IMG/VR virus record: IMGVR_UViG_2850756110_000006
DNA length: 36,404 bases
Reading direction: 5' to 3' (one strand)
DNA from: a virus
Taxonomy: Duplodnaviria > Heunggongvirae > Uroviricota > Caudoviricetes
In this document: positions 1 through 36,404 of the stretch, piece after piece
Layout of the letters: each line of letters opens with the position of its first letter
Numbering within the stretch: the stretch's first letter is position 1
Notes under the pieces: model-generated
Databases searched by the model: none
What the model saw: only the letters and a program-made list of their open reading frames with translations
What the model was told of the DNA's origin: nothing
Program-made: the position numbers and the translations under genes

Positions 1-34
1 TTAATTTCGATTATTTTTCCCGTATGGAAAATTC

Positions 35-50
35 TTAGAAACCGATCACA
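35..50 (+). promoter_or_regulatory. Putative CRP site (TTAGA-N6-TCACA) centred about -42 of cyaR, with a TATCAT -10-like hexamer at 72-77
   Basis: Half-site TCACA with 6-bp spacer, positioned as a class II CRP promoter relative to the inferred cyaR start at 85; cyaR is known to be CRP-activated. Confidence 0.4.
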
Positions 51-84
51 TACAGCTGCATTTATTAAGGTTATCATCCGTTTC

Positions 85-171
85 GCTGAAAAACATAACC
101 CATAAAATGCTAGCTGTACCAGGAACCACCTCCTTAGCCTGTGTAATCTCCCTTACACGGGCTTATTTTTT
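85..171 (+). ncRNA. cyaR: CyaR (RyeE) Hfq-dependent sRNA; its 3' terminator region coincides with the prophage att core
   Basis: Sequence GCTGAAAAACATAACCCATAAAATGCTAGCTGTACCAGGAACCACCTCCTTAGCC... matches recalled CyaR including the CCTCCT anti-SD seed, ending in a hairpin plus T-run. Confidence 0.7.
145..171. repeat. P2 att core copy (27 bp), ogr-proximal prophage junction
   Basis: AATCTCCCTTACACGGGCTTATTTTTT is the reverse complement of the P2 att core; identical copy at 35901-35927. Confidence 0.85.
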
Positions 172-233
172 ACGTACAACAAATTGAAATAAAAGGATTT
201 ATTTCTGGTCACGTCCACACATTGACCACATCG

Positions 234-260
234 ACAAAAAAAGCCCCTCGACTGAGGGGC
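234..260 (-). terminator. Rho-independent terminator downstream of ogr
   Basis: Hairpin GCCCCTC-N4-GAGGGGC followed by a T7 run on the minus strand, 14 bp past the ogr stop. Confidence 0.7.
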
Positions 261-273
261 TTCCTGTTTCTAA

Positions 274-492
274 TTACATCCACATAATTTGCTGCCCTGA
301 CGGCAACGGGTGCGGCCTTACTGCGTGGACTTCTCCCGGCTTCACGATGTATCTCTGTACCGACTCATAAGTGATGAACGTGGCGCTGCAATTCACGTTC
401 TGACACTGGTGATAACGCTCTTTTGTCGTGTCAGTGATATAGCGACTTGTACGCGCATGTGCGGCATGCTGGCATAAAGGACAATGAAACAT
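274..492 (-). CDS. ogr: Late gene transcriptional activator Ogr (zinc finger, 72 aa)
   Basis: MFHCPLCQHAAHARTSRYITDTTKERYHQCQNVNCSATF... matches P2 Ogr; ATG at 492 with GGAAGAGG SD; track ORF is a 5' over-extension. Confidence 0.95.
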   Translation of the reverse strand: MFHCPLCQHAAHARTSRYITDTTKERYHQCQNVNCSATFITYESVQRYIVKPGEVHAVRPHPLPSGQQIMWM

Positions 493-572
493 CGCGAGCA
501 CCTCTTCCGGTTTTGTTGATGGTGCCATTTTAGTTAATTTACCCTTATAAAACAAACAGATAAAACAAAACA

Positions 573-1736
573 TCACTCATCATCTTCTGTTTCGTACTCC
601 ACATCAGAAAGCCTGACCTCAAGCTCTAAGGACGTCGTGAAGCCGCTATTATTCAGAAAATGTGTCACCTTAGTGATTGTCCAGTCCTGCTCGTCTATGA
701 CGCGCTTAAAGCCTGATACTTTGACCGGCGTTTCCGTGTAAATATCTGCCCGACCAGTAGCCAGACTGATGGAAAACTCCGCAACGCCCCGTTGCAGCTT
801 ATCCCACTTCGCCTGAGCGGCGCGCATGGCCTGCGCTTTCGTGGCATATACCGTGGTCAGGGCAAAAACGTTGTCAGCCTCACCTGCCATGTATTCACCT
901 TCGCGCGCTTCCGGTACTTTTGGCGTTTTCTTCTGCGTGACCGGTTTCGCTTTCGGGTGCTCCAGTGCGCGCAGGTGTTTCTCTTTCTTTTTGCGTTTCA
1001 GTTTTACCTTCTGCTTTTGTGGCTTCGGGTCTTTGGTGTGTAACCACTTTGCTGTTACGCCGGTATAGGCTCCACGGTCAGCAATCGCAAAATGATGGCG
1101 GTCGCCGTCGCTGCGGGTTATGGTGACCTGCGGGATTTTTTTACCACTGGCCGTCACCCCCTGCCCCGCTTTGAGAAACAACAGTTTTCCCATTTTTACC
1201 GAGACCTCACCGCCGTTGCGTTCTGCAAGACGGGTCAGGAATTTCGCATCAGACTCCTGCGACTGGTCGATGTGCGGGATTTTAATTCCGGCCAGTGACG
1301 GAGCGACACTGGCTTCCAGCCTGTTACGGGAGGCTATCGCCTCAACAATCGCACCGAGCGTGGTGTCATGCCAGGAGCCTTCACGGCGGGAATTGAGCGT
1401 CCCGCGGAAATCTGCACTCCGGGCGCGGATGGTGACCACATCCGGCGCGCCCCGGTGTTCAACCTCATCAACGGTGAATTTCCCTTTGCATACCAGGGCA
1501 AAACCTTTCCAGCCGATATACACCGTCAGGACAGCGCCACGAACCGGCAGCCCGACCTGCCCGTCGGCATCGTTCAGTTCAATATCAAGCTGGTCAGCCT
1601 CAAAGCCCCGGTTATCCGTCAGGGTCATGCTCATCAGACGGTCGCTGATATTGCCGGTAATATCCCTGCTGTCGAGCATCAGCATGTAATCCGGCGTCAG
1701 CGTACTACCTGCATCAAATGTCAGCGCGTCCAGCAT
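573..1736 (-). CDS. D: Tail protein D (387 aa)
   Basis: Length and sequence match P2 gpD; start overlaps U stop (TAATG). Confidence 0.95.
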   Translation of the reverse strand: MLDALTFDAGSTLTPDYMLMLDSRDITGNISDRLMSMTLTDNRGFEADQLDIELNDADGQVGLPVRGAVLTVYIGWKGFALVCKGKFTVDEVEHRGAPDVVTIRARSADFRGTLNSRREGSWHDTTLGAIVEAIASRNRLEASVAPSLAGIKIPHIDQSQESDAKFLTRLAERNGGEVSVKMGKLLFLKAGQGVTASGKKIPQVTITRSDGDRHHFAIADRGAYTGVTAKWLHTKDPKPQKQKVKLKRKKKEKHLRALEHPKAKPVTQKKTPKVPEAREGEYMAGEADNVFALTTVYATKAQAMRAAQAKWDKLQRGVAEFSISLATGRADIYTETPVKVSGFKRVIDEQDWTITKVTHFLNNSGFTTSLELEVRLSDVEYETEDDE

Positions 1737-2215
1737 TATCCCGCCCCCGTCATACCCGTGAATTTAGTCGCCATACTGCCAGCCTTACCGATGAGCGATT
1801 CCGCCTGTTTACCGATATCGCCATAAAGCGCGGCCAGTGATTCATCCACGCGGGTGAGCGACAACGTAAAATCAATTTTCCGGGGTGTGCCGTCTGCAAA
1901 GAAAATACTCCCTGTTTCACTCACCCTGCTGATGACATACATGCCGTAAATCATGCCGGTGCCATCCAGCAACGGCCACGCCCGGCCTTCCTCTGCCATC
2001 AGCCTGAGCGTGGTCATCGTCAGCTTCCCGCCGGTCAGTTCGGGATAAAGCACGCCGGCAAGCGTCATGTTTTCCTCACCCACACCGAGAAACTGAAAGG
2101 CATCCCGTTTACCGATACGGGGATTTGACGGCCAGCGATAATCTGATTCGCGCTGCATGGTCTGGTGTGGCAGCGTCTGGCGCATAAAAACAAACATACC
2201 TAACGCGAGCATCAT
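1736..2215 (-). CDS. U: Tail protein U (159 aa)
   Basis: Matches P2 gpU in sequence and length. Confidence 0.95.
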   Translation of the reverse strand: MMLALGMFVFMRQTLPHQTMQRESDYRWPSNPRIGKRDAFQFLGVGEENMTLAGVLYPELTGGKLTMTTLRLMAEEGRAWPLLDGTGMIYGMYVISRVSETGSIFFADGTPRKIDFTLSLTRVDESLAALYGDIGKQAESLIGKAGSMATKFTGMTGAG

Positions 2216-2229
2216 TTTTCGTCACCTCC

Positions 2230-4677
2230 TTAACCGTCATGCATCATGCTGGCACGGGCGCGCGCACGTTTATCCCGCTCGTATTTTTCGAGCGCATCCT
2301 GTAACTGGCGGTCAGGCTGTGTCCCCGGCGCAGTACCACCCGTCAGGCTGATGTGATATTCGTTTTTACTCTGGTCCACATAAGAGCGGCCAGCCGGTGC
2401 CGTAACCGGCTGATAAGCCTGATAGCCTGCATAAGAGCTGGTCGCCGGAATATAACCACCGGTGCCATACGTGGCGGCATTAGTCCTTGCGGCGGTCTGG
2501 TCAAGTGTGTCTGACTCTTTGTTAATAACACCGAGTTTTTCCAGTACCCAGTCAATACCACTGCGCAGTTTGTTGAACGCATTAAGCGGCAGCATCAACG
2601 CGTCAGCCAGTGCCTGCCCGAACATGACGCCCGTGTCACGGAAACGGTTCAGGGTGTCCTGTGTGGCTTTAACCGGGGCAATCAGGTTTTTAAACCACTG
2701 CCACGCGGCCTGTAACTTTTCGCCCAGCCAGTCAAACACCGGCTTAAGTGGCGTGAACAGTTCCCCCACCGGCGCAAATGCCGCTTTCAGCCCTTCCACC
2801 ACACCGCCAAAGAATGCGCTGACAGGCTCCCAGTATTTACGGATAAGCAACGCCCCGGCGACAATGGCGGCCACCACGGCCACAACCGGCCAGCTAATCG
2901 CTCCAATGGCGGTCATAACAGCACTGCCAACCGTCGTGAAGATTGCCCCCATTGCGCCTGCTGCCGCGATGATGGCATTGATGCCGGTGATAACCGGCCA
3001 GGCTACGAGGCCAATGGCGCCGATGACACCAATCATTGCCAGTGCACCACCGACAATGATGCCGATGGTTGACGCCAGTGATTTGTTTTTCTGGATCCAG
3101 CCGTCGAGTTTTAACACATACTTTGTGGCCGTCTGCGTGAGCTTACGCAGTGCGCCTTCCTGCTGGTCAAACAGGTCAGTCCCCACCGCCTCATAAGCGG
3201 ACTGAAACTCCTTAAAGTCACCGCCGAGGTTGTCCTGCATGATATTTACCAGCTCTGCGGTCTTTCCGTCTGAGGCTTTAAACGCAGCGGTCAGTTTGTC
3301 CAGCTTTCCGGTTGAGGCGGCAGTCATCAGCACGGCGGCGGCTGAACTGGCCTCCTCCCCGAAAATGGTTTTCATGTATTCAGCCTGCTGGGCAGTACCG
3401 AGCCGGTTTTTCTCAAAACTGGCCTGCATTTCTTTCAGAATGGTAAATACTGGTCGGGTGTTTCCCTTACTGTCTGAGGTTTTCACACCAAGCTCTTTGA
3501 GTGCATCCCATGCTTTTCCCGTCGGTGCCTGCAGGCGGCTTAACACGGCACGGCTTCCCGTTCCCGCCATTGAGCCTGTGATTTTTGCATCATGCAGCGC
3601 CCCGACCATTGCGGCGGTTTCTTCAATGCTGACACCGGCATTTTTTGCCACAGGTGCGGCATAGGTCAGCGCATCGCTCATGCCGTCAAAATCGGCGGCG
3701 GTTTTGTTCATCGTCATGGAGAGAACATCCCCGATATGAGCGACCTTATCGTTTGAAAGCTGAAAGGCGGATTTCATCCCCATCAGCAGGGCGGCGTTTT
3801 CTTCCATCGTGCGACGGTTCGCCAGCGCCATATTCAGCGTGACCGGCGTTGCCGCCTGAATGGCATCAACATCCCCACCGGCTTTCGCAATAATAATCTG
3901 CGCACCAGCTGCATCATCTGCCGAGGCTGCGGTATTGTCGCCGAGCTGACGCGCCTGCTTGCGTAGTGCAGCCATTTCGGCGGAGTCTTTTACCACTCCG
4001 AGCACGGCCTGCAATTCTGAGTTTTTCTGCGCAAACTCATAACCGGGCATCAGCAGCTTAACTCCGGCCATCGTTCCCGCCGCCGCAATCCCCACACCGG
4101 CAGCGCCCACCGAGGCCATATTTCCGGCCAGTTCCTTTCCGGCCTGATAACGCTGTTTTACTGCGTTAAGTTTTGCCTGTTGTGCACTGACACGCGCCAG
4201 CGCGTCGCGCTGACGGTTAAGCTGTGCGGTGGTTTCACTGATACGGTTTTTCAGTCCCTGCTCATCATGTGCAAGATTGCGGGTATTAATTCCCACAGCG
4301 GCCAGTTCCCGCTGCTGGCGTTTAACGGAATCTGTCAGGCGGTTATATTTCGCCTGTAAGTCCTCCGCCGCACGCTTTGCGGATTCCAGCACTTTCGCCT
4401 GAGCACGGGTCGGACGTTCGGTGTTTTTAAACTGTGTGGCAAGGGCTTCGGCCTCCTGCCGTGCCTTTTCAAGTGCATGACCAGTCACGGCGAGCTGTGC
4501 ACTGGTCTTGCGGAATCCCTCAATACGGGATGCCTGACCGTTCAGCTCGCGCAGTGATTTTTGTGTTTCCCGGATATCCCCCGACAGCGATTTGCTCGCT
4601 GTGCGGATGGATTTAAACGGGCGGGATGCCTGGTCAACAGCCCTGAGCAATACCTGTAATTTTACATTGTTACTCAT
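2230..4677 (-). CDS. T: Tail tape measure protein T (815 aa)
   Basis: 815 aa, hydrophobic Gly/Ala-rich central region, P2 gpT position and length; ATG overlaps E' stop. Confidence 0.95.
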   Translation of the reverse strand: MSNNVKLQVLLRAVDQASRPFKSIRTASKSLSGDIRETQKSLRELNGQASRIEGFRKTSAQLAVTGHALEKARQEAEALATQFKNTERPTRAQAKVLESAKRAAEDLQAKYNRLTDSVKRQQRELAAVGINTRNLAHDEQGLKNRISETTAQLNRQRDALARVSAQQAKLNAVKQRYQAGKELAGNMASVGAAGVGIAAAGTMAGVKLLMPGYEFAQKNSELQAVLGVVKDSAEMAALRKQARQLGDNTAASADDAAGAQIIIAKAGGDVDAIQAATPVTLNMALANRRTMEENAALLMGMKSAFQLSNDKVAHIGDVLSMTMNKTAADFDGMSDALTYAAPVAKNAGVSIEETAAMVGALHDAKITGSMAGTGSRAVLSRLQAPTGKAWDALKELGVKTSDSKGNTRPVFTILKEMQASFEKNRLGTAQQAEYMKTIFGEEASSAAAVLMTAASTGKLDKLTAAFKASDGKTAELVNIMQDNLGGDFKEFQSAYEAVGTDLFDQQEGALRKLTQTATKYVLKLDGWIQKNKSLASTIGIIVGGALAMIGVIGAIGLVAWPVITGINAIIAAAGAMGAIFTTVGSAVMTAIGAISWPVVAVVAAIVAGALLIRKYWEPVSAFFGGVVEGLKAAFAPVGELFTPLKPVFDWLGEKLQAAWQWFKNLIAPVKATQDTLNRFRDTGVMFGQALADALMLPLNAFNKLRSGIDWVLEKLGVINKESDTLDQTAARTNAATYGTGGYIPATSSYAGYQAYQPVTAPAGRSYVDQSKNEYHISLTGGTAPGTQPDRQLQDALEKYERDKRARARASMMHDG

Positions 4678-5097
4678 TCGTGTTTCCGCTTCGCCGGAGC
4701 GCCTTTTCGCGCCATGTGATGAGTTCGGTCAGGCTCATGGGATACAGTTCTGATGGCGGCCAGTGAAATATCACTGCCACATCCGCCATCAGGTCATCGA
4801 CCGAGAGATTTTTCGGAAACGTCACTGCACCGAGTTCGGCGACAAAAAACCGACCACCTTACCGGCCAGCGCCACAAGGTCAGGCAGTTCCAGCGCGGCG
4901 ACTTCCTGCTCGGTCAGCATCGGTGCCGTCATGCGCGGCAGCACCTTAATCAGTGCATCGACTTCAGAGTTCGCGACCGCAGCCAGACTGACACCGCGCA
5001 GCGTCCCGGCACTGGGTTTCATCAGCGTGACCTGTTCGATGACCTGCTCACCACGCTTGACCGGATTGTCCAGGGTAATCACATTTTCTTTGTTCAT
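4670..5097 (-). CDS. E+E': E+E' frameshift-extended tail chaperone (-1 frameshift at TTTTTTG, + coordinates 4843-4849)
   Basis: Hand translation of the -1 frame after the T6G heptamer gives VAELGAVTFPKNLSVDDLMADVAVIFHWPPSELYPMSLTELITWREKALRRSGNTNE, stop TAA at 4670-4672 overlapping the T start. Confidence 0.85.
4822..5097 (-). CDS. E: Tail assembly chaperone E (91 aa)
   Basis: Matches P2 gpE; ends ...GFLSPNSVQ. Confidence 0.95.
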   Translation of the reverse strand: MNKENVITLDNPVKRGEQVIEQVTLMKPSAGTLRGVSLAAVANSEVDALIKVLPRMTAPMLTEQEVAALELPDLVALAGKVVGFLSPNSVQ

Positions 5098-5154
5098 GGT
5101 TTTCTCACTTCTGAATCGGGGGTTAACCGGTCAGCCTGGCTGACCGGATGAAAA

Positions 5155-5673
5155 TCACAGGCCGATATTGCGGCGGTGTTGCTCCAGCCGGTCGACGCCG
5201 TTCACCTTCTCAATCATGTTGATGGTGTCGATTTCGACCAGCTCCTTACCGTCCATCGTCAGCCGGAAATAGGTGCAGACCACGGAGATTTTCGACTCGG
5301 TGTCTTCTCCCTGTTTACCCTCGCCGGTGTCGATTTCTTTCTGACGTCCACGCATGACCACCTCGACGGCCACCGTTTCGCCGGTATCGTCGCGCTGGTA
5401 AGAGCCTGCAAAACGAATCGGCACGGCATCCACACCGGTTGCGGCGTAAAGCTCCCAGATAACCGAATCCGGGAAGCCCCCGAGCGACCACTCCATTGAC
5501 AGCGCATCGTCATCAAGGCCGAGGTCTACCGGTGCGCTGCCGTTCATCCCCGCACCTCGATAGTTTTCGAGCTTACGGGTCAGTTTTGGCAGCGTGACGG
5601 ACTTTGCAACGCCCTGATAGCTGTAGCCGTTCAGAAAGACGTTCATTAACTTGAGTTTGCGCGGCATTGCCAT
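5155..5673 (-). CDS. FII: Tail tube protein FII (172 aa)
   Basis: Matches P2 gpFII in sequence and length. Confidence 0.95.
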   Translation of the reverse strand: MAMPRKLKLMNVFLNGYSYQGVAKSVTLPKLTRKLENYRGAGMNGSAPVDLGLDDDALSMEWSLGGFPDSVIWELYAATGVDAVPIRFAGSYQRDDTGETVAVEVVMRGRQKEIDTGEGKQGEDTESKISVVCTYFRLTMDGKELVEIDTINMIEKVNGVDRLEQHRRNIGL

Positions 5674-5685
5674 CGGTCAGGCTCC

Positions 5686-6876
5686 TTAATTGCTGTTAAC
5701 CGAGGTGACCAGATTTGCCAGGTATTTATCGGTGATACGCTGGCGCAGGGTCAGGTTTTCAAGAGGAGGCACCGGGGTATAGTCGTAGTCGATATACAGT
5801 TTTCCGGCCTTGAGGGTTTCCGCATCGTTGGATTCTTCGCTAAACCAGCAGGTCGCATCCACGATATAGCCGTTTGTTTTCAGCTCACGGAATTTGGCAT
5901 TGATGCCGTCAACGATGTCACGAATCAGCGTTGCGGTGATGGGCTTGTCCACCGCCCACATGTGCGCCTCAGCCATCGTGTCGGCCAGTACCTGTGCGGT
6001 GCGGGTGTAGTTTTCAAAGAGGAACAGCGGGTCATCAGAGCAGGTACGGTTACCCCAGAAGCGGAAACCGTCACGGCGAATCAGTGTTGTGACGCCTGAC
6101 TCGTTAAGCAGGTCAGCATCGGTGCCGGACTCCTGCAAATCCCAGAATACAGATGCGCTGATGCCGGTAACACCGTTCACCCCGACGTTGGACAGCGTTT
6201 TATGCCAGCCCTGCTCCTGGTCGATTTTGGCACGCAGACCCAGCGCACGGGCGGTAGCATACGCGGTGGCGGTGGTACTGGTGACCGTATCCCATGCGAG
6301 GAAATCCGGCCAGATGACCATCAGCTCACGCTGGCTGAAATTCTGGCGGTAAGCTTTCACCTCGGAAATGGTTTTACAGCCCCATGCGCTGATATACCCG
6401 AAAGCGCGCAACTTCTGACAGACTGATGCCAGTGCAACAGCCACCTCTTTGGTATCCAGTCCCGGTACGCCGAGAATACGCGGTTTAACACCGGTTACCG
6501 ACTCCGCCGCCAGCAGGGCTTTCAGTCCGGTGTACTGACCGTTTTCGTCGGTGGTGCCGATGATATTGGAAACGGTCTGCGCGAGTTTCGTTTCTTCGTC
6601 GTCGCCGGTGCCGTCTTCCACGCGCACAACAACGGTGACCGGTTTTGACTGGTCAGCGATGGCCTGCAACGATGCCGCCAGCGTGCCTTTTTTACCGGCC
6701 TTTGCAATTGCGCTCTGCACATTGGTAATCAGCACCGGTTTATTGAGGGGGAAGGTTTCCGCATCCGCATCGCTGGCCGTGCAGACCATGCCGACAATGG
6801 CGGTGGATACGGTTGAAATGACGCGGGTGCCGTCGTTAATCTCCAGCACCTGCACGCCGTGATGATAGTCACTCAT
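5686..6876 (-). CDS. FI: Tail sheath protein FI (396 aa)
   Basis: Matches P2 gpFI in sequence and length. Confidence 0.95.
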   Translation of the reverse strand: MSDYHHGVQVLEINDGTRVISTVSTAIVGMVCTASDADAETFPLNKPVLITNVQSAIAKAGKKGTLAASLQAIADQSKPVTVVVRVEDGTGDDEETKLAQTVSNIIGTTDENGQYTGLKALLAAESVTGVKPRILGVPGLDTKEVAVALASVCQKLRAFGYISAWGCKTISEVKAYRQNFSQRELMVIWPDFLAWDTVTSTTATAYATARALGLRAKIDQEQGWHKTLSNVGVNGVTGISASVFWDLQESGTDADLLNESGVTTLIRRDGFRFWGNRTCSDDPLFLFENYTRTAQVLADTMAEAHMWAVDKPITATLIRDIVDGINAKFRELKTNGYIVDATCWFSEESNDAETLKAGKLYIDYDYTPVPPLENLTLRQRITDKYLANLVTSVNSN

Positions 6877-6986
6877 CCGTTTAACTCCGTGGTTAATGGG
6901 TGCAACTATTTTCTGTTGTACAGAGCATGAGACGCTATTTGATCTGTCTGGTCAGTGGATGAAACAACAGATACAGAAAAGGCGGG
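6877..6986 (-). promoter_or_regulatory. Presumed late promoter region for the FI-FII-E-T-U-D operon (P_F), now abutting the IS2 end
   Basis: Position upstream of FI as in P2; no convincing Ogr-site consensus could be verified by eye. Confidence 0.3.
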
Positions 6987-6997
6987 TGGATTTGCCC

Positions 6998-7903
6998 CTA
7001 TATTTCCAGACATCTGTTATCACTTAACCCATTACAAGCCCGCTGCCGCAGATATTCCCGTGGCGAGCGATAACCCAGCGCACTATGCGGATGCCATTCG
7101 TTATAATGCTCGAACGCCTCTGCAAGGTTCTTTGCTGCCGTTAACCCGTCTGGTTTGGGCATGATACTGATGTAGTCACGCTTTATCGTTTTCACGAAGC
7201 TCTCTGCTATTCCGTTACTCTCCGGACTCCGCACCGCCGTGTTCTTCGGTTCAAGTCCCAACATCCGGGCGAACTGGCGTGTTTCATTAGCCCGGTAGCA
7301 TGAACCATTATCCGTCAGCCACTCCACTGGAGACGACGGAAGATCGTTGCCGAAGCGGCGTTCCACCGCTCCCAGCATGACGTCCTGTACTGTTTCACTG
7401 TTGAAGCCGCCGGTAGTCACCGCCCAGTGCAGTGCCTCACGATCACAGCAGTCCAGCGCGAACGTGACACGCAGTCTCTCTCCGTTATCACAGCAGAACT
7501 CGAACCCGTCAGAGCACCATCGCTGATTGCTTTCTTTCACGGCCACTCTGCCTGTATGTGCCCGTTTCGATGGCGGTACAGCAGGTTTTCGCTCAAGCAA
7601 CAGCGCATTCTGGCGCATGATCCGGTAAACACGTTTGGCATTGATCGCAGGCATACCATCAAGTTCTGCCTGTCTGCGAAGCAGCGCCCATACCCGACGA
7701 TAACCATACGTGGGCAGCTCTCCGATAACATGGTGTATACGGAGAAGCACATCCGTATCATCAGTGTGACGACTGCGGCGGCCATCCATCCAGTCATCGG
7801 TTCGTCTGAGAATGACGTGCAACTGCGCACGCGACACCCGGAGACAACGGCTGACTAAGCTTACTCCCCATCCCCGGGCAATAAGGGCGCGTGCGCTATC
7901 CAC
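6998..7903 (-). CDS. insD: IS2 transposase OrfB (InsD, 301 aa)
   Basis: [34 protein letters not shown]... matches IS2 InsD; integrase-like core. Confidence 0.9.
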
Positions 7904-8226
7904 TTTTTTGCCCGTCCATATTCAACGGCTTCTTTGAGGAGTTCATTTTCCATCGTTTTCTTGCCGAGCAGGCGCTGGAGTTCTTTAATCTGCTTCATGG
8001 CGGCAGCAAGTTCAGAGGCAGGAACAACCTGTTCTCCGGCGGCCACAGCAGTAAGACTTCCTTCCTGGTATTGCTTACGCCAGAGAAATAACTGGCTGGC
8101 TGCTACACCATGTTGCCGGGCAACGAGGGAGACCGTCATCCCCGGTTCAAAGCTCTGCTGAACAATTGCGATCTTTTCCTGTGTGGTACGCCGTCTGCGT
8201 TTCTCCGGCCCTAAGACATCAATCAT
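7861..8226 (-). CDS. insC: IS2 OrfA (InsC, 121 aa); an A6G slippery site at + coordinates 7904-7910 would fuse it to InsD
   Basis: [41 protein letters not shown]... matches IS2 InsC; CAAAAAAG on the minus strand just upstream of the insD ATG. Confidence 0.9.
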
Positions 8227-8399
8227 CTGTACTCCAATGACTAGTCTAAAAACTAGTATTAAGACTATCACTTATTTAAGTGATACTGGTTGTCTGGAGA
8301 TTCAGGGGGCCAGTCTAACGGGCAATTCGCCCGCCTGTCCTAGTTTGTACTCACTCATTTTCCGACTGACAATTTACATAGCCAAAACGCTATCAAATC

Positions 8400-8433
8400 T
8401 GACAGTCTGCTTTGAGCGAAAAGCAGACTGTCA
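8400..8433. repeat. Perfect palindrome (14-bp stem, 6-nt loop), motif copy A of a three-member family
   Basis: TGACAGTCTGCTTT-GAGCGA-AAAGCAGACTGTCA read directly; no adjacent T-run. Confidence 0.7.
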
Positions 8434-8548
8434 CGCGTTGAAGTTAATTGTATTACTTAGATAAACACTATCATTTTCCTGACGTTAAGTTGTATCTTTG
8501 ATAGGATTAAAAAACGTATAGATAGCTTATGCTACTGAGGGAATAAAA

Positions 8549-9358
8549 ATGACGAAAATTAGTGAACGATGGAAGCACAATGGCATTACTGAAGGTTATT
8601 GCAATATTTGTGGGAAATATGGCTTGCTCACAAAAGATCATGTTCCTCCAAAGTGCGCCATAACCTTAGGCCCTGTTTTGCAGAAAACAGTTAGCGAATT
8701 TTTTGGTATTCAGGAACCAGTTAAACCATTAAATGCTAAAAATGGCTCTTATTTCAGAACCATTTGCAGCCACTGTAACAATAAGGTATTAGGTGGGCTC
8801 GATGTTGCAATTGAAAATGTAACAAAGTCCTTTAAAGAACAGTTAAGTCGATATATGAATGGTATGAATGTATATCCATTCATTAGAATACCTTTTGATA
8901 GCATATCTTTCACTAAGGCTATGATTGGGCACGTGCTATCAGCAACTTCAGTTGAAGATTGTAAAAAAGAACCCGTAGATAGCCCCTTCTATACACCTTT
9001 AAAGGATTATGTTTTGGGTAAAAATTCAAGTTTTGAGGAAACTCATGATATTTACTACTGGTTTTACCCACACAGAATGCACATATCCGCTCAAAGTGTA
9101 GCATTTATGAACGAAGGACATGTGGCATTTATTTGTGCTTTACATTTTTTTCCTATCGGTTTTATTATCACAATGAAAAATGAAGGAACATACCCTGCCC
9201 ACTCTACAAAATTAGAACTTGAAGATAAATTCCTTACATTTAATATGACCTCTATAAATTATGAGTATACGACATTTCCATTTGTAAATCTTAAGGGAAA
9301 CCAAATGTATGCGATAAGCAACGGTCATACTTGTGTGAGTTATCCAATAATTAAGTGA
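8549..9358 (+). CDS. AT-rich accessory protein (269 aa) with N-terminal HNH/His-Me-finger-like motif (CxxC...DHVPP...CSHCNNK) and an unrecognised C-terminal domain
   Basis: Intact ORF with GAGGGA SD 7 nt before the ATG; C18-x2-C21, D30-H31, C-x2-C-N-N-K spacing resembles HNH nucleases; base composition far more AT-rich than flanking phage genes. Confidence 0.75.
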   Translation: MTKISERWKHNGITEGYCNICGKYGLLTKDHVPPKCAITLGPVLQKTVSEFFGIQEPVKPLNAKNGSYFRTICSHCNNKVLGGLDVAIENVTKSFKEQLSRYMNGMNVYPFIRIPFDSISFTKAMIGHVLSATSVEDCKKEPVDSPFYTPLKDYVLGKNSSFEETHDIYYWFYPHRMHISAQSVAFMNEGHVAFICALHFFPIGFIITMKNEGTYPAHSTKLELEDKFLTFNMTSINYEYTTFPFVNLKGNQMYAISNGHTCVSYPIIK

Positions 9359-9412
9359 CGGCTAAATCATACAATCTACGCATGTTCACTTTCTACATAT
9401 ACCATCTATAAT

Positions 9413-9437
9413 GTCCGCTGTTGGCACAAAGCAGACG
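9413..9437. repeat. Imperfect palindrome, motif copy B, between the convergent 269-aa and 425-aa genes
   Basis: GTCCGCTGTT-GGCAC-AAAGCAGACG, related to copies A and C. Confidence 0.55.
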
Positions 9438-9498
9438 CCCACTCTCACGCGAATGCTTTGCCCTTGACTTGCCAACAACCGTATCGCTTGCTCCGCAA

Positions 9499-10776
9499 CT
9501 ATGGTTTTTTATTAGAATCTTCGCCACTAAATAAATTATAATAAATTGATTTTATTAGATATCTGTCAGAATCTATATGGTCAGCACGAGTAGCATGCTC
9601 TAATGTTTCAAATGCTAGGGTTTGTGCGGCTTCAGCAAAAATTCCAGGCCAACCCTTACTCAGCATCGACAGTCCTTTAAGGACCCTTATCTGAATTTCC
9701 CTCATACTGGCACCATCGCGCGCAACAGGTGAGAAAAAGTCTTCAAGTAGATCGTTATTCTGAAGTGGTGCAACATGTACAGAAGGATATTTCACTTCTA
9801 TTTCATCAGATTTATTCTGCGCGTAAGCGGAAAGTATACGTACACCTCTGCCAATGACATCAATGGCGGTTCCAGGATCGTTCACTGCGGGGGAAAGGGC
9901 TCGGCAGGCTATTTCGGCCATGACGCTAAGACAAAATCGGGGGTCCTGAGCAAATGAACGTACATCCGAGACAATAATCGTCTCAAGTAAATCGGTGCTG
10001 ATTGATGACTCCTGGCCCTGACTCAGGTACAAAACTGGCGTGGACGGATGTATGAAACTGCCCGGCTGCGCCACGAGGTATACATGACGGGGATCATTGG
10101 TCAGCAGCTTGCTGAGTTTCACCATATCAACATATTCAACATAGCCAATCTTTTTCGGATAAACTGCAACCGTTCCTTTCGGCTGTTCATTGTTCTCAAG
10201 CCATGGATATCCGCCGAGACAGGGATTTCTTGCTCTCGCAATAAATGTTTCGATGGCCGCCTGTTCTACTTTTGCCGTTGTCTCACCAACCCTCCCCAGA
10301 GAGGTCAAATGCTGTATCCAGCGAAGCAATGTGATGAGGATTAAGGCAATGACAACCAGTGTTACAATGAATAAAATGACTCTCCCCCTTTCTCCATAAG
10401 CTCCCATATTGAGGGCAATAATCCCTACCAGACTGAAGAGAAAAGAACCGATGAAGGTGGCCAGTACATTTTGTGTGGTGACGTCTTCAACAACTAAACG
10501 AGTAGCTCTGGGAGTCACATTAGTAGTGGCTGAACCGTAGGCTGTGACCATGATGCTCAGCGAAAATGTGGTCACTGCCAGCATACTCGATGCCAGTATG
10601 TTCAGAATGTTATCGACTGCTTCCGCACCAACCTTCACGGAAACCGACTCAGGTATCATTGATTTAAAAAGAATTGATAAAAGGGCCGTTATTATTGCGA
10701 CAATTGCGAATAACGTTGCCCTGAACCATAGTTTTTTAAATGTCTGCTTCAGCATCCATTTCCAGCGTGAAATCAT
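9499..10776 (-). CDS. Membrane protein of unknown function (about 425 aa): four predicted N-terminal TM helices plus a roughly 270-aa soluble C-terminal domain; possibly DUF2254-like
   Basis: Intact ORF; start chosen at the second ATG (10776), which has a GAGGGA SD, the track start at 10791 does not; hydrophobic segments ATLFAIVAIITALLSILF, ILASSMLAVTTFSLSIMV, VLATFIGSFLFSLVGIIAL, VILFIVTLVVIALILITLL; family assignment from memory only. Confidence 0.7.
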   Translation of the reverse strand: MISRWKWMLKQTFKKLWFRATLFAIVAIITALLSILFKSMIPESVSVKVGAEAVDNILNILASSMLAVTTFSLSIMVTAYGSATTNVTPRATRLVVEDVTTQNVLATFIGSFLFSLVGIIALNMGAYGERGRVILFIVTLVVIALILITLLRWIQHLTSLGRVGETTAKVEQAAIETFIARARNPCLGGYPWLENNEQPKGTVAVYPKKIGYVEYVDMVKLSKLLTNDPRHVYLVAQPGSFIHPSTPVLYLSQGQESSISTDLLETIIVSDVRSFAQDPRFCLSVMAEIACRALSPAVNDPGTAIDVIGRGVRILSAYAQNKSDEIEVKYPSVHVAPLQNNDLLEDFFSPVARDGASMREIQIRVLKGLSMLSKGWPGIFAEAAQTLAFETLEHATRADHIDSDRYLIKSIYYNLFSGEDSNKKP

Positions 10777-10839
10777 TCTGCATTCCCTCATATTGCAGCC
10801 GGGATAAATAAATGCCGCCTCTGTGGCGGCATGTTGCTG

Positions 10840-12840
10840 TTAACGAACCAGATGCAGGAAGTGCAGGTGTTTTTCGTACTGGTCCAGTATGTCATTAATC
10901 AGCTGTTCCTGATTCCAGCCCATTACATCATAATTTTGGCCGCCCTCTTTGAGATAGACTTCAGCGCGATAATATCGATGTTGTTCACTCTGCTGCTCAT
11001 CATTATCCAGCGCAGCGAGCGCGAAGGTCGGTGAGTTATACCCGCGAAGCCTCACTTCATATATATAATTCAGCTCGTTGCCCAAATCGACTTCAAGGCG
11101 AATACGATCCTCGGCGGCGTCACTGATGTGGCTTATCGTTCCCTGCTTGTTAAGTTCCTCCTGAACCAGCGTCATGGCGGGTTGGATAATGTCGTCCATA
11201 AAACGTTTCACAAGAGAGCGCTTCGGCAAATACGCGATATTGCGTAACCTTCTCTGCCAGGGAATTGGGTTACGTGCAGCCGTAGGAGCAATAGTCGCCA
11301 TGCTAAGGCTTTCACGCTTGGTCAAATCCCGACGCAGGGCTTTTAACAGTCCGTATATGGATATTAATAAGATAACTGAGAAGGGCAATGCACTCGCTAT
11401 CGTTACGGTTTGCAACGCACTCAGCCCCCTGCGATCAGCAGGGCAATAGCAACAACGCCCATGAGCAATGCCCAGAAAATTCGCTGCCAGACGGGCGTGT
11501 TTGCCACCCCACCTGATGCCAGAGTATCCACAACCATTGCCCCGAATCAGCAGACGTTACAAAGAAGACGATGACCATCGCCATTGCAATGAATGACAGC
11601 ACGGAAGAGAACGGGAAATGCTCCAGGAAATTAAACAGGGCAAGCGCAACATCCTGCTGAACGGTATTGGCGAGGTCAGTGGCGCCCTGGTTCATGATGA
11701 GATAGATGGCGCTGTTTCCAAACACCGTCATCCACATGAGCGTAAAGCCGGCGGGAACAAACAACACGCCAGTCACGAACTCACGAATTGTCCTGCCGCG
11801 GGAAACGCGTGCAATGAACATACCTACAAACGGCGACCATGAAAGCCACCATCCCCAGTATAATAATGTCCAGCCCCCAGCCAGTTGCTCGACTTGGGTT
11901 CATACGCGTAAAGGTTGAACGTTTTACTCACCAGTTCCGACAGATAACCACCCGTATTTTCCACAAATGACTTCAGCAGAAGCACAGTGGGACCCAGGCA
12001 CAAGACCAGCGCCAGGAGCAACACCGCCAGGCCCAGATTAAGCTCAGACAGGATGCGTATTCCCTTGTCCAGGCCGGACACCACCGAAATCGTCGCTAAC
12101 CCCGTGATGACCACGATCAAAATGACCTGTACCGTTTCATTGATGGGCACGCCGAAAAGATGGTTCAAACCGGCATTCACCTGCAATACACCGTAACCCA
12201 GCGATGTTGCAACGCCAAAGACAGTGCCTATCACGGCGAAGATATCAACCGCGTGGCCTATAGGCCCGTAAATGCGATCGCCGATAATGGGATAGAGCGC
12301 AGAACGCAGCGTTAAAGGCAGACCGTGACGGTAACTGAAAAAGGCCAGAATCAGCGCCACGATGGCATAAATTGCCCATGCGTGCAGACCCCAGTGGAAG
12401 AACGTCAGGCGCATGGCTTCCTTCGCTGCCGCAACGGTCTCTGGAGTGCCGACAGGTGGCGAAAGATAATGCATCACAGGTTCGGCAACGCCAAAGAACA
12501 TCAGGCCGATCCCCATCCCTGCCGAAAAAAGCATCGCGAACCAGGAGTGGTAGCTGAAATCAGGCTGCGCATGGTCTGGGCCCAGCTTTATATCACCGTA
12601 ACGTGAGAGTCCAAGGAACGTGACGCTCAGTAAAATCAGGGCCACAGCAAGTATGTAGAACCAGCTGGCATTCGTGAAGATTTGTTGCTGAAGTAGTTTA
12701 AAATTTTTGTCGGCGACATCCGGGAATACGGCGGCAAAGGCGACAAGAAGGAAAATTAGCAAAGCAGATGTAAAGAATACCGCTTTGTTAACCTGGCTTG
12801 TAGACTTCTTTGGGGTTGTATCATTTTCACTCATAATCAT
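10840..12840 (-). pseudogene. BCCT-family (BetT-like) betaine/choline transporter gene broken by at least three frameshifts
   Basis: Fragments 11824-12840, 11435-11821 and 10840-11415 carry consecutive BCCT segments, including [32 protein letters not shown] recovered only by switching frame near 11880; further shifts near 11510 and 11425. Confidence 0.8.
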
Positions 12841-13082
12841 TTATTCCATTAATTAAATCCGCACTGGATAGAAGGTACTACCTCTCACAGAGTAGCAAAG
12901 TTCAACTGGCTATGCGGGATTAATCGGAATGCATGGTGGAATGAGTGCCGATACAAATCATCCTATATTCTAAGGAGTTTTAAGTTACTCAGCCTGCCAA
13001 TTACTGGGGCATTTAATTTGTATGATCTGTATCAAAGCTGGGATATAAGTTAAGTGAAGTATATTAGGCACGAATTACCAGC

Positions 13083-13112
13083 GTCTGCTCTTGGCACAGA
13101 GCGGACTGTCAG
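13083..13112. repeat. Imperfect palindrome, motif copy C, between the transporter pseudogene and G
   Basis: GTCTGCTCT-TGGCAC-AGAGCGGACTGTCAG, related to copies A and B. Confidence 0.55.
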
Positions 13113-13155
13113 ATTAGACTTTACTCTGTGCTATAGGTATGTCAGCTCATACAAC

Positions 13156-13683
13156 TTATTGCGGCATTTCCGGCCATTCAGGATTTGCAGGATCCACACG
13201 ACTGACCAGAACGCTGTAGCGTTCCCATGCTTCCAGTCGGCTGCGCTCCTCATCTGTTGCCATATTCAGCCTGACAGCGCGCTCCAGCGGCAAAATCACG
13301 GATTCAGCTTCGGAAAGTAAAGTTGCCTTTTGTGATTCTGCCAGTTGCTGCTGTTCGTCTGCCGTATAAATCCGCTTAATCACGGCACCATCCTTAAACA
13401 TCCATTTACCTGAGTCATCAGCACGTCGGTTGGCGGTAATATCAGGAACCTCGACAACGCTAAAACCTTCAGGGTTAAGCGTTGAAGCATCTCTGGTGAT
13501 GCCGACAATTATATTATTCTCGTCGTAAACAATCTTTATCGTGTCTTCCTGAAAATTACTTACTTCCTCATACCAGTTTTTTCCGTCTTCAGACCATAAC
13601 CAGATAACATCAAAATTTTTTGTCAGTTGATATTGGGCAACAGTTTTGGGATTACCCGCAGTAATATTTTTTAAATGCTGCAT
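13156..13683 (-). CDS. G: Tail fibre assembly protein G (175 aa)
   Basis: Matches P2 gpG in length and sequence. Confidence 0.9.
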
Positions 13684-13686
13684 AAA

Positions 13687-15777
13687 TTACACCTGTGCGA
13701 CGTTATACCATGTGCCATTAATGTATTTTTGTATTGGTCTGAATACTGCCGGATCATCGCCATCAACTTCGCCGACAATGCCAAGCCCTGTAATTACATG
13801 GCCTGATTTCTCATACATCACGCCTTTTTGCATGGTCTGAACAACACGCGTACCCAGGCGAACATCTTTCACATAGCGGGAATCAAAATTTCCGTAATCT
13901 GATGGGTTAACACGTCCAGTAACACTCAGGCCATGCCCCATTGACACTCCGCCATTGGCGTTATTGATAGTCAGCGGTCTTAAACCGTTCCATGTTCCAA
14001 ATTTATCGCCAGAGGCCGTCAGCATTAAATATGTGCTGCCGCCATCATTCCTGATAAAGAATCCATAATTGCCATAAGCAATGCGCAGACCATTAGCACT
14101 GAGCGATGTAATTTCACCTCTTGAACGAAGACCATAAGCAGAGCTGAGTGATAATTCTTCCTGAGCATCAGTATTACCTGTCGCCCAGCGAATTACCCCG
14201 CCCTGTACTGTTTCATGCCAGATAGTGTCTCCTTCTCCACCACGAAACTTTCTGAGATATTTTTTGCCGCCTCTGGTGCCGGAACATAAGGCCGTAGACA
14301 TATAGGCATTCTGGCTTCCACTATCCTGATTAATAGTTCCAGACATAGAATCGCCGTAACGGTTCCAGTCACGCCGCCAGCCAGGAGCATAGTTGTCCCC
14401 GTGGTTAATATAAGTAAATTGCGCGCTTGTAGCGCCCCCACCGCTTGATGTTGTTGGTGTGGTAATACGAATAGTCATTGCAGACTTTATGCCCATTACC
14501 TCAATAACAGCGCCAGCAAGATGAATATTGCCACAGCCAGTATCCGTAATGATTTTGTTATTTGCATATGACCAGGAGCCTTTGCACATCCAGTACGGAT
14601 GATTAAATGCACCACGGGAATCCAGCCATTCAATAAACTGAGCGGTTGTCCAGTTTCCGGCTTCAGTGCTCAAAGCGCCGCTATAAGCACGACAGGCACC
14701 GATATTTTTCGTGAAGGTATCCTTTCCCGGAATATCCGCACCGTTCTGATCTTTCTGAAGACGTTTTTCAGCATTGTCATAGGCAGACTTCACCGCCTTT
14801 GGCGTTGCAGCCTGCGTTTCAGAATCACTGTTGGTGGCGCTACTGAGCTGGACAAGACCTTTTCGCGCCGTGGTGGCATCCTGTGCAGTGTATTTCCCGT
14901 TAGCAAGGTCATATGCTGTCTTAACCGCCTTTGGCGTTGCCGCAAGCGTTTCAGAATCGCTGTTGGTGGCGCTACTGAGCTGAACAAGGCCTTTTCGCGC
15001 TGTTGTGGCATCCTGTGCAGTGTATTTCCCGTTAGCAAGGTCATATGCTGCCTTTACCGCTTTCGGCGTTGCGGCGAGCGTTTCAGACGTGCTGTTAGTC
15101 GCACTACTGAGCTGAACAAGGCCTTTTCGCGCGGTGGTAGCGTCCTGTGCGGTATATTTCCCGTTAGCAAGGTCATATGCGGCCTTAACCGCTTTCGGAG
15201 TTGCAGCCAGTGTTTCAGACGTGCTGTTGGTCGCACTGCTTAACTGAGTAAAACCTTTTGCGGTCAGCGAGGCGTCAGGGTGACGTCGTGACTGTTCATG
15301 TTCTGCAATTTTGTCATCAACGTAATCCTGCGTTGCCATCACCGTTGTGGTGTCAATGGTCAGCTCCACTGAGGCCACACTGCTGACGATGATGACCATG
15401 CGGCAGGTCTGCGAACGCCCTGAGCCTTCGGCAAGGGCTGGCTTATAACTTTCGGCCATGTTCGCCACGGCAATTAGCGTTCCCGCATCATCGTACAGGC
15501 CAAGTTCACGCATCCAGAAACCGCCCACCTCCGGCGGAATAACCAGCTCTGCGATAATATAATTACTGTTTCGTTTGTCCTGGCTGATTTTGTTCAGCGC
15601 ATGTCGCCAGACTTCATGGATAAGCCCGGTCTGTCCGGCATCCGGGACAGGCAATTTACCACCGCCATCCCCGACGGCCATCGTGGTAATGTTGACCTTC
15701 CGCCCTCCCGGTGCGGTTGCCGCTGCCAGCTTTGCTGCACCGGCAGTGGTGATAACGGTTTTGAATTTTGTGCTCAT
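13687..15777 (-). CDS. H: Tail fibre protein H (696 aa) with internal tandem repeats and a variable C-terminal receptor-binding region
   Basis: Conserved P2 H N-terminus MSTKFKTVITTAGAAKLAAA...; about four 44-aa repeats (QLSSATNSxSETLAATPKAVKAAYDLANGKYTAQDATTARKGLV). Confidence 0.9.
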   Translation of the reverse strand: MSTKFKTVITTAGAAKLAAATAPGGRKVNITTMAVGDGGGKLPVPDAGQTGLIHEVWRHALNKISQDKRNSNYIIAELVIPPEVGGFWMRELGLYDDAGTLIAVANMAESYKPALAEGSGRSQTCRMVIIVSSVASVELTIDTTTVMATQDYVDDKIAEHEQSRRHPDASLTAKGFTQLSSATNSTSETLAATPKAVKAAYDLANGKYTAQDATTARKGLVQLSSATNSTSETLAATPKAVKAAYDLANGKYTAQDATTARKGLVQLSSATNSDSETLAATPKAVKTAYDLANGKYTAQDATTARKGLVQLSSATNSDSETQAATPKAVKSAYDNAEKRLQKDQNGADIPGKDTFTKNIGACRAYSGALSTEAGNWTTAQFIEWLDSRGAFNHPYWMCKGSWSYANNKIITDTGCGNIHLAGAVIEVMGIKSAMTIRITTPTTSSGGGATSAQFTYINHGDNYAPGWRRDWNRYGDSMSGTINQDSGSQNAYMSTALCSGTRGGKKYLRKFRGGEGDTIWHETVQGGVIRWATGNTDAQEELSLSSAYGLRSRGEITSLSANGLRIAYGNYGFFIRNDGGSTYLMLTASGDKFGTWNGLRPLTINNANGGVSMGHGLSVTGRVNPSDYGNFDSRYVKDVRLGTRVVQTMQKGVMYEKSGHVITGLGIVGEVDGDDPAVFRPIQKYINGTWYNVAQV
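14773..15261. repeat. Tandem 132-bp coding repeats (about 3.7 copies) inside H; coordinates approximate
   Basis: 44-aa period in the H protein; repetitive shadow ORFs on other frames (14599-15243, 14790-15044). Confidence 0.8.
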
Positions 15778-15787
15778 TATTCCTCAC

Positions 15788-16318
15788 TTATCCGGGGTAA
15801 ACCGTAATTACATCGCCGTCGTAAGCCACACCACCGGCGAACAGGTAGCCGGGAATATCCCGGGTAATGTTCAGGCCAATAAGATGACGGCTTGCAGGTT
15901 TGGCATCAGCAATAAGCCGTTCCATTTCCTGATACATTGCCTCTGTGATGCCGCTTTCCAGTACGCCAATATCAAGCCGGAAGGTGCCTGGCGGGTCACT
16001 GGTTTCCCACCACTCCGTCACGTTGATGAGATAGCCCAGCGGCTCCACCACACGCCGGATTGCACCTATAGTGCCTTTATGACAGTGGATGAAATAGGCA
16101 TCGCGAATAACGGCGCGTTTGGTCGCTTCCGGCCACTTTTCATCCCACCTGTCGACCGAAAACGCCCACGCCAGCCACGGCAGCAGATTTGCCGGACAGG
16201 TATCCGGGTTCCACAGATCACGAATACTGACCGGCGTTTTTTCAATTTCCGCACAGGCTTTTGCGGCGGCGACTTCAAGCGGTGATGAGCCGGTCGGCAG
16301 CAGGCGCGAATCACTCAT
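15788..16318 (-). CDS. I: Baseplate assembly protein I (176 aa)
   Basis: Matches P2 gpI. Confidence 0.95.
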   Translation of the reverse strand: MSDSRLLPTGSSPLEVAAAKACAEIEKTPVSIRDLWNPDTCPANLLPWLAWAFSVDRWDEKWPEATKRAVIRDAYFIHCHKGTIGAIRRVVEPLGYLINVTEWWETSDPPGTFRLDIGVLESGITEAMYQEMERLIADAKPASRHLIGLNITRDIPGYLFAGGVAYDGDVITVYPG

Positions 16319-17219
16319 CCGAGCCTCCGGTCACGACGCGGTATTCGGTACAGAAAGACGCCTGCGTACTGTTGAGCACAATGTCGGCCAGTGGTGCAGC
16401 CAGTTCGACACGCTGCACGCCTTCCACATGCAAAGCGGCATAAATGGCAGACAGACGGATGTCGCGCCCCAGCCGGTGCTGTGCCGTGATGTACGCTTCC
16501 AGTTTTTTCACGGCGGCAGCGCGGATGGGTTCGCTTTCGGGACCAGGGTAAAGGTAAAGCGTGGCGTTTATCTGGTATTCAACGATGGCGGCAGACTGCA
16601 CGGTCACGCGGTCGGCTACCGGCCTGACGTCCTCGCCATTAAGGGCGTTACGCACCACCGCCAGCAGGTCTTCGGATGCGACACCGTTATTTTCACGTGA
16701 CAGCACAGAGATGGTGACGCAGGCCGGAGAAGGACTGGTGACAGAGATATCTGCGACACGCCCGTCGGCACTTCGACCATGATACTGATAGGCCCCCACC
16801 GACCCGGCGACGCTTAAACCTTCAAACGCCTGCTGAATACGCAGACGATAATCGGTGTCAGATTCCATCTCGGCCGGTGTCGGCGGGAGGGTCGAATCAT
16901 CTGCCGGGGTGATAATCAGGCGCGCGGTGTTGTAATTGGCACCAATCACATCAAGGTCATTACCGGCAGCACAGGCCAGCATCACCGCCCGTGCGGCCTC
17001 ATTCACACGCTGACGCCAGATAAGCTCACGATAAGCATTTTCCTCCAGCAGTTTGACGAGAGGCTCAGATTCAAGCGTCAGGGTACGGGCGACCGCCTCC
17101 TGCTGGTCTTCCGGGTAAAGGGAAATCAGTGTCGCCTTGCGTTCGGCAAGAATGGTTTCAAAGTCCAGCTCCTCGACCACATCCGGTGCGGGTAGCTGGT
17201 TCAGGTCGATAATCGGCAT
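16311..17219 (-). CDS. J: Baseplate assembly protein J (302 aa)
   Basis: Matches P2 gpJ. Confidence 0.95.
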   Translation of the reverse strand: MPIIDLNQLPAPDVVEELDFETILAERKATLISLYPEDQQEAVARTLTLESEPLVKLLEENAYRELIWRQRVNEAARAVMLACAAGNDLDVIGANYNTARLIITPADDSTLPPTPAEMESDTDYRLRIQQAFEGLSVAGSVGAYQYHGRSADGRVADISVTSPSPACVTISVLSRENNGVASEDLLAVVRNALNGEDVRPVADRVTVQSAAIVEYQINATLYLYPGPESEPIRAAAVKKLEAYITAQHRLGRDIRLSAIYAALHVEGVQRVELAAPLADIVLNSTQASFCTEYRVVTGGSDE

Positions 17220-17223
17220 GGTT

Positions 17224-17571
17224 TCAACTCACAGGGATGGTTAACGAAAGTGGCTGGCCGGTGTCGTTGTGCTGACCGGTTAACGTGACCGTCATTCGCC
17301 CGTCAAAACTGCGCGCCGTGGTGACGGATGACAGGGTGACGCGGGGTTCCCATTTCAGCACTGCCATGTAACAGGCGACCTTAATCTGCAACTCAAGCGC
17401 CGGGGTCTGCGGCTGGTCAATCATTGATGCCAGCAACGAGCCGTAATCACGACGCATCACCCGTGAGCCGACCGGTGTGCGCAGGATATCGCCGATACTC
17501 TGGCTGATATGCTCAAGGTCAGTGACCGTCAGGCCATCACTGCGATTCATTCCGAGATAACGCGCTGTCAT
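17224..17571 (-). CDS. W: Baseplate protein W (115 aa)
   Basis: Matches P2 gpW. Confidence 0.95.
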   Translation of the reverse strand: MTARYLGMNRSDGLTVTDLEHISQSIGDILRTPVGSRVMRRDYGSLLASMIDQPQTPALELQIKVACYMAVLKWEPRVTLSSVTTARSFDGRMTVTLTGQHNDTGQPLSLTIPVS

Positions 17572-18197
17572 AGAGGACTCCCGGTTGTGCCGCCGCTGTC
17601 GCCGGGGTGTTTATGGGTATGCAGTACCTTCCCGTTTGATGAAAGTTCACCGCCGGTGTGTTCAATGTTGCCGCGCATCGTCCCGCCCTTCTGCACTTCC
17701 AGCGTGCCGGTAATCAGCTTGTTGGTGCAGACCACCTCCGGTGTGTCCAGGGTGACGCGGGTTGATGCTTTCACCATGACCACCGGCACCGTGGCAGTAA
17801 CAGAATCAGAAGCCGTCACGCTGGCCGTTTTAATTCCGCTTACCGTGAGTGCACTGGTTTCAGGTTCATACTCAATCACCGCCCCGTCAGGGAAACGGAT
17901 ATGCAGGGCATCCGCCGACGCCGACGGCGCGGGGTTATCGCCGGAATAAATCCCCGGCAGAACGAACGCCGTGTCGAGTTCACCGCCCACGGCCAGAATC
18001 AGCACCTGTTCCCCCACGGAAGGTGCCCACCATGTGCGCGAACGACCGGCGCGATGGGTCAGCCACTGAAGCCAGTCGGTGCACATGCCGCCGGTCTGCA
18101 CACGGCAGCGACCGGCATTAAGGTCGGTTTCGACGATAATGCCAGTGCGAATCATATTGCGTATAAAGCGAAGAATTTCATTGTATTGTGCATTCAT
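17568..18197 (-). CDS. V: Baseplate spike protein V (about 210 aa); N-terminal ~15 residues differ from P2
   Basis: From ...RNMIRTGIIVETDLNAGRCRVQTGG onward matches P2 gpV; ATG at 18197, the track ORF starts at an upstream TTG. Confidence 0.9.
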   Translation of the reverse strand: MNAQYNEILRFIRNMIRTGIIVETDLNAGRCRVQTGGMCTDWLQWLTHRAGRSRTWWAPSVGEQVLILAVGGELDTAFVLPGIYSGDNPAPSASADALHIRFPDGAVIEYEPETSALTVSGIKTASVTASDSVTATVPVVMVKASTRVTLDTPEVVCTNKLITGTLEVQKGGTMRGNIEHTGGELSSNGKVLHTHKHPGDSGGTTGSPL

Positions 18198-18283
18198 TCG
18201 ATAATAATGATTCTGTACAATCTCGAAGTAAATCACACCACGATTTCTGGTGCACAGAACAACAAGGGACAACAAAATCCATT

Positions 18284-18949
18284 ATGAGTACTTACTTTTT
18301 CTCGTCAGAAACAATGAAAGAATTGTTCAAAGATTATCTGGTCTTTTTGAACACGCTGACTCCCGGCACAAACTTTGAATCAAGCAGAAACAAAATAATT
18401 GCTCAAGCAATAAACTTCATTTCCGAAAACCCTGAAGATTGGGACAAAAAATCCCAGTACAACATTGCTATGATTGGCGACACCTTTAAAAGTTTCTTAA
18501 GAGAAAAGGGAGAAGATAACAACAGCATCAACCTTATATTCACTTGCTTTTTTAGATTTATCATTGAACCAAGCATTCTCTCTCCGGAAATAGAGTCTCA
18601 CTTTTCACCACTAAGAACCATCAAGGATTTTGCTCTGTATAACTATAATGAATTCGATGAGCGGAGCAGAGCACAGATAGACTTTTCTCTTAGAGAACTG
18701 CCATTAGCAATGGTTAAAGAAGTTTTAAGCTCCAGCAATGTTGACACATATAAAAAATACATTGATAGTTTAAACGAAGGGCGTCAATTTTTCGAAAAGT
18801 GCGACTCCTTCTTAAAGGAGCAACATGCCAAAATAGAGTCAATCAAAGAGTCATTAAAAGGGTATGAGGTCGCATTTAATTTTGTTGGATTGTTTGAAGG
18901 CTTTAATTCACTTGGCAAAAAGAAAGTGAAATCATGCTATCAAGAATAA
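18284..18949 (+). CDS. Hypothetical protein (221 aa), first gene of an AT-rich cassette inserted between V and S
   Basis: Intact ORF with AAGGGA SD-like sequence upstream of the ATG at 18284; strongly AT-rich; no recognisable motif; the track start at 18188 lies inside V and is rejected. Confidence 0.65.
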   Translation: MSTYFFSSETMKELFKDYLVFLNTLTPGTNFESSRNKIIAQAINFISENPEDWDKKSQYNIAMIGDTFKSFLREKGEDNNSINLIFTCFFRFIIEPSILSPEIESHFSPLRTIKDFALYNYNEFDERSRAQIDFSLRELPLAMVKEVLSSSNVDTYKKYIDSLNEGRQFFEKCDSFLKEQHAKIESIKESLKGYEVAFNFVGLFEGFNSLGKKKVKSCYQE

Positions 18950-19353
18950 TTCTTATCATCTTGGCTATAATCATTCCCTCCCCGCTGATATACTATGGAA
19001 TGCATAAATTACCAGCTCTCGAAACGACAAATGCTGCCACATATTTTATGTCAGCACTACCTTTTGCATCAGTTACATTGATTTTCATGTATTACTTTAG
19101 AGTTGTACTGCTAAATCATATATCGTTACGAACTCAGATTATGCAAATAGAACTCAGAAAGAGCCTTTGTCAGTTCATTCAGAGTTATAGCGACTATTCC
19201 TCAGAGATAAGGAAAAACAATCCGGAAGCGCTTTCAAAATTCGAAGACGTAGTATTTTCAAACATCATGCTATCCGATGATAAGATACCATCTACATTTG
19301 ATGGCATTGAGCAAATAGCATCGTTAATCAATTCATTAAAAAATGGAAAGTAA
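18934..19353 (+). CDS. Small membrane protein (139 aa, two predicted N-terminal TM helices), overlapping the preceding gene by 16 nt
   Basis: ATG at 18934 overlaps the upstream stop at 18947-18949; hydrophobic MLSRIILIILAIIIPSPLIYYG and YFMSALPFASVTLIFMYYFRVVLL. Confidence 0.65.
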   Translation: MLSRIILIILAIIIPSPLIYYGMHKLPALETTNAATYFMSALPFASVTLIFMYYFRVVLLNHISLRTQIMQIELRKSLCQFIQSYSDYSSEIRKNNPEALSKFEDVVFSNIMLSDDKIPSTFDGIEQIASLINSLKNGK

Positions 19354-19356
19354 TGA

Positions 19357-19384
19357 TAAAAGGCCAATAACTGGCCTTTTATTT
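19357..19384. terminator. Bidirectional rho-independent terminator between the cassette and S
   Basis: AAAAGGCCA-ATAAC-TGGCCTTTT flanked by an A-run on one side and a T-run on the other. Confidence 0.7.
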
Positions 19385-19455
19385 ATTAACATGAAAATTC
19401 AAAATAAATTATGCTAATCAATTGATTTCTATCTTATATTCTCAGATGATTAAAG

Positions 19456-19908
19456 CTAACGATTCAGGTGAGCCAGGATAATCTCTTCAATCATCTGCAC
19501 ATCCTCACCGGTAAAGCCGAGCAGAGGACGCGCCGGATATTCAATTTTCTTACCGTCTTTCCGGGTTTCTTCCGACAGACCGAACTGATGCACACTGGCT
19601 ATTTTCGGTGACTTCCCGCCGTAAAACTCCATTGATGCCTGTTCAGGGCTGGCGCGGATATGCAAAAAACGACTGGTGATAAGTTTCGCAAACATTTTTC
19701 GCTTAACGCGACCGGTCTTTTTTCTGGCGCTCTGCTGCTGGCGTGGTGCGTAGGGTGTGCCGTCCGGGGCTTTCTGTGCCATCACCCGACGCTGCTGACT
19801 CTGACGCAGACGTTTCGCCAGTTCGGCGCTCAGTCGCCGACGCCCTGACGGTGACAGCGACTCAATCAGTCCGGTCAGCCTGTCTTCAAAACGCTTAAAC
19901 TCATTCAT
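19456..19908 (-). CDS. S: Tail completion protein S (150 aa)
   Basis: Matches P2 gpS. Confidence 0.95.
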   Translation of the reverse strand: MNEFKRFEDRLTGLIESLSPSGRRRLSAELAKRLRQSQQRRVMAQKAPDGTPYAPRQQQSARKKTGRVKRKMFAKLITSRFLHIRASPEQASMEFYGGKSPKIASVHQFGLSEETRKDGKKIEYPARPLLGFTGEDVQMIEEIILAHLNR

Positions 19909-20368
19909 CCCACTTACTCACCAGTTCGCCATTGATATAAAGCTCCATCGGGCGGGTGACCGGCTCCGGCGGCGGAGGTTCCGGGATATTCTTCACATGC
20001 AGCGCGCCGTCCACCTCACTGACCAGCGTGCGCTCGGTCAGCATCAGGCTGATGCTGATATCAAAGCTGCTGTCATTGTTGATGTCTGCATAAAACGTGA
20101 AGCCCTTTTTCTGGCCTTCGTCGGTGGTCATGATGTCGGGCTGATTTTCCCGCAGCCACGCCAGCACCGGCACGATGAGCAGGTCAAAATCACCGGTAAA
20201 GTCGGTCACAATGACATTGAGCGTGTAACGCTTTTCGAACGACAGCGACGTCGCCAGTGTGGAGGCAATACTCCCGTTATCCACGAATATCCGCAGCATA
20301 TCGGGGTTAGTTTTCAGCACCGTGACGGCATCAGTCAGCGCCCTGCGCAGGCTGTCGGGTTTGAGCAT
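19901..20368 (-). CDS. R: Tail completion protein R (155 aa)
   Basis: Matches P2 gpR. Confidence 0.95.
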   Translation of the reverse strand: MLKPDSLRRALTDAVTVLKTNPDMLRIFVDNGSIASTLATSLSFEKRYTLNVIVTDFTGDFDLLIVPVLAWLRENQPDIMTTDEGQKKGFTFYADINNDSSFDISISLMLTERTLVSEVDGALHVKNIPEPPPPEPVTRPMELYINGELVSKWDE

Positions 20369-20621
20369 CGTTTTCGTCCTGACAGTGTTTAATCATTTTT
20401 ACCTGGCTGGCACAGCGTGCCAGCGCGTTCTCAAGCTGCCGGATATCGGCACTTAAATCGCCGTTCTTCTGCGGGTCACTGCCCGGCATCGGGCAAAGGC
20501 TCACTTTCGGGCAGGCGTTGGCGACAATCACTGGCGTCAGTGCAGGCCGGACGCTGGTGCAACCGGCGCACAGCATCAGGCAGGTCAGCGCCATACCAGC
20601 GGCGGAAATCCTCGTTTTCAT
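20331..20621 (-). CDS. lysC: LysC, outer-membrane spanin lipoprotein (Rz1-like, 96 aa), embedded in the lysB reading region
   Basis: MKTRISAAGMALTCLMLCAGC lipobox; ATG at 20621 with GAGG SD; out-of-frame overlap with lysB. Confidence 0.85.
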   Translation of the reverse strand: MKTRISAAGMALTCLMLCAGCTSVRPALTPVIVANACPKVSLCPMPGSDPQKNGDLSADIRQLENALARCASQVKMIKHCQDENDAQTRQPAQGAD

Positions 20622-20901
20622 TAAGTAACCTCGTGATGGTTTTCTCGCGCAGTGCTTCACGCTTCGCGGCGTTCTCCAGTTCCTGACGCAGTGCCACCTG
20701 CGCCAGCTCGTTTTTGTCTGCCCTGGTGAGTGCAACATGAAGCTGATTTTTCAGCATGGTGATGGTCGTCTGCTGCCCGCTGGCGACGCTGTTCGCCCTG
20801 TCCAGTGAGGTGCGCAGGCTGGCATTTTCATGCTTCACCAGAAACAGCCCCGGCACCGCCAGTGATAACAACACAACCAGCACAATCATCAGCTTTGACA
20901 T
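20476..20901 (-). CDS. lysB: LysB, inner-membrane spanin (Rz-like, 141 aa)
   Basis: N-terminal TM helix then coiled-coil; matches P2 LysB. Confidence 0.9.
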   Translation of the reverse strand: MSKLMIVLVVLLSLAVPGLFLVKHENASLRTSLDRANSVASGQQTTITMLKNQLHVALTRADKNELAQVALRQELENAAKREALREKTITRLLNENEDFRRWYGADLPDAVRRLHQRPACTDASDCRQRLPESEPLPDAGQ

Positions 20902-21314
20902 GGTTCCCGCCCCTCAAAACGCTGACGGCAGGCCGTACGTATCAGCCGGAAGAACACCGACGCCACAAGATAAATCAGCGCGGTAAAAATCCACCCGGCA
21001 GCGACCAGCGCGATAAACGTCGCCACCATCACCACCAGAGCCGCCGCCCGTCTGCGCCACGGCACCGGCTGCAAAAACAGCGACGTGACAATCTTCACGG
21101 CCAGCGATTCCGGCGGCAGCTCCCGCCCGTAGCGTTCCAGCACATACTCAGTGGCATACACCCCGACACCACCGGTAACCACACAGATAACCGTCGCCAG
21201 AATCGCCCAGGCGGCGACAAAATTGACGGCCACGCTCTGCGGGTAAATCAGGGACAGTGCCAGCATCAGCGCCAGCGACACGTTCAGCATCTGTGAAAGG
21301 GATAATTTCTTCAT
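20889..21314 (-). CDS. lysA: LysA, lysis timing/antiholin-like membrane protein (141 aa)
   Basis: Multi-TM 141-aa protein in the P2 lysA position. Confidence 0.85.
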   Translation of the reverse strand: MKKLSLSQMLNVSLALMLALSLIYPQSVAVNFVAAWAILATVICVVTGGVGVYATEYVLERYGRELPPESLAVKIVTSLFLQPVPWRRRAAALVVMVATFIALVAAGWIFTALIYLVASVFFRLIRTACRQRFEGREPCQS

Positions 21315-21328
21315 GGTGTTTACTCCGT

Positions 21329-21826
21329 TTAAGCCGGTACGCCGCCAGCGGTACGCCAGACGGTGACCAGTTTTTCCAGTGAATGCTCACGCTGACCGTA
21401 ACCGGCACCCGGCAGGGACGCCCAGATATTGCGACAGCGTGAAATGGCGCGCTCAATACGTCCCGCCCGGATGTCATCCAGCGCACCGCGTTCGCGGATC
21501 AACTGAATGGCGAGTCTGTCCTGTGACAACGGACTGAAATCCGGCAGGGCAAGCTGTTTGCGGTAATGCGGCCAGAACAGGTAAAGCTGCTGATAGCGAC
21601 CGGAGGCCGTGGATTTTTCACCGCGACGGTTAAACACCTTCGCCGGTCGGCCATGTGCGAACGGGTGGTCACTGTAGTCGGTGAAAATTTCCGGCTTTCC
21701 GTCCAGTCCGGTGACTATCACGTCATAGCCCCGGTTTTTCGTCAGCGGATGGTTCGCCGTCCCTTCGGACACGGCCAGCATGTCGAGAAAGGCGGCGATA
21801 TTCTGATGCGTGTTAATAACCGGCAT
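21329..21826 (-). CDS. K: Endolysin K (lysozyme, 165 aa)
   Basis: Matches P2 gpK. Confidence 0.95.
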   Translation of the reverse strand: MPVINTHQNIAAFLDMLAVSEGTANHPLTKNRGYDVIVTGLDGKPEIFTDYSDHPFAHGRPAKVFNRRGEKSTASGRYQQLYLFWPHYRKQLALPDFSPLSQDRLAIQLIRERGALDDIRAGRIERAISRCRNIWASLPGAGYGQREHSLEKLVTVWRTAGGVPA

Positions 21827-22107
21827 TACGGTTTCCCCCTGCCCTTAAAGCGGCGCTGAATGGCAATCTCAATCACCTGATAACCGGCGATACCCAGCAT
21901 GGAGCCGATGCCGCACACCGCAGGCAATGACAGGTCAGGAAACTGCACCAGAACAACACCGGCAACCATCGAGACAAAACCACCGAGCAACATGCGCCCG
22001 ATAAACAGACGCGGGGTGATGGGTTCACCACCGGCAAGCACCTTGCCGACAACAATCAGCACCCCAATCATGAAAAGCGACAGGACGCTTTTTTCTTCTG
22101 CTGTCAT
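21826..22107 (-). CDS. Y: Holin Y (93 aa)
   Basis: Matches P2 gpY; TM-rich. Confidence 0.9.
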   Translation of the reverse strand: MTAEEKSVLSLFMIGVLIVVGKVLAGGEPITPRLFIGRMLLGGFVSMVAGVVLVQFPDLSLPAVCGIGSMLGIAGYQVIEIAIQRRFKGRGKP

Positions 22108-22110
22108 GCG

Positions 22111-22314
22111 TTACTCCCACAGATTGACAGTTTCAGCCACGGGCGCGGTCTGAACGTCGGGCAGTTCGACGGCGGTGCCGTGCGGCAGCACCGCGCCCAG
22201 TTCAGCCAGTCCCGGATTTGCGGCGAGCACGGTCTCAACCACGCCCTCAGTGCGCCCGTAATACCGGACACAAATGGCGTCGAGCGTGTCGCCCTGTAGC
22301 GCAAAGGTCTTCAT
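22111..22314 (-). CDS. X: Tail protein X (67 aa, LysM-like)
   Basis: MKTFALQGDTLDAICVRYYGRTEGVVETVLAANPGLAELG... matches P2 gpX; ATG overlaps L stop (ATGA). Confidence 0.9.
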   Translation of the reverse strand: MKTFALQGDTLDAICVRYYGRTEGVVETVLAANPGLAELGAVLPHGTAVELPDVQTAPVAETVNLWE

Positions 22315-22823
22315 CAGATTTGACTCACGATGCAGCGCGGCTTGTCCTGGATGCGCGCCACCGCCCAGCGCATATCCCGCCACAGCTCATCAATGGTGCT
22401 GTCAATGCTGTCAGCCTTCTTGTCGCCTTTCGCACTGGCATCCACGCCGCGATAACGCTCATACAGCGACGCGGTCGCCATCGCACACACGGCGCGCTCG
22501 TAGTAAAAAACCCTGATGCTTTCACCGTCGATGTCGTCCGCCGGGACGTCCGCCAGACGCGTAAAACCGGCGGCAATTTTCTGTTCGCGGTACTCGTACA
22601 GCTCCGCATTTGTTTCCGCCATGCCTGACTTGATGGCCTCACGCAGACGGGCGGGGGCGACAGTCTGCTCAAGGCGCATACGTTCCCGGACGCGCTTCGG
22701 GTCGATATCGGGAAAAAAGAACGTGTTTTTAATCACCGGCTCGTCGCCTGCCGGTTGCGGGATGACCACCGTACCCTCACCGGACACGGGAGCCTCCTTT
22801 CGCGGAATAATCAGCGTCATCAT
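22314..22823 (-). CDS. L: Head completion protein L (169 aa)
   Basis: MMTLIIPRKEAPVSGEG... matches P2 gpL; GAGG SD before the ATG at 22823. Confidence 0.9.
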   Translation of the reverse strand: MMTLIIPRKEAPVSGEGTVVIPQPAGDEPVIKNTFFFPDIDPKRVRERMRLEQTVAPARLREAIKSGMAETNAELYEYREQKIAAGFTRLADVPADDIDGESIRVFYYERAVCAMATASLYERYRGVDASAKGDKKADSIDSTIDELWRDMRWAVARIQDKPRCIVSQI

Positions 22824-22922
22824 GACTACCTCTGAAAAGTCGGGCGGTGGACGCCGGTGCAGTGTCAGATGATTCACCCTCACTGACCGGCGTGCCGCCC
22901 TGGCGCGGGGCGCATTCGGTTG

Positions 22923-23672
22923 TTAACTGGCTTTCTTTTTCGGGCGTCCACGTTTTGCCGGTGTCACGCTCCGGGTCTTACGCGGGGTACGGGTGGCCGC
23001 TTTTGGCTGCGGCTGCGGCTCCGGCTTCGGTTTCAGCTCCCGCTCCAGTCGTTCAATCTCTTTTTTGACGCCTGCCTGACAGTCGAGCTGTGTCGCACGT
23101 TGCAGGTGCGCCAGCGCACCGGCGGCATCACCACCGTCACGCAGAAACAGACCGGTGATTTTGTGCAGCTTTGCGCGCACTTCATCAGGCATGTCAGCAG
23201 CGGCAGTCAGTTCAAGGGTCTCCGTCAGCAGGCGGGTATCCACAGACTCACCGGCAGCGTGGGCACGCATGGCCGCAAGCGCGACCTCCTCGGTGAACAT
23301 GTACGGCGGGGTGCGGCGGTGTTTACCCGGCATGGTCAGACCGTACTTCAGGGCATAACGGGCAATCTCCAGCGCACCGGCAATATCGCCGGTATCCAGA
23401 CGCCACAGCATGACCGTCATCAGAATGTCATCCTGTGCACCTTTGCCCTGCTCCAGCACGCCGTTCACCCACGGCAACCAGAACGGCAGCAGTTCGCGTT
23501 TTTTCGCGGCCTTCAGCTCTTTTGAATAAATCGCTTTCAGTGTGCGCTGGTCTGCGGCGAGCTTAACCAGCATCTGCTCATAGACAGTTGCATGTCGCAG
23601 CGGGGCGGCTTCCCGCTGCGCGGTCATCGCTGCCGAGACCCGCATCATGTGGCGCTGTGCGGGACTCGTCAT
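22923..23672 (-). CDS. M: Terminase small/endonuclease subunit M (249 aa)
   Basis: Matches P2 gpM. Confidence 0.9.
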   Translation of the reverse strand: MTSPAQRHMMRVSAAMTAQREAAPLRHATVYEQMLVKLAADQRTLKAIYSKELKAAKKRELLPFWLPWVNGVLEQGKGAQDDILMTVMLWRLDTGDIAGALEIARYALKYGLTMPGKHRRTPPYMFTEEVALAAMRAHAAGESVDTRLLTETLELTAAADMPDEVRAKLHKITGLFLRDGGDAAGALAHLQRATQLDCQAGVKKEIERLERELKPKPEPQPQPKAATRTPRKTRSVTPAKRGRPKKKAS

Positions 23673-23675
23673 CGG

Positions 23676-24749
23676 TTACGCTCCCGGCTCTGCGGTCGCT
23701 TTAGCCGGTGTGGAGAAGTCACCGACCTTGATTTTTTCCACCAGACAACCGGCGGCGTAGTCTTCCACCACGTAATCAATGTTCATTGACTCGTAGTTCT
23801 CCACGCGGTCGAGTTTCGGGTTTTCCACAATCACGCGGCGATGGCTGTCATCCATGTAGTAGATGGACAGGTTTTCCAGCTTCGTGATGAGCATCGCATC
23901 CGCCGGGAAGTACGGGACGCGCACTGCCGGCAGGTTACCGATGCGTTTCTGGCTGATGATGACGTCAGCGGCCAGCATCTCGCTGTTGTCCTGCTCCTTG
24001 TTGACGATGGGGAAATACTTGTCCGCCAGTAGCTGACGCCCCACAATCACCACAAGGTCAGGGTCTTCCTGATACCACGGCTCAATCAGGTTGTTGGTCG
24101 CATCCATCACCAGTGCATCGAGGCTGGCATAATCACCGCCCTTACCCACGCGGATGACCTCAGAGGTCGTGTGACCTTCCTCGTCAGTAACCTTGCTCAT
24201 CACGCGCGCCGGGGCTTCATTGCGGTATTTCTGCAGCCAGCCGACCGCCACATCCTGCAGCATCTGGTTACTGCTGCGGTCAGAGGTTTCGGCACGCCTC
24301 ACGCCGTTAAAACCGGCCATGATTAAATCAAGGGACTGGCGTTTGATAATGGCGTTACGGACACGGAGCTGGAAATCCTGATAACGCGCCCACAGGTCCA
24401 GCGTTTTGTAGCGGATATAAAAATCGAAGTTAATCTGGTCGCATTCGTACTTGTTTGACGCCAGCTTCGAGAAGTCCTTCGGCTGACGCTCGGTGCCACC
24501 GGCGGTGTCGGTGGTGCTGGCGATGGAGCCGGTGACACCAATACCAATTTTTTCCCCTTTCATTTCGCTGACCGGCACAATGTTGATGCGGGTCAGAAAG
24601 TCAGAGGACTCCTGCATGGTGTTCATCAGGGTCTGGGTGACCGACGGTTCAACGGTGAATTTTTTCGACACATCACCGGCGTCGATGCCGTTCAGTTCGG
24701 CAACACGGGACAGGTAGGCATTAAATTTAAAGCGGGTTTCCTGGCGCAT
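23676..24749 (-). CDS. N: Major capsid protein N (357 aa)
   Basis: Matches P2 gpN. Confidence 0.95.
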   Translation of the reverse strand: MRQETRFKFNAYLSRVAELNGIDAGDVSKKFTVEPSVTQTLMNTMQESSDFLTRINIVPVSEMKGEKIGIGVTGSIASTTDTAGGTERQPKDFSKLASNKYECDQINFDFYIRYKTLDLWARYQDFQLRVRNAIIKRQSLDLIMAGFNGVRRAETSDRSSNQMLQDVAVGWLQKYRNEAPARVMSKVTDEEGHTTSEVIRVGKGGDYASLDALVMDATNNLIEPWYQEDPDLVVIVGRQLLADKYFPIVNKEQDNSEMLAADVIISQKRIGNLPAVRVPYFPADAMLITKLENLSIYYMDDSHRRVIVENPKLDRVENYESMNIDYVVEDYAAGCLVEKIKVGDFSTPAKATAEPGA

Positions 24750-24807
24750 AGTTTTTCCTGAAATTAAGGGTTAATCGTGAAGGTTTTCCCGGACTGACTG
24801 ACGCCGG

Positions 24808-25662
24808 TCAGCAGTTCGTCATCAGGGCGTCACCGCCACCACCGGTGGCCTTGCTGCGGCGCTGCTGGGTCAGACTTTCGGTGTTGTCGAGACTGTTTTT
24901 CAGGCGGCTGAATGCCTGACTGGTTTCATCCGCCCTGTCAGTCACCTCCTGCTTAAGTGCGGAAAAGGCGGTTTCCACCTCAGCGAGGCGCTGCTCAGTG
25001 GCGCTCAGTTTTTCCTGCACATGTTCAGCAACAGCGGTCACCGCTTCATGCACGTCATTCAGACGGGCGTCATCGCTGGCCTGTTTGCGGCCAAAAATGG
25101 ATTTCACCTTTTCGGTCAGGGCGGTGAACACGGTTTCAGGCAGGTCTTCAAATTCCAGCTCAACGGGCGTTGCCACTGAAATCAGGTTTTCAGGGCTTAA
25201 TTTGAAGCGGTTCAGGGGGTTGTGTTTTGCCGTGCGGCAGAATTCCAGGTATTCCGTGCCGAGGCTTGCCGGGTCATCGGTGACGGCCAGCCCCACCAGA
25301 TAACATTTGCCGGTGTTGGCAAAGTTCGGCTGAATTTCCATTGAGGTGTAGACCTTCTGCGCGGCCTTGTTCATCGCGATAAGGTCATCGGTCGGGGTGA
25401 TTTTCGCAAACAGCGCCCATTTGCCTTTCAGCGCCGAATCGTCATCAATCTTTTCGGCCTTCAGTTCGACCACATCGCCATAACGTTTAAAAATACCGTC
25501 AGGCAGGATGCCGCGCAGATGTTCCAGGTTAATGCGGCAACCGTAGACACGCGGGTCAAAGGTTTCGGCCATTTCCTGAATATCCTGCGCACTGATGACA
25601 CGCCCGTCACAGGTGTCACCCTCAACGCCGATACGAAAGAATTTTGAGACTTTTTTTGCCAT
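24808..25662 (-). CDS. O: Capsid scaffold/protease O (284 aa)
   Basis: MAKKVSKFFRIGVEGDTCDGRVISAQDIQEMAETFDP... matches P2 gpO; track start is an upstream extension. Confidence 0.9.
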   Translation of the reverse strand: MAKKVSKFFRIGVEGDTCDGRVISAQDIQEMAETFDPRVYGCRINLEHLRGILPDGIFKRYGDVVELKAEKIDDDSALKGKWALFAKITPTDDLIAMNKAAQKVYTSMEIQPNFANTGKCYLVGLAVTDDPASLGTEYLEFCRTAKHNPLNRFKLSPENLISVATPVELEFEDLPETVFTALTEKVKSIFGRKQASDDARLNDVHEAVTAVAEHVQEKLSATEQRLAEVETAFSALKQEVTDRADETSQAFSRLKNSLDNTESLTQQRRSKATGGGGDALMTNC

Positions 25663-25835
25663 TGTCAGGAGTCCTGAATAGTGATTAGAGGAGTCACATG
25701 TCGGCATCAGTTTCCCGACGATGCGCATCCTCCGCCATCAGTCCCGGATGGCTTATCACTGACACAACAGCACCTTAGCGAATCGCGGGGCGCGACTCAG
25801 TAGCCTTGCCGTGTATTCATCACGGCGAGGTATTC
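25663..25835. promoter_or_regulatory. Divergent late promoter region between O and P
   Basis: Intergenic position between divergently transcribed late operons as in P2; no site consensus verified. Confidence 0.4.
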
Positions 25836-27608
25836 ATGACCATCACCACAGACACCACTCTTTTACACGACCCGCGTCGTCAGGCGGCGCTGCTGTACTG
25901 GCAGGGATTTTCCGTGCCGCAGATTGCCGCCATGTTGCAGATGAAACGCCCGACGGTGCAGAGCTGGAAGCAGCGCGACGGCTGGGACAGCGTTGCCCCC
26001 ATCAGCCGTGTCGAAATGAGTCTGGAAGCGCGGCTGACCCAGCTCATCATCAAACCGCAGAAAACCGGCGGTGACTTCAAGGAAATTGACCTGCTCGGAC
26101 GCCAGATTGAACGACTGGCACGGGTCAACCGTTACAGTCAGACCGGCAACGAGGCAGACCTTAATCCGAACGTCGCTAACCGCAACAAAGGCGGGCGTCG
26201 CAAACCGAAAAAGAATTTTTTCAGTGACGAGGCCATCGAAAAGCTGGAGCAGATTTTCTTTGAGCAGTCTTTCGACTATCAGTTGCACTGGTATCGCGCC
26301 GGGCTTGAGCACCGCATCCGCGATATCCTGAAATCCCGCCAGATTGGCGCGACGTTTTATTTTTCCCGCGAGGCGCTGCTGCGCGCCCTGAAAACCGGCC
26401 ATAACCAGATTTTTCTGTCGGCCAGTAAAACGCAGGCGTATGTGTTCCGTGAATACATCATCGCCTTTGCCCGTCTGGTTGACGTTGACCTTACCGGTGA
26501 CCCGATTGTCCTGGGCAATAACGGCGCAAAACTGATTTTTCTCGGCACCAACTCCAACACCGCACAGAGCCATAACGGCGACCTGTACGTCGATGAGATT
26601 TTCTGGATCCCGAATTTTCAGGTACTGCGTAAGGTGGCATCAGGTATGGCCTCACAGAGCCACCTGCGCTCGACCTATTTCTCCACCCCGTCCACGCTGG
26701 CGCACGACGCCTACCCGTTCTGGTCGGGTGAACTGTTCAACCGGGGACGCGCCAGCGCCGCCGAACGCGTGGAAATCGACGTCAGTCATAACGCCCTTGC
26801 CGGAGGTCTTCTCTGTGCGGACGGCCAGTGGCGGCAGATTGTCACCATTGAGGACGCCCTGAAAGGCGGCTGCACGCTGTTCGACATTGAGCAGCTCAAA
26901 CGCGAAAACAGCGCCGACGATTTTAAAAACCTGTTCATGTGTGAATTTGTTGACGACAAGGCATCGGTGTTCCCGTTCGAGGAGCTGCAACGCTGCATGG
27001 TCGACACGCTGGAAGAATGGGAAGACTATGCACCCTTTGCCGCCAATCCGTTCGGCTCCCGCCCGGTATGGATTGGTTACGACCCGTCACACCGTGGCGA
27101 CAGTGCCGGATGCGTGGTGCTGGCACCGCCGGTGGTGGCCGGTGGCAAATTCAGAATACTTGAGCGTCACCAGTGGAAAGGCATGGACTTTGCCACCCAG
27201 GCTGAATCCATCCGCAAACTCACCGAAAAATATAACGTCGAATACATCGGTATTGATGCCACCGGCCTCGGTGTCGGCGTGTTCCAGCTCGTGCGCTCGT
27301 TCTATCCTGCCGCGCGCGATATCCGCTACACACCGGAAATGAAAACCGCAATGGTGCTCAAGGCAAAAGACGTTATCCGCCGTGGCTGTCTGGAATATGA
27401 CGTCAGCGCCACCGACATCACCAGCTCGTTTATGGCTATCCGCAAGACCATGACCAGCAGCGGACGCATCGCCACCTATGAGGCCAGCCGCAGCGAGGAA
27501 GCCAGCCACGCCGACCTCGCCTGGGCGACCATGCACGCCCTGTTAAATGAGCCACTCACCGCCGGTATCAGCACCCCGCTGACATCCACCATTCTGGAGT
27601 TTTACTGA
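25836..27608 (+). CDS. P: Terminase large subunit (ATPase) P (590 aa)
   Basis: MTITTDTTLLHDPRRQAALLYWQGFSVPQIAAML... matches P2 gpP; GGCGAGG SD; stop overlaps the Q start (TGATG). Confidence 0.95.
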   Translation: MTITTDTTLLHDPRRQAALLYWQGFSVPQIAAMLQMKRPTVQSWKQRDGWDSVAPISRVEMSLEARLTQLIIKPQKTGGDFKEIDLLGRQIERLARVNRYSQTGNEADLNPNVANRNKGGRRKPKKNFFSDEAIEKLEQIFFEQSFDYQLHWYRAGLEHRIRDILKSRQIGATFYFSREALLRALKTGHNQIFLSASKTQAYVFREYIIAFARLVDVDLTGDPIVLGNNGAKLIFLGTNSNTAQSHNGDLYVDEIFWIPNFQVLRKVASGMASQSHLRSTYFSTPSTLAHDAYPFWSGELFNRGRASAAERVEIDVSHNALAGGLLCADGQWRQIVTIEDALKGGCTLFDIEQLKRENSADDFKNLFMCEFVDDKASVFPFEELQRCMVDTLEEWEDYAPFAANPFGSRPVWIGYDPSHRGDSAGCVVLAPPVVAGGKFRILERHQWKGMDFATQAESIRKLTEKYNVEYIGIDATGLGVGVFQLVRSFYPAARDIRYTPEMKTAMVLKAKDVIRRGCLEYDVSATDITSSFMAIRKTMTSSGRIATYEASRSEEASHADLAWATMHALLNEPLTAGISTPLTSTILEFY

Positions 27609-28642
27609 TGAGCAAGAAAAAAGGGAAAACACCGCAACCTGCGGCAAAAAAAATGACCGCCAGCGCCCCGAAAATGGAGGCATTCACCTTTGGTGAGCCG
27701 GTGCCGGTACTCGACCGCCGTGACATTCTGGATTACGTCGAGTGCATCAGTAACGGCAGATGGTATGAGCCACCGGTCAGCTTTACCGGTCTGGCAAAAA
27801 GTCTGCGTGCTGCCGTGCATCACAGCTCACCGATTTACGTTAAACGCAATATTCTGGCCTCGACATTTATCCCGCATCCGTGGCTTTCCCAGCAGGATTT
27901 CAGCCGCTTTGTGCTGGATTTTCTGGTGTTCGGTAATGCGTTTCTGGAAAAGCGATACAGCACCACCGGTAAGGTCATCAGACTGGAAACCTCACCGGCA
28001 AAATATACCCGCCGTGGTGTGGAGGAGGATGTTTACTGGTGGGTACCGTCCTTCAACGAGCCGACACCTTTCACGCCCGGCTCCGTATTTCACCTGCTGG
28101 AGCCCGATATTAATCAGGAGCTGTACGGCCTGCCGGAATATCTCAGCGCCCTTAACTCTGCCTGGCTGAATGAATCGGCCACGCTGTTCCGCCGCAAGTA
28201 TTACGAAAACGGCGCACATGCCGGATACATCATGTACGTCACCGATGCCGTGCAGGATCGCAACGATATCGAAATGCTCCGCGAAAACATGGTGAAGTCG
28301 AAAGGCCGCAACAACTTTAAAAACCTGTTTCTCTATGCCCCACAGGGGAAAGCCGACGGCATTAAAATTATCCCGCTCAGTGAAGTGGCAACGAAGGACG
28401 ATTTTTTTAATATCAAAAAAGCCAGCGCCGCTGACCTGCTGGACGCGCACCGCATCCCCTTTCAGTTGATGGGCGGCAAGCCGGAGAACGTCGGGTCGCT
28501 GGGCGATATTGAGAAAGTGGCAAAGGTCTTTGTCCGCAATGAGCTTATCCCGCTACAGGACAGGATCCGCGAGATAAACGGCTGGCTCGGCCAGGAAGTC
28601 ATCCGCTTTAAAAACTACTCACTGGACACTGACAACAGCTGA
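27608..28642 (+). CDS. Q: Portal protein Q (344 aa)
   Basis: Matches P2 gpQ. Confidence 0.95.
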   Translation: MSKKKGKTPQPAAKKMTASAPKMEAFTFGEPVPVLDRRDILDYVECISNGRWYEPPVSFTGLAKSLRAAVHHSSPIYVKRNILASTFIPHPWLSQQDFSRFVLDFLVFGNAFLEKRYSTTGKVIRLETSPAKYTRRGVEEDVYWWVPSFNEPTPFTPGSVFHLLEPDINQELYGLPEYLSALNSAWLNESATLFRRKYYENGAHAGYIMYVTDAVQDRNDIEMLRENMVKSKGRNNFKNLFLYAPQGKADGIKIIPLSEVATKDDFFNIKKASAADLLDAHRIPFQLMGGKPENVGSLGDIEKVAKVFVRNELIPLQDRIREINGWLGQEVIRFKNYSLDTDNS

Positions 28643-28647
28643 ACATC

Positions 28648-28668
28648 GCCGCCTGCGGGCGGCTTTTT
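28648..28668 (+). terminator. Rho-independent terminator after Q
   Basis: GCCGCC-TGC-GGGCGGC followed by TTTTT. Confidence 0.7.
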
Positions 28669-28811
28669 ACACCCCGTCATCACGCCCTCATACGCTCACC
28701 ACCGCACAAAACACCCCGCAGACACACCAACGGCCCCGGCGAACAATCTAAACGCCATCACGACGCGCTCAGACGCTGAAAAAATAAAATCAGCACCACC
28801 GCCAGCGCGCA

Positions 28812-28830
28812 GTGCTTTCCCCGCCTCGCC
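28812..28830. other. cos: cos site (19-nt cohesive-end sequence)
   Basis: GTGCTTTCCCCGCCTCGCC is the reverse complement of the recalled P2 cohesive end GGCGAGGCGGGGAAAGCAC. Confidence 0.75.
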
Positions 28831-29045
28831 CGCCCGCTTTATGGGTCGGTTTTAATGCAGGTGCACGAATACACCGGAGGCGCGCCGGCACTGGTGGCGC
28901 TCAGACGCAACAGGGGAGGAAAACGCATGCAATTGAATGCATTTCTAGGCACACCTAAAAATGAAAAAATGTTATGACAATTAATCATTTTAAACACACT
29001 GATTAAGGGTAGAATTCTCCTAGTAAAATCATAGAAAAACCGCTA

Positions 29046-29974
29046 TCAAACCAGGCTTTTGCCTTGCTTCATTTTTTTAGATGAGTCTAAAAATTTGAAA
29101 TTATCATTAGATGAAAATATTCTTTCTGCGGTATGCCGAATGACTGAAGTATTGAAGACCGCAGCCTGCTCCTCATTACAACTGAATACACCCTCATGAC
29201 CATCAAACTCGCCCGCCAAAAGAAGGTTTTTTGATACTGGGAACAAAACTAAAGTGTCTTTTACACCAAACCCGGGGAATAAGGGCCTCGTGCTAATTCA
29301 GGATTAGTCCACATTAAGCAAACTGGGTTATCTGAAGTTATAAATGACCCTTGCCCATCAGATATGGTCATAAGTGACCAGTTGCGTTGATGCAACAACT
29401 TGGTGATAACAGGTACACATTTCATTTCCATATCTATCATGAACTCTCTGATTACATTGATTTCGAAATTATCCCCATCCACAAAATTTTTAATTTTTTC
29501 GTAAGCGAGATCATATGGCAAAGACTCACCCATTTCTTTCTCATAAGCTAATTTGCAATCGTCCCAACGCTCAGCCGAACTAACTGAGGATTTCATGATA
29601 AACTTTGCTATTTGTTTCAATGGAGATGATAAATGTTCTCGCTGAGCAGGCGTACGTATTGCCAATAAGGAAATAAACTCCAGAATAACATCTTTGGTTT
29701 CGCCTGAAAACTCGCCCCCTCCTCAAGTTTTCTTAAATGAGTAGCGACACTGCCTTCAAACTCTGCAAGAGAACTCTCGAGATAGTTTGGGTCAACTCCA
29801 TCCAATTCTAATCGGTTGAAATCTCTAACCCCCCCCGACATTGCGAGTATTACTCTCAAAGGTTTTGCGCTCCTTTAAATCTATTACAGTTAATTTTGAT
29901 TTTTTCCCCCCATTACTTGTAAACCCTTTCAAATAACATTGGGATAAAAAATGATGATGCCTTGCAACACTCAT
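29046..29974 (-). pseudogene. AT-rich DUF4238-like gene at the tin/old position, split into four frame-shifted fragments
   Basis: N-terminus MSVARHHHFLSQCYLKGFTS resembles the DUF4238 HxxPQFYLKxF motif (from memory); frame breaks at a G8/C8 run (29829-29836), near 29617-29665 and near 29246-29261. Confidence 0.65.
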
Positions 29975-30077
29975 ACTCAGCTCCGTTATGGCTATAATCG
30001 CATAAATAATAAGCACTTATATTGCAATCATCTAGTTAAATACACAATATTTATGACTCCGAAATTTCATTAAATCA

Positions 30078-32249
30078 CTATTGATAGGTTTTACCAATTA
30101 GTGCCAGCTCGAAATGGATGCGTGGAATCTGCGAACGTTCAGCCTTTGTCATCCGCCCTGATGGCGCTATCTGGTACGGTTTTAATGGTTCGCAGTTTCT
30201 TTGTTGCCAATTCGGTCTCGGTGCACCATGTTTTAATGCACTCCTGAGCACCGTCACAACTTCCGGGTCATCCCATCCGATAACACCACTATCAACCAGA
30301 TTTAACACCGCTGCGGCATGCTCAGACGGTGTAGGGTGCATAACCGGAACGTCACCGCCGGTGAACTTTCCACAGTTATTGACAGGACTCCGAGGCGCGG
30401 CGATGCCGCTTTTTAAAGTCAAAGGCTCAACGACCGGCACTTTCGGCACAATGCGCCAGTCCGTCGTTCTGGTGATATGAATATGACGCGCGCCGAGATG
30501 CGGCGCGTAAATGCCGACCACTCTCTCGACTTCTTCCTCGTACTCGTTAACTTCATCCGACGGGCTACGGGCGACCCTGACAGTCTGACAATCGCGCGGG
30601 ACATTTGCCCCACCCTGCGCGCTGATATACAACGCAAAATCACCACTGTCTGCGGCGGCGCGAGCAGCCTCGACGCGCTCGTCAAACTCATCAGCAATGC
30701 TGACGCCGCGCGGCAATTTGCGTAGTTCACGGTAAGCCCCCATTGTCGGCAGACCAACCGTTTTAAATTGTGGGATGCGCCACGTTGACGCCCATGCGGT
30801 AACAGCCGCGGCAGTATCTTTAAGCGGCTTACCGGTATCGTTATCGAGCTGACCATCCAGTGCATAGCCGTCGATATTTTTTGAGATGTATTTCGCGATA
30901 TACCCCGCAGCACCGCCCCGGTTAAGGTGTTTCGCCTGAAAACGGTTTCGCGCAGCTCCTCTTTCGTCGCCATCCTCTTTGAGCGCATAGCGACGCATGA
31001 TTTCGATAATCTGGTTACGCTGGCGCGGATTACAAAAAAGCATCATATGCCAGTGCGGCGTTCCGTCGTGGTGTGGCTCGACGACACGCAAACCGTAGAC
31101 CTGTAAATCATTATCCTTGAATGCCGTGCGCATCAGGCTCCAGATACGGCAGAGATAACGCTGCGCATCCTTTGGATTAAATGCCTCATCGTTCCAGCCG
31201 TGATTTAGCTGGACGGTTTTACTTTCGCCTTTTCTGACCTGACGTGTCGGGTGATACTTTGACGGCGCGGTCAGCGTGATAAACATCCCCACATCACCCT
31301 CTGCTGCGGCGTAACGCTCAATACCGGCAATGGTGTTCATCAGCTCCATCCGGCGAATTTCAGGATTAGAAATACTGCCCATCACCTTACTGATAAGGTC
31401 GATGCGCTCGCCGGTTTCCCTGTTTTCAAGGTCACATGATTTAAGAAATTCCAGATTTGCCTGGCGGCGCGCACGCACATCACGAATGGCATGTTTACTG
31501 GCATAAGGAGAACGGTCTTTATTGACCTCCCCGACAGCTATCAGTAACGCCTCATGCCAGCGCATACGCTGGCCTTTAAGCTGATGAGTCCACCACTCAT
31601 CGTTAAACAGGCGGGCAATGGCAGAATATGCCTGCCTCGTGGTCATCTGTCCTTTACGGTATTTTTTCCAGTAGAGCGGGGAAATATTGAAAGCACGTGC
31701 AGCGCCAGCAACATGACCATAAAGGTGAGCCTGCGCCTCATCCGTAAACAGCGATTCTTTTTCGCCATGTGCATCAACCCAGGCATCGCAGAGTTCCTCA
31801 TACATCATGAAAAGCTGCGATGAGATACGGGCAGCAAACTTTTTCAGCTCCTTGTCATTCATTCCCGGCAGGCGCGCATAGTGGTCACGCTCTGCCAGAA
31901 ACAGCAACGACGCGTCGGTGTTCATTTCATGGCGCTGATTCACACGCTCAATGCGCGGCCATAAACGACGCTGAAAAGTGGATGTGAGGAAATAAAACCC
32001 GTGCACCGGGCTTTTATTGCGCCGGATGTAGTCATAACGTGAAGTAAACAGCGAGCGCAAAAAGTAAGGCAGGCGGTTAATCGTGGATAAAACACCTTGC
32101 ACCTGACGCATCTCGTCACGTGTAAGGGGTCTTTCGCGCCCGACAGCCTCGCGTGGCGCGTTCCATGCATAAGCACCGGTAAACGTCTTACCGGTGCCTG
32201 CGGCAAATGCTGACGGAGGGACAAAACGCCCGGAGGCTTTAACGGCCAT
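30078..32249 (-). CDS. A: Replication initiation protein A (rolling-circle nickase, about 723 aa)
   Basis: MAVKASGRFVPPSAFAAGTGK... matches P2 gpA; HHDGTPHWHMML HUH-like motif and YIAKYISK tyrosines; track ORF starts at an upstream TTG. Confidence 0.9.
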   Translation of the reverse strand: MAVKASGRFVPPSAFAAGTGKTFTGAYAWNAPREAVGRERPLTRDEMRQVQGVLSTINRLPYFLRSLFTSRYDYIRRNKSPVHGFYFLTSTFQRRLWPRIERVNQRHEMNTDASLLFLAERDHYARLPGMNDKELKKFAARISSQLFMMYEELCDAWVDAHGEKESLFTDEAQAHLYGHVAGAARAFNISPLYWKKYRKGQMTTRQAYSAIARLFNDEWWTHQLKGQRMRWHEALLIAVGEVNKDRSPYASKHAIRDVRARRQANLEFLKSCDLENRETGERIDLISKVMGSISNPEIRRMELMNTIAGIERYAAAEGDVGMFITLTAPSKYHPTRQVRKGESKTVQLNHGWNDEAFNPKDAQRYLCRIWSLMRTAFKDNDLQVYGLRVVEPHHDGTPHWHMMLFCNPRQRNQIIEIMRRYALKEDGDERGAARNRFQAKHLNRGGAAGYIAKYISKNIDGYALDGQLDNDTGKPLKDTAAAVTAWASTWRIPQFKTVGLPTMGAYRELRKLPRGVSIADEFDERVEAARAAADSGDFALYISAQGGANVPRDCQTVRVARSPSDEVNEYEEEVERVVGIYAPHLGARHIHITRTTDWRIVPKVPVVEPLTLKSGIAAPRSPVNNCGKFTGGDVPVMHPTPSEHAAAVLNLVDSGVIGWDDPEVVTVLRSALKHGAPRPNWQQRNCEPLKPYQIAPSGRMTKAERSQIPRIHFELALIGKTYQ

Positions 32250-32514
32250 ATGAGCCAAAAGCCTCTGAACAACGCCTGCTGAGTTGCTCAACCTGCGCGT
32301 TTAAATCAGCAAAAGACTTTGCGCTTCCGGTCAGAATATCGTGATGCATCAGGCCGGAAACGAGCTGGCTTAATTTCGGGTAATAACCAACCACCGCCAG
32401 CCATTCCTGACCGGCGTTTTTACCGCTTTCCGCTCTCTTTTTCTCGTGGAGAATAAACTGAAAGCTGTCACTGGTAACGACATAACGTTCGCCAATTTCA
32501 ATACGAATGCTCAT
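32239..32514 (-). CDS. Hypothetical early protein (91 aa, orf83 position)
   Basis: Intact ORF in the A-B interval, coupled to neighbours by overlapping stop/start. Confidence 0.7.
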   Translation of the reverse strand: MSIRIEIGERYVVTSDSFQFILHEKKRAESGKNAGQEWLAVVGYYPKLSQLVSGLMHHDILTGSAKSFADLNAQVEQLSRRCSEAFGSYGR

Positions 32515-32735
32515 GCCATTCTCCGGTAATGTTTGTTTTTTGCTTCAAAGACTGACTGACAGGAAACACAACGCGTGGCTGACGGATAAGCCGCACGACG
32601 GGCAGCAGGTATTGGCGCGTCACACTCTTCGCAAACCAGCGAAGAAACACCGCAATGTTTTACCCTTGCCGCGTTAATCTGGCGCTCCAGTAATTCAGTC
32701 TGTTGTTCCTGAATAAAATCTACGTTGTCCGGCAT
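32511..32735 (-). CDS. TraR/DksA-like C4 zinc-finger protein (74 aa, orf82 position)
   Basis: CGVSSLVCEECDAPIPAARRAAYPSATRCVSCQ: Cx2C...Cx2C motif. Confidence 0.75.
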   Translation of the reverse strand: MPDNVDFIQEQQTELLERQINAARVKHCGVSSLVCEECDAPIPAARRAAYPSATRCVSCQSVFEAKNKHYRRMA

Positions 32736-33040
32736 TACCAGTTCCTTTTGTCGTTCAGTTTTTTAAATTCATCAGCGCAATAGCTGGCAAGTTCTGTCGT
32801 TAATTTTGTCAGTTCATCCACTGAGGAAATTTGCTTGTGGAATACAGCGCGTTTAACAAGTAAATTGACCACATCAGACAGGAGGTTTAATTCGTTCTGA
32901 TAAATCGCGATAACAGACTCAGTTATTTCGCGTTTTTCTTTATCAAGACCAAGTTGAATAAGAGACAAATCGCCATTTTTCATAACGGCGATTTTTAAGG
33001 CGTTATTCAGTAATACAACTGAACGAGAACAGGACATCAA
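32735..33040 (-). CDS. Hypothetical early protein (101 aa, orf81 position)
   Basis: Intact ORF overlapping neighbours by start/stop. Confidence 0.65.
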
Positions 33041-33261
33041 AGCACCTCCCCGCGAGACAATCCGATATTGTGAAATTTTTCCGACTCCTGACTGAGCAGC
33101 TCGACTATCTCCACGCGGGATAACTCCGCCTTTGTGATGTGGCGAATCATGGCATCAAGATGAGAAGAAAAGCGCGTCGCAGCGTCGGCCTGTGCTTCGG
33201 TTCTGGCCTGTTGCAGCAGTAATGCGTATTTACCGCACTGATTTTCAGAAACTGTATGCAT
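33037..33261 (-). CDS. Hypothetical early protein (74 aa, orf80 position)
   Basis: Intact ORF in conserved position. Confidence 0.65.
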
Positions 33262-33324
33262 AACTTTCTCCAGGCAAAAAGAAGCCCCGCACGATTAAGT
33301 GCGTTAAAAACTCTGGTTAATTAC

Positions 33325-33825
33325 TTAATGCAGATATTGCTCTGGTTTTACCGACGTCAGAATTGTCGGTGCATACTCAAACAGGCTGAATAATTCACGT
33401 AATGCACGGAATAAAGCATCACGCCAGTAACATGACTCTTCATTAATTCGCCAGTATGGCTGGTTGAATTCTTTTTCAGTCAATCCGGCATGCATAAATA
33501 AAGTACGACGCTGACTGACTGTTAAAAAACTAATATATGCATACTCACTTGCGCCAACCTGACGGCGTTTTGAGAATGCCCCACGCAATTCATCAATTGC
33601 ACATACCAGTCGTTCACGTTCGACATCATTCATTTCTTCAAAACGCATCGTTGCGTGACGCTGTTTTAACTGCGCATGGAAGCAAACCGTTAGCCGTTCA
33701 CGTTCCATCATCTGATTATAATAATCGCATGTCTCCTGCCAGCGAGGGACGGCCAGATGCTTACCAATTATCCGGCGCATAGCTGCTGGCTGTTTTTCAA
33801 CAAGATTGAGCGTCATCACTGTCAT
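33325..33825 (-). CDS. B: Replication protein B (helicase loader-like, 166 aa)
   Basis: Length and sequence consistent with P2 gpB. Confidence 0.85.
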   Translation of the reverse strand: MTVMTLNLVEKQPAAMRRIIGKHLAVPRWQETCDYYNQMMERERLTVCFHAQLKQRHATMRFEEMNDVERERLVCAIDELRGAFSKRRQVGASEYAYISFLTVSQRRTLFMHAGLTEKEFNQPYWRINEESCYWRDALFRALRELFSLFEYAPTILTSVKPEQYLH

Positions 33826-34016
33826 TTCCAGACCCTCCGACTTTTCAGAAAGGTCAGAGCCTTCTTTAACGGACTCTGTTTTTTGGTGCGGATAATGATT
33901 CCCTTGCGTCCCTTACCGTGGGTAATGGTGAAGTCAATCGCCCTGGGGCTTTCGTTACGCAGTAACTGAGCAATACAACGAGGCTCATTCATACGGTTCT
34001 CCTTAACGTGGTTCAC
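33822..34016 (-). CDS. Hypothetical small protein (64 aa, orf78 position)
   Basis: ORF between cox and B overlapping both. Confidence 0.55.
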   Translation of the reverse strand: MNHVKENRMNEPRCIAQLLRNESPRAIDFTITHGKGRKGIIIRTKKQSPLKKALTFLKSRRVWK

Positions 34017-34278
34017 CGAGACCTAACCACATCAACCAGCCGTCACGAATCTCTTTAGGGCGGCTTTCATAAGCCAGTTTTAGTCCGTTATTCCATGCCG
34101 GAAGGTATACCCAATATTCACCTGCACGACCTGAAGCTGATTGTGGATCGGTCATATCAATTACAGGCAGCTTTCCTTTATCGATCATCCGACGAACCGC
34201 TCCTGTCGATTTTCCTATTAGTTTTGCGAACTCCTGATAAGGAATCGCATCAGTCATGAGTGTTACTTGCTTGCTCAT
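34003..34278 (-). CDS. cox: Cox excisionase / early-operon regulator (91 aa)
   Basis: MSKQVTLMTDAIPYQEFAKLIGKSTGAVRRMIDKGKLPVIDM... matches P2 Cox. Confidence 0.95.
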   Translation of the reverse strand: MSKQVTLMTDAIPYQEFAKLIGKSTGAVRRMIDKGKLPVIDMTDPQSASGRAGEYWVYLPAWNNGLKLAYESRPKEIRDGWLMWLGLGEPR

Positions 34279-34392
34279 GTCGTCCTCCAGCCCTCATGAA
34301 TTGCGTTTAATGCCTTATAATGCCTTTTAGTGCCCACATCCAAGCACTAAACAATCTACATCTAAACTAAATACTATTGAGATCTAAACACT
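34279..34392. promoter_or_regulatory. Divergent early (Pe)/repressor (Pc) promoter-operator region
   Basis: Intergenic between divergent cox and C; direct repeats of TCTAAAC and AATGCCTT visible, plausible C/Cox binding sites. Confidence 0.6.
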
Positions 34393-34692
34393 ATGTCAAA
34401 CACGATAAGCGAGAAGATAGTCTTAATGCGAAAATCTGAGTATTTGAGCAGACAACAACTTGCTGATTTAACAGGGGTTCCGTATGGCACGCTGAGTTAC
34501 TATGAAAGTGGTCGTTCAACACCTCCAACAGATGTCATGATGAACATCCTGCAGACCCCACAATTCACCAAATACACTTTATGGTTCATGACAAATCAGA
34601 TCGCTCCTGAGTCCGGGCAAATTGCGCCCGCTCTCGCACACTTTGGGCAAAACGAAACAACGTCGCCCCACTCCGGTCAAAAGACTGGTTAA
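34393..34692 (+). CDS. C: Immunity repressor C (99 aa)
   Basis: MSNTISEKIVLMRKSEYLSRQQLADLTGVPYGTLSYYESGRSTPP... matches P2 C. Confidence 0.95.
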   Translation: MSNTISEKIVLMRKSEYLSRQQLADLTGVPYGTLSYYESGRSTPPTDVMMNILQTPQFTKYTLWFMTNQIAPESGQIAPALAHFGQNETTSPHSGQKTG

Positions 34693-34807
34693 CAATTTAT
34701 CGTGAATATATTCATCACAAGTGCCTACTATTGGTGGCTAAATTTCAGCCACCACGAAAAAAGCGATTAGTAGTAGCAAAAAAAAGTACCACTCGGAGGG
34801 TTTTCTG

Positions 34808-35821
34808 ATGGCAATCAAAAAACTCGATGATGGTCGATATGAAGTGGACATCCGCCCTACTGGACGTAACGGAAAACGCATCCGTAGGAAGTTTGATAAG
34901 AAAAGCGAAGCTGTCGCTTTCGAAAAATACACGTTGTACAACCACCACAATAAAGAATGGCTATCAAAACCAACAGACAAACGACGTCTGTCGGAACTGA
35001 CACAGATCTGGTGGGATTTAAAGGGTAAACACGAAGAGCATGGGAAATCTAATCTTGGAAAAATTGAAATCTTCACAAAAATAACGAATGACCCATGCGC
35101 ATTTCAAATCACGAAATCCCTTATCAGCCAGTACTGCGCCACCCGAAGAAGTCAGGGTATTAAACCTTCGAGTATCAATCGTGATTTAACATGTATTAGC
35201 GGCATGTTTACAGCCCTGATTGAAGCGGAGTTATTCTTTGGTGAGCACCCTATCAGAGGGACAAAGAGGCTTAAGGAGGAAAAACCAGAAACAGGCTATC
35301 TCACACAGGAAGAAATTGCCTTACTGCTTGCAGCACTTGACGGCGACAATAAAAAGATTGCGATTCTTTGCCTGAGTACAGGAGCACGTTGGGGAGAAGC
35401 AGCTCGTTTGAAAGCAGAAAATATCATCCATAACCGCGTCACGTTTGTTAAAACGAAAACAAACAAACCACGCACCGTCCCGATCTCAGAGGCTGTTGCC
35501 AAAATGATCGCGGATAACAAACGAGGTTTTTTATTCCCTGATGCTGATTACCCTCGCTTCAGACGAACAATGAAAGCAATAAAACCGGATTTGCCAACGG
35601 GGCAAGCCACACATGCACTAAGGCACAGCTTTGCCACTCATTTCATGATTAATGGAGGAAGTATTATCACGCTACAACGGATACTAGGTCACACGCGGAT
35701 TGAGCAAACTATGGTTTACGCTCATTTTGCGCCAGAGTACCTTCAGGACGCCATTTCTCTTAATCCGCTAAGAGGTGGTACTGAGGCCGAGAGTGTCCAC
35801 ACAGTGTCCACAGTAGAGTAA
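34808..35821 (+). CDS. int: Tyrosine integrase (337 aa)
   Basis: Matches P2 Int; catalytic signature ...HALRHSFATH...LGHTRIEQTMVYAH. Confidence 0.95.
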   Translation: MAIKKLDDGRYEVDIRPTGRNGKRIRRKFDKKSEAVAFEKYTLYNHHNKEWLSKPTDKRRLSELTQIWWDLKGKHEEHGKSNLGKIEIFTKITNDPCAFQITKSLISQYCATRRSQGIKPSSINRDLTCISGMFTALIEAELFFGEHPIRGTKRLKEEKPETGYLTQEEIALLLAALDGDNKKIAILCLSTGARWGEAARLKAENIIHNRVTFVKTKTNKPRTVPISEAVAKMIADNKRGFLFPDADYPRFRRTMKAIKPDLPTGQATHALRHSFATHFMINGGSIITLQRILGHTRIEQTMVYAHFAPEYLQDAISLNPLRGGTEAESVHTVSTVE

Positions 35822-35900
35822 CGTTTAAGGGCTTTCAGTGGTAATTTATGCCGCTCAAACCCGCATTGTACCGTTGAAAGCCCCTACTGGTGACACCCTA

Positions 35901-35927
35901 AATCTCCCTTACACGGGCTTATTTTTT
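35901..35927. repeat. P2 att core copy (27 bp), int-proximal prophage junction
   Basis: Exact direct repeat of 145-171. Confidence 0.85.
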
Positions 35928-36086
35928 TATGCATAAGCCCTATCTCTGGTAACCGTCTTCCATTGACCACATCGATAGAATCCTCCTTCATAGCACGATG
36001 CCTTTCACTTATCGGCATCGTGCTCCCACAGGTTCCGGCTACGCACAGCCAGAACGCGCATATTTGACGCTTACCAAAAAATATTC

Positions 36087-36404
36087 TCACTCTCCACATT
36101 TGAATGTCAGACGAGCGACACCATGTAATCCTACACCTTCTGTCTTCAGCTCAACTATTTGCATTTTTTTGCCCTGAGTAACACAGAAATGAGTTGCATC
36201 ATTTTTTACTATATTTTCTGCACCAGATATTCTACCCCTGGCTAAAGAAGCTTCGGCTTCGGTGTAGTATTGGTTATCGAGTTTACGCTGAATATTACTT
36301 TTATATGCAAGACCAAATTTACCGATACTTGTCTCATCATTATGCACAGCACAACCAGACATAATAAAAATACTAATTAATGATATAGCAGCTATCTTTT
36401 TCAT
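36087..36404 (-). CDS. Host lipoprotein (105 aa); position and length are consistent with E. coli yegR, not sequence-verified
   Basis: Signal peptide with lipobox MKKIAAISLISIFIMSGC; ATG is the last three bases of the window; lies outside the att repeat. Confidence 0.75.
   Translation of the reverse strand: MKKIAAISLISIFIMSGCAVHNDETSIGKFGLAYKSNIQRKLDNQYYTEAEASLARGRISGAENIVKNDATHFCVTQGKKMQIVELKTEGVGLHGVARLTFKCGE

Follow-up and report, generated by a model that had tools for sequence, protein, structure and literature searches.

A four-base deletion splits an accessory gene between V and S of a P2-like prophage: most likely an inactivated copy of a possible phage-exclusion gene

The AT-rich cassette between genes V and S of this prophage carries one antisense gene of about 357 codons that is most likely a frameshift pseudogene in the copy analysed here, and the intact protein may exclude phages; we give this reading as a whole a probability of about 0.55. 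The window, which is the whole stretch of 36,404 nucleotides that was analysed, is a P2-like prophage of a kind that occurs in Shigella dysenteriae. The preliminary description of the cassette had proposed two translationally coupled genes, for a soluble protein and a small membrane protein, as a candidate abortive-infection or exclusion system. Sequence comparison indicates that this "operon" is a single accessory gene for a membrane protein, split by a deletion of four bases; the gene may serve phage exclusion, and the window copy of it is most likely dead. The variability of the orf30 site of P2-like phages was already known.

The cassette and its broken gene

Comparison of positions 17400-20000 with P2 and many Peduovirus genomes gave matches of 96-97% identity in the flanks only (W/V and S/R), and the middle part was absent from all 101 matching phage records. 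The cassette between V and S is about 1.3 kb long (about 18159-19452) and has a GC content of 35%, against 58% outside (0.32-0.37 over 18150-19500 and 0.55-0.63 on either side); the GC profile and the list of open reading frames bore out an AT-rich insertion antisense to V and S. It begins within the 5' end of V, ends shortly beyond the stop codon of S and includes its own terminator. Gene S (tail completion; 19456..19908, minus strand), placed by the ORF list and by the annotations of Escherichia coli CFSAN051542 and P2, forms the right flank. Gene V (baseplate spike; 17568..18197, minus strand) encodes 209 aa according to the ORF list, against 211 aa in P2, and the same 630-nt CDS is annotated by PGAP in CFSAN051542. 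The alignment with P2 diverges from about 18160 and homology comes back at about 19452. The first 13 or so codons of V (about 18159-18197) are part of the swapped cassette and are unlike those of P2 V, the N-terminus being MNAQYNEILRFIRNMIR in the window and MNTLANIQELARALRNMIR in P2 (translated from the P2 row of the alignment). The replacement of the N-terminus of V noticed earlier was therefore real, and the upstream promoter region is unlike that of P2 as well.

The alignment and the P2 annotation showed that the divergent intergenic region (18198..18283) takes the place of the minus-strand region that holds the pV promoter and activator site in P2. This region presumably holds the plus-strand promoter of the cargo gene itself, to judge from a reading of the sequence. 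A weak match, TTCATT-17-TACAAT, was found at 18193-18221 by reading the sequence, while a consensus promoter scan detected no strong sigma-70 site and no convincing promoter upstream of the cargo gene. At the other end of the cassette, a terminator scan and folding confirmed the bidirectional intrinsic terminator that had been described after the ORFs: a hairpin at 19356..19382, with an A-run upstream and a T-run downstream (dG -16.2 kcal/mol, z -4.8), at which both the plus-strand cargo gene and the minus-strand late operon upstream, whose last gene is S, come to an end.

Both plus-strand ORFs reported in the preliminary description were present in the ORF list. ORF A (18284..18949; 221 aa from the first ATG) is the 5' fragment of the broken cargo gene and contains family residues 1-213, that is the helical N-domain, a coiled coil and an NFVGLxxGFxxLG motif, followed by eight out-of-frame residues (VKSCYQE) and a stop. 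ORF B (18934..19353; 139 aa), the 3' fragment, contains family residues 219-357, which are the first transmembrane helix (TM1), a short variable loop, the second (TM2) and a highly conserved C-terminal cytoplasmic domain. The two ORFs overlap by 16 nt. The phrog_9373 profile matched ORF A at profile positions 9-248 (E 1.3e-60) and ORF B at positions 250-387 (E 7.1e-65), so that the 388 positions of this profile are spanned by the two ORFs together, in two reading frames.

Among 5426 complete E. coli genomes, megablast detected the island in 60. Every E. coli copy listed was 1285 bp long, against 1281 bp in the window, and each carried one hypothetical-protein CDS of 347 or 357 aa; in CFSAN051542 and strain 7/2 this CDS is 1044 nt long and encodes 347 aa, or 357 aa from an upstream ATG. 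Pairwise alignment with two E. coli copies showed that the sole indel is an AAAG absent from the window; the window DNA is that of CFSAN051542 except for this 4-bp deletion, at the same locus and in the same orientation. At the frameshift site (18919..18926, plus strand) the sequence is GGCAAAAAGAAAGAAAGTG in the intact relatives and GGCAAAAAGAAAGTG in the window, so that (AAAG)3 has been shortened here to (AAAG)2.

In an alignment of 52 homologues, conservation was unbroken across the frameshift point. The motif A-F-N-F-V-G-L-x-x-G-F-x-x-L-G-x-x-K stops a few residues short of it, and N199, F200, G206, F207 and K214 are invariant. F6 is likewise invariant in these homologues, which favours the upstream start at 18284, already chosen for ORF A, over the PGAP start. 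The start of ORF B is an in-frame internal methionine that falls by chance at the beginning of TM1, hence the appearance of translational coupling. The overlap that suggested two coupled genes is thus the product of a 4-bp deletion inside one gene. The argument from layout, in which a soluble protein paired with a small membrane protein pointed to abortive infection or exclusion, fails as well, because the pair is one protein of about 357 aa cut by a frameshift.

Family, architecture and possible function of the intact protein

The intact reference is E. coli WP_000661081.1, a "hypothetical protein" of about 355 aa belonging to phrog_9373. A word-indexed search with the intact protein returned 345 relatives, nearly all of 353-358 aa and all annotated as hypothetical, from Escherichia, Citrobacter, Enterobacter, Cronobacter, Pantoea, Erwinia, Yersinia and Pectobacterium; a Pfam domain was found in none of them. 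An exhaustive profile search yielded 924 clusters (50% identity), of which 667 reached E <= 1e-30. Almost all matched in a single stretch across the whole profile, and among the best 150 of the 924 representatives nearly every one did so over about 355 aa. A species-level genome scan gave 80 loci, distributed among Gamma- and Betaproteobacteria, Campylobacterota, relatives of Geobacter, Nitrospirales, Bacteroidota and one Petrotogaceae MAG, and the gene was a single ORF in about 74 of them. The phrog_9373 family is thus large, widely distributed and uncharacterised, and it sits at the S-V ("orf30") hotspot of P2.

No conserved partner gene was found in the 80 loci. The largest neighbour clusters were histidine kinases, ABC transporters, integrases and FadAB. 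Pfam searches on 149 immediate neighbours identified 5 integrases, 5 gpV, 3 gpS, 2 type I specificity subunits and 2 IS200 transposases, the others being housekeeping genes. Since only 2 type I restriction-modification specificity subunits and 5 integrases were present among these neighbours, this crude test gave no clear enrichment in defence islands. PADLOC "mad3/mad8" matches among the neighbours were not counted as defence; their member counts match those of the histidine kinases and SMC-like ATPases, and they are probable cross-hits to these proteins. P2-like tail contexts accounted for 6 of the 80 loci (two in Erwinia, two in Aeromonas, one each in Rouxiella and Symbiopectobacterium) and the other 74 were elsewhere; in one MAG the gene is part of a mobile island that also carries resolvases and a putative AbiC (putAbiC). 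A distant relative of 388 aa, which has the coiled coil, the TM hairpin and the C-domain in common with the family, is encoded on about 223 Klebsiella replicons of about 110 kb, antisense among replication genes, and on four Klebsiella phage records.

Remote homology searches, which had been suggested together with structure prediction for both ORFs, placed both of them in phrog_9373 and found no defence, Pfam or PDB relative. For the fragments and 52 family members, Pfam and NCBIfam gave only sub-threshold noise (DUF3810, Mlp), and none of their exclusion or abortive-infection families (SieB, SLATT, Abi_*, RexB) scored above its curated cut-off. In libraries up to 2023, neither of the two ORFs nor the intact protein matched PADLOC-DB 2.0.0 (E <= 0.01-1), a profile search of the PDB returned no relative, and Foldseek against viral structures returned no match at E <= 0.001; the structure searches gave generic helical matches only. 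None of the libraries searched records a function for the phrog_9373 family, and no papers came up in literature searches on its accession or PHROG id.

The hydrophobic segments of the intact protein are residues 219-241 and 256-278. Hydropathy and the AlphaFold2 helices located TM1 at 18934-19002 and TM2 at 19045-19113 (plus strand), in agreement with the two TM helices originally noted in the 139-aa ORF. The AlphaFold2 model of the full-length protein is all-helical (pLDDT 80), and the N-domain (residues 1-150), when modelled alone, is compact (pLDDT 91.6, pTM 0.88). The predicted order is the N-domain, a long helix (153-197), the juxtamembrane motif, TM1, a short loop and TM2, which runs into a long conserved helix followed by two helices around a conserved KIPSTFDG loop. 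Comparison of these segments within the family gave mean pairwise identities of 30% for the N-domain, 26% for the coiled coil and 60% for the juxtamembrane motif, while those of TM1, the loop, TM2 and the C-domain were 33%, 10%, 55% and 64%, respectively. Lysine and arginine are enriched ahead of TM1 and past TM2, from which we infer that the intact protein is an inner-membrane hairpin with both termini inside; both large domains would therefore be cytoplasmic. The periplasmic loop is short and unconserved, and it is longer in two Aeromonas members and in one member from a Pseudomonas MAG.

This architecture can be read as that of an exclusion protein. The fast-evolving helical N-domain would be a candidate sensor, linked by the coiled coil and the conserved juxtamembrane motif to the two TM helices, and the strongly conserved cytoplasmic C-domain a candidate effector or oligomerisation module. 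Activation in the cytoplasm might be followed by action at the membrane, either permeabilisation, as in abortive infection, or a block of DNA entry, and the intact protein would serve the lysogen by excluding other phages, like other cargo of the P2 hotspots. A variable N-terminal module next to a conserved part made up of the membrane helices and the C-domain, in an AT-rich antisense gene that stands alone, has a patchy distribution, is linked to mobile elements and occupies a prophage cargo site, would fit a single-protein exclusion or abortive-infection factor acting at the membrane.

Known effectors that are single proteins or have two TM helices include the SLATT type, RexB, T4 Imm, P22 SieA/SieB and HK97 gp15. 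The intact protein resembles them in its hairpin anchor with cytoplasmic domains, in being prophage-encoded and in expression independent of the late genes; it differs from them in that the Pfam and PADLOC scans gave no sequence or profile match to any of them, and the likeness is architectural only. A role of the intact family in defence is plausible, although at rather less than even odds. The narrower proposal, that the family is an undescribed single-protein anti-phage system which disrupts the membrane or blocks entry after sensing in the cytoplasm, is more tentative still.

The alternative that survives best sees the intact protein as a membrane protein of lysogenic conversion with no role in phage defence, or as one that excludes only relatives of P2 at DNA entry, without abortive infection. 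Non-defence roles of this sort include stress tolerance, toxin immunity and envelope modification. The 74 of 80 loci outside P2 tail contexts, mostly among housekeeping genes, and the lack of homology to defence families speak for this alternative, and an inner-membrane location would suit a block of DNA entry. However, the periplasmic loop is tiny and only 10% identical while the large conserved domains are cytoplasmic, which fits intracellular sensing better; the distribution is patchy and linked to mobile elements (the P2 hotspot, the Klebsiella replicons, integrases and the putAbiC island), and an alternative cassette at the S-V site carries a candidate defence gene. We consider this alternative unlikely, although it keeps an appreciable share of the probability, and lysogenic-conversion roles other than defence have about the same modest chance.

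Proof that the family is anti-phage would extend the known single-gene membrane systems by one and establish S-V as a defence hotspot, a useful result and not a field-changing one. The reasonable candidate for anti-phage activity is the intact allele (WP_000661081.1; E. coli CFSAN051542 or S10) and not the window copy.

State of the split copy

The exact ORF A protein is recorded under Shigella dysenteriae (VDG93574.1, WP_284521010.1). Gene calls placed it on 14 contigs, all from independent samples, among them the 4.68-Mb chromosome CP026834.1 and contigs of two unrelated read sets (Logan ERR212313 and SRR5024194). The 90% cluster of ORF A contained other truncated versions from S. dysenteriae, S. 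boydii and E. coli, which end after R137, after K188 or at ...AFNFG and therefore represent at least three further independent disruptions. Should the family be anti-phage, these repeated independent truncations in Shigella and E. coli might reflect a cost of the gene.

Other accessory genes of this prophage are also broken. In the A-Q hotspot of the window, a DUF4238 gene (29046-30016) has fallen apart into four or more ORFs; the gene of a BCCT transporter (11435-12840) is in two parts, and the G-FI hotspot carries an IS3-family element. A pseudogene-rich pattern of this kind is expected of Shigella. Given these other broken genes, the window copy of the cargo gene is most likely a pseudogene and probably inactive, as judged from the sequence; decay is the simplest reading of the truncations and of the other broken accessory genes.

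A regulated switch, in which phase variation of the AAAG tract or -1 frameshifting at C_AAA_AAG would make the full-length protein at a low or switchable level, appears improbable. The deletion does lie within a tetranucleotide repeat, and a simulated -1 shift showed that the heptamer C_AAA_AAG (18916-18922), which overlaps the frameshift site, is partly slippery: after a slip on AAA-AAG (18917-18922), translation is back in frame and the product is the intact protein lacking a single lysine. However, three repeat units are too few for efficient slipped-strand switching, and all E. coli copies listed have three AAAG units, without length variation. The repeat itself is not conserved, as homologues read GKKKANE, SKQKKRD and similar at this position, and unrelated mutations break the other Shigella alleles. 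The first base of the heptamer is a C and not an A, the downstream stimulatory hairpin is absent (dG -4.7), and an upstream element resembling a Shine-Dalgarno sequence is not evident. Phase variation is therefore unlikely, and at most a trace of the slip product is expected, because the stimulatory structure is absent and the tract is not conserved.

Under the preferred reading of the window copy as a pseudogene, some activity could nevertheless be retained, since ORF B keeps the entire TM and C-domain module behind its overlapping start and a -1 slip would restore the frame. That the Shigella allele is still active, through its split halves or through a slip at C_AAA_AAG, is a bolder addition to the proposal of an undescribed anti-phage system.

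We consider it very improbable that the two ORFs form a true translationally coupled operon of a soluble sensor and a small membrane effector. The 16-nt overlap and the position of the ORF B ATG exactly at the start of TM1 are what such an operon would look like, and the split allele persists in a Shigella lineage. Against it, a single PHROG profile covers both ORFs, the E. coli copies listed are all 4 bp longer with one CDS, and the family is a single polypeptide of about 355 aa in nearly all of the best 150 of the 924 clusters and in about 74 of the 80 genomes. The relatives are thus single ORFs with no conserved neighbour, and by reading the sequence we found no good Shine-Dalgarno sequence before ORF B. 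A frameshifted single gene here mimics an operon of a sensor and a membrane effector, so guilt by layout does not apply and the window copy is unsuited to treatment as a two-gene system.

A sequencing or assembly artefact, with the gene intact in the real genome, has just as slight a chance. An indel in a short repeat is an error-prone context, but the loss is of a whole 4-bp unit and not of a homopolymer base, and the identical truncated protein comes from independent samples and sources. Its occurrence on 14 contigs from independent Shigella samples makes the deletion a mutation of the lineage and not an assembly error.

The S-V junction as a site of variable cargo

The preliminary description had stated that P2 has only a small orf30 at this place. 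P2 orf30 (NP_046770.1) is in fact 786 nt long (261 aa) and lies between V and S in the same antisense orientation, on the plus strand in the orientation of the window. In the P2 annotation, orf30 is nonessential and has a terminator behind it, while the start of pV and its activator site lie ahead of V. Comparison of orf30 with the cargo gene showed that they have in common the V-S slot, the antisense orientation, a terminator that also serves the late operon with S as its last gene, and a nature as AT-rich, horizontally acquired cargo. They differ in length (261 against 357 aa) and have no detectable sequence similarity (best BLASTP E 1.5). Since orf30 has no Pfam or PADLOC match, nothing links it functionally to the cargo gene.

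The S/V flanks were matched in 1581 of the 5426 E. coli genomes, and the cargo gene was present in 60 of these 1581. Of the 1584 E. coli records that matched, 60 were taken at even spacing for a count of the alleles. The junction was empty in about 36 of the 60 sampled records, and it held orf30 in about 16, the cargo gene of the window in 3, a 246-aa minus-strand ORF in 2 and a 359-aa protein with a RelA_SpoT domain in 1, that is at least five allele classes (empty, orf30, the phrog_9373 gene, RelA_SpoT and the 246-aa ORF). The RelA_SpoT allele matches the PADLOC candidate PDC-S33 (E 1e-16). Each cassette extends from the interior of the V 5' end to just past the S stop and has its own terminator hairpin. 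The junction thus carries unrelated alternatives between conserved flanks, with a deviant GC content in the window cassette, as expected of cassettes at a variable region of P2 (the "orf30 site"). This survey of the junction, which had been proposed as a check, supported the view that the insertion is horizontally acquired cargo, with at least five alleles in E. coli and a GC content of 35% against 58%.

The suggestion that the gene encodes a conserved morphogenesis or lysis accessory protein of the P2 family is hardly credible: it is located between tail genes and near the lysis cassette, but it is antisense to the late operons and AT-rich, and its distribution contradicts this role, since it is carried by so few of the E. 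coli genomes with the S/V region, where the junction is empty in over half of the sampled records, is absent from P2 and belongs to a family most of whose members are outside phages. The protein is accordingly not one that most P2 relatives carry.

The orf30, TO and Z regions are three sites of horizontally acquired genes in P2-like phages (PMC3091744), and another replacement ORF has been described at the orf30 site (PMC6823313). The main papers on P2 defence hotspots, including Rousset 2022 (PMC9122126), do not treat the S-V site; minor defence hotspots "within the late genes" are noted in a preprint of 2026. The P2 exclusion genes old, tin and fun(Z) and the defence cargo of the P2 hotspots are likewise accessory AT-rich cargo in variable sites of P2-like prophages. 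The P2 hotspots for defence cargo are A-Q and G-FI, unlike S-V, and anti-phage activity has been demonstrated for their defence genes and for none of the phrog_9373 family (Rousset 2022, PMC9122126; Vassallo 2022, PMC9519451).

Members of the family were also found at the S-V site in prophages of Citrobacter, Pantoea, Erwinia, Rouxiella and Aeromonas, and a member in a Pectobacterium prophage adjoins V and not S. In two viable Yersinia phages of the Peduoviridae, the S-V site is likewise occupied by an intact member, oriented as in the window.

Exchange at the S-V junction

The junction between tail genes V and S, where the window carries its phrog_9373 family gene, has an alternative occupant in E. 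coli SC455 (NZ_LR778146.1). At this locus (L012) the cassette encodes a RelA_SpoT-domain protein of 359 aa (L012 982-2061), annotated as "GTP pyrophosphokinase", which matched the PADLOC candidate PDC-S33 (E 1e-16) and resembles fused defence proteins of the toxSAS/CapRel type. This match and this resemblance suggest that the S-V site can house defence cargo.

The version of the V N-terminus belongs to the cassette. In the window it is MNAQYNEILRFIRNMIR, and the equivalent region of the Citrobacter DNA (L004) reads as a similar variant. The pV promoter and activator region is also cassette-specific (V N-terminus and promoter region together, window 18159-18283, with the equivalent in L004). 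Exchange at the S-V junction therefore recombines within an essential tail gene and replaces its late promoter.

The preliminary description gave P2 only a "small orf30" at this site, in the same terms as the R18C paper (PMC6823313), where ORF30 is "short, 261-bp-long". This does not agree with the RefSeq record of P2 (NC_001895), in which the orf30 CDS is 786 nt, or 261 codons.

Truncated alleles and a distant relative of the cargo gene

In the protein cluster holding the exact 5' fragment of the window's gene (P0123-P0131), the phrog_9373 gene is represented by three or more other truncating alleles of independent origin. They circulate in Shigella dysenteriae, S. boydii and E. coli and end after R137, after K188 or at ...AFNFG. 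This repeated loss may be part of general decay in Shigella, or the gene may carry a fitness cost that explains it.

A distant relative of 388 aa is encoded by Klebsiella pneumoniae pKp_SB62390_2 (L096 3572-4738) and by about 223 similar replicons of ~110 kb, which are apparent phage-plasmids. It has the coiled coil, TM hairpin and C-domain of the phrog_9373 product, with about 30% identity over residues 137-349. Its gene lies antisense amid primase and DnaB-like replication genes, and a protein with a P-loop NTPase fold is encoded nearby.

Cargo at the old/tin and Z/fun hotspots

In the classical old/tin hotspot, with portal gene Q (27608-28642) on one side and gene A (30078-32291) on the other, a minus-strand DUF4238 (PF14022) gene has been broken up into four or more successive ORFs (29046-30016). 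This is apparently the second cargo gene of the prophage to have decayed; Rousset et al. in 2022 reportedly counted DUF4238 proteins among P2-hotspot defence genes.

The Z/fun hotspot (6877-13155) separates sheath gene FI (5686-6876) from gene G (13156-13683) and is enlarged to some 6.3 kb. Within it are an IS3-family element (orfA, 7861-8271; orfB, 6998-7903), an unassigned plus-strand ORF of 269 aa (8549-9358), a DUF2254 membrane protein gene (9499-10791), an unknown ORF of 191 aa, and a BCCT transporter split between two ORFs (11824-12840 and 11435-11821). The presence of chromosomal-type genes inside a tail-gene hotspot suggests an IS-mediated rearrangement.

What the first reader, a model, noticed from the sequence alone, without database searches (positions are those of the whole stretch)
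29046..30016. Frame-shifted DUF4238-like gene at the tin/old hotspot, with one break at a G8/C8 homopolymer
The slot between cos and A holds tin/old in P2. Here it holds a single AT-rich gene whose N-terminus resembles DUF4238, split into four fragments. The break at 29829-29836 is at an 8-nt homopolymer, which could reflect slipped-strand phase variation, real decay or a sequencing error. The break near 29617-29665 is not at a homopolymer, which argues for genuine pseudogenisation.
Basis: partly seen in the sequence, partly recalled or inferred. Interest (0 to 1): 0.6.

Follow-up and report, generated by a model that had tools for sequence, protein, structure and literature searches.

The report
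Broken copy of known anti-phage gene
This is a disrupted copy of an already described single-gene anti-phage defence (DUF4238, active against phage T7) sitting in the usual defence slot of a P2-like prophage; one of its three frameshifts is a real inherited mutation and the other two are most likely errors of this particular genome assembly, so the finding is ordinary.

Summary
The four ORF fragments at 29046-29974 (- strand) are real. Repaired, they give the 309-aa DUF4238 protein of phage pro483 (WP_001515549.1). This protein matches PADLOC model 'DUF4238-Pers' end to end. It is 92% identical to the protein shown by Rousset et al. 2022 to protect E. coli against T7 from this same P2 hotspot between gpA and gpQ.

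The window differs from intact alleles by zero substitutions and three 1-bp indels, all in G/C homopolymers: C8 versus C7 (29829-29836), C5 versus C6 (29715-29719), and G4 versus G5 (29274-29277).

The C8 (+1) allele is real. It occurs in five other assemblies, including an independent read-set assembly. A related draft has added a nonsense codon.

The two -1 deletions are private to this assembly (CP026805.1). So are three more -1 deletions in C runs of a cargo transporter gene. A sister chromosome shows zero substitutions over about 28 kb, and another assembly with a neighbouring accession has its own private G/C-run deletions, one of them in the tape-measure gene. These are most likely consensus errors.

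Phase variation is unlikely, because all 24 other alleles whose tract was read or inferred were C7. Known gene, low interest.

The parts
29046..29974 (-). Disrupted DUF4238 defence gene. It is 929 nt; the intact allele is 930 nt and encodes 309 aa. ATG at 29974-29972, stop at 29048-29046.
   Evidence: ORF list. Alignment to pro483, NZ_CP062901.1 and NZ_CP036202.1. Pfam PF14022 E 4e-39 and PADLOC DUF4238-Pers 725 bits on the intact allele. The fragments hit consecutive profile segments.
29829..29836 (-). Break 1: C8 on the + strand (G8 in the coding strand), C7 in intact alleles. The +1 slip ends the N-terminal fragment after 49 aa (...NVGGG*). Judged real and inherited.
   Evidence: The same G8 is in L006-L010, which include sister chromosome CP026834.1, the Logan assembly of run DRR015997 and three NCBI drafts. 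The 49-aa fragment is on record as WP_256549291.1.
29715..29719 (-). Break 2: C5 on the + strand, C6 in intact alleles (coding GAG GGG GGC, Glu-Gly-Gly). This -1 is private to this assembly when combined with break 1. Probably a consensus error.
   Evidence: tracts 8/5/4 occur only in the window and L005, while L006-L010 are 8/6/5. The 74-aa fragment P0005 is on one contig only.
29274..29277 (-). Break 3: G4 on the + strand, G5 in intact alleles (coding TCC CCC GGG, Ser-Pro-Gly). This -1 is private to this assembly. Probably a consensus error.
   Evidence: The 134-aa fragment ending ...YSPGLV is found only on CP026805.1.
29975..30077 (-). AT-rich intergenic stretch between the stop of gene A and the DUF4238 start. 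It presumably carries the gene's own promoter, but none was identified.
   Evidence: Sequence. The consensus scan found no minus-strand sigma-70 match here. Rousset et al. cloned their hotspot systems with native upstream sequence.
30078..32249 (-). P2 gpA-type replication endonuclease. It is one conserved flank of the hotspot.
   Evidence: ORF. Annotated as 'replication endonuclease', 723 aa, in L001-L004. Pfam Phage_GPA in L005.
27608..28642 (+). P2 gpQ-type portal protein. It is the other conserved flank of the hotspot.
   Evidence: Phage_portal.
28643..29045 (.). cos-proximal non-coding segment between the portal gene and the cargo gene. It includes GTGCTTTCCCCGCCTCGCC at 28812-28830, which I recall as the complement of the P2 cohesive end.
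   Evidence: Sequence. The same string is in the P2 old-tin clone printed in Table S2A of PMC9122126. The identity with cos rests on my memory and was not tested.

Best explanation
The locus is a copy of the known single-gene anti-phage system DUF4238 (DefenseFinder 'Rst_DUF4238', a name I recall from memory; PADLOC 'DUF4238-Pers'). It is carried as cargo in the cos-proximal hotspot of a P2-like prophage, between gpA and gpQ.

Intact, the gene encodes a stand-alone 309-aa protein whose close homologue (92% identical) gives strong resistance to T7. Its biochemical mechanism is unknown. My inference is a single-protein sensor-effector enzyme, based on invariant His-His, Asp, Glu and Arg positions.

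In this strain's lineage the gene was inactivated by a genuine +1 slipped-strand mutation that lengthened a poly-G tract from 7 to 8. This separates the first 48 residues, which carry invariant H7, H8, Q12 and D32, from the rest of the protein.

The other two frameshifts in the deposited sequence are -1 deletions in a G6 and a C5 run (coding strand). They are most likely consensus errors of the assembly CP026805.1. The real gene probably has one break, not three.
For: Identity of the gene:
- Zero substitutions against the pro483 and NZ_CP062901.1 alleles.
- Pfam PF14022 covers residues 7-291, E 4e-39.
- The PADLOC model matches positions 1-309 of 309 at 725 bits.
- 92% identity to the pFR101 protein from E. 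coli TA007. That protein 'provides strong resistance against T7' (PMC9122126).
- Same hotspot, with the same flanking genes.

The G8 break is real:
- The identical tract is in five other loci from different projects, including the Logan assembly of run DRR015997 and three drafts.
- These loci lie on at least three prophage backbones, differing from the window by 0-2, 89 and 126 substitutions.
- L009 has G8 plus a Y157* nonsense substitution. The matching 131-aa downstream fragment is on 41 contigs.

Breaks 2 and 3 are artefacts:
- Sister chromosome CP026834.1 and the DRR015997 assembly show 0 substitutions against the window, yet carry G6 and C5 at those sites.
- Over about 28 kb compared with the sister, the window's only private differences are five -1 deletions, all in G/C runs of 5-6. 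Three are in the BCCT cargo gene and two in this gene.
- 3 of the 4 ancestral C6 runs and 2 of the 22 G/C 5-runs are hit. None of about 100 G/C 4-runs is hit. No private change falls in any of about 60 A/T runs of 6 or more.
- CP026867.1, an assembly with a neighbouring accession number, has its own private -1 deletions in a G5 run (DUF2254 gene) and a C5 run (the tape-measure gene, which I take to be essential).
- Five indels to zero substitutions is far from any natural mutation spectrum. That comparison rests on my knowledge of E. coli mutation-accumulation rates.
Against: - I could not see reads, so the artefact call for breaks 2 and 3 is inferential.
- The sequencing platform of CP026805.1 is not known from the tools. 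I recall it as a long-read-only assembly, and this is unverified.
- The site-2 deletion also occurs alone in other assemblies (P0007, 118 aa, 10 contigs from NCBI and Logan). That run may therefore be a natural hotspot as well.
- The five private deletions all lie in non-essential cargo genes. That would also fit relaxed selection. However, one search shows that G/C runs of 6 or more exist only in those genes.
Confidence: 0.75

Rival explanations
1. All three frameshifts are real. The gene, and the BCCT cargo gene, are decaying in this strain by repeated slipped-strand deletions, for example in a mismatch-repair-deficient lineage.
For: All indels lie in non-essential cargo genes. The clade does accumulate real lesions: the G8 tract, the Y157* codon in L009, an AAAG unit deletion at 18918, an IS insertion, and an 11-bp deletion in the sister's tape-measure gene. 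The site-2 deletion is seen alone in 10 other contigs.
Against: There are zero substitutions against five private indels over about 28 kb versus the sister chromosome. Three hits in one already dead BCCT gene cannot be selected for. Only G/C runs are affected, although long A/T runs are about ten times more numerous. An assembly with a neighbouring accession has the same kind of private deletion in the tape-measure gene. Mutator spectra are dominated by transitions, by my knowledge, and none is seen.
Confidence: 0.15
2. The poly-G tract is a contingency (phase-variation) switch that reversibly turns the prophage defence gene off and on.
For: The G7 tract is the longest G/C run in the window. 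Database fragments imply G5, G6, G7 and G8 alleles. G8 appears on at least three prophage backbones, which suggests recurrent slippage. The gene has more G/C runs of 6 or more than synonymous shuffles give, p about 0.01.
Against: Off-length alleles are rare. All 14 complete E. coli copies are annotated as a DUF4238 CDS and match at 1102 bp against the window's 1101 bp; the three intact loci fetched (phage pro483 and two of these E. coli genomes) were read and are G7. All 8 IMG/VR loci and both metagenome loci are G7. The exact intact protein is on at least 1000 contigs, against 7, 3 and 2 contigs for the G8, G6 and G5 fragments. The validated TA007 allele has the tract interrupted (GGGGGTGTG) and lacks the second run, so the tract is not conserved. 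A G8 lineage has fixed a downstream nonsense codon, so it is not reverting. A 7-mer is short for a switch in a mismatch-repair-proficient enterobacterium, by my knowledge.
Confidence: 0.05
3. All three breaks are sequencing errors, and the strain carries an intact, working defence gene.
For: All three are 1-bp homopolymer changes with no substitutions. Other long-read assemblies of about 4.805 Mb give varying truncated products of this gene, of 245, 206 and 198 aa. One of them lacks many gene calls across the prophage (L028).
Against: G8 is reproduced in five other assemblies from different projects, including an independent read-set assembly and three drafts. It is accompanied by a nonsense substitution in a related draft.
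Confidence: 0.05

Closest known systems
DUF4238 single-gene defence system of Rousset et al. 2022 (plasmid pFR101, from E. coli TA007; DefenseFinder Rst_DUF4238; PADLOC DUF4238-Pers)
   Same: Same Pfam family across the full length. The repaired protein is 92% identical. It has the same single-gene architecture and the same P2 cos-proximal hotspot between gpA and gpQ.
   Different: The window copy is frameshifted, so it is predicted to be inactive. The TA007 allele lacks the G7 and second G6 runs: it has GGGGGTGTG, and EEGKD instead of EEGGE. Anti-T7 activity of this exact allele was not tested.
Escherichia phage pro483 ORF11 (YP_009211908.1), identical in sequence to WP_001515549.1
   Same: Nucleotide-identical over 28980-30080 except for the three homopolymer indels. 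Same position next to the replication and portal genes.
   Different: pro483 has the intact 930-bp ORF. Its flanking A and portal genes differ from the window by about 2%.
P2 old and tin exclusion genes
   Same: They occupy the same hotspot and play the same role, as prophage-borne exclusion of other phages.
   Different: The proteins are unrelated. old is an ATPase-TOPRIM nuclease, as stated in the paper. DUF4238 has no match to any solved fold.
Phase-variable restriction-modification genes with poly-G or poly-C tracts (Haemophilus, Neisseria, Helicobacter, Campylobacter), from my own knowledge
   Same: A defence gene interrupted at a poly-G tract by a 1-nt length change.
   Different: Here the tract is short, at 7 nt. 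It is nearly always the in-frame length in the population, it is not conserved in the nearest allele, and the off allele has begun to decay further.

Membership tests
Rst_DUF4238 / PADLOC DUF4238-Pers defence system | Protein matches Pfam PF14022 (DUF4238) over its full length | tested here: met
   Intact allele: residues 7-291 against profile 2-280 of 281, E 4.2e-39, 135 bits against a cutoff of 27. Window fragments 1-3 hit consecutive profile segments.
Rst_DUF4238 / PADLOC DUF4238-Pers defence system | Match to the curated defence-system HMM | tested here: met
   PDLC03000 DUF4238-Pers, E 1.5e-219, 725.5 bits, positions 1-309 of 309. The DefenseFinder model itself was not available.
Rst_DUF4238 / PADLOC DUF4238-Pers defence system | Stand-alone single gene, with no partner genes | tested here: met
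   It is the only gene between gpA and cos/gpQ in the window and in L001-L003. The top 150 of 7424 profile hits are all 174-390 aa, most of them about 305-335 aa, and none is long enough to hold a large fused domain. Homologues sit alone in mobile elements or defence islands.
Rst_DUF4238 / PADLOC DUF4238-Pers defence system | Close sequence relation to the experimentally validated member | tested here: met
   284 of 309 identical (92%), with no gaps, to the pFR101 protein of E. coli TA007.
Rst_DUF4238 / PADLOC DUF4238-Pers defence system | Confers resistance to phage (T7) | not testable with these tools
   Shown only for the TA007 allele (PMC9122126). The window copy is predicted to be inactive, because the frameshift cuts off residues 1-48 with invariant H7, H8, Q12 and D32.
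P2-like prophage cos-proximal defence hotspot (old/tin slot) | Variable cargo between the conserved gpA replication gene and the gpQ portal gene, next to cos | tested here: met
   gpA at 30078-32249 (-) and gpQ at 27608-28642 (+). The cargo is 34-43% GC against 52-60% in the flanks. Other prophages of the same backbone carry an ATP-dependent nuclease, or a methyltransferase with an ATP-binding protein.
Phase-variable (contingency) locus | Tract length varies widely among closely related isolates, with frequent ON and OFF states | tested here: not met
   C7 was read in all 13 intact-allele loci fetched. It is implied in all 14 complete E. coli copies by match length and CDS annotation. Off-length fragments are on 7 (G8), 3 (G6) and 2 (G5) contigs, against at least 1000 for the intact protein.
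Phase-variable (contingency) locus | Repeat tract conserved in the gene family or allele series | tested here: not met
   The 92%-identical TA007 allele has GGGGGTGTG at site 1 and no run at site 2.

The most novel reading that the evidence does not exclude
The G7 tract, and perhaps the two G6 tracts, of this DUF4238 allele act as slipped-strand switches. A P2-like prophage could then reversibly silence a costly anti-T7 defence gene in Escherichia or Shigella populations. That would be a phase-variable prophage defence in a mismatch-repair-proficient enterobacterium. The recurrence of G8 on three backbones, the existence of G5, G6 and G8 alleles, and the mild excess of G/C runs (p about 0.01) do not exclude it.
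Probability: 0.05. Interest if true: 0.55.

Novelty: already known. Interest (0 to 1): 0.13.

Why it matters
It matters little for biology. The gene, its hotspot and its anti-T7 phenotype were published in 2022. A null allele in one lineage is a routine case of loss of a defence gene.

The practical value is as a caution. In this deposited chromosome, 1-bp deletions in G/C runs of 5-6 nt inflate apparent pseudogenisation: three breaks instead of one here, and three in the neighbouring BCCT gene. ORF overlaps also mislead about where a frame change lies. Anyone counting pseudogenes or 'decayed defence systems' in such assemblies should compare them with sister genomes first.

The one open scientific point is the unknown biochemical mechanism of DUF4238. 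Its confidently predicted fold matches no solved structure.

Tried and rejected
- **BFVD.** The only hit was another uncharacterised DUF4238-like protein, in phage Smp131. No mechanistic lead came from any of these searches.
- **afdb50.** The library was not available.
- **Fusion partners.** The profile search of 1.84 billion representatives, run to look for domain fusions, gave none among the top 150 hits.
- **C5-only allele.** I could therefore not tell whether the site-2 deletion in other assemblies is short-read supported.
- **Literature.** A search for CP026805, CP026834, CP026867 and GCA_002949415 found nothing. A search for long-read homopolymer errors in Shigella genomes gave nothing usable. 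The organism name and platform of the source assembly therefore remain unverified.
- **Promoter scan.** No minus-strand sigma-70 match was found upstream of the gene, and the counts were at shuffle level.
- **Indels confined to cargo genes.** I considered whether this pattern means relaxed selection. I rejected it as the main explanation because G/C runs of 6 or more occur only in those genes. An assembly with a neighbouring accession also has the same lesion type in the tape-measure gene.
- **Genome-contig scan.** The scan for the tract found no match.

Full report
**Observation**

On the minus strand between the portal gene (27608-28642, +) and the replication gene A (30078-32249, -) there are four successive ORF fragments:
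- 29825-30016 (the true ATG is at 29974)
- 29617-29859
- 29261-29665
- 29046-29246

The stretch is AT-rich: 34-43% GC against 52-60% in the flanks. Fragments 1-3 hit consecutive parts of Pfam DUF4238. A C8 run lies at 29829-29836.

**Where the breaks really are**

Megablast found the same 1.1-kb segment in 14 of 5426 complete E. coli genomes and in phage pro483. In each case it is annotated as a 930-bp, 309-aa 'DUF4238 domain-containing protein'.

Aligned to pro483 and NZ_CP062901.1, the window shows no substitution at all. It differs by exactly three 1-bp length changes:

| Break | Window coordinates | Window (+ strand) | Intact alleles |
|---|---|---|---|
| 1 | 29829-29836 | C8 | C7 |
| 2 | 29715-29719 | C5 | C6 |
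| 3 | 29274-29277 | G4 | G5 |

The real frame change lies about 50-100 nt away, in a homopolymer. The argument built on it fails.

**What the gene is**

- The intact protein matches PF14022 over residues 7-291, E 4e-39.
- It matches the PADLOC model 'DUF4238-Pers' end to end at 725 bits, and PHROG 29785.
- Rousset et al. 2022 (PMC9122126) surveyed this P2 locus between gpA and gpQ, where P2 itself has old and tin.
- They cloned a single DUF4238 gene from E. coli TA007 (pFR101) and found 'strong resistance against T7'.
- The repaired window protein is 92% identical to that protein, with no gaps.
- WP_001515549 itself appears in their hotspot table.

The family is large: 7424 representative clusters at E <= 1e-3. 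Its top hits are stand-alone proteins of about 300-335 aa with no fusions. Homologues sit alone in mobile elements next to restriction or Gabija-like genes.

**Source of the window**

Exact look-up of the fragment proteins shows that the window is CP026805.1 (GCA_002949415.1), a 4,609,265-bp chromosome. L005 is 100% identical to the window over the overlapping stretch compared. Names attached to fragment proteins of the same alleles point to Shigella. I could not confirm the organism or the platform.

**Break 1 is real**

The 49-aa N-terminal fragment created by G8 is on record as WP_256549291.1 and occurs on seven contigs. Five loci were fetched: sister chromosome CP026834.1, the Logan assembly of run DRR015997, and three NCBI drafts. 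All five have G8 with sites 2 and 3 intact (tracts 8/6/5).

These loci lie on at least three prophage backbones, differing from the window by 0-2, 89 and 126 substitutions. The slip has therefore probably recurred.

One draft with the window's backbone (L009) carries, in addition to G8, a TAC->TAA nonsense codon at window 29501 (Y157*). The corresponding 131-aa downstream fragment is on 41 contigs. This is ordinary, progressive pseudogenisation of a null allele.

**Breaks 2 and 3 are probably assembly errors**

I compared the window with the closest complete prophage (NZ_CP062901.1) and with sister genomes. Over about 28 kb, CP026834.1 shows zero substitutions against the window. It shares the window's IS insertion, the AAAG unit deletion at 18918, the T5 run at 28663 and the G8 tract.

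The only differences private to the window are five -1 deletions, all in G/C runs:
- 11424 (C6 to C5), in the BCCT cargo gene
- 11539 (C5 to C4), in the BCCT cargo gene
- 11873 (C6 to C5), in the BCCT cargo gene
- 29714 (C6 to C5), in the DUF4238 gene
- 29273 (G5 to G4), in the DUF4238 gene

The hits depend on run length and base:
- 3 of the 4 ancestral C6 runs are hit.
- 2 of the 22 G/C 5-runs are hit.
- None of about 100 G/C 4-runs is hit.
- No private change falls in any of about 60 A/T runs of 6 or more.

G/C runs of 6 or more exist only in the cargo genes. This explains why core phage genes look spared.

A further assembly with a neighbouring accession number, CP026867.1, has its own private -1 deletions. 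One is in a G5 run of the DUF2254 gene and one in a C5 run of the tape-measure gene.

Five indels with no substitution, three of them in one gene, does not fit natural mutation, even in a mutator. That judgement rests on my knowledge of E. coli mutation spectra. The pattern does fit residual consensus errors of a long-read assembly.

One caveat remains. The site-2 deletion alone exists in ten other contigs (P0007). I could not inspect them.

**Phase variation**

The G7 tract was read in every intact-allele locus I fetched:
- pro483 and two complete E. coli loci
- 8 IMG/VR loci
- 2 metagenome loci

It is implied in all 14 complete E. coli copies by their 1102-bp match length and intact CDS annotation.

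The exact intact protein is on at least 1000 contigs. The G8, G6 and G5 fragments are on 7, 3 and 2 contigs.

The 92%-identical validated allele has the tract interrupted, and it has no second run. A G8 lineage has gone on to acquire a nonsense codon. A synonymous-codon shuffle gives a mild excess of long G/C runs, p about 0.01. That excess is post hoc, and it is explained by GGG being the main Gly codon at Gly-Gly dipeptides.

I rate a true contingency switch at about 5%.

**Verdict**

This is a known defence gene in its known hotspot. It was truly inactivated in this clade by a +1 slip in a G7 tract. In the deposited sequence it looks more fragmented than it probably is. The finding is ordinary and its interest is low. 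Read-level confirmation is the decisive missing step.

Noticed in passing
window 10840-12840 (- strand); indels at 11424, 11539, 11873: A BCCT-family transporter cargo gene, 665 aa when intact, is split into three ORFs by three -1 deletions in C6/C5/C6 runs. All three are private to this assembly: the sister CP026834.1 and eight other prophages have it intact. Same signature as breaks 2 and 3 of the DUF4238 gene.
   Followed up: yes
window 8549-12840; loci L011-L020: The BCCT (665 aa) + DUF2254 (425 aa) pair sits here between the tail fibre assembly gene and the sheath gene, which I recall as the P2 Z/fun slot. The identical pair recurs in other mobile contexts: lambdoid (Rac-like) prophages, next to Tn3 and resolvase genes, and next to the integrase, reverse-transcriptase and Psu genes of a P4-like satellite. 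The DUF2254 protein is indexed in 19,488 blocks of the collection. There is no PADLOC hit. It looks like a widely mobile two-gene module of unknown role.
   Followed up: partly
window 6987-8318: A 1.33-kb IS3-family insertion (HTH_Tnp_1 ORF plus rve ORF) lies between the hypothetical 269-aa cargo gene and the tail sheath gene. It is shared with sister CP026834.1 and absent from NZ_CP062901.1 and CP026867.1.
   Followed up: partly
window 18188-19353 (+ strand), deletion at 18918: A hypothetical gene lies on the opposite strand between the tail-completion S gene and the baseplate V gene. It is called as 347-389 aa in related prophages and has no Pfam or PADLOC hit. Here it is split by loss of one AAAG unit of an (AAAG)n repeat. 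The deletion is shared with the sister chromosome, so it is probably real.
   Followed up: partly
L022 (CP026834.1), corresponding to window 3863-3873: The sister chromosome has an 11-bp deletion in the tape-measure gene, which splits it into 306 + 525 aa. That copy of the prophage is probably defective. The window copy has the gene intact.
   Followed up: partly
L027 (CP026867.1), corresponding to window 9939 and 2763: Another chromosome with a neighbouring accession number has private -1 deletions in a G5 run (DUF2254 gene) and a C5 run (tape-measure gene). This suggests a batch-wide G/C-homopolymer consensus problem.
   Followed up: partly
window 28663-28668 and 35922-35928: Two T-run length polymorphisms relative to NZ_CP062901.1 (T5 versus T6, and T7 versus T6), both intergenic. 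The first lies in the terminator-like hairpin after the portal gene and is shared with the sister chromosome.
   Followed up: partly
proteins P0012, P0013, P0014 (XQK accessions) and L028 (CP184818.1): Several E. coli chromosomes of about 4.805 Mb give different truncated products of this same DUF4238 gene (245, 206 and 198 aa). One of them lacks many gene calls across the prophage. They look like repeated long-read assemblies of one strain with variable homopolymer errors.
   Followed up: no
window 28855-28977 (+ strand): A 40-aa ORF in the cos-proximal non-coding region is annotated as hypothetical protein ORF12 in phage pro483. It is probably not a gene.
   Followed up: no
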